A stretch of 35,258 nt of DNA from the NCBI GenBank assembly GCA_027001995.1, contig JALTLO010000058.1, forward strand, positions 30,202-65,459. The letters run 5' to 3'. Numbering within the stretch: position 1 is the stretch's first letter; each line of letters opens with the position of its first letter. A program made the translations under genes and the position numbers. The DNA is from Planctomycetota bacterium. Lineage in GTDB: Bacteria > Planctomycetota > GCA-002687715 > DRQF01. The notes beneath the pieces were generated by a model. The model was not told the DNA's origin, did not search any database, and was given only the letters and a program-made list of their open reading frames with translations. This document shows, in pieces, positions 1 through 35,258 of this stretch.

Positions 1-252
1 CCGCCACATGGTGACATCTGCCGACGTCGCCTGAGTGAAGACTTTGTCACCTAAGAAGATTTCTCCAGAGGTGGGAGATTCCAACCCTGCCAGAAGATGA
101 AGAAGGGTTGTCTTGCCAGAGCCACTGGGCCCCATGACGCAGAGAAATTCTCCCCTGGCGATTTCAAGATCAACACGATCTAAGATCTTCTTGGGGGCCC
201 CTCCGGGTCCGGTTGTCTTGCAGAGTTGGTTGGCTTTGATCAAAGCGCTCAC
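1..252 (-). CDS. ABC transporter ATP-binding protein (LolD/MacB-like), 3' end runs off the window
   Basis: Not in the ORF track. My translation from GTG at 252 (GGAG upstream) reads [15 protein letters not shown]...[44 protein letters not shown], with Walker A GPSGSGKT. The frame is open to position 1. Confidence 0.9.
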
Positions 253-453
253 GGGCAGTCTCCGGCTTGGGGAGTTGATTCTTCCTTTGGGTGCCAAGGT
301 CCCAAGGACCATGACGAAACGAACTTTATGTCGCAAAGTAGATCCCGTCAAGCGCACTCCACGGAGTTTTTTTGGAATGGTAAGAGTGAGGTTGAGCGTG
401 GAGCCGGGGCGATGCGGGGCATTCTTCCAAGTACTCGGTGCTCACGCTGAACC

Positions 454-2373
454 TTGTTTCCGTCTGACGGGGGTACCCGGTCTTTGGCTGTGGGCTGGAT
501 TTCCTTTGCGACAAGACCTCAATCTGCGGCAGCGAGTGGTGCCTTGGAGACCGTGACTGACAACAATTTGTTCGTCATAACGTTGAATAGGATCCCGCTC
601 ACGAACAAATACCAACTACGGATCGGCAGTCATCCTACATCGTTTACTTTCTCGCCGCTCGTTCCGTTAAACCAACGGACGTTCGTTTCATTGGTTTTCG
701 ACCCAGCGAGCCATCTGCTCTTGCTTTACTTTGACTGCGTCTTGGTGGACTTGGGCATCCCAGTTAACACCCCCGGGCTTCCCTTAGCTCTAGCGAATGG
801 TGGAATGTGGCAACTCGGCCGTCGTCCGTTTCCGAGCCAATCGTCCTGGATCGGCAGCATCGACGAATTCCGCGTTTGGGATGTGGCTCGTTCTCCAGGG
901 TTGATTCGGATGACCTCCAAAGTTGAGATTGCCAATGGCATCATTGATGTGGGGGCCGGGGAGATTACCGCACCACCGCAGCGTCTTGGCCGTTGCCAAT
1001 ACTATTCTTCCACCGAAACGCTTTCTGTCACAGTTTGCAACCCAGGTTTAACGACCATCTTTGCTGGCTCAGCTATTCCCATGACTGTGTCGGTGGATGG
1101 CTCAGTTGTGGTGACTGAATCTCTTGTGTTAGCCAATGATCTGAATCCTGGAGAGAGTGTGCCCTACACCTTTTTGACTACCATCGATTTGCAACAAGAA
1201 GGGTTCCATACCGTTCGTGTGACTTCAAATTTTCCTGGGGACACTCAACCCGGCAATGACGTTTTAGAACTTGACTTTCGCGGCGGTGGGCCGGGCGTTG
1301 TTTCAGAGTTTCCTTGGCGCGAAGACTTCGATGGCGATTTCTTTCCTTCTTTGGCCCCAGCTTCTACTATTGTCCCACCTGTGGGTTGGAATCAAAGGCA
1401 AGGCGAACTGAATCCACTGGGACTTGAAGAAGAGTGGCTCTTTGTTCGAGCCCCGCAATTTGGTGGGCTTCCGTCTATTTTTCCGAATACCGATCATACT
1501 TCCCATTCTGATGTAGGGGTCTATGCCACGATGGATACTGGCGCCCCTCAACGAAGCATAGAAAGCCCGTGCATTGAGCTCTTTGGCTTAATCAATCCCA
1601 CTTTGGCATTCTATTACAACCGCGAAAGACTGGGATCAGTGAGTTTGGCTTCTGCCCGTCTTGAAGTGAAGATCCACTCCCTCACAACGGGCACAACAAC
1701 CACCATCTTCTTACTGACTTTCAATGCTGGTCCTGATGTTTGGCGACTCCTTAGGGTTGACCTATCGCCTTGGATTGGCGAGACCATTGTTATCTACTTT
1801 GAAGGTATCGGAGGTAACAACAACACAATCAGTATCGACGATGTCTCTATCTTCGAAGAATCCACCTCCTTACCCGGCCAAGCTCCTCAACTTCTCTTGG
1901 CCACCTTCGACATCAACGGTGCCACCAACGCCAACGTGCAAGAAATTACATCTGGTGAGAATGGCCCCTACAACACCTCCAACTTCGCCCCGGCAGTCCT
2001 CAACTTCAGCTTTGAAGGATTGCCTTTGCAGCCCGTCCTGTTGTTATCTGGCGACCTCAATCCTCAGATCGCGACTTATCCGGGGATCGGCCAGATGGAC
2101 ATGGGAGGCCCTCTTGATCCGGTGACAGGAATCCCTACAGCCCTCACCATCTGGGGCGACGGTTTTGCACCCCTCACAGGTCTCGATTTTTTATTCTACA
2201 CAGACATCACGGGTATCCTGTCGTTGCAGGCCACTATGCCGCCTTTTAACCTCCCGCCCTTTCCTCAGCCTTTGATTCACCGCATGCCCTTCGCCACTTT
2301 TCAAGCCGTCATGGGCATGCCCACGGCTCCCTTCGTCGTGCTCAGTAATGCTGTGGAGTTGCTGCAATGGTAG
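454..2373 (+). CDS. Extracellular-type multidomain protein: LamG-like jellyroll + CARDB/Ig-like + MAM-like domain + C-terminal domain. Start uncertain.
   Basis: GSIDEFRVWDVARS (end of LamG-like domain), VTVCNPG...LNPGES...GNDV (CARDB-like), FPWREDFD...ISIDDVSI (MAM-like). TTG start, no clear signal peptide. Confidence 0.75.
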   Translation: MFPSDGGTRSLAVGWISFATRPQSAAASGALETVTDNNLFVITLNRIPLTNKYQLRIGSHPTSFTFSPLVPLNQRTFVSLVFDPASHLLLLYFDCVLVDLGIPVNTPGLPLALANGGMWQLGRRPFPSQSSWIGSIDEFRVWDVARSPGLIRMTSKVEIANGIIDVGAGEITAPPQRLGRCQYYSSTETLSVTVCNPGLTTIFAGSAIPMTVSVDGSVVVTESLVLANDLNPGESVPYTFLTTIDLQQEGFHTVRVTSNFPGDTQPGNDVLELDFRGGGPGVVSEFPWREDFDGDFFPSLAPASTIVPPVGWNQRQGELNPLGLEEEWLFVRAPQFGGLPSIFPNTDHTSHSDVGVYATMDTGAPQRSIESPCIELFGLINPTLAFYYNRERLGSVSLASARLEVKIHSLTTGTTTTIFLLTFNAGPDVWRLLRVDLSPWIGETIVIYFEGIGGNNNTISIDDVSIFEESTSLPGQAPQLLLATFDINGATNANVQEITSGENGPYNTSNFAPAVLNFSFEGLPLQPVLLLSGDLNPQIATYPGIGQMDMGGPLDPVTGIPTALTIWGDGFAPLTGLDFLFYTDITGILSLQATMPPFNLPPFPQPLIHRMPFATFQAVMGMPTAPFVVLSNAVELLQW

Positions 2374-2502
2374 GGCATAGGTGACGAAGGAATTGTTTGT
2401 GTGACGAAGAAACAGGTCGAATACTGGCATGACAAGGGCTGATGGTTGTCCATGGGGCCAGCTTGAAGCGATCGCCGCTCAATTTGATCTGTCGTATTGT
2501 GA

Positions 2503-4350
2503 TTAAAGGTCACTGGTGAAGGTCCAAACGCGGCCGTCCTCGGAGAAGTAGCGACCGGCGTTGTCGATTTCGATGAGGCGCATTTTCTTGCCGTCATCAA
2601 AGGTGATGGCGATTTCTCCGGCTGTGATGGTGTACTTACCGGGGTGGGTGAGGTGATGGGGTTCGTGGGGAGCGCTGCGCATGCTTCCATCTTTCCTGAG
2701 TTTCAGAATGTCGCGTCTCTGACCGAGGAAAGTGCCGTCCTGTCCGAAGGATTGGGCTCTCATTGAGGTTAAGATGCGATCTCTTGGGAAGAACATACCC
2801 TTGCTGTTCTTCAGCGCCTGAACTTTGGTATTCGGCCCCTTGAGGTCGGCGAAGATCTCCAATGCTTGAGCCACTTCGAATCCTTGGATGCCTTTGTGGG
2901 TTGAAACGATCCCTAAGTGAAAGCCACCATCTCGAATCATGGCGTAGACTTCGTGGGCCTTGCTGTCGTAGAAGAAGAAGCAGCGCCACGTGTGTTCGCA
3001 GTTGGGTAGATCAAAAGTTCCGGAATCTTGCACCACCTCTCGGGACGTCAGTTTGAGCTCACGACTCACCAACAGTTCGCAGGCCTTCTTAAAGGAAGCT
3101 TGAGAGATGGGGCTGCCTTGCTTGAGTGCTGCGGAACGTAGAAAGAGAGACGTGTCGTCGGATCGTAAGCTCCAAGCCACAGACTCATCTTGAGTGGCAA
3201 CTTCTTCGAGCAACCAATTGTTGACGGGATATTCAAACTGAATGCCGTTCTTGCTGACTTCCTCTACACTGCGATCAACTTCGACACGGAAGCTGTTCAG
3301 AATGTCTTGTGCTTGTTTTTCGTATGTAGCCTTCTTGTTGGCTGGATAGGTGAATTCCGCCACCAAGAGTGTGCTATCAACGACGATGACCAGAAACTGG
3401 TTGGCTGGTGCTGAACTTGAAGACGGAGGGCTGAAACTCAGAAAGCGTCCTTGTGCCGTACCAAAGAGAGCTCGGTTTCCCACTTCTACCTCTATTTGCT
3501 CATTGCCAAAGTAGCGTTGCTTGATGAGATCTTCAGCGATGCTCAATCCATCTTCGACGCCAACAAGCTCGGGTAGAAAGCCAGTGAGATTGACCCGGAG
3601 AGCTGCCTCGATTTTGTCTAAGGGAGAATAGAGGGCCTGCTCTTCAAAGGGCGTCGCAATGACCCAGAGAGAACCTGGTGCTTGCACAGTGTCTGAGCCC
3701 ACATACCAACCATCTGGGTAAGCGAAGGAAAATGGCAAAGAAGTCGTGTTGCGAAAGATCTTTGTTGTGGCATCGGTGGTGGTTGCTCGGCCTACTTCCG
3801 TTCTCGAAACGGCTTTCTTTTCGCGGGGTTCATCCTCAGTCACCTTGACTTTTCCAACGAGGTCACGGACTGCTTCGGCCTCAGACTTGTTGAGCTTCTC
3901 GCTTGGGGTCGCATCTGGGAAGATCTTCAAAGACGTGAGCCTGAGGAAAATGTTGTCGGTAAGATTCACCGCAGCGACTCGCCGTTTCGAAGTAAAAGAT
4001 TGGCCTTTGAATTCATAGGTTCCATCAAAAGCGAGGCTCAAACCCATGCGTCCATCGATTTCGATGGGTTGGGTCGAGCCCTTTACCATGGTCTCCCGGC
4101 TTTGCTTTTGTGACTTGAGAAAAGCCTCCAAATCCGAGGCCGTCGATCGCTGTATGGAAACTTCGATGCGGTTTCGTTCTTGAGACTTGGGGAATCGACG
4201 GATGAAGACACGACGAGCACGCCCTCCTGAGTTGCGATAACTCAATGGACCTTCGACTTGAATTGACCATGAGGTTTCTTGAGCTTGAGCAAGTGACGAA
4301 GCGAAGATGCTCATCACAACCAAACAGAATTGCCACCGTTTGCTGTTCAT
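2503..4350 (-). CDS. Secreted hypothetical protein with repeated PsbP/DcrB-like alpha/beta domains
   Basis: Long ORF with signal peptide MNSKRWQFCLVVMSIFASSLAQA (start moved to the ATG at 4350, GAGG upstream). Repeated motifs FSFAYPDGW and IQFEYPVNNW, and an 'ILNSFRV' domain end. Confidence 0.65.
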   Translation of the reverse strand: MNSKRWQFCLVVMSIFASSLAQAQETSWSIQVEGPLSYRNSGGRARRVFIRRFPKSQERNRIEVSIQRSTASDLEAFLKSQKQSRETMVKGSTQPIEIDGRMGLSLAFDGTYEFKGQSFTSKRRVAAVNLTDNIFLRLTSLKIFPDATPSEKLNKSEAEAVRDLVGKVKVTEDEPREKKAVSRTEVGRATTTDATTKIFRNTTSLPFSFAYPDGWYVGSDTVQAPGSLWVIATPFEEQALYSPLDKIEAALRVNLTGFLPELVGVEDGLSIAEDLIKQRYFGNEQIEVEVGNRALFGTAQGRFLSFSPPSSSSAPANQFLVIVVDSTLLVAEFTYPANKKATYEKQAQDILNSFRVEVDRSVEEVSKNGIQFEYPVNNWLLEEVATQDESVAWSLRSDDTSLFLRSAALKQGSPISQASFKKACELLVSRELKLTSREVVQDSGTFDLPNCEHTWRCFFFYDSKAHEVYAMIRDGGFHLGIVSTHKGIQGFEVAQALEIFADLKGPNTKVQALKNSKGMFFPRDRILTSMRAQSFGQDGTFLGQRRDILKLRKDGSMRSAPHEPHHLTHPGKYTITAGEIAITFDDGKKMRLIEIDNAGRYFSEDGRVWTFTSDL

Positions 4351-4501
4351 TTTGATTTCCTCAATCATGAGGAGATTGTCCCATCTCCTGGCTCAAAGAG
4401 GAAGCCCGCAATCTCAATGATCTTGCGGGCTTCCTCATCTCAGGTAGGTAGGCGCTTATCCTTCCTATCTACTCTCGTTGGTTTGCCCCAGGGATGGGGG
4501 A

Positions 4502-6538
4502 CTATGCACCCACATACTTGGGGCGGGACTTTCCGAGAGTTGATAGACCTTCGTAAGCATCTTTTGTTTGGAAGATGTCGTTGAGGCCATCTAATTCACT
4601 TTGAAGTCCAGCCGTCAGCGTGTTTTTCGCTGTGGCAGTGATCAGTTGGTCGGCCATTTTCAAAGCAATGGGTGCTTTGAAACCGAGGGACTTGATCGAC
4701 CGAGAAATCCCCTTGTCTTCGATGGCTTCGTGATCCATGGCCAAGAGGGATGGCAAATCGGCGGAGAAAGTTTCTGCCAAGGCTTCAAAGCCCTTAGGGA
4801 TGTCAGCTTTGGGAGCAGTCGCTCGGTCGGGTTTGCCCAATGCAGCGACTTCGCGAATGGTTGCGCCGAGATTCTCATGAGGGCACACACGATCGACCAA
4901 ACCCAAGGCCAAAGCCTGCTTAGCATTCACGGGAGCCCCGGTAAGGATGAGCCATCTCGCCAAAGCAACGCCAATGCGACGAGGCAAACGCTGAGTGCCC
5001 CCAAGGCCAGGATAAATGCCAATACTTGTTTCGGGGAAACCCATTGAGCCTTTTTCTGTGGCCACAATGTAGTCACAGGCCAGAGCGATTTCGGATCCGC
5101 CTCCCAAACTCAAACCGTCTAACTGAGCGACAACGACTTTTTCTGACGCGGCAAACTTGGCCAAGAGGTCTTGGCCATTCTTGGTGAAGCCTTCGATGGC
5201 GGGGATGTCACCTTTTTCGATGTTCTTCACAAAGAAACGAATATCGGCCCCAGCGATGAATCCTTTGCCTTTGCCGGCGATGACGATGGTCTTTACCGAA
5301 GAGTTGTTTTCAGCTTCAGCAAACCGGGCACTGAGTTGACGCACCATTTCTTCATTGATGGCGTTCATGGCATCCGGACGGTTGAGACTTAAGGTGCAGA
5401 CATCGCCCTCGATCTCCAGGTCGACCAACTTGAAGGTGAATGGTTGGCCAGCGGTTTGTTGTTTGGCGATGACCTGAGGGAAACCACGATCGTAACGTTC
5501 GCAGATCGCCTTGGTCATGGTGGCAGAAGCGTCAATACCGTTTACGTTCATCAGCTCGAATGGGCCTTTTGACCAGCGCAAGCCTACCCGAGCGCCGATG
5601 TCTGTATCTTCAATTGAGCCAACTTCCTCGTCGATGAGTTCTCCAGCCACCATGAAAACCACCCCCAACATACGTTCTTGGACGGCGGCGAATTTGGACT
5701 CATCAGCGCTGCCCTCTAAACTCCAGTTTTCGCCTTTTTCAACCTGTTGGCAGAGCATCTTGGCGGGGGAGTAGAATGGGCCTAATTGCTCACCTAAAGT
5801 GTTGGCAGCGTGCATGGCGATGGGGACGCCGGTGACGTTCATCAGCTCGAATGGCCCCATGCCAATGCGCCAAGCTTGTTTCGAAGCTTCTTCGATGGTG
5901 GCGATGTCGGCCACACCTTCTTCGAGCAAGCGGACGGCTTCATTGAGCCAAGGGACGAAATAGCGATTGACGACAAAACCAGGAGCGTCTTTGCAGTGGA
6001 TCGGCGTTTTACCCATGGCCTCTTGGATAGCCCAGGCCTTCTTGCGGCAATCTTCGCTGGTGACTTCGGTGGGAACCACCTCAACCAGGCGGTTCTTTGC
6101 AGGATGATAGAAGTAGTGAAGGCCCACAACCCGTTCTGGATTGGTGACCACACTGGCTACATCGCGAACGAAGAAGGATGACGTGTTGGTGCCCAAAATG
6201 GCATCGGGGCGGGCATGTTCGGAGAGTTTCTTGAAGACGGAGCGTTTCACTTCTAGGTCTTCGAACACGGCTTCTACCACCAATTCGGCTTCAGCAATGC
6301 GGCTCCAATCGCAGGTGCCTTCCAAACGCTCAGCAATTTCGTCGGCGGTCTTCGCATTCATGATCTTGCGTTCGACGGCTTCGGCGAGGGTGGTTTTGAT
6401 ATTGGTCATCCCTCGTGCGAGGGCCTCTTCGTTGAGATCGACCAACAGGACTCGGAAACCTTCTGTTGCCATTTTCTGAGCAATTCCGGAACCCATGTTA
6501 CCGGCGCCAACGACTGCGAGTGTTCTTAAGTCAGCCAT
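4502..6538 (-). CDS. Bifunctional 3-hydroxyacyl-CoA dehydrogenase / enoyl-CoA hydratase (dehydrogenase N-terminal)
   Basis: VVGAGNMGSGIA Rossmann motif, EAVFED, NTSS, GLHYF, PGFVVNR, PMGPF-like GMGPF. C-terminal crotonase with LNRPDAMNA, AGADI, GGGSE and FPE. Start set at MADLRTL (AAGGA RBS). Confidence 0.95.
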   Translation of the reverse strand: MADLRTLAVVGAGNMGSGIAQKMATEGFRVLLVDLNEEALARGMTNIKTTLAEAVERKIMNAKTADEIAERLEGTCDWSRIAEAELVVEAVFEDLEVKRSVFKKLSEHARPDAILGTNTSSFFVRDVASVVTNPERVVGLHYFYHPAKNRLVEVVPTEVTSEDCRKKAWAIQEAMGKTPIHCKDAPGFVVNRYFVPWLNEAVRLLEEGVADIATIEEASKQAWRIGMGPFELMNVTGVPIAMHAANTLGEQLGPFYSPAKMLCQQVEKGENWSLEGSADESKFAAVQERMLGVVFMVAGELIDEEVGSIEDTDIGARVGLRWSKGPFELMNVNGIDASATMTKAICERYDRGFPQVIAKQQTAGQPFTFKLVDLEIEGDVCTLSLNRPDAMNAINEEMVRQLSARFAEAENNSSVKTIVIAGKGKGFIAGADIRFFVKNIEKGDIPAIEGFTKNGQDLLAKFAASEKVVVAQLDGLSLGGGSEIALACDYIVATEKGSMGFPETSIGIYPGLGGTQRLPRRIGVALARWLILTGAPVNAKQALALGLVDRVCPHENLGATIREVAALGKPDRATAPKADIPKGFEALAETFSADLPSLLAMDHEAIEDKGISRSIKSLGFKAPIALKMADQLITATAKNTLTAGLQSELDGLNDIFQTKDAYEGLSTLGKSRPKYVGA

Positions 6539-6696
6539 CTTAGTGGTCCTTCTTCGATGTAAGTCTTTTGCTACCAACATCTTGAAGATTTGATGTCGGC
6601 TGTGATTGGGGCTATTTTGTAGCAATCATGGCCTTAGAGGACCAGATGGGGCTTCTTGACGCCCTTTGGTGGCTCCCCAAGACGACCCTGCAAATG

Positions 6697-6732
6697 AAAA
6701 ACGGCCCTTGCCACCTTTGGCAAGGGCCGTTT
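6697..6732 (-). terminator. Rho-independent terminator downstream of the thioredoxin-like gene
   Basis: Perfect 15-bp inverted repeat AAACGGCCCTTGCCA-cctt-TGGCAAGGGCCGTTT ending in TTTTT on the minus strand, about 16 nt after the stop at 6749. Confidence 0.9.
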
Positions 6733-6748
6733 CGACAGGTCATGCGGA

Positions 6749-7771
6749 TTAGAGGGTCGCAAGTAAACGCTTGGCGCGGGCGGCTTCCTTTGTCGTTTTT
6801 AGGTAGCCACTGCTGATGATACCCAAGGCTTTCTTGGCCTTTTCGGTCTTGCCAGCCTCAGCCAACTCAAGGGCTTTGGCGATACGTTTTCCGGCTTCGA
6901 TTTCATCCTTCAAGGACTTGTTGGTCTTGATGGCTTTTACTTTTGCGGCTGCTGTCTTGCCGAGCTCATGGCCTTTGTAGTGCTTGGACAAAGGGGCCAG
7001 AGCAGCCAATGCATCAAAAGGCCGATCTTCATTGATGGCGGTTTCTGCTTTTTCGACGGCGGCATCGAAGAAGGAGCGAATCTCATCACGGACGGAGGTG
7101 AGAGACTCTTTATCCGAATCAGAAGTGCGGCTGTTTTGCAGGGCTTTCTCGATTTTCTTGAGATTGGCACCAATTTTGCCCTTTTCTAACCCCTTGACAA
7201 TAGAAGCGTAGCTCTTCGGCAGCTCAGCCTCAAAGGAGATGCCACTTCCGGCGCCCCCAAGCCTTGCACCACCGATATGCTCTTCGATGATTGCCGGGGT
7301 TAGATTGCTGGGGTGCCCTTTCCAAACGATCTTGCCCTTTGGATTGACCAGGAAAGAAGACGGATAGCCGCTGGCGCCAACAGACGTCATCAACGTTTTA
7401 TTGTCAGCTTTAGACAAGTACCCGACGGCTGCCTTGAGGTTTGTCACTTCAATGAAATTCTCTGTCTTCTTCTTGCCGGCGGAGTCGCTTTCTGCAGTGA
7501 CGCAGAGAGCTTCAAATCCCTTTTTCTTGTAGCTTTCAATCAACTGATTGAGGTGTGGCATGCTTGCCTTGCAGGGGCCTCACCAATAGGCAAAGAACTC
7601 GACCAAGAGGAGCTTCCCTTTGAAGTCCCTCATAGAGGTCAGTTTGGAATTGATGATTTCTTCGGTGGGAATTTTGGGCATCTTGTCGCCCACATCCAGT
7701 GCTTGGCTGAAGCTGGTGGCGGTTAAGCAGGCCAGCAATGCCAAGGTCAGTAAGGATCCGTTCTTGATCAT
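6749..7771 (-). CDS. Exported TlpA/ResA-like thioredoxin-fold protein with a UxxC active site (putative selenoprotein, 340 aa) and a Lys/Ala-rich helical C-terminal domain
   Basis: ORFs 7580..7771 and 6749..7561 share a frame and are joined by TGA(7580-7582)-GGC-CCC-TGC-AAG-GCA-AGC, giving DFKGKLLLVEFFAYW-U-GPCKASMPHL. Also the cis-Pro loop GYPSSFLVNPKGKIVW and an N-terminal signal peptide. Confidence 0.88.
7536..7582 (-). promoter_or_regulatory. Candidate bacterial SECIS region following the in-frame UGA
   Basis: Hairpin UCAAUC-AGUU-GAUUGA (7536-7551) with its loop 34 nt after the UGA. An alternative fold is UGAGG..GGCA-AGCA-UGCC..CCUCA. Both have G as the second loop base. Confidence 0.55.
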
Positions 7772-8019
7772 GGTCTATCCTCATAGAACAGCCCAATGTA
7801 AACACTGAGCGAGATTTTGGTCGTGGGGAACTCACAAGTCTCTGATTGGTGGCTCCCTCAATGGGTTCGCCCCTGAGACTATCGTCTCCGGGGCGATGTT
7901 ACTATGAGTCTTCCCAAATGCAGGAATATTTTCTGGTTGGTCTTCGTTCTGAACGTCCGCCAGTGGGGAGGACGGACGATATGCACGCGAAGGGCCCCCA
8001 AGTCGTGCCCAAATGGGGG

Positions 8020-9612
8020 CTAATACCCTGCGACGTAAGCATCCACGGAAAGTGGGCTGCCGGTGGCGTTTTCGACCAAAGTCGTCCAATCGTGGGTGGC
8101 GCCACTGGCAAAGACCTTCTCGACCAAGAAAGCTCTTGCTCCTTCGTTGCCGACAAGATTGCGATTTCCGGTTTCGGCCTCAATGGCTTGGCGAATTTGA
8201 GAGGCAATGAGGGTGCTCAACAACTCGTTGTGATGTTGAACAGGGGCGTTGGCCAAGTCAATGTTGGCGGCCCATTCTTTCTTGCCATCAACTTCAGGTG
8301 GCTCTTCCAAGTGTTGGAAGATCATGGCTAATTCCCACCAAATGCGTGTCATGTCCCGCCCTGGATTTTCGTAAATCGAACGTTCGAAGTAGACGATCAT
8401 GGCCAACCATCTGGCCGACAAAAGACGACTGAGCGTTTGGTTTTCCCTCTGGGCATTCATGAGTCGAGTGATGGAACTCTTGTTGCCCTCAACGATCGTC
8501 TGCAGGAATTCTGTGGTCCGGACTTCTTGAGCGAAGAGGATGGCCACGGCATCGAGAATGAGTTTGTGGCAAGGCTCCCGCAGCAAATAGGGCAAGTTAC
8601 TGGCGATGTGCTCGTAGAAAACTCCTCGACCCAAGTCAGACATGAGCATCGCCATGGACGATTCGTCATCGGCGATGTTTGCGTGAATCCGGGTGCCTTT
8701 CTTGCGTCTATCCGGGTGGATGCAGATGGATTCCGTTGTCTTGGTGTCGTCCGCGTGAAGTTCGCTTTTTGCCAAGATGGCTTCGACGTCAAAGCCAACA
8801 GAGGCCATAGCTTTCTTGGCCAGAGCGGTCAGATCTTTGCCAGCGTAGAGTTTGTCGAATCCCGAGGTCTTGGTTGAGGCTTGGGAGCGGAAAAATAGAT
8901 CGCTATAGATCCAAGGGGGGATCGTCTTCGTGCGTAGTTTGAATTTCTTGCGCAGCTCTTCGTCCAATTTGGCTTTGGATTCTTTGAATTCTGCCTCAGT
9001 GGAAGTGATGAGCTTATTGAGAAGTTTGGTGAGTAAGGACTCTTCGACTCCTTGAAGTTCCATGCTCATGCGGAAAAAGTTGCCGTAGCCTAGGTCCCGG
9101 GCGGCTCGGTTGCGAACCCCCACTAAGCGAATCGCTAAATCGCCCACGTCTTCGCCCAAATCGCTCCTGGCCCCCAACCAAAGCGCTTTGCGTAGCTTCT
9201 TGTCAGAGCTGGTTCTCAAGATTTCGCGAACTTCGGTGAGGGAGAATTTCTTGTTGCCAACGTGGACACGGTAGGTGTGGCTGAGCTGGTCAATTTCTTC
9301 AACTAGCTCATTGATACGTGTTTGACGTGTGGCTGGCATTTGTGCCGCGGCGAAACGTAGGCGCATCAAGTGAATCTGACGCTGAGTCAGCACTTCTTGG
9401 CTGAGGTGTTCGTCGTCGTAGGTGCGGACGCGGGCAAAGTTCTCCCGGTTGGCATAAACCGCCTCTAATGCCTCTAACCGCTCAATGTAGGCTCGTTTGT
9501 CAGCTGGACGCCCGTTTTTCTTGACGCGCCACGTTGAGTCGCCGAGTTTGGCAGACAAATCAGCGACGAGCTCAATGTGGTTGTCGATAAAGTCGACGAT
9601 GTTTCTTTCCAT
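8020..9612 (-). CDS. M3/M2-type (gluzincin) oligopeptidase homolog lacking the zinc-binding motif
   Basis: Family features RNRAARDLGYGNFF, PWIYSDLFF, LPYLLREP, FERSIYENP, WWEL, GATHDWTTLVENATGSPLS. The HExxH position reads MLMSDLGRGVF. Confidence 0.8.
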   Translation of the reverse strand: MERNIVDFIDNHIELVADLSAKLGDSTWRVKKNGRPADKRAYIERLEALEAVYANRENFARVRTYDDEHLSQEVLTQRQIHLMRLRFAAAQMPATRQTRINELVEEIDQLSHTYRVHVGNKKFSLTEVREILRTSSDKKLRKALWLGARSDLGEDVGDLAIRLVGVRNRAARDLGYGNFFRMSMELQGVEESLLTKLLNKLITSTEAEFKESKAKLDEELRKKFKLRTKTIPPWIYSDLFFRSQASTKTSGFDKLYAGKDLTALAKKAMASVGFDVEAILAKSELHADDTKTTESICIHPDRRKKGTRIHANIADDESSMAMLMSDLGRGVFYEHIASNLPYLLREPCHKLILDAVAILFAQEVRTTEFLQTIVEGNKSSITRLMNAQRENQTLSRLLSARWLAMIVYFERSIYENPGRDMTRIWWELAMIFQHLEEPPEVDGKKEWAANIDLANAPVQHHNELLSTLIASQIRQAIEAETGNRNLVGNEGARAFLVEKVFASGATHDWTTLVENATGSPLSVDAYVAGY

Positions 9613-9635
9613 AGGAAATTCCGGTCAGTCGCCAT

Positions 9636-10448
9636 TCACTCGAATAGTTTTGAATACTCAGGCACAACATCGGCAGTAAATGCCTTCATCCCCTCAATTG
9701 TTTTCTTGTGGCCAACCATGTCCCGGAGGACGCCAAATGGCATGGTTGCCACCTGAGATCCGGCCAGAGCACATTCGCGGACTTGCTGTGGGTTGCGCAG
9801 ACTTGCCGCCAAGACCTTGCAATGATTTAGGTCATGAATGGCAATGATATCGACGCATTGGGACACCAAGTCTACCCCCGACACCACACCGTGGTCATCA
9901 TAGCCTTCTTCGCCCTCTTCTGGGAAGTAGGCGGTTTTATCGAAATCGCCACCGATGGCTCGGCGCAATTCGTCATCAATGCGCCCGGCGAAAGGGCTGA
10001 CGTAGGCTGCCCCGGCTTTGGCCGCCAGAAGCGCCTGCTCTGGTGAAAAAATGAGAGTGGTGTTCACGGGAATCCCTTGATCCGCGAGCTTCTTGATGAC
10101 TTTCAGCCCATCAAAGGCCACTTCACCATCGCCGATCATATCCGGGTTGACGGGAATTTTGACCACCACATTTTCGGCGATGGGATTGAAACGCTCGTAC
10201 AGAAAGAGGCCCTGAGCTAGCATGGCATCTTCTGTGGAGGCGATGACTTCCAAGCTGACGGGGTCGCCATCAGCCACTTTGAGGATTTCTTCGATGTAGC
10301 TCGCCAAGCTCATATCTGAGCCGCTGGCTTTGAGCTTGTCGCAGGCTTTCTTGATGAGTGAAGGGTTTGTAGTCACTCCGTCAGCTATGCCCCAGCTGTA
10401 TGCTTCTCGAATCTCATCAAGATCAGCGGTGTCTAGGAAGAATTCCAT
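9636..10448 (-). CDS. tal: Transaldolase (TalC/FSA short type)
   Basis: FFLDTA, GVTTNPSL, SLEV, VVKIP (Schiff-base Lys), NTTLIFS, YVSPFAGRIDD, LAASLR. The Glu (SLEV) / Phe (SPF) pair is the transaldolase pattern rather than the FSA Gln/Tyr pattern. Confidence 0.92.
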   Translation of the reverse strand: MEFFLDTADLDEIREAYSWGIADGVTTNPSLIKKACDKLKASGSDMSLASYIEEILKVADGDPVSLEVIASTEDAMLAQGLFLYERFNPIAENVVVKIPVNPDMIGDGEVAFDGLKVIKKLADQGIPVNTTLIFSPEQALLAAKAGAAYVSPFAGRIDDELRRAIGGDFDKTAYFPEEGEEGYDDHGVVSGVDLVSQCVDIIAIHDLNHCKVLAASLRNPQQVRECALAGSQVATMPFGVLRDMVGHKKTIEGMKAFTADVVPEYSKLFE

Positions 10449-10568
10449 GGTGGTCACCCTTTTTGTTGCAAAATCCCGGTTTTTCGTGCCACTGGCACAG
10501 ATGTAGGCCCTTATATACCCTGTATGGACAGAATCGACCAGATGACAGAGGCTCCAGGAAATTCATAG

Positions 10569-11360
10569 ATGACAATGGACGAGACAAAACCGCAAATTTG
10601 GAGCCGAGGACTTACTAAAGTCTATGAAGAGGCAAAGGCCGTAGACGCCCTTGATTTGGCGGTTTCGGCTGGTCGAGTGCTTGGTTTGGTGGGCCCCAAT
10701 GGCGCCGGAAAGACCACCGCCATGCGTTGTATGGCCGGGATTATTCCTGCCACCAGTGGTCGGACTGAAATTGGGGGTTTTGCCATCGAAGAGCAGCCGC
10801 TGGCGGCCAAGGCCCTCTTGTCCTTCGTTCCTGACACACCTCATCTCTTCGATTATCTGACCGTGGAAGAGCATCTGCGTTTTTCTGGGCGCATTCACCA
10901 GTTGACCGACATCGAGGAACGTATTGAGCGTCTCTTGGCGGAATTTGAGCTCTTGGACAAGCGCAATCACCTTCCCCAAGCACTTTCACGGGGAATGAAG
11001 CAAAAGGTGGCCATTTGTCTTGGTTTTCTTCACGATCCTATGGCGATGTTCTTGGATGAACCTCTCACTGGGTTGGACCCCCTGGGGATTCGGCGCATGA
11101 AAGACGCCATTCAGAGACGGGCAGAAGAGGGTGGGGCAGCTATCATTGTCTCCTCCCATCAACTAGAGCTTGTTGACGCAATCTGCGACGAAATTTTCAT
11201 TATCGATGGAGGCAAACAGGTGGTGGCGGGGACAGTCGAGCAGATTCGAGCTGATATCCAGGGACTTCCAGAAGACCCGACATTGGAAGACATCTTCTTT
11301 CGGCTCACGGAGAAAGAAGCCACCCAGGAAACACCACCAGAAGAGGCACCAGAACGATGA
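10569..11360 (+). CDS. ABC transporter ATP-binding protein (exporter type)
   Basis: Walker A GPNGAGKTT, signature LSRGMKQK, Walker B MFLDEP, H-loop SSH. Confidence 0.95.
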   Translation: MTMDETKPQIWSRGLTKVYEEAKAVDALDLAVSAGRVLGLVGPNGAGKTTAMRCMAGIIPATSGRTEIGGFAIEEQPLAAKALLSFVPDTPHLFDYLTVEEHLRFSGRIHQLTDIEERIERLLAEFELLDKRNHLPQALSRGMKQKVAICLGFLHDPMAMFLDEPLTGLDPLGIRRMKDAIQRRAEEGGAAIIVSSHQLELVDAICDEIFIIDGGKQVVAGTVEQIRADIQGLPEDPTLEDIFFRLTEKEATQETPPEEAPER

Positions 11361-13093
11361 AGCGCGCGTTTTTCGCTTTTCTGTACTACTTGCGTTGCAC
11401 GGGAAGGAATCGCCTCAAAGCTCTTAAATCGAAATTGAAGAGTCCTCGCTATGTTATTGGTCTCATTTTGGCCTTGGCGTACATCTATTTCTTCTTCTTT
11501 CGCCAACTATTTCATGCGGCGGAATCAGCCACCACATCCCAAAGTCATTTTGGTCATGTGGCTTTGACATTCTTCTATGCCCTCAATTACTACACTGCCT
11601 GGATCTTTGGACCCTTTGGGCGGGGGGTCATCTTTCGGCAATCGGAGATTCAGCAATTGTTTTCAGCGCCATTGCTGCGTCGCGACCTCTTGCTCTTTAA
11701 GTTCATGCAGGCTCAAGGCCCCCTGGTGATTACCGGGCTGATCTTTGGTGCTCTTGCCAATAAGTATGCTTCTCACTCTTACCCGGTGGTTGTTTTCAGT
11801 CTCTACTTGGTGGGTAACTTGGCTCATGTCCATGGCGTGCTCGTGCATCTTATCGTCAAGAAGATAAAAGGCGAAGGCGGAGTTCGGACGATTCTCGCTC
11901 TCATACCAGGTCTTTCGCTTTTGGGTGCTATTGTTTTGGGTGCTTGGCGTGGCATGCAGATTGTCAATACTGATGGCTCAAGGCCCAGCTTTACCCAAGT
12001 TATGGAATCGCCTTTGCTCGCCGCTGTGATTCGACCTTTGACGATTCAAGCTGACTATATCTTGTCCGTGGGTGGCTTGAACTTTGTCTTGGCCAGTGTC
12101 GGTATCGTCGGAATCATCGGTTTGTTTGCTGCTATTGTCGTTCGCTTCGACCAGAGGTTCGAAGACAATGCAATCAAGGTGGCCGCCGCTATTGCGACGG
12201 TGAAGAAAGATGGTTTGGGAGGTCTTCGCAAGAAGGAAAAACTGATCGTCAAAGGGAGTTCTAAGAGTTTTCCGCGATTGGCAACCACTGGCCCAGTTTG
12301 GCGGGCCATTGTGTGGAAGAACGTTGTGAGCATCGGGCGTCTGCAAAAGAAGGCATTTCGCATCTTGATGTTTGTCCTCATGATTGCCTTCTTTGTTGCA
12401 TCGGCCATTGGTGACGAAGTGGCAGACGCCAAGGTGGGGGCAATTCTCGGTTTTGTGTCTCTTGGAATTGCAGCCTATGCCTCTTTGTTGGGGCCAGCTC
12501 TCCTGCGGGTTGATCTGCGCATTGACATCCCCCATTTCGATGTGCTGAAATCCCTGCCTATTCGTGGGCGCGAACTCCTCTTAGGGGAGGTGATGGGGCC
12601 TGCATTGGTCATCGCTGCTGCTCAGTGGTGCCTGTCCTTAGTGGGGGTCTTGGCCCTTCCCGCCGAAATTGGCGATGAGACCATATCTTTCGAAATGAGG
12701 GCAGCGATCATGGCCACTGCTGTGCCCGGGTTTTTCGCGATCGCCTTTGCCCTTTTCTCTCTCGAAAACCTGTTTGCCCTCTATCTGCCAAGTTTTGCCA
12801 GGCTTGGACGAGGCATGAAGGCTGGATTCGATCAATTCGGTCAGAATCTCATGGGTGCCATTATCCGTGCCCTGGCGGTCGTCATTATGGTCATTCCAGC
12901 AGGCCTGATTGGTGCTCTGCTGGTCTGGATTCAAGTGTCTGCCTTGGGCTGGCCCAATCTCCTGGTCGTACCTTTGACCACTTGGCTCTGTGCTTTCCTG
13001 ATTGTTGGGGAGTGCTACTTGCTGCTCGGCATGGCTGAAGAACGCTACGAGAACTTCGATCTCAGTGCTGAATCCTTGACGGTTGAGACATGA
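11357..13093 (+). CDS. Putative ABC exporter permease (multi-pass membrane protein)
   Basis: Many hydrophobic segments, LFSAPL and LKSLPI motifs typical of ABC-2-like permease halves, and an ATGA overlap with the ATPase. Confidence 0.8.
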   Translation: MKRAFFAFLYYLRCTGRNRLKALKSKLKSPRYVIGLILALAYIYFFFFRQLFHAAESATTSQSHFGHVALTFFYALNYYTAWIFGPFGRGVIFRQSEIQQLFSAPLLRRDLLLFKFMQAQGPLVITGLIFGALANKYASHSYPVVVFSLYLVGNLAHVHGVLVHLIVKKIKGEGGVRTILALIPGLSLLGAIVLGAWRGMQIVNTDGSRPSFTQVMESPLLAAVIRPLTIQADYILSVGGLNFVLASVGIVGIIGLFAAIVVRFDQRFEDNAIKVAAAIATVKKDGLGGLRKKEKLIVKGSSKSFPRLATTGPVWRAIVWKNVVSIGRLQKKAFRILMFVLMIAFFVASAIGDEVADAKVGAILGFVSLGIAAYASLLGPALLRVDLRIDIPHFDVLKSLPIRGRELLLGEVMGPALVIAAAQWCLSLVGVLALPAEIGDETISFEMRAAIMATAVPGFFAIAFALFSLENLFALYLPSFARLGRGMKAGFDQFGQNLMGAIIRALAVVIMVIPAGLIGALLVWIQVSALGWPNLLVVPLTTWLCAFLIVGECYLLLGMAEERYENFDLSAESLTVET

Positions 13094-13827
13094 GCCCACT
13101 CCACTATGGCTTGATCATGGCTGCTGGAATCGTGGCGGGGTTTTGCAATACCATCGCTGGGGGCGGGTCGATGTTGGTGGTGCCTTTGGTCATCTTTCTT
13201 GGGTTTCCAGGCACTGTGGCCAACGCCAGTTTGAGGCCAGCAATCTTGGTTCAGAACATGCTCGCCTTGATGGGCTTCCGCAAAGGTCGCGTTTTGGATG
13301 GAGCTCTTCTGAAAAGGCTTTGGCTTCCAGTGCTCTTGGCTGTTCCCGCTGCCATCCTGGGGGCAACCATGGTGGTGGAGCGGGTAGATGACAGCACCTT
13401 TGAGCGCATCTTGGCCATTTCGTTTGTTGGGTTGGCCATTTTTATGGTTTTGTGGCGGCCTCATACTGTTGACAGAAGTCGGCCTTTCTTGGCTGGGATT
13501 CTTGCCATCGCTGCCGGCTTCTACGGTGGGTTCATTCAGGCGGGGGTTGGATTCATCTTGGTGTCTGCTTTGTTATTGGGTGACCGTTGGAGGATGGCCG
13601 AAGCCCATGCTGCCAAGATGGTGATCGTAGGGCTGTATACCATTTGTGTCTTGCCGGTGTTCATCATGTCCGGACAGATCGATTGGATGTTGGCCATCTG
13701 CTTGAGTGGTGGACAAGGCATAGGGGCCGTCTTAGGCAGCCGATTTGCCACCCAGGGGAAGGACGAACTCCTCCGTCGTATCTACATCATTATGATGATC
13801 CTCTTTGCTGTCTTGCTATTTGTCTGA
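13090..13827 (+). CDS. Sulfite exporter TauE/SafE (TSUP) family membrane protein
   Basis: AGFCNTIAGGGSM and GFYGGFIQAGVG motifs, hydrophobic throughout, ATGA overlap with the permease. Confidence 0.9.
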   Translation: MSPLHYGLIMAAGIVAGFCNTIAGGGSMLVVPLVIFLGFPGTVANASLRPAILVQNMLALMGFRKGRVLDGALLKRLWLPVLLAVPAAILGATMVVERVDDSTFERILAISFVGLAIFMVLWRPHTVDRSRPFLAGILAIAAGFYGGFIQAGVGFILVSALLLGDRWRMAEAHAAKMVIVGLYTICVLPVFIMSGQIDWMLAICLSGGQGIGAVLGSRFATQGKDELLRRIYIIMMILFAVLLFV

Positions 13828-13848
13828 TGGGGTAAGCGACAAGCAGGT

Positions 13849-13974
13849 CTAAAGTGCGGCCAATTTTCGCATTATGTTGGCCAAGGGAAGAACCGTGATT
13901 TCCGGCTTCATGGTGTATTCATCTTCTCCAGTGTAAATGGCCCACTTCTTCGCAGGACTTAAGTCGTCGATCGA
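13849..13974 (-). pseudogene. C-terminal remnant of an AAA_14/DUF4143 ATP-binding protein
   Basis: SIDDLSPAKKWAIYTGEDEYTMKPEITVLPLANIMRKLAAL* resembles DUF4143 C-termini as I recall them (xxDL...W/F-V-I-Y-x-G...Y...I.VLPL). Confidence 0.55.
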
Positions 13975-14110
13975 AACTCGATCCTGTTCCGTCCGATTCT
14001 CTCTGCGCGACGAGATCGTACTTGCTGTTCCAAAATCTGCGATGTAGACCCACCTACTGCGCCGTTTACGGGAACTTGGAATACAGGGATCAGTGGCATG
14101 GCGCAACAAG

Positions 14111-14138
14111 CGCGCCAATGCTCTGGTGCATTGGCGCG
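14111..14138 (-). terminator. Possible terminator or stabilising hairpin after the beta-helix gene
   Basis: 11-bp perfect inverted repeat CGCGCCAATGC-tctggt-GCATTGGCGCG about 25 nt after the stop at 14163. The U-tract is weak (CTTGTT). Confidence 0.45.
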
Positions 14139-14162
14139 TCAGGAGAGTAAGAAGTGGCGAGT

Positions 14163-15977
14163 TTACTTGGTTTCGTAGATCACCATGTTTGTTGGCACGT
14201 AGACTCCTGGTGATTCTTCGATGACACCCTGGAAGGTGAGTTGCAGTGGGAAGAAGATCGGAGGAAAGGGTGAGGATGTCCAGGACGTCGGGGTTGATGG
14301 GACCAATTGGGGACAGAAGGCTCCTAAATTGTTGGTGAGTGTGAAGAGAGCGGGGTGGGTTGGTAGTAGCGGGCAAGGCGCAAAGGTCATTTTGCCAATG
14401 CCCAATGGCACAGTTGTGATGCTTGCTGGTGTCGCTTCTCCAATCAAGCCGAAAATGGCGAATCCCACAGGGTTGGGCAAGCTTGGCGGTTGGGTCATGC
14501 TCATGCTCGATGATGTCCCTAATGGTATGGTCACCGTTCGCATGCTGTCGCCAGCCGAACCGTTGATGAGCACGACGTCAAACGGCCCGCCAGCGCTTTC
14601 TCCAACTCGCCCCCTGGAAGCATCGGAATAAGCGATGTGCCCTGCTTCATAGCAGCCCATGTCAACTTCCCCCAGTTGCACCCGAGGGTTTCCATCTAAG
14701 TCCAGAAAGATCCCAGGAAAGACAACAGGTGGCGTTAACCCAACCCTTGTGCCACCATTCACGCCCAAGGACCCCGGCATCAAATGAAAATCATCGTTGG
14801 TCGGATCGACAAAATTCGGACGGGGGCTTATGGGTGCATTGGCTGCAGTTTCAACAATAGAAGCCCGATAGACAACCGGCGTCCCGGCCGTGGCATAAAT
14901 GCTGTCAACGGCATTGCCGCTGCTGTCAGTGTTGTCAATGAAAATGCTATTCTCGACTTGTAGGACATCGGCGGGGGTAGGATTGGAAGAACCGAAAGTC
15001 ATTACGCCAAAAGGTGAAGCACCTAACTGATTGTTGGCGAATGTGCAGTTTCTAGTTGTTCGAGGCCCTGCGCCATAGCCCAAAATCATGCCGCCTCCGG
15101 TGTTGTTGGCGAAGAGACAATTTTCAAAAGTCGATGGGGAAACGGCCCCAGCCCAAATAACCGAAGCACTAGGTGACTGGGATTGGCCCCCAATGAAGGA
15201 GCAATTACGCACTACCAGATTGGGAGGGATCGTTCCCCCGTTAGGATTATTGTAATGGATCCCGGTAATACCCCAAGTCGTGTTGTTAAGAAAGCGGCAA
15301 CCAACGAACTCAGCGGCGCTTGCTGAGATTAAGACAGTGGCTCCCCCAACCGACGTGTGGTTTTCAATTGTGCAATCTATGAATTTCGTGTTAGTCGCTC
15401 CTGCTTCTGTGAAAATTGCCACAGAATTTGAGCCCGGGTCGATCACCGTATTGTTGCGAATCCGACATCCTTCAAAAACCACGTTACCGCCCCAACGGAT
15501 ATAGATTCCCGCCGCACGGTAGGCTATGTTCTGGGCAATCTCACAGTTCCTGAAAACTGGTGAGATGAGAGGGGCGTTCGCATAAAGAGAGCGGATAAAA
15601 ATGCCACCACCAAGCCTGAAGAATGAAGCCCCAATGAGTGCTAAATCCCCAGATCCTTGCTTAAATGTGAAGCCGTCGATCACCATCCCGTTGGTCACAG
15701 GCCCCTGAGTGAAATTCACGCAAGACCCTGTGTTATTGCCGTCAACTACAGTTAGTCCTATCCCTGCCCCTATAAGCTGAAAGTCACGGGCCGGAAAGAT
15801 AAGATTTTCAACGTAGGTCCCTGGGGCAACGATGACAATGTCACCTTGAGCGGTGGCGTTGATGGCAGATTGAATTGTTGGATAAGAGGCACTGGGAACG
15901 TTCAATGTTGATTGCCCAACCACCTGAGTGCAACACAGCAGAACAAACCCAACCATCAAGATAAAGTTACGTTTCAT
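14163..15977 (-). CDS. Secreted right-handed parallel beta-helix (pectin-lyase-like) protein with a choice-of-anchor-Q-like segment and C-terminal domain
   Basis: Signal peptide MKRNFILMVGFVLLCC (AGGAGA RBS, ATGA overlap). YPTIQSAI, VAPGTYVEN, repeated NC.F.NN, DFHLMPGSLGVNGG, DLDGNPRV...VDMGCYE. Confidence 0.88.
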   Translation of the reverse strand: MKRNFILMVGFVLLCCTQVVGQSTLNVPSASYPTIQSAINATAQGDIVIVAPGTYVENLIFPARDFQLIGAGIGLTVVDGNNTGSCVNFTQGPVTNGMVIDGFTFKQGSGDLALIGASFFRLGGGIFIRSLYANAPLISPVFRNCEIAQNIAYRAAGIYIRWGGNVVFEGCRIRNNTVIDPGSNSVAIFTEAGATNTKFIDCTIENHTSVGGATVLISASAAEFVGCRFLNNTTWGITGIHYNNPNGGTIPPNLVVRNCSFIGGQSQSPSASVIWAGAVSPSTFENCLFANNTGGGMILGYGAGPRTTRNCTFANNQLGASPFGVMTFGSSNPTPADVLQVENSIFIDNTDSSGNAVDSIYATAGTPVVYRASIVETAANAPISPRPNFVDPTNDDFHLMPGSLGVNGGTRVGLTPPVVFPGIFLDLDGNPRVQLGEVDMGCYEAGHIAYSDASRGRVGESAGGPFDVVLINGSAGDSMRTVTIPLGTSSSMSMTQPPSLPNPVGFAIFGLIGEATPASITTVPLGIGKMTFAPCPLLPTHPALFTLTNNLGAFCPQLVPSTPTSWTSSPFPPIFFPLQLTFQGVIEESPGVYVPTNMVIYETK

Positions 15978-16846
15978 CGAATCTCTCCTATCGTGATAGC
16001 ATCCAGAGTATGTTTGTGTATCCCGGCTCTCCGACCATGAGGCCGTCGAAAGCATCCGTTGGTTGACGCCCCAAAATCGAAATCGTTCGGGGACACCAAG
16101 TGGTAGGACTCACTCTGATGACGCCCGGGCGCCCCAAAAGGAATTTTCCTCAGGTTGCTCGGAATGTCCATATGGCTCTGGCACCCGGTGTAGTGAGTCA
16201 AAACCAAGCTGGCTGTGAAGTTCTGAGGCAATGGTGTCGTACCATTGATATAGGACTGGCAGCTTAGGTCGATATAACCATTCATCATGACTTGAGTGAA
16301 ATTCGATTGGCAAGGAGGCACCTGTGTCGGCTGACTACCTCCAAGAAAGTTTGCATCGCCAGCGATGAGAAATCGATAGAACTGACGATCATAGCCTTCG
16401 ACATCGGCCGCCCGCCAAGTACGAACGTACTTGCCTAGAAGCCAGTCAACTCTGTCCTGCGATATTAGGCTGTTTCCAATGGTAAATGATAGAGCGCTTC
16501 CTGGGTCAGTCGATGTCGCAGTGATTTGAAACAAGACATCATCACAGACAATCATCCCGAAGAGGTTTCCAGGGAAATTCGTAGGGTTCGTTGCCATTTT
16601 GATATTGATGGTCATTTCTTCTTCCACCACCGTCCCACAGTCGGCGATGTAGGCCCACTGTGCCGTTTGCGTAAGACCTGTGTTTGGGTCGATTACGGGG
16701 ATCTGGAATGCAGGCATCGGTGGCGTCGTGCAGCAAGCATTTACGCCATATTGATCGTCACCCCTTGGTGGGCAAGTGGCGACTTGAGCAACCATCCAAT
16801 TTGGAGATAAAAGTACCAACAACGAACATAGCGTAATCCATTTCAT
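15974..16846 (-). CDS. Secreted Cys-containing hypothetical protein
   Basis: Signal peptide MKWITLCSLLVLLSP with GGAG/AGGA upstream, several Cys including CC, and translational coupling to the next gene. Confidence 0.7.
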   Translation of the reverse strand: MKWITLCSLLVLLSPNWMVAQVATCPPRGDDQYGVNACCTTPPMPAFQIPVIDPNTGLTQTAQWAYIADCGTVVEEEMTINIKMATNPTNFPGNLFGMIVCDDVLFQITATSTDPGSALSFTIGNSLISQDRVDWLLGKYVRTWRAADVEGYDRQFYRFLIAGDANFLGGSQPTQVPPCQSNFTQVMMNGYIDLSCQSYINGTTPLPQNFTASLVLTHYTGCQSHMDIPSNLRKIPFGAPGRHQSESYHLVSPNDFDFGASTNGCFRRPHGRRAGIHKHTLDAITIGEIR

Positions 16847-17387
16847 TTTCCTAACTCTCCAAGTTATTGGAGGAAAATCGTCATCAAGAGCACATGAATT
16901 CCTTGAGGGTCACCCCATTTGAAATTCAGGCAATCCGACTGGATCTTCACTCGCAAGTTTTCTTGGAGCCCCAACAAATCGCTGCTATCAAAGTAGTGTT
17001 AGAAAAGAAAAGCACCGCAATGAGCTTCTTTCCTCATCTCTTTGAACGACGACAAGCCTATTGGCAGACAAGAAACGTTCAGAAACAATGTAAGGTTTCG
17101 CCGATGTTTCTTGTTGCCCAATCTTTGCCCCTGCATGAAATCAACGGAAGGGGCTTTTGTCAACTAAATTGTGAGAAAAGTACACCCATAGACTGATCTA
17201 TTTGCGAAACCGCAAATTTCGCGTCGAGATTTTATTTTCGAATCGAATTGCGTTTTTCGATTGGCAATCGACCTCCGTGAACGATTCGGATCAACCAAGT
17301 TAATGCCGATTGTCCGAGATCACGCCCATGTGTACGGACGTTCTCTGTTCCTTGTCATTTTCCTTGGTTGTAGTGGGCTCCTTGGCG

Positions 17388-17900
17388 CTACGGACTGACG
17401 GCAAGTTGGGCGAATAGGTGCTTGAGCCCAAATGACTTTGGCATGTGCATCACAATACGCCTAGTTGACTCAACGAATCGTGCGCTGATCTTCAATAGTC
17501 GCCAGCGAATGCTGGGGACAGTTGCTCTTTGCCATTGAGTGCCTTTGGCGTCAGCTCTTAGTTCTTGCATTAAGACGAAGGCCATCGCGGTCGTGGTTAG
17601 ACGCATTTGATTGGCATCAAATGCGTTGCAGCTTGTGCTTCCGGACTCCAAGTCGATCTTCATCTCCTTGACCCGGTTTTCGCAATCTTCTCGTTCACAG
17701 TAGAGAGCGTAGATATTCCTTGGCACCAGCCTAAGATTGGTGACGATAAAATGCGGATTGTCCCGTGGCTCGCGATCTTTGTTTCGGGTGACTTCTGCTT
17801 TGACCACAATGCGGCGTTTTTTCTTTTTCCAGCTCTTGGCCGAATACTAAAACTCGTCAAAGAGCTTTTCGCTTTCGCCACTCTTCTTGCTCAGTCGCCG
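17388..17900 (-). pseudogene. IS1380-family transposase C-terminal remnant with an in-frame stop
   Basis: SGESEKLFDEF*YSAKSWKKKKRRIVVKAE...NPHFIVTNL...YCEREDCENRVKEMK...SCNAFDANQMRL...RWRLLKISAR. TAG at 17847-17849. N-terminal part missing and no IR recognised. Confidence 0.85.
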
Positions 17901-18026
17901 CTGATCTCTTGAGCAAGAGCCGTTTTGCCAACCAACTTGACGAGGGCCAAAAAAGACTACGGCAGGCACATGCTTGAGGGAGAATTCTACCGGTTCCTTG
18001 GGGCCAGGACTGATTTTCCTCGTGAT
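17900..18026 (-). pseudogene. N-terminal remnant of an AAA_14/DUF4143 ATP-binding protein, frameshifted
   Basis: ITRKISP...SLKHVPAVVFFGPRQVG/KTALAQEIS. Walker A GPRQVGKT is restored by removing one copy of the CCAA duplication at 17928-17935. Confidence 0.7.
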
Positions 18027-18083
18027 TTGACCGCCTGGTGGTAGATTTACAAGGATAAATGGCTCCGGAAAGGGTCGACCGAC

Positions 18084-19043
18084 CTATTCTTTGGTTTTTG
18101 GTCCAGTCGGCCAGATTTTGGACGCTCCGTCAGATCGGCCGAAAGCTGGTGCCCCGGATCGGGGATCGCAATCGTGGCCGTCAATAATTTCGGGAAGGCG
18201 AAGAGTGTTCCTGTTTTCTATCTTGGCGACTTGATCCAATAGGGTGACCAATCCTTGACGGACGTCTGGGGCCAAGGCGAGAGAATCCTGGTTGGCGAAT
18301 TTCTGGATAAATTCATCCATGGCACCATGATCCCAGCATCCGACTCGTTCTCGTGTTTCTCCGGGATTGTCGAATCCGTATTGAAGAGAGTCCTGGAAAT
18401 CTTGGCAGAGCGCTTTCGCTTGAGTCAGTGGGATTCTCTTGTGGATCACATTGAGCCCTACGGGGAGGGGGAGGTTTTGGTCGTGGCACCAGCGGGCACC
18501 CAAACATTCCTTGATCGAGATGCGCTCATGTTCAGGCCGCGTCAACAAGAGTTGTTCGTGGATAAGAACTGCTCCGTCCAATTCTCCTTGAGCGACAAGA
18601 TCGCGCATTTCTAGATGGCAGCATTCAACTGGGATCGCATGGGGATAATACCACTTGAGCAGGAAGGCTCCGGTCGTTCCTTCTGCGGCAATGCCAACAC
18701 GGCGGTCAGCAAGGTCGTCATCCTCCAAGCCCTGGGCGACGGCGAGGCGGGGCCCATAACCTCGGCCAACACTGGTGCCACAGGTCAAGATGCGGTACGA
18801 GTCGAAAACTCGTGGAAAGAATGCTGCGCTGATGGCGGTGATGTCGTAGACGCCATCGAGAGCATCACGATTTAGTTGGGCAATGTGGCCAGTATGGAAA
18901 TTGATTATTGCCGAGTTTGCTGGGGTGATAGTTCCATGGGCTAGGGCCGAAAAATAAAAGGCGTCATCTGTGTCAGGCGTGTGTGCCACGGAATAGGTTA
19001 TACGCTTGGGCGGCATGTCATTGCTGGGGCAGGATGGGGTCAT
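18084..19043 (-). CDS. MqnD-like (MqnA/MqnD/substrate-binding-protein fold) protein
   Basis: VAHTPDTDDAFYF, LNRDALDGVYDITAISA, GTSVGRGYGP, TTGAFLL, GAVLIHE, LPLPVGLNVI. Alternative start at 19016. Confidence 0.85.
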   Translation of the reverse strand: MTPSCPSNDMPPKRITYSVAHTPDTDDAFYFSALAHGTITPANSAIINFHTGHIAQLNRDALDGVYDITAISAAFFPRVFDSYRILTCGTSVGRGYGPRLAVAQGLEDDDLADRRVGIAAEGTTGAFLLKWYYPHAIPVECCHLEMRDLVAQGELDGAVLIHEQLLLTRPEHERISIKECLGARWCHDQNLPLPVGLNVIHKRIPLTQAKALCQDFQDSLQYGFDNPGETRERVGCWDHGAMDEFIQKFANQDSLALAPDVRQGLVTLLDQVAKIENRNTLRLPEIIDGHDCDPRSGAPAFGRSDGASKIWPTGPKTKE

Positions 19044-19707
19044 TTTCTATTCTCCAATGGGCCAGGGTTAGTTCGGCAATGAAGTTTTCTTCCCCTCGAA
19101 GGAAATGATCAGTACCGGGGAGCATGTGTAGAGTTCGTTTGTCCTTGTGAGTCGGAGTGGAGTTCCAAAGCCATTCACGGGCATCCGCTTCTTGACATGA
19201 AAAATCGCAATCGCCCAAGATGACCAAGGCGTCTTCTCCTTTCTTCGTCAGTGGTCTCAACTTTTGTTTCGCCAGGGGCGGAGCAACGAAGACAGGTCTT
19301 TGCCAAGGAAGCACTTCGGGGAACTGCGCCATCACGCAAGCCCCCAGGGAATAACCAAAGGCAAAATGGGGTTTGCCCTGAGGGATGGTTTTCCTCATCA
19401 ACGCAAGGGTTGAAAAAGTTGGTGCCAAGAGGTTGGGGAATTCATCGTCGGGAATCACTGGACCATTGCGCTTCGTTTCTTGAATTGATCGATTCGGATA
19501 CTCGTAGCGTAGTGCTATGCCTCCAGCTTTCACCACCGTCTCGGCCACAGCCATGAGGAGAGGGTGGTCGCGGCTACCACCCAGGTCCGGGTGGGGAGGG
19601 AAGAGAGTCGCTCCGAAGCAAATAGAGCCTTTTTCTGGATAGCTCAGAATCACAGTCATATGGTGGCTACGAAAATCTACGCGTTCTTGAATCATAGAGA
19701 CCATCAA
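19018..19707 (-). CDS. Alpha/beta hydrolase
   Basis: PPHPDLGGS, nucleophile elbow GYSLG, GDCDF (Asp) and GTDHF (His). Confidence 0.88.
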   Translation of the reverse strand: MMVSMIQERVDFRSHHMTVILSYPEKGSICFGATLFPPHPDLGGSRDHPLLMAVAETVVKAGGIALRYEYPNRSIQETKRNGPVIPDDEFPNLLAPTFSTLALMRKTIPQGKPHFAFGYSLGACVMAQFPEVLPWQRPVFVAPPLAKQKLRPLTKKGEDALVILGDCDFSCQEADAREWLWNSTPTHKDKRTLHMLPGTDHFLRGEENFIAELTLAHWRIENDPILPQQ

Positions 19708-20630
19708 TAGATGACTTTCTTTGTTGCGTCATGAATCTTGCTATTGAGAATAGGCTGGAATCCGAGTTGGCCATCTTCTAAGACCAGAGAGAGGGCACGA
19801 TCACGGTCTCGTAACCTCGTGAAATGTGCACAAGAATCATGGCGAGAGAATGCCAAGCAGCCTTCCTCACCTTCGGCCGTTGGATTGCCATCTTCATCGA
19901 CTACATCAAAGCCGTGAGATCCTCCGACATGGCCGTAAATAGGTAGGCCCCGGTGTTGACCTATTTCAGGGAAGAGGCCGACTAAGCTATTGCCGAATCC
20001 GGAGCGCAAAACTGCGTTCGGATAGAGCTGTTTCAAAGCCGAGATCTCTTCAGCTTTGGTGAGGACGCCACCCCAGTGAATCCCTTGGACGGCATCTCGA
20101 AGGCCTTCTGCCATGGCCAAGCCCAGAAGCTGAAGCAATGGTGGCGTTGAGAATAGAACTTGGACAGGGCGCACAGCGAGAATGTCTAAGCACTGTTCAA
20201 CAACATGGTTCAAGTAGCGATCTCGGGCAATGCCTTGCTCGAGCTTTTGCAGCCAGCGGGTATCCAAATCGACACGGTAAGGAGAGTGGCCCGTCAAAGC
20301 AGTAGCACAACCATCAGCGCCATAACCAATGGCATGAGGTCCAGTGGGCCCAGCATAGAGCCACGGCCCTTCAAAGCTCTCTTTGGCCTCCCCTAGAGAT
20401 TCCAAGAACGGCTTAACGAAGTTGAGATGAAAGTCTTCAAGAGTGTAGGCTACTGAGGATGGGCGCCCAGTAGTACCGCCGGTCTCAACGATGAGAAGAT
20501 TGTTGGTTTCAAGGGTTCCCGCTTCGACGAAATCGGACCAAGGGCGTTCACGAAGATTTTGAGAAAAGTTCTTGGACTGTGCCGTGTAGGATGCGGCGTT
20601 CTCTGAGTTTCTTATCCGACCATCAGGCAT
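19704..20630 (-). CDS. Short adenylate-forming enzyme, PaaK/EhpF-like (acyl/aryl-adenylate ligase family)
   Basis: P-loop ETGGTTGRP, GPTGPH, DLDTRW, FSTPPLL, HWGG, GFGNS, RDRD. Start moved to MPDG (20630, GGAG RBS), which overlaps the upstream stop. Confidence 0.75.
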   Translation of the reverse strand: MPDGRIRNSENAASYTAQSKNFSQNLRERPWSDFVEAGTLETNNLLIVETGGTTGRPSSVAYTLEDFHLNFVKPFLESLGEAKESFEGPWLYAGPTGPHAIGYGADGCATALTGHSPYRVDLDTRWLQKLEQGIARDRYLNHVVEQCLDILAVRPVQVLFSTPPLLQLLGLAMAEGLRDAVQGIHWGGVLTKAEEISALKQLYPNAVLRSGFGNSLVGLFPEIGQHRGLPIYGHVGGSHGFDVVDEDGNPTAEGEEGCLAFSRHDSCAHFTRLRDRDRALSLVLEDGQLGFQPILNSKIHDATKKVIY

Positions 20631-22104
20631 GTTTGGCTCCAGATTGAACGTAGGGATGTAAGGAAAAGAAATCAGTGAGGATGCTGGCGAGTCGGAGTCC
20701 TTCTTCGACGTTGCCTTCGATGTCCACCCTCCCGTCCAGAAAGGCAGGGACTGGTGATAGATGCCCGGCAATGATCTTGGCGAAAGAATAATGGTCGATG
20801 CAAAAGAGAACGGAAGCCCGTGAGTCGTGGGTTTTCTGAACGGACGAGATGGCACCATCTTTGATAGTCACAGAAATCCTGCCCGTGTTTCCGCCGAATA
20901 CTTCCAAATTGAAATGGGCGTTCACATCTTCCCTCCCTTGAAGGAGCTGTTGACCAAGTTTCGGACTTAAGTGATTCTTGTGGTAGTTCGAAACCAGACC
21001 ATCACTGTCTTGTTGGCCAGGCTCTTCGCTTGAAGGCATCCTGGCAAACGCGGCGAAGGCCCTTTTCATGAAATCCCAATTCAGATCAACAGGATCGTTC
21101 CAGTTGGGCACGATTTTGTTGAGGCGTTTGCAAGCGAAGGTTGGATCAGATACGCTCAAGTAATGGCGATAAGAAGCTAATGACTCGTCAATGAGGCGTT
21201 CCAAACGATTCGGGTTTTGCCATTTTTCAGTCAAACGAAAACCTGAGAGTCCAAGTACTTGTTGAGTTAACTCCATGAGCTTGCTGTGGGCTATCGGTTG
21301 TTGCGCTACTGCATGGAAATATCCTGTGGCATCGGGATTGTTGATCACAGCCAAACAAGCGCGACCAACAGCGTCCACTGGGATCATGTTCTTGAGCCCC
21401 TTTGGATTGGCGCGAATGCGGGCGTCCACATGCACAGTCTGGCCGGCTCGTGAAAGCCGGTGGAGAGGGCGCCACAAATTGTGCAAATGTTCTTTGTTGA
21501 GTGCGAAGCCCGATGCTTGATGATTCACCACGATGGCAGGTCGCAGAACCACGAGCTGAGTTTGAGTTTTTGCCAGGATAGCGGCCACAGCTATCTCTGC
21601 GCGATATTTCGATTCTTCGTAGATGGACAGCCAGTCTCCCGGGTGTTCGACCGGAGTTTCTGGAATGAAACGGCCTTCTTTGCCCCCCAAGAATGCAGTG
21701 CTAACTAAGATGAATCGGTCGCAGCCCAAGTCTCTTGCCAAGCGCGCAGCATTCTTGGCGCCTTCGTAGTTGACGCGCAACAATTCTCGTCGTCTAGTTG
21801 AATCAAAAGATGTCAATCCCGCCCCATGAACAAGGGCGCTTATTCGTCCTCGCCAAGGAAGCAAGATGTTCGAACGATTCCCGAAATGAGCTAATCCAAC
21901 ATCTCCGGAAACAATAGTCGTCTTGGCACCTGGGAAGTCGTACCCTTGAAGGGCTCCCCGCCTCGCCAATCTCTCTTTCGGATGTTCTCCCCTCACAATG
22001 GCGAGTACTTGGTTGTTGTTTTTCTGGAGTTGATGCAGAACTTCGCCACCAATAAACCCAGTGCCCCCGGTGAGAAGAATCGTGGCTTTGTTTGTCGCTG
22101 GCAT
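20623..22104 (-). CDS. Extended SDR (fatty-acyl-CoA/thioester reductase-like) fused to a C-terminal SCP2 lipid-binding domain
   Basis: LLTGGTGFIG, VSTAF, YEESK, LRPAIV. The C-terminus FAKIIAGHLSPVPAFLDGRVDIEGNVEEGLRL is SCP2-like. Start at MPATNK (TAATG overlap, AGGAG RBS). Confidence 0.85.
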   Translation of the reverse strand: MPATNKATILLTGGTGFIGGEVLHQLQKNNNQVLAIVRGEHPKERLARRGALQGYDFPGAKTTIVSGDVGLAHFGNRSNILLPWRGRISALVHGAGLTSFDSTRRRELLRVNYEGAKNAARLARDLGCDRFILVSTAFLGGKEGRFIPETPVEHPGDWLSIYEESKYRAEIAVAAILAKTQTQLVVLRPAIVVNHQASGFALNKEHLHNLWRPLHRLSRAGQTVHVDARIRANPKGLKNMIPVDAVGRACLAVINNPDATGYFHAVAQQPIAHSKLMELTQQVLGLSGFRLTEKWQNPNRLERLIDESLASYRHYLSVSDPTFACKRLNKIVPNWNDPVDLNWDFMKRAFAAFARMPSSEEPGQQDSDGLVSNYHKNHLSPKLGQQLLQGREDVNAHFNLEVFGGNTGRISVTIKDGAISSVQKTHDSRASVLFCIDHYSFAKIIAGHLSPVPAFLDGRVDIEGNVEEGLRLASILTDFFSLHPYVQSGAKHA

Positions 22105-24296
22105 TAAACTGCTCCTGAATTCAATGGGTGGGGAGGCGTGTTGCTCTTTTTGTCCCAAAGATAAAGCGCCGCCGGCAAGAGAAGTAGGTCCGCAAGCAAT
22201 GCTGTCAGCAGTGCCAAAGCAGTCAACCCCCCGAACCACCGGATGGGCCGAAAGCTCGCCAAGCACAGGACAGCAAACCCAGTAACGTTCACCGCGGTGG
22301 TCACAATTAGGGCCTGGCCACAAGTTTGTTGAGCTAAGGCCAGTGCATCGAGAGCTGGCAGACTTTTGCGCGCATCACCGTAGGCCGCTAGCATGTGGAG
22401 AGTGTCGTCAATGCCGATTCCTGCAGAGACAGAAGCAACCATCATTGTCCCCAAGTCGAGAGGGATGCCAAATATTCCCATAAAGGCCATCACCGAAAGA
22501 GGCGGAGCCAAGATGGGGAGCATGACCGCTGAGACTCTTCCCAATTGCCGAGTCAGTAGGAGTACAGCTGCGATGGCCGCTATGAGTGCAATGATGAGGC
22601 TCTCAATCGCGTCGGCCAAGATTTCTTCGTGGCTTGCATTCAACAGTGGAATCGTCCCCGTAATCTCTGTGTTGAAACCCCCTTGACTACCATTGGGTGG
22701 GAATAACTTTTGCACTTGCCCCAAGACATCCTTTGTCACTTGGCTGGATACATCGTCGACAAGTATGGTGACACGTTGGTGGCGACCTTCGTTGTGAGAG
22801 AAATGGTCTTTCATTCTGGAGACGGCAATCAGGAAATCAGGTGACAAAGGAACTTGATGTGACTTGAAAATGATGCTCCAGCGGGCCACCAGTTGCCTTA
22901 TCTGGTCGATGCCGAAAACTTTGGCTATGTGAGGCATAGCTTCCAACAGTCTTGCGCGCCTCCCAATCTCTTTTATCGCAGGACTTGCCTCTACGCCGGG
23001 ATGCAACTCGAGGTCCAATTCAATAGGTGAAACGCCTCCGAGCCGGGTTCGGGTGAGGTCGTAGTCCCTGCGAATGGCATGAGACTCCGGTAGAAATTCC
23101 AGGACCCGTGATTCGGCTTTTATGGAACGCGCCGGAAGAAAGGCCAAGACTGCCAAAAACCCTCCCAAGGCAATTATGGCTTTCTTGTGGCCATGTCCAA
23201 CTGAAGACTCAACAACAGGCAAGTTTGGGAGGCTTTTCTTGTTTTTTGTTGATGGGCGCGCTAAAGGTGCCAGAATCGTGATGGTCAGAAGTAGAGAAAT
23301 GACGACACCAACGCCAACAAACGTCCCAAAGGAACTGACTGGTCCGACACTCGTGGCGCCGATGGCGGCAAACCCGATGGCTGTAGTGGATGCGGCCAAA
23401 AGGCTGGGCTTGAGGACCTTTAAGATAGACTTGGTCTGGTCTTGAGTCTGGAGGCGGTGGAGACTGTGAATATTGAGAGACAGGGCCAGGATCCAAGCTA
23501 AGGTTGGAATCGTCACGGTGATCATGTCAAGGGACGGATGGAAGAAGGCGTAAGCGGACAGGGATAAACCAACCGTCAGGCCACTACAGACAAGAATCAT
23601 GATGGCGCTACCAAGCTGCTTTCGGAAGTAGACCAATAGCGATAGAGAGCTGAGGGCGAAGAGGAGTGGGAATAGAATCTGGCCATCCCGGGCGCTGCCA
23701 TGATCCAGCGCGGCATTGAGGACGTTCGGGCCAACGAGTGCTGTCTCGCAATCAATTTGCGAGCCAAAGTCGGCCAAGGCTTTCCTAACCTCTTGACACA
23801 ATGCAGCCCCTTCGATGGGGTCTAAGTTTGGCACCATTGGTATCATCAATCCGAGAGCTTGACCGTCCTCCGCGCAATACAAACCTTGGAGGACTGGGTC
23901 TTGCTTTGTCAGTTCTGCAAACTCAGGGGGGGTGATGTGGTTTCTGATTTCCTTCCAAAGAGTTGGGACGCCAAAGACACTCGCGGGCTCGACGTGAGGA
24001 AAGGTCTTGCATGTGGCATAGAAATCTACGGCTGCGTCAAGGTGGTTCCTGGAGAACAGGTCGTCCCCGTACCAACTTGCCAACAAGAAACGATCAGAGC
24101 CGAAGCGCTTCTTGAACTCTTGGTATTGCGCCTCTCCGGGCGCGCCTTGAATCCAAATGTCTAGGGAATTATCTAACTTGAGTTGCCACGGGTGTGCGAG
24201 GGCTATGAGTAGAAGTGAAAGAATTGCAACGGCAATAACATGTCGTCGAAGATTGTATCTAACTTTAGGGGCGCCATGAGATTGACGGCCCGTCAC
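22104..24296 (-). CDS. MMPL/RND-family lipid transporter
   Basis: Two-fold repeat of TM + periplasmic loop + TM bundle. YQEFKKRFGSD, TTAIGF, GIGIDDTLH, GFAVLCLASFRPIRWFG. Confidence 0.9.
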   Translation of the reverse strand: MTGRQSHGAPKVRYNLRRHVIAVAILSLLLIALAHPWQLKLDNSLDIWIQGAPGEAQYQEFKKRFGSDRFLLASWYGDDLFSRNHLDAAVDFYATCKTFPHVEPASVFGVPTLWKEIRNHITPPEFAELTKQDPVLQGLYCAEDGQALGLMIPMVPNLDPIEGAALCQEVRKALADFGSQIDCETALVGPNVLNAALDHGSARDGQILFPLLFALSSLSLLVYFRKQLGSAIMILVCSGLTVGLSLSAYAFFHPSLDMITVTIPTLAWILALSLNIHSLHRLQTQDQTKSILKVLKPSLLAASTTAIGFAAIGATSVGPVSSFGTFVGVGVVISLLLTITILAPLARPSTKNKKSLPNLPVVESSVGHGHKKAIIALGGFLAVLAFLPARSIKAESRVLEFLPESHAIRRDYDLTRTRLGGVSPIELDLELHPGVEASPAIKEIGRRARLLEAMPHIAKVFGIDQIRQLVARWSIIFKSHQVPLSPDFLIAVSRMKDHFSHNEGRHQRVTILVDDVSSQVTKDVLGQVQKLFPPNGSQGGFNTEITGTIPLLNASHEEILADAIESLIIALIAAIAAVLLLTRQLGRVSAVMLPILAPPLSVMAFMGIFGIPLDLGTMMVASVSAGIGIDDTLHMLAAYGDARKSLPALDALALAQQTCGQALIVTTAVNVTGFAVLCLASFRPIRWFGGLTALALLTALLADLLLLPAALYLWDKKSNTPPHPLNSGAV

Positions 24297-25867
24297 TTCT
24301 CGGCCACCATTTTATGTGGGATGTGCAGAAGATGATCCAACAAGGTTGGATCTCCGAAGTCTTCGCTGTCCAAGAGAATCCTTTGCGTACCTCGTTCACG
24401 GGGATGACCGGCAGCAAAGAAACCAGCACCGGCTAGCCAAAAACTCTCAGCTCGTTCGGCGCCGACGATGAGCCCATCATCGTCGAAGAGGCTAAGATAG
24501 GCGTTGCCGGATTTCTGGTGTTCCAACTCTTCGTAAGGAATGAGGCGATACTGGTTTCTGGAATTCACTTTGACGTAGTCCGCAACCGGCGACTTAGTCA
24601 TCTGAATCAAGCCACTCATGTGATACCCGGCATACTGGTAGAGGCAAACAGGAGCGTTGGGGTCACTGTCCGGAATGTCTTCGACTACATGAGCTCCTTT
24701 GAGTTCGCCGTCTCGCCACACTTCCATCGGATGATGCTCTTGCTTGTTAGGACCGGCCCACTGTGCGACATGCTGGGCGACACGAATACGGTGGTGGCAA
24801 CCACAGGCATAGACTGATTCGAAGATGGCTGGTCGCCCTGACTTGTCCAAAGTCATCCTTAGAATGATGACCTCGATCTTGCCAGCTTCAAAATCAGGAG
24901 ACTTGAGGGCTGGGTGTTCTGGGTAAATGAGGGTGTAAACCAATTGGGGCAATGTTTCGCCCTGAATAACGGCCCATTCAGTGTGAGCGTAAACGGCGGG
25001 CTCTGAAGTGTCCACTGTTGCAATGACCTCACCGCTTTTGTTTCGCTCAAGAATCACATGGCCGACGCGATCAATGGATTTGTCATACGTCGCATCTGGC
25101 GCAATCTGTTGCACGATAACGGGGGCGTGCTTGAGCAGACGTTGCCAATCAGCGGAAGGATCGGATGAGATGGGGCTCGGGGTTAGCACGGCCACTTCCT
25201 TGAAATCCTCTCGAACTGGTGCCGGGCCCCAGTACTCACCATTCTCGATGCTACTAACGGCGATGAGTGAAACAGGAACTAAGGGCAGGTGAGTCAAGAC
25301 GCGAAGAAAGCTGGATTCTTCCTTGATGGAGTCTTGAATCTTGGAATGAAGGTTGTCGGCATATTCCCACAGGGTTGTGTCATCCTTCTTTTCGTTTTCT
25401 TCTTGGCATTTCTTGAGCCAGTCTGATGATCTTGACAACCACTGTTTACGAATCGACTTGCGGGCATTGTCGCCCTGTGTACTTGGGCCGTGCTTAGCCA
25501 ACTTGTTGACGATTGGATCAGGAAGACGGTCGATTTCGAAGGCGGCTAAGTGATTGCCAATGGCATTTGCTGACACCAAGATGTCAGCGAATGCTTCGCG
25601 CCAATTCGCGTCAACGTTTTCGCGTTCGAGGAGTCTTTCGAAACGATAGAGGTCGTAATCATTGAAACGAAGAAAAGGCGTCTCGTCCACCAACCGGCTT
25701 GCTGCATCATGAACACCTTCGCTGGCGACATACCATGGGACTGCGTCATCAAAGTTTTCTGGTGCTGCGCAAGAGCCAAGGAGCAAGGCGAAGAATAATC
25801 CGAACGAGGTTGGCTTCAGACTATTTCGAACTTGATTGAAGAAGTGTCGCTTCATGATGTTCTCCAT
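24293..25867 (-). CDS. Uncharacterised lipoprotein
   Basis: Lipobox LLGS-C after a hydrophobic stretch, a CGCHH motif, and a GTGA overlap with the MMPL gene. Start could be 25855. Confidence 0.75.
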   Translation of the reverse strand: MENIMKRHFFNQVRNSLKPTSFGLFFALLLGSCAAPENFDDAVPWYVASEGVHDAASRLVDETPFLRFNDYDLYRFERLLERENVDANWREAFADILVSANAIGNHLAAFEIDRLPDPIVNKLAKHGPSTQGDNARKSIRKQWLSRSSDWLKKCQEENEKKDDTTLWEYADNLHSKIQDSIKEESSFLRVLTHLPLVPVSLIAVSSIENGEYWGPAPVREDFKEVAVLTPSPISSDPSADWQRLLKHAPVIVQQIAPDATYDKSIDRVGHVILERNKSGEVIATVDTSEPAVYAHTEWAVIQGETLPQLVYTLIYPEHPALKSPDFEAGKIEVIILRMTLDKSGRPAIFESVYACGCHHRIRVAQHVAQWAGPNKQEHHPMEVWRDGELKGAHVVEDIPDSDPNAPVCLYQYAGYHMSGLIQMTKSPVADYVKVNSRNQYRLIPYEELEHQKSGNAYLSLFDDDGLIVGAERAESFWLAGAGFFAAGHPRERGTQRILLDSEDFGDPTLLDHLLHIPHKMVAEK

Positions 25868-26218
25868 GTATCCATTATTGGAACAAAAGAAACGAAAGTC
25901 CCAAGTGGGAATTTTTGTCTGGATCTATCCTCGGTCAGATTTGCTTTTCTTGGGCTTGCCCATGAAGTCCTCCATTCTATGCTTTGTCTTGTGAACGTCG
26001 ATGCAGATAGTCTGGAATTGGCGATTCTCATCTATCGCAGAATAAATGAGATTGAGTTGCAGTCTTGACGCCTTTCGCGCCAATGGAGACATGGGATCGC
26101 GAGCGCCCCTTAAACCTCGATTCCGGGAGATAGCGATCAGGCGTGGCAAAACTTCAAATTCCCGGCAGATTGTACACTGGCTACTTGGCTTGTGAGGAAG
26201 GCAACCACCAACTTGACA

Positions 26219-29200
26219 TCAAGGCGTTACTTCAACTGTTGCTGCCGGATCCGCTGTCTTAGGCCCGAATATCAAGTAGAGAGCCGGCAATACAAGAAGG
26301 GTGAGGATGTTATCGGAGATCACGCCGCCCACGACAACTGTGGCTAAGGGGCTCTGAACCTCCGCTCCCACCCCCGTGTTGAGCGCCATTGGCACGAAAC
26401 CAAGAGCAGCCACTAACGCAGTCATCAAGACAGGTCTAAGTCTAGACAAGGCCGATTCTTCAATAGCATCTCGAAGCTTGACACCTCGCCCTTGTAGCTG
26501 ATGAATCATGGACACCATTACCAAGCCATTCAACATGGCAACCCCGGAGACGGCAACGAAACCAACCGCAGCAGATATCGTGAAGGGCATATCACGCGTC
26601 CAAAGCGCAATGATACCGCCCAAACTGGCGAATGGAGCGCCGGTAAAAATGATCAATGCATCTCGGATGGAATTCGTGCTGATATACAGCAAGAAGAGAA
26701 TTAAGAACAATGCTAAGGGGACGACGAACATGAGGCGGCCCTGTGCACTTTCCAAATGTTCAAATTGACCGCCATATTCGATGTGATAGTCGGGCGGTAG
26801 CTCAAGATTCTGAGCGACTCGTTCCTTGACCTCAGCAACGAAACTGCCGATGTCTCTTTCTTCGATATTGCACTGAACAATAATCCGGCGGCGTTGCCAC
26901 TCGCGGGAGATCGTAGACGGACCGTCCACCTGCCGGATCTTCGCAAGCCTTTCCAAAGGGATCCGTCCGCCATTGGCCGTCGGAACCAAGATGTTTCTCA
27001 CGGCAGTTGGATTTTCGCGGAAGCTCTCATCTACGCGAACGGCAAGAGCAAATCGACGTTGCCCTTCCCGAATTTCGCCGACTTTCTTGACGCCGATGGC
27101 CTCAATCACTTCGAGTACTTCCTGAGCTGGAATGCCGAACCGGGCGATGGCGTCTTGGTCAATGAGGATCTCTAAGATGGGCTCACCAGTAATCTGTTCA
27201 ACATAAACGTCCGAACTTCCCTCCACTTCCTCAAGAATGGCAGCCACTTCATTGGCCTTATCCTTGAGCACGTCCAAATCGTCCCCGACAATCTTAATAC
27301 CCAGGTCAGAACGGATGCCGGCAACCATCTCATTGACGCGCATTTCGATTGGCTGTGTGAATACAATTTTGGTGCCAGGGAAATCACTCAACTCTTCTCT
27401 CATGAGCGTTGTTAACTCATCCTGTGTGGTTGCACGCTTCCATTTTTCTCTTGGTCTTAAAGTTATGAAGACGTCAGTCAACTGCAATCCCATGGGATCA
27501 GTTGCCACTTCTGGGGTTCCCGTTCGCGACCAAATATCTCGTACTTCGTCTGGAAACTCTTCGAGTAGGACTTTCTCCATCTGCCCGCCATAACGAACAG
27601 ATTCATCCAATGATACACCGGAGAGCCGAACTGTGTTGGCAACCAATGACATCTCCGAAAGATGTGGGACAAACTCAGAGCCCGTGTTGGCACCAAGGAA
27701 AATCCCGAATGCCAGGAGTGCAATTGCAATCCCCACCGTCAGGTAGCGTATCTTCATTGCTTGACGGACCAATGGGCGATAAATGGCTTTTGAAAAGCGA
27801 ATGATGAAGTTGTCTTTATCTTTTGGGATACGAGGCAGGAAGAAGCTGGACAAGACAGGCATCAGCGTCAATGACATGATTAGAGAGCCTGAAAGAGCGA
27901 AAATAACCGTCAACGCCATGGGACGAAAAAGTTTCCCCTCAATCCCCTCAAGGGTGAGGATCGGCAAGTAAACGATCATGATGATGAGTTCGCCGAACAT
28001 AGTCGGCTTGCGCACCTCAATGGAGGCGTCAAGAACAACTTGGCGACGGGAGAGTTTGCCGCCAGCTTCGGCCAGCCGCTTCACGCTGTTCTCAACCATG
28101 ATGACGGAACTGTCCACAACCAAACCGAAGTCAATTGCTCCTAAGCTCATCAGGCTTCCAGCGATTCCGAATCGAAGCATTCCCGAGAATGCGAAAATCA
28201 TGGAAAGAGGAATGGCTGAAGCGACGATGAGTCCGGCCCGTAAATCCCCAAGAAAAATGAAGAGCACAGCAATGACCAGAAGAGCGCCCTCTAAGAGATT
28301 CTTCTTGACGGTGTTAATCACTTGATCGACGAGCTCTTTGCGCTCATAGACCGGTTTGATGATTACACCGTCTGGCAAAGAATTCTGAATTTGCTCCATG
28401 CGTTCCGAGAGACGCTGGCTCACTTCATTCGAATTCTCGCCCATCAACATGAAAGCCAATCCAAGGACAACTTCCCCCTGGCCATTTGCCGTCACAGCGC
28501 CTCGTCGAATCTCATGCCCGATTTCGACTTTCGCGATGTCGTTGATCTTGATCGGTACTGTGCCCACAGACTTGATCACGATATTGCCGATTTGGGTCAA
28601 GTCGGTTGTCAAGCTGATGCCACGGACCAAACTCAGTTCGCCACCTTGAGAGATATTCCCTCCACCGACATTCATGTTGTTCTTGCGAAGAGCTTCCAGG
28701 ACATCATCGAGGACGAGGCCGTGTTTGGCCAAGCGATTCAGATCGACCAAGACATGATACTGCTTTTTCTTGCCACCCCAGGTATTAACTTCAGCCACGC
28801 CAGGAACCGAACGTAGTCTTGGTTTCACTAGCCAGTCATGAATTGTGGTGAGCTCTTCGAGGGTCTTGCCTTCTCCTGTGACCAGGTAGTGATAGATTTC
28901 TCCTAGCCCAGTTGCTACTGGCCCCATTTCTGGGCGTGAAATTCCTTCGGGCAGCTCTACTGATTGCAATCGCTCCATGATTAGCTGGCGAGCAAAATAG
29001 ATTCCGGTCCCGTCTTCAAACAAAACTGTTACTTGTGAGAGCCCAAACTTCGAAATTGACCGAACCATAGTCAACCCAGGCAAACCGCTAATTGCTTGCT
29101 CGACAGGGAAGGTTATCTGCTGCTCAATTTCCAAAGGAGAAAGCGCGGGTGCCACGGTATTGATTTGCACTTGCACAGGCGTGGTGTCGGGAAAGGCATC

Positions 29201-29308
29201 TATGGGAAGATCCATAACTGCCCGAGCTCCAATGCCCACGAAGGCAAGGGAGATGATGATCACAATGAGGCGATGCTCAAGGGACCAACCAATGATTGAA
29301 TTCAGCAT
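26219..29308 (-). CDS. czcA: CusA/CzcA family heavy-metal efflux RND transporter
   Basis: LPIDAFPDTTPVQVQINT, GAIDFGLVVDSSVIMVEN, EGKLFRPMA, RLRPVLMTALVAALGFVPMA. Confidence 0.95.
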   Translation of the reverse strand: MLNSIIGWSLEHRLIVIIISLAFVGIGARAVMDLPIDAFPDTTPVQVQINTVAPALSPLEIEQQITFPVEQAISGLPGLTMVRSISKFGLSQVTVLFEDGTGIYFARQLIMERLQSVELPEGISRPEMGPVATGLGEIYHYLVTGEGKTLEELTTIHDWLVKPRLRSVPGVAEVNTWGGKKKQYHVLVDLNRLAKHGLVLDDVLEALRKNNMNVGGGNISQGGELSLVRGISLTTDLTQIGNIVIKSVGTVPIKINDIAKVEIGHEIRRGAVTANGQGEVVLGLAFMLMGENSNEVSQRLSERMEQIQNSLPDGVIIKPVYERKELVDQVINTVKKNLLEGALLVIAVLFIFLGDLRAGLIVASAIPLSMIFAFSGMLRFGIAGSLMSLGAIDFGLVVDSSVIMVENSVKRLAEAGGKLSRRQVVLDASIEVRKPTMFGELIIMIVYLPILTLEGIEGKLFRPMALTVIFALSGSLIMSLTLMPVLSSFFLPRIPKDKDNFIIRFSKAIYRPLVRQAMKIRYLTVGIAIALLAFGIFLGANTGSEFVPHLSEMSLVANTVRLSGVSLDESVRYGGQMEKVLLEEFPDEVRDIWSRTGTPEVATDPMGLQLTDVFITLRPREKWKRATTQDELTTLMREELSDFPGTKIVFTQPIEMRVNEMVAGIRSDLGIKIVGDDLDVLKDKANEVAAILEEVEGSSDVYVEQITGEPILEILIDQDAIARFGIPAQEVLEVIEAIGVKKVGEIREGQRRFALAVRVDESFRENPTAVRNILVPTANGGRIPLERLAKIRQVDGPSTISREWQRRRIIVQCNIEERDIGSFVAEVKERVAQNLELPPDYHIEYGGQFEHLESAQGRLMFVVPLALFLILFLLYISTNSIRDALIIFTGAPFASLGGIIALWTRDMPFTISAAVGFVAVSGVAMLNGLVMVSMIHQLQGRGVKLRDAIEESALSRLRPVLMTALVAALGFVPMALNTGVGAEVQSPLATVVVGGVISDNILTLLVLPALYLIFGPKTADPAATVEVTP

Positions 29309-29320
29309 GGGAGAGGAGTC

Positions 29321-31342
29321 CTATTTCCCGTCGACGCAGCCGCAGCCTGCCCCGATGTTTCCTTTGAGAATCTCTGTCTTCAATAAGAAGCTGCCAGTGG
29401 TAACGACGGATTCGCCGCCATCGAGGCCCTCTTCCACCACGTAGATGTCGTCGGCTTCTAAGCCGAGTTGAACCTTCCGGGTTTCGTAAAGAGTGTCTGT
29501 GAAGCGAATAAACACCACGTTGCAGCAACCTTCCCATTGAACTGCTTCCTTAGGAACCATGACGACTGGTTCAGAAGCGTCATGTACCACGATGGTTGCT
29601 TGGCCAAACATCTCAGCGCGTAAATAGCCTGAAGAGTTGTCGAGCAAGGCACGAACTTTGGTCGTCTTTGTCGTGCTGTCGACTTGTGAACTAACCCAAT
29701 CCACGACCCCCGCAAATCTCTCGCCGCGGAGGCCATCAATGGTCATAAAAATGTCCTGCCCGTCTCGAACTCGCCTTAAGTCTTTGGTCTTCACATCGAT
29801 CAGGGCCCATAACTGTGAGGTGTCCGCGATTCCAAACAGCGCCTTGGACGTATCCACCACTTCACCCGCGACAGCATTGAGTTCGACAATCTTTCCGTTG
29901 AAAGGCGCCTGAAGGGCCAAGAGCGTTGAGGTGTCTCCTTCGTTTGCTACCGATTCGATCTGAGATGTTGTTAATCCCAAGGTCAGAAGTCGCCTTCTTG
30001 ACGCTTGCAACGAAGCTTCGGCATTGCGAAGTTCGATTCGTGCCGCAAACACAGCTTGTGCCGACGTTGAACCAATTCCTTTGATCTTGTCAACGGACTG
30101 CCAAGAGAGTGCCTTAATCACTTCGTCATCAAGGCCGAACAAATGCAACTTCTTTTCCGATGCCATGGTCTTTGCCCGCGCCATCGTCAATTCAGCGCGG
30201 GCGTCCATCAAGGATTTCTCCGAGCCAGACTGCCGCTTCATTAGACGATCTTCGCGGGCGGCATTCTGAATGCTTACTTGGAGCAATTCCCGAGCCTTGA
30301 TTAAGTCTATTCCCGCAAGCCGAATTTCCATCTCATTAAGCCGGTCGTAATAAGATTGGGCTTGTTCGAGATTTTCCTTCCCTGTTTTCACGGTCGCGAT
30401 GAATTTGAGGTATTCAGTTTTCGCAATCCCCAAATCAACGGAATCTAAGATTGCCAAGGTATCGCCCGTCTTGACGGGATCCCCCAGGTCTTTTTTCACT
30501 TGGTGAACAATCGCTGGCACACGGGATGCCACACGAGCATAGAGATTGCGGGCGAATTCAACTTCGGCGTTGCAAGTAATGACATCGCGAATGGGGCGTT
30601 TTTCGATCGTTACATACTCAATTCCAGCTCGTTTCGCAGTTTTGTAAGAGCTCAATTTCACCGCAACGTCATTGTTCTTGCATGTGGGATTGGGTTTGCG
30701 CTTGATTCGCGGAACACCCGAGTCCGCCGACTGGTCAGCTAACTGTCTCTTGAACTCCGGATTACAAGTGCCACATTGAGACTCGGGGACATCGTGCTCA
30801 TTGCACCAGTCTCCCACAGATTTGAAGGCGGCCACCAATGCAGGATGGCACTTGTAACAGAGTGCTTCGGCGACTCCGTGTTCAGTACACGTCCCCCTTT
30901 CCTGGATGATGCTTGGACTACAGTAAGGACAATCTGCTTCCGCGATTTGATGTTCACTGCAGAAATCAGCTTCTGTTGTATCCGAACTGGACACATCTGG
31001 GCTGTTTCCTCACAAAGGGCATTGAGACTCGGGAACATCATGCCCCTTGCACCAATCGTCTGTGGCCTTGAAACCAGGGATCAAACCGGGATTGCATTGA
31101 TAGCAGAGTGCTTCTGGAACTCCGTGTTCTTGACACACTCCTTTAGCTTCAATCAACTTGGGATCACAAAAAGGGCAAAGGGCTGGGTCGACTCCATGCT
31201 CAGCACAAAGGGTAGAATCCTGCGTGGTTGTTTCCCCACCGGCGGAACGAAAATATGTGGAGTAAATAAAGAAGGATCCTGTACCCACAAGAATGACGGC
31301 CGTTATTGACAGAATGAGTTTCTTGTTCACAATTGATTCCAT
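29321..31342 (-). CDS. CzcB-like RND periplasmic adaptor with an N-terminal TM anchor and six Cys/His metal-binding repeats, containing one in-frame UGA (putative Sec, 673 aa)
   Basis: ORFs 31010..31369 and 29321..30994 share a frame and are joined by TGA(31010-31012)-GGA-AAC-AGC-CCA-GAT. Start at MESIV (AGGAG RBS). MFP motifs GDPVKTGDTLA, APFNGKIVE, LRAEMFG, VPKEAV, GESVVTTGSFLL. Confidence 0.85.
30760..31210 (-). repeat. Tandem duplication of a three-repeat Cys/His module (six CxxH-x6-CxxC units)
   Basis: CAEHGVDPALCPFC / CQEHGVPEALCYQC / CKGHDVPESQCPL(U), then CSEHQIAEADCPYC / CTEHGVAEALCYKC / CNEHDVPESQCGTC. DNA similarity is visible, for example CATTGAGACTCGGG near 31020 and 30773. Confidence 0.9.
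30962..31008 (-). promoter_or_regulatory. Candidate bacterial SECIS element of the efflux adaptor
   Basis: mRNA UGA-G-GAAA-CAGC-ccaga-UGUGUCC-AGUUC-GGAUACA-acagaa-GCUG-a-UUUC: a lower stem of 4+4 bp, an internal loop and a 7-bp upper stem (one G-U). The apical loop is 21 nt after the UGA with G at loop position 2. Confidence 0.7.
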
Positions 31343-31352
31343 TTGCCTGCTC

Positions 31353-32711
31353 CTAATTCTCACGTCCAATGAGGCTTAAAATCTTGGCAGCGGCCATGCA
31401 CCAGTCTCGCCGACCATCAAGGATTGCTAAACGCGCCTCATTCAACGTGCGTTGAGCATCAAGTATTTCAATGAAGGATTGTCGCCCTGCTTGGTAGCCA
31501 TCCCGCGTCTGAGAAAGAGAGCGTGTTGCGGCAGGAAGTATTTTCTTAGTTAAGCTTCCGACCTGATCAGCGGCGGCTGTGTACGATGCATAATAGCGGG
31601 CAAGCTTGGCCCGCAAATCAGCCTTGACGGCAATGGCACCCTGGCGAGCGATCGTTAAGCGGTGTTTTGCGGCCATGATCTTGCCTTGATTGCGATTGTA
31701 AAGCGGAAGGGGAAATTTCAATCCTGCTTCGACGAAGCTGTCATTGGTCTCTCGGTCTTGACCGTAGGCCAGTCGAAGCCGGACATCGGGGATGCGTTCG
31801 GCTTTAGCGCGATCAACCTCATGGGAGGCGATCTCGATGGATCGTTGAGCGGCGAGAATGAGAGGATGATTCTCGTGAATGGCTTGCCAAAGCGTCTCAA
31901 ATTCAATTTCCGGTTGGCTTGTGGGCAAGGTTCCAACAACTTGGCTCGCCGTGATCTTGACACCAACCAGCGATTCAAGCCGAGATAGCGCAGCTTGGCC
32001 CTCATGATTTCGTCTTCGCCTAGATATCTTAAGACGCTCTGTTTCGACCTGCGCTTTGAGTTTTTCTGTCTCTGGTGCCGCACGTTCTTGAAACCGATTT
32101 GTTGCGACTTTCAATGTTTGGCTCGCGAGAGTCAACAAATCGTCGAGCAGGTTCTTTGATTCGGCCAAGTATTGGATTTCGTATATGCGCTCTTGAATCT
32201 GGCCGAACACGCGTCGTCGGACTGCATCAAGACGTTTGATATCCCTAAGTCTGGATGCAGAGGCCGCAGCGATGGCCGCTTGCCTGCGACCTCCTATGAT
32301 GAGGGGCTGAAAAATGGCGATTGATCTTTCGCTATTTCTCAAAGAAAAGCCTGAAATAGGAATTGTCGCCGCTTGGATTGCGACTTGCGGATTGGGGAGC
32401 AATTCTGTCTGCCAAAGTTCGCCTACGGCCACGCCAATTTGTTCCCGGGCCGCCACAATCTTCGGATTGAGCCGGTCTGCCAATTGAAAGAACTCGCGGG
32501 CATGAAGGGTTTTCTTGGCACCAATCTCGAGAATCTCTTCGTCTAAGAGATTCGGCCTAACGGATGTCTGCACCGGAAGTGACGAGTCGTCGAATCGCTG
32601 GGCATAATCTGGCCGTCGGAAGCCAGTGGCTACGCACCCCGAGGTTGTCGCGAGGGTCGTTAAGCACAGCAACATGACCCCGATGCCGCACCCATGTCCC
32701 CTTCGAGTCAT
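31353..32711 (-). CDS. czcC: TolC/CzcC family outer-membrane efflux lipoprotein
   Basis: Signal ending TSG-C, LPNPQV, PLPLYNRNQG, YQAGRQSFIEILDAQRTL. Confidence 0.92.
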   Translation of the reverse strand: MTRRGHGCGIGVMLLCLTTLATTSGCVATGFRRPDYAQRFDDSSLPVQTSVRPNLLDEEILEIGAKKTLHAREFFQLADRLNPKIVAAREQIGVAVGELWQTELLPNPQVAIQAATIPISGFSLRNSERSIAIFQPLIIGGRRQAAIAAASASRLRDIKRLDAVRRRVFGQIQERIYEIQYLAESKNLLDDLLTLASQTLKVATNRFQERAAPETEKLKAQVETERLKISRRRRNHEGQAALSRLESLVGVKITASQVVGTLPTSQPEIEFETLWQAIHENHPLILAAQRSIEIASHEVDRAKAERIPDVRLRLAYGQDRETNDSFVEAGLKFPLPLYNRNQGKIMAAKHRLTIARQGAIAVKADLRAKLARYYASYTAAADQVGSLTKKILPAATRSLSQTRDGYQAGRQSFIEILDAQRTLNEARLAILDGRRDWCMAAAKILSLIGREN

Positions 32712-33118
32712 TGCTTGACTCCTTGGGCGTCAGCCTCAGTCTGGGGCACCATTGATTCGAATCCCAGATGCCCGGCAACGGTGCCAATCAAATGACGCCA
32801 AAACAGATCTGCGAGTCGATAGTAGACCAATTTCCCTTCAGTCCGAAAGGTGATGGCACCCGCTTGACGCAACTCTTTGAGTTGCTGGGAGGTGCCGGAC
32901 ATTGATTGGCCCAGGATCTGTGACAGATCACAAACACATAACTCGGTTTTTTCCAGGGCGAGAAGTACCTTGAGTCGACTTGGATGCGCCAAGACTTTCA
33001 CGGCTTGAGCTATGGCCCGCAGCTGTTCTTCAGGGGGAATCTGCGCCTGTGCTGCTGCAACTCGATTGGGGTCGACAAAGTCGATCTCGCACATGCCGTC
33101 TTCTGTCTTCCGCTCCAT
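32708..33118 (-). CDS. ArsR/SmtB (CadC-like) metal-sensing repressor
   Basis: LAHPSRLKVL, ELCVCDL metal box, SQQLKELR, EGKLVYYRL and an N-terminal Cys (MCEI). Start at MERK (GGAG RBS), ATGA overlap with the TolC gene. Confidence 0.93.
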   Translation of the reverse strand: MERKTEDGMCEIDFVDPNRVAAAQAQIPPEEQLRAIAQAVKVLAHPSRLKVLLALEKTELCVCDLSQILGQSMSGTSQQLKELRQAGAITFRTEGKLVYYRLADLFWRHLIGTVAGHLGFESMVPQTEADAQGVKQ

Positions 33119-33133
33119 CGCTATCTCCAACTA

Positions 33134-33155
33134 CATTTCATGAATCATGGAAATG
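33134..33155. promoter_or_regulatory. Putative ArsR/SmtB operator
   Basis: Imperfect palindrome CATTTC-ATGAATCATG-GAAATG immediately upstream of the regulator's RBS. Confidence 0.6.
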
Positions 33156-33695
33156 ACTTCCGAAGACTAACGAACAGAAACGAAGTTCCTATTCCATTTC
33201 TCCGAATTTGGAAAAGAATTGGTATCGGCAGTAAAGTTCGGTCATAGTCACGGGAGGAATGTGATAATCATAAACACATGCATAGAATCATCTTATGGCG
33301 CTTTTGGATTCGCTGGGGAGGGGGCAACTTGTGAGCCCGGTCATTGGGCAGTGAAGGAATTAACTGCTCGCTGTTTTTTGATCAAGACTCTCTTTCTTCG
33401 GAGTGTACTTGCGCTGTGACTTGACAGCATTCTCCCGGCGAAAAGTTGGCAACGTTTGCTCAGACCGATCAAGACCAAAAGAGTAAGGGGTCAGGAGCTT
33501 ACTTCGTTTCATGGCGTCGCATCTATATCTACATCGTCAAAATGATCTTCTTTTCTGTCTTGTTGTTTGTCTGATGGGGTCAACGACTTGCATCTTGGAA
33601 GGGCCAAAGTCACTGTCGGCAAGATGAAACCCCTGAGGATTTCCACAGCCATCGCTGATCTCTTGGCCAGAGTCATCTTGCTTATGACGAAATCA

Positions 33696-34172
33696 TCACG
33701 GTTTGCCAAAATGATCAAAAGGATTGCCTTCCACTAACGAATAGAGAACCTCTCCGTCGGCACCGGAGATGACGGAGGCGCCGCAGGAATCCGTGCCGAG
33801 ATTATTGTCAGTGTCCGCCCCAACGATCACATCGTCGAACCCATCGCCGTTTGCATCACCTGCGCCGCTAACGGAGTGGCCTAATTCACCACCTGCGGTA
33901 ATGCCGAAGAACGAAAACAGCACGCTATTGTCGAGCCCCGAATGGATCCGAGCACTCCCAGAGTCGGGGCCATATGTGTCAGTTCCAAACGGGCCAATAA
34001 TGACATCGCCATATTCATCTCCGTTCATATCGCCGGCATCGCTGACAGAAAATCCGAAGAAGTCGCCAGCAGAGTTACCATGAAAAATATAAAGGATCGA
34101 TTGGTCTTCACCCGAGTATATCGTGGCGCTTCCCGCTTCGACCCCTTTCCCATCCGCTTCGAATGCCCCAAC
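33696..34172 (-). pseudogene. FG-GAP (integrin-alpha-like) repeat protein fragment
   Basis: The frame is open upstream of the called ATG: VGAFEADGKGVEAGSATIYSG...GDFFGFSVSDAGDMNGDEYGDVIIG...GHSVSGAGDANGDGFDDVIVGA. No signal peptide, and it stops abruptly at DHFGKP*. Confidence 0.8.
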
Positions 34173-34700
34173 ACTGTGGTGTCCAATGGAGCTACAGGGA
34201 ATCTAGACGGGGAATTGCTGGGCTTCATTTGACGCTCGACATGTCTCTGAAATCCATTACGATTACTACCAAACCAAAGACTTAGAAGAATGGAGAGAAG
34301 GTGTTATCTCCTGGAATGAGGCCTTGAGGCGGAATCATGGAAAGAAGAGAATTGTTCCGCAGGGCGATGATTGTCGTGTATCTCAGTGTCTTGTTTGGGT
34401 GCATTGGGGTGTCGCTTACGGCGCAACGTCCAGAGCTGCTTTGACTTCGTTTTAATGAGGGGGCTGGGGTTCGACGACTGACCTCGCAATCCCCGGAATG
34501 ATTCCACAGTATCACCTTGGATTATCGGTCAGGGCAATGGAGTGTTTGATCGCATGATTCTTGGGGCAACAAATCGTGCGCCGATTCTGGCGAATCGAGT
34601 TGGCGTCAGCTCGACCTGGCAACATCTTGCGATCACCGCGAACGATCCCAGATTTTGTGGGCTGATGAAGAACAGAATGCACTCCGGCCTAGCAAATCTG

Positions 34701-35258
34701 GGCTCTTCACGGATTTTAGTGGCTCTGCCCTTCAGGGATCAAGTCCAGGCCGCCGCAGAAGAACAGGATTCTCGCCCGATAGTTGGCAAAGTTTCGAAAG
34801 CCACGAGCTGATGATTCCAGTGATTGGATCCGGCTGTTAAAGCCTTCGGCAGGACCGGTTGTGATTCTGTGTTTGAAGTAGGTGAGGATGTTCTCCAAAC
34901 GCTTGTGAATCATCTTCGCCTTCTTGCGCACTGGTGCGAGCTGGCAGCGAGACGCCCAGGAGTACCATCGCTTGAAGAATTTTCTCGCCCACGCAGCATG
35001 AGCATAGGTCCAGAAGAAGTTGAACTGTTCACGTATTGCCCAAGCTCTAGCTGTCTTGAGGTGCAGGTCTTTCAAGCCTTCGAAGTCTATCCACTTGCTG
35101 TCACTGAGATTCTCTGGATTGCTTAGCCACAAGTACTTTGTGCCTTTGAGCGTATCGTCACCCTGTGCCTTCAAGGCTTTGTGTTCTCCACGCCTAACTT
35201 GATCCACCGCATCGTTCAGATGCTTCATGATGTGGAAGCGATCATGAACGATGTCGGC
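34701..35258 (-). mobile_element. ISL3-family insertion sequence, right end (rest outside the window)
   Basis: Terminal GGCTCTTCACGGATTT at 34701 fits the GG(C/G)TCT ISL3 IR start and abuts the transposase stop. Confidence 0.8.
34716..35258 (-). CDS. ISL3-family transposase, C-terminal part (5' end outside the window)
   Basis: ADIVHDRFHIMKHLNDAVDQVRR, TARAWAIRE, TTGPAEGFNSRIQ, ARGFRNFANYRARILF. The frame is open to the window end. Confidence 0.95.
   Translation of the reverse strand, partial: ADIVHDRFHIMKHLNDAVDQVRRGEHKALKAQGDDTLKGTKYLWLSNPENLSDSKWIDFEGLKDLHLKTARAWAIREQFNFFWTYAHAAWARKFFKRWYSWASRCQLAPVRKKAKMIHKRLENILTYFKHRITTGPAEGFNSRIQSLESSARGFRNFANYRARILFFCGGLDLIPEGQSH

Follow-up and report, generated by a model that had tools for sequence, protein, structure and literature searches.

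The adaptor gene of a putative heavy-metal RND efflux operon, located on the minus strand of the 35,258-nucleotide stretch of planctomycete DNA analysed here (the window), is interrupted by an in-frame UGA. We consider it highly probable that this gene (31342..29321) encodes one 673-residue membrane-anchored periplasmic adaptor in which the UGA at codon 111 is decoded as selenocysteine (Sec). This reading is based on the Sec machinery of the genome, an ortholog carrying the same TGA, protein fragments that end in ESQCP[L/T], homologs with Cys at the site, the absence of an anchor from the downstream piece, a conserved hairpin and the use of TGA as an ordinary stop elsewhere in the genome. The first-pass annotation had already interpreted the UGA as a Sec codon, and the machinery, the recurrence of the TGA, the Cys homologs and the hairpin now support that interpretation. 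The gene consists of the following parts.

29321..31342, minus strand: RND adaptor gene, with ATG at 31342, UGA at codon 111 and a TAG stop at 29323..29321; 673 codons with read-through
31350..31354, minus strand: ribosome-binding site AGGAG, 7 nt 5' of the ATG at 31342, read directly from the sequence
31250..31318, minus strand: the protein's sole hydrophobic segment, an N-terminal membrane anchor (LILSITAVILVGTGSFFIYSTYF); helix 12-40 (TTG numbering) in the AlphaFold model
31010..31207, minus strand: Cys/His module 1, three C-x2-H-x6-C-x2-C repeats, the third closed by the UGA
31010..31012, minus strand: in-frame UGA, the putative Sec codon 111 within the motif C-P-L-U; seen in the sequence, in the DNA of an ortholog and in the contigs of two runs
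30764..30961, minus strand: Cys/His module 2, repeats 4-6, all with Cys; final motif CGTC, codon TGT
29606..30589, minus strand: membrane-fusion-protein body (barrel-sandwich and beta-barrel region), Pfam HlyD_D23, residues 261-588 (TTG numbering)

With translation table 11 the locus yields two open reading frames, 31369..31010 (119 aa from a TTG or 110 aa from the ATG at 31342) and 30994..29321 (557 aa). Both lie in one otherwise intact and conserved frame, and the TGA at 31012..31010 is all that separates them, as the first-pass annotation had described. Its further statements that the upstream piece holds a good ribosome-binding site and the sole transmembrane anchor, and that the downstream piece is anchorless, also held: AGGAG precedes the ATG by 7 nt, the single hydrophobic segment follows it, and the 557-aa piece has neither a signal nor an anchor. 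In public gene calls the gene appears as an orphan 110-aa protein and an anchorless adaptor.

When read through, the protein contains six C-x2-H-x6-C-x2-C repeats (CAEHGVDPALCPFC, CQEHGVPEALCYQC, CKGHDVPESQCPLU, CSEHQIAEADCPYC, CTEHGVAEALCYKC and CNEHDVPESQCGTC), and the UGA occupies the last ligand position of the third, where it aligns with the Cys of repeat 6; this is the position that had been pointed out initially. The motif and the confidence of the predicted model of module 1 (pLDDT 93.1, pTM 0.80) suggest that the repeats are metal-ligand sites. The adaptor body, behind which a Cys-rich C-terminal tail is found, belongs to the RND membrane-fusion proteins (TIGR01730, 136.3 bits, cut-off 94.9; Pfam HlyD_D23, E = 9.7e-47, 159.4 bits, cut-off 30). 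The scores for the CzcB/NccB subfamily (TIGR00999, 161.2 bits) and for CusB (NF007303, 55.2 bits) were below the cut-offs of 319.3 and 390, respectively. Judged by its sequence, the adaptor would work like CzcB/NccB and CusB, yet it is no filed member of either subfamily. The Cys/His modules matched nothing in Pfam, NCBIfam or the PDB, and no PDB sequence was hit by the 245-aa N-terminal part at E up to 10. For the model of this part, Foldseek found no match and VIA-align matched the anchor helix only; for the model of the 73-aa module, Foldseek found none and VIA-align no chain with Z of at least 2, and neither absence shows a new fold. In the ESM Atlas, residues 8-90 of the table-11 ORF P0004 hit two clusters only, one of Planctomycetota without a name (0.86) and one called 'RND transporter family protein' (0.77); neither score reached the trust level. 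The module family as a whole comprises 490 cluster representatives that are predicted to fold confidently.

The adaptor is encoded alongside an RND pump and an outer-membrane factor and has an N-terminal anchor helix, the context expected of an RND adaptor. The remaining genes of the operon are these.

32708..33130, minus strand: ArsR/SmtB-family metalloregulator gene, the first of the operon; NF033788, 78.5 bits (cut-off 55)
31353..32711, minus strand: outer-membrane efflux protein gene (CzcC/TolC-like), upstream of the adaptor gene; Pfam OEP, E = 2.5e-42, NCBIfam matches below cut-off
26219..29308, minus strand: CusA/CzcA-family heavy-metal RND pump gene, next downstream of the adaptor gene; TIGR00914, 1180.7 bits (cut-off 701), ACR_tran; stop TGA

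This gene order (regulator, outer-membrane factor, adaptor, pump) bears out the original description of an ArsR-regulated CzcCBA-like pump. The regulator carries the motif ELCVCDL and an N-terminal Cys, and it is 68% identical to its counterpart in the operon of the ortholog described below.

One C/T-to-A change is enough to make a Cys codon TGA, and the gene could in principle be a pseudogene, broken by a recent TGY-to-TGA nonsense mutation or by an assembly error. However, the TGA is kept in contigs from two runs, one of them from a second sample that differs by two SNPs elsewhere in the stretch, and it recurs in an independently assembled ortholog; it is no assembly slip. This ortholog, from the same genus (G001, L021), has TGA at the identical codon (residue 111, ...ESQCPLU...) in an operon of the same order, so the TGA is not limited to this assembly. 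The two adaptors share 63% amino acid identity and 36% third-position identity, and neither gene contains a second lesion. The genome of G001 holds tRNA-Sec and selA, as do all checked genomes with such an adaptor TGA. In addition, seven of 127 small database relatives end exactly two residues past the third ligand. Six of these belong to the window clade, whose fragments P0080, P0105, P0082, P0083, P0085 and P0100 all terminate in ...ESQCP[L/T]. P0082, P0083, P0085 and P0100 represent four further, more diverged orthologs that stop at the same residue; they are known as protein fragments, and their stop could be TAA or TAG. The downstream pieces P0004, P0005 and P0007 begin just past the UGA site and lack a signal peptide. 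In other homologs the site is TGC or Cys: CLKC stands at the UGA-aligned position in G211 and CVAC in G074, and all repeats of G030 have Cys. A class-level search of 23 genomes revealed no additional Sec form. Single TGAs in G217, G312, G201 and G271, and likewise those of L088, L095, L098, L103, L124, L128, L158 and L224, proved to be the normal stop codons of small genes lying upstream.

TGA was also found at conserved Cys positions in two further lineages of the adaptor family. L147, which belongs to a separate clade (starred support at least 95%; the tree was inferred with FastTree alone, carries local support values and contains several long branches), reads ...ESQCYLU-NPEL with the UGA at a conserved Cys position, and the hairpin GCUCCC-GGU-GGGAGC follows at +16..30; its nearest relatives have TGC at the site and lack the hairpin. 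In G011 the TGA replaces the conserved Cys of the C-terminal GAGC and is followed by the hairpin GCCGCC-GGUC-GGCGGC at +18..33. A scan for a C-terminal GAG-U pattern gave 0 of 116, and the tail of G011 deviates from this pattern. The L147 and G011 forms each come from one DNA sequence, which favours the broken-gene explanation for them; against it, the N-terminal fragment of L147 is present on five contigs from three sources. For the adaptor of the window, a broken gene is extremely unlikely and this explanation is close to refuted.

The genome encodes the machinery that decoding of UGA as Sec requires, with all components above their curated cut-offs: selA (510.9 bits, cut-off 267.9), selB (334.3 bits, cut-off 242), selD (357.2 bits, cut-off 125) and tRNA-Sec (68.2 bits, cut-off 47). 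The selD gene itself has a TGA at GGUAAK. These genes sit on contigs other than that of the adaptor, in a metagenome-assembled genome with 2.6% contamination; this is a weaker worry because the adaptor's own contig holds a selenoprotein gene, a Pfam-confirmed Redoxin/AhpC-TSA gene with W-U-G-P-C that lies inside the window. Elsewhere in the genome, a two-Sec thioredoxin-like gene, another WUGPC gene and a Sec formate-dehydrogenase-like gene were confirmed by Pfam. The genome-wide TGA screen was a crude one, based on codon usage; it yielded 527 candidates, 79 of which had a Cys close by, only the Pfam-confirmed ones were used, and L231, L233, L234, L236 and L237 were dropped as they had no Pfam match. 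The screen missed the TGA of the adaptor itself, which fell under its coding-score filters. Of the 2423 long ORFs, 1033 terminate in TGA, among them czcA and arsR from the adaptor operon, and TGA is the commonest ordinary stop. This excludes a genome-wide reassignment of TGA and makes the recoding local.

In bacteria, a SECIS element is a hairpin right after the UGA with its apical loop about 16-37 nt away and G/U in the loop. Downstream of the adaptor UGA we located two structures.

30977..30995, minus strand: candidate apical hairpin of a SECIS at nt +18..+36, counting after the U of the UGA, with stem UGUGUCC/GGAUACA and loop AGUUC
30958..31012, minus strand: extended stem-loop that reaches from the UGA to +55 in the minimum-energy fold of 60 nt; its lower stem lacks conservation in the ortholog

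By these general features, the adaptor hairpin has both the position and the G/U loop of a bacterial SECIS. The first-pass annotation had placed a well-formed stem-loop 1 nt after the TGA. The stem-loop is real, but pairing in the 60-nt fold starts at the UGA itself (z = -2.5; 3 of 200 shuffles as good), and the conserved part extends from +19 to +35. What the window and G001 have in common is a 6-bp stem (+19..24/+30..35) closing the loop AGUUC. This part is identical at 15 of 17 nt, in the top 4% of the 1985 17-nt windows of the gene, whereas the linker flanks match at 5/15 and 6/15. The single stem difference, G-U to A-U, retains pairing; five of the six base pairs are invariant and no compensatory double change is seen, in a comparison of two main-clade DNA sequences only. 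An equally stable hairpin that begins at +15..24 and has GU in its loop followed 14 of 4000 random Cys codons (0.35%), a background that reflects the composition of this genome and is expected to be higher for the GC-richer L147 and G011. Outside the window the hairpin thermodynamics are unremarkable: the 60-nt folds gave z = -0.1 for G001 and z = +0.7 for L147, the 40-nt fold of L147 z = -1.2 and the G011 hairpin z = -1.0. No Rfam family matched 30800..31150, even with E allowed up to 10.

The adaptor hairpin, with its loop at 25-29, resembles in place and loop those after the confirmed Sec codons of the same genome. The thioredoxin-like gene has a stem at 20-25 and the loop AGUU at 26-29, and the formate-dehydrogenase-like gene has a stem at 16-21 and the loop GGUCU at 22-26. 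Thus, the thioredoxin-fold U-x-x-C genes and FdhA share with the adaptor a short hairpin after the UGA, with a stem start at +15..24 and often GU in the loop. They differ from it in being redox enzymes whose catalytic Sec is N-terminal in UxxC; the Sec of the adaptor, a predicted non-enzyme, would come last in CxxU, within a repeated Cys/His site. The hairpins also bear on whether the inserted residue is Sec at all. Read-through of stop codons occurs in bacteria at leaky UGA contexts, and a near-cognate tRNA (e.g., for Trp or Cys) might decode the UGA, perhaps with the hairpin as a stimulus, given that Sec at residue 111 is deduced from sequence. We consider this very unlikely: the UGA stands at the position of a Cys ligand, which matches known Sec/Cys pairs, tRNA-Sec and selA accompany such TGAs in every genome checked, the hairpins share their position and loop with those of confirmed Sec genes, and a low-level product would supply little adaptor to a pump that needs stoichiometric amounts.

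Alternatively, the TGA could be a true stop that yields a 110-aa anchored three-repeat protein, the 557-codon frame being reinitiated at the GTG at 30994 or left untranslated. In other Planctomycetota, separate genes for small anchored module proteins do occur immediately 5' of an adaptor gene, in some cases in-frame (examples are G217, G312, L088, L095, L098 and L103), and gene callers divide the adaptor locus in the same manner. The free-standing small Cys/His-module proteins (P0084, P0086; L056, L051, L088) resemble the 110-aa piece in having an anchor and a three-repeat module, so a termination product could be functional; termination and read-through may both give useful products, the alternative raised in the first-pass annotation. 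However, in these split systems the small protein has a complete CxxC and then a spacer or tail before its ordinary stop, and the adaptor has its own start with an anchor or lipobox, whereas at the window locus the stop takes the place of the Cys codon and the spacer is absent. The downstream piece opens with an acidic, non-hydrophobic stretch without a signal, and the candidate starts differ, being GTG in the window and GTA at that codon in G001. Moreover, an adaptor confined to the cytoplasm would serve no purpose, but the downstream part retains 59-66% amino acid identity against 36% at third positions. Overall, a true stop appears unlikely.

A further reading, possible but on balance doubtful, is that the UGA doubles as a selenium-dependent switch, with termination giving the 110-aa anchored three-site protein and Sec insertion giving the full adaptor with a selenolate hand-off site. 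If all parts of this reading held together, the 110-aa product would by analogy be the equivalent of the small Planctomycetota proteins encoded beside adaptors, the balance between periplasmic metal buffer and assembled pump would depend on selenium supply, and Cys would have been exchanged for Sec at least three times, in module 1 (window clade), in a single module (L147) and in the C-terminal GAGC (G011). The recurrence of Sec at different Cys positions would point to selection, in metal-rich sulfidic habitats, for selenolate ligands that serve periplasmic metal capture.

Returning to the reading of the gene as one Sec-containing adaptor, we propose that a thiophilic metal would release the ArsR/SmtB repressor from the four-gene operon. 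To judge from the comparative data, SelB with Sec-tRNA(Sec) may then act on the hairpin at +18..+36, so that Sec is inserted and termination avoided. Sequence and models show this product as anchored N-terminally in the inner membrane, with two periplasmic modules that each hold three C-x2-H-x6-C-x2-C sites, then the adaptor body and the Cys-rich C-terminal tail. Each repeat might bind metal through four ligands (Cys, His, Cys, Cys); at site three of module 1, the last of the four would be a selenolate, softer and deprotonated at physiological pH. This selenolate could capture soft metal ions or pass them to the pump, comparable to the way in which the N-terminal site of CusB serves CusA. The first-pass annotation had suggested Hg, Cd or Ag as such soft metals; a preference of this kind is speculative, as is the function of the selenol.

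The N-terminal Met site of CusB serves CusA. Like CusB, CzcB and ZneB of the CusCBA and CzcCBA type of system, the window adaptor is an RND membrane-fusion protein whose gene is flanked by those for an outer-membrane factor and a CusA/CzcA-family pump, under a metalloregulator, and like CusB it has an N-terminal extension with predicted metal-ligand residues. Unlike in these proteins, the extension consists of two C-x2-H-x6-C-x2-C modules without a Met/His site, and one ligand is encoded by UGA. Known Sec-containing metal handlers include the SO_0444-family Cu/Zn efflux transporter (U-x-C), the MerT-like mercuric transport protein (C/S-x-x-U), the E1-E2 cation ATPase (U-x-x-C) and SaoB/SaoX/SaoP (PMC13188914, 10.1101/2022.07.06.499078). 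As far as the consulted parts of these sources describe them, they share with the adaptor a Sec in place of Cys within a presumed metal-binding motif of a metal-transport system, and the existence of Sec and Cys forms, but they are unrelated integral-membrane permeases, ATPases or ABC components, and none is the periplasmic adaptor of a tripartite RND pump. The models for SO_0444 (NF033936), the MerT-like protein (PF02411) and the E1-E2 ATPase (TIGR01525) did not match the adaptor in Pfam/NCBIfam searches at E up to 0.01. The first-pass annotation knew of no described selenoprotein family of this kind, and we likewise found no RND adaptor among the known families in the portions of the literature that were searched.

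The Sec adaptor would thus be a selenoprotein family for which we could not find a description within those portions. If the reading is true, the selenoproteome gains the periplasmic adaptor of a tripartite heavy-metal RND pump, a non-enzyme in which Sec is most likely a metal ligand and not a redox catalyst. In terms of annotation, the orphan 110-aa protein and the anchorless adaptor would be corrected to one gene, and attention is drawn to an uncharacterised Cys/His module family that matches nothing in Pfam or the PDB. Finally, modules 1 and 2 would constitute a natural Sec/Cys pair within one repeat architecture, an internal control for the contribution of the selenolate.

Translation table 11 splits the minus-strand sequence into an ORF of 119 aa from TTG (31369..31010) and one of 557 aa (30994..29321); with TGA read through, the frame is continuous over 31369..29321 and holds just one TGA, at 31012..31010. 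The adaptor is likely to start at ATG 31342, which is preceded by AGGAG at a spacing of 7 nt; counted from this ATG, the TGA is codon 111. The read-through product contains the following parts:

A single hydrophobic anchor close to the N-terminus
Six C-x2-H-x6-C-x2-C repeats, in two modules of three
The adaptor body
A tail ending ...GAGCGCVDGK

In repeat 3 (CKGHDVPESQCPL-U) the TGA stands where the last Cys would be, and repeat 6, the counterpart of repeat 3, reads CNEHDVPESQCGTC. The first-pass annotation had described a split frame with the TGA at the last Cys of repeat 3, and since read-through translation gave one frame with one TGA and repeats 3 and 6 match, this description is correct.

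The read-through protein reached 136.3 bits with RND_mfp TIGR01730, against a cut-off of 94.9, and matched Pfam HlyD_D23 at E = 9.7e-47; it scored below the cut-off for the CzcB/NccB and CusB subfamily models. Its gene (31342..29321, minus strand) is accompanied in the operon by:

Downstream of the adaptor: CusA/CzcA-family pump (TIGR00914, 1180.7 bits, cut-off 701)
Upstream of the adaptor: outer-membrane efflux protein (Pfam OEP)
Upstream of the adaptor: ArsR/SmtB metalloregulator (NF033788, 78.5 bits, cut-off 55)

These observations establish the architecture of the gene and the protein, and the operon. The regulator carries ELCVCDL and an N-terminal Cys, features typical of the thiophilic-metal sensors of its family. 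An ISL3-family transposase gene, truncated at the edge of the window (34716-35258, minus strand), is ~1.6 kb away from the regulator gene, and in G002, a second genome of the same genus, the N-terminal part of the adaptor was unmatched and the whole protein matched weakly (E = 5e-8); the adaptor operon may therefore be accessory or mobile.

Comparative sequence evidence indicates that the adaptor UGA is very probably read as selenocysteine (Sec), and the first-pass annotation, which had proposed a CxxU selenocysteine in a CzcB-type efflux adaptor, is supported with the same high confidence. The genome has Sec machinery: selA, selB, selD and tRNA-Sec were all found, each over its curated cut-off, and selD itself has a TGA at the classical GGUAAK site. 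A crude in-frame-TGA screen of the genome, followed by Pfam confirmation, yielded the selenoprotein genes listed here:

L230, G000:C68:54417-55457, minus strand: thioredoxin-like gene with two Sec codons (WUGPC, WUGYC), one per thioredoxin-like domain
Elsewhere in the genome: another WUGPC gene
In the genome: formate-dehydrogenase-like gene, CSRAUHAP
Window 7774..6752, minus strand, TGA 7582..7580: Redoxin/AhpC-TSA gene, WUGPC

The last of these, for which table 11 lists only a 270-aa downstream piece (6749..7561), is a second selenoprotein gene within the window. At the same time, TGA is the commonest ordinary stop in the genome: 1033 of 2423 long ORFs end with it, among them czcA and arsR in the adaptor operon. 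Any decoding of the adaptor TGA therefore has to be local.

The TGA was present in contigs of two sequencing runs. Contigs of one run, which may be the source of the DNA, covered the stretch with zero differences, and a second-run contig of the same study, spanning 30747..31049, retained the TGA and differed at 30817 and 30970; the change at 30970 replaces Ala by Ser in the linker and opens a base pair in the lower, non-conserved stem of the RNA fold, leaving the apical hairpin unaltered. The TGA also stands at residue 111 of the ortholog (...ESQCPLU-GGGGAVSSLDT...) in G001, a genome of the same genus (locus L021), and besides the TGA neither gene has a lesion. Between the two genes, identity is 63% for the protein and 62% for the DNA but falls to 36% at third codon positions; both operons share one gene order, the regulators are 68% identical, and G001 has tRNA-Sec and selA. 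Because the TGA recurs, a pseudogene or an assembly error is excluded.

Searched against 5.8 billion proteins, the read-through protein best matched pieces of 446-557 aa that start downstream of the site and lack a signal peptide, and the N-terminal piece matched, among others, proteins ending exactly ...ESQCPL or ...ESQCPT. Seven of 127 fetched small relatives stop two residues past the third ligand of a repeat: P0080 (the window's own fragment), P0105 (that of G001), P0082, P0083, P0085 and P0100 belong to the window clade, the main clade with the proposed Sec form, and the seventh is the form of L147, a metagenome contig. Three diverged small module proteins among 134 further 50%-cluster representatives (P0284, P0292 and P0320) end at that spot with …CPV, …CAK and …CVT and may be further Sec forms, the end of a fragment without DNA being possibly any stop codon or a contig end.

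When 210 fetched loci were scanned for repeats with an in-frame TGA, the one further case beyond the window and G001 was L147 (3205-3207, plus strand), where TGA occupies the same ligand position (...GDWCGGHDRPESQCYLU-NPEL...) of a lipoprotein adaptor with a single module; its N-terminal fragment is recorded on 5 contigs from three sources. Its nearest relatives (L145, L143 and L142; <=74% identity) have TGC in CYIC-NPEL and are without the L147 hairpin. Two-module forms have Cys at the UGA position (CLKC in G211, CVAC in G074), and in a many-repeat relative from G030 every repeat has only Cys. Thus, homologs carry TGA (G001, L147), Cys (G211, G074) or, next to L147, TGC at the site, in line with the first-pass proposal. 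In a FastTree tree of 165 adaptor C-terminal regions, with local support only, the window clade (window, G001, P0006, P0007, P0008) and a separate clade holding L147 each received starred (>=95%) support, and the tree forces at least two changes of Sec/Cys character. In addition, a relative in G011 has TGA (L023 1501-1503, minus strand) at a C-terminal Cys, its tail reading ...LGAG-U-ADDE-stop; the other distinct tails that fit the pattern read GAGC there in 116 of 116 cases. G011 has tRNA-Sec and selA, and its TGA may encode Sec at a Cys position of the adaptor family other than the one replaced in the window and L147.

The minimum-energy fold of the 60 nt at the adaptor UGA is a long interrupted hairpin that begins at the UGA (-18 kcal/mol, z = -2.5), and 3 of 200 shuffles folded equally well. 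Only its apical part is common to the window and G001. The hairpins compared were:

Hairpins behind the UGA codons (+n, nt counted after UGA)
Window, +19..24/+30..35: apical, stem GUGUCC/GGAUAC, loop AGUUC
G001, +19..24/+30..35: apical, stem GUAUCC/GGAUAC, loop AGUUU
One thioredoxin-like Sec site: stem 20-25, loop AGUU
Formate-dehydrogenase-like Sec site: stem 16-21, loop GGUCU
L147, +16..30: GCUCCC-GGU-GGGAGC
G011, +18..33: perfect 6-bp GCCGCC-GGUC-GGCGGC, spanning the real stop

The 17-nt apical hairpin is identical at 15 of 17 positions between window and G001 (top 4% of 1985 gene windows), its linker flanks at 5/15 and 6/15. The sole stem difference retains pairing (G-U to A-U), and no stem pair of the two shows a compensatory double change. 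Uninterrupted hairpins behind confirmed Sec codons of the genome lie in the same position range as that of the adaptor. As background, 4000 Cys codons were drawn at random from long ORFs in the window's genome: 4.2% preceded a hairpin that equalled or exceeded the adaptor's in stability, and only 0.35% preceded one whose stem, in addition, began at +15..24 and whose loop contained GU; both figures would rise in GC-richer relatives. None of the energy z-scores for the stretches in G001, L147 and G011 was significant, and an Rfam search gave no match to the element. The recoding signals of the adaptor UGA are candidates. Read-through of the UGA with a residue other than Sec is not favoured, as the Cys position, the Sec machinery and the hairpins speak against it.

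The Cys/His repeats had no Pfam or NCBIfam match. The 73-residue module (31004-31222, minus strand) has a confidently predicted fold (pLDDT 93.1, pTM 0.80) with no detectable relative among solved structures, and 490 representatives of the module family were found at E <= 0.001 in the full library of 1.84 billion protein representatives; the module occurs there in adaptors and in small proteins, each with 1 to 8 repeats (P0207-P0340 included). In other Planctomycetota, small anchored proteins with one or two Cys/His modules have genes of their own immediately before an adaptor gene (L056 in G217, L051 in G312, L088, L095, L098 and L103); the adaptors beside these small genes carry their own anchor and module.

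Were the TGA a true stop, the locus would make two proteins, an arrangement with a real precedent in the small anchored module proteins that several Planctomycetota encode next to an adaptor, on its upstream side. However, such split systems keep CxxC in the small protein, followed by a spacer and an adaptor with its own anchor, whereas in the window the stop would coincide with the Cys codon and the spacer is absent. The downstream piece has no export signal and candidate downstream starts are not conserved; the downstream 560 codons are nonetheless under clear purifying selection. Selenocysteine remains the preferred reading.

The function of the selenol in the adaptor we only infer. In the proposed working, the ArsR/SmtB regulator would derepress the operon, SelB would read the hairpin and Sec would be inserted at the UGA; the anchored adaptor would then display two periplasmic modules of Cys/His sites, with Sec as the putative fourth ligand of site 3.

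The transporter-related selenoprotein families named in the available text of a 2026 review of prokaryotic selenoproteomes (PMC13188914) are the SO_0444 Cu/Zn efflux transporter, MerT-like, E1-E2 ATPase, YeeE/YedE and Sao proteins, and a word search of that text returned neither adaptor, RND nor periplasmic. In the part covered of a preprint (10.1101/2022.07.06.499078), only SO_0444 and MerT-like are named as transporter selenoproteins known before it. Among the full-text matches listed, judged by titles and abstract starts, there was no paper on a Sec-containing RND adaptor. Within the literature covered, the adaptor is therefore filed as a new selenoprotein family with Sec and Cys forms and the usual bacterial decoding.
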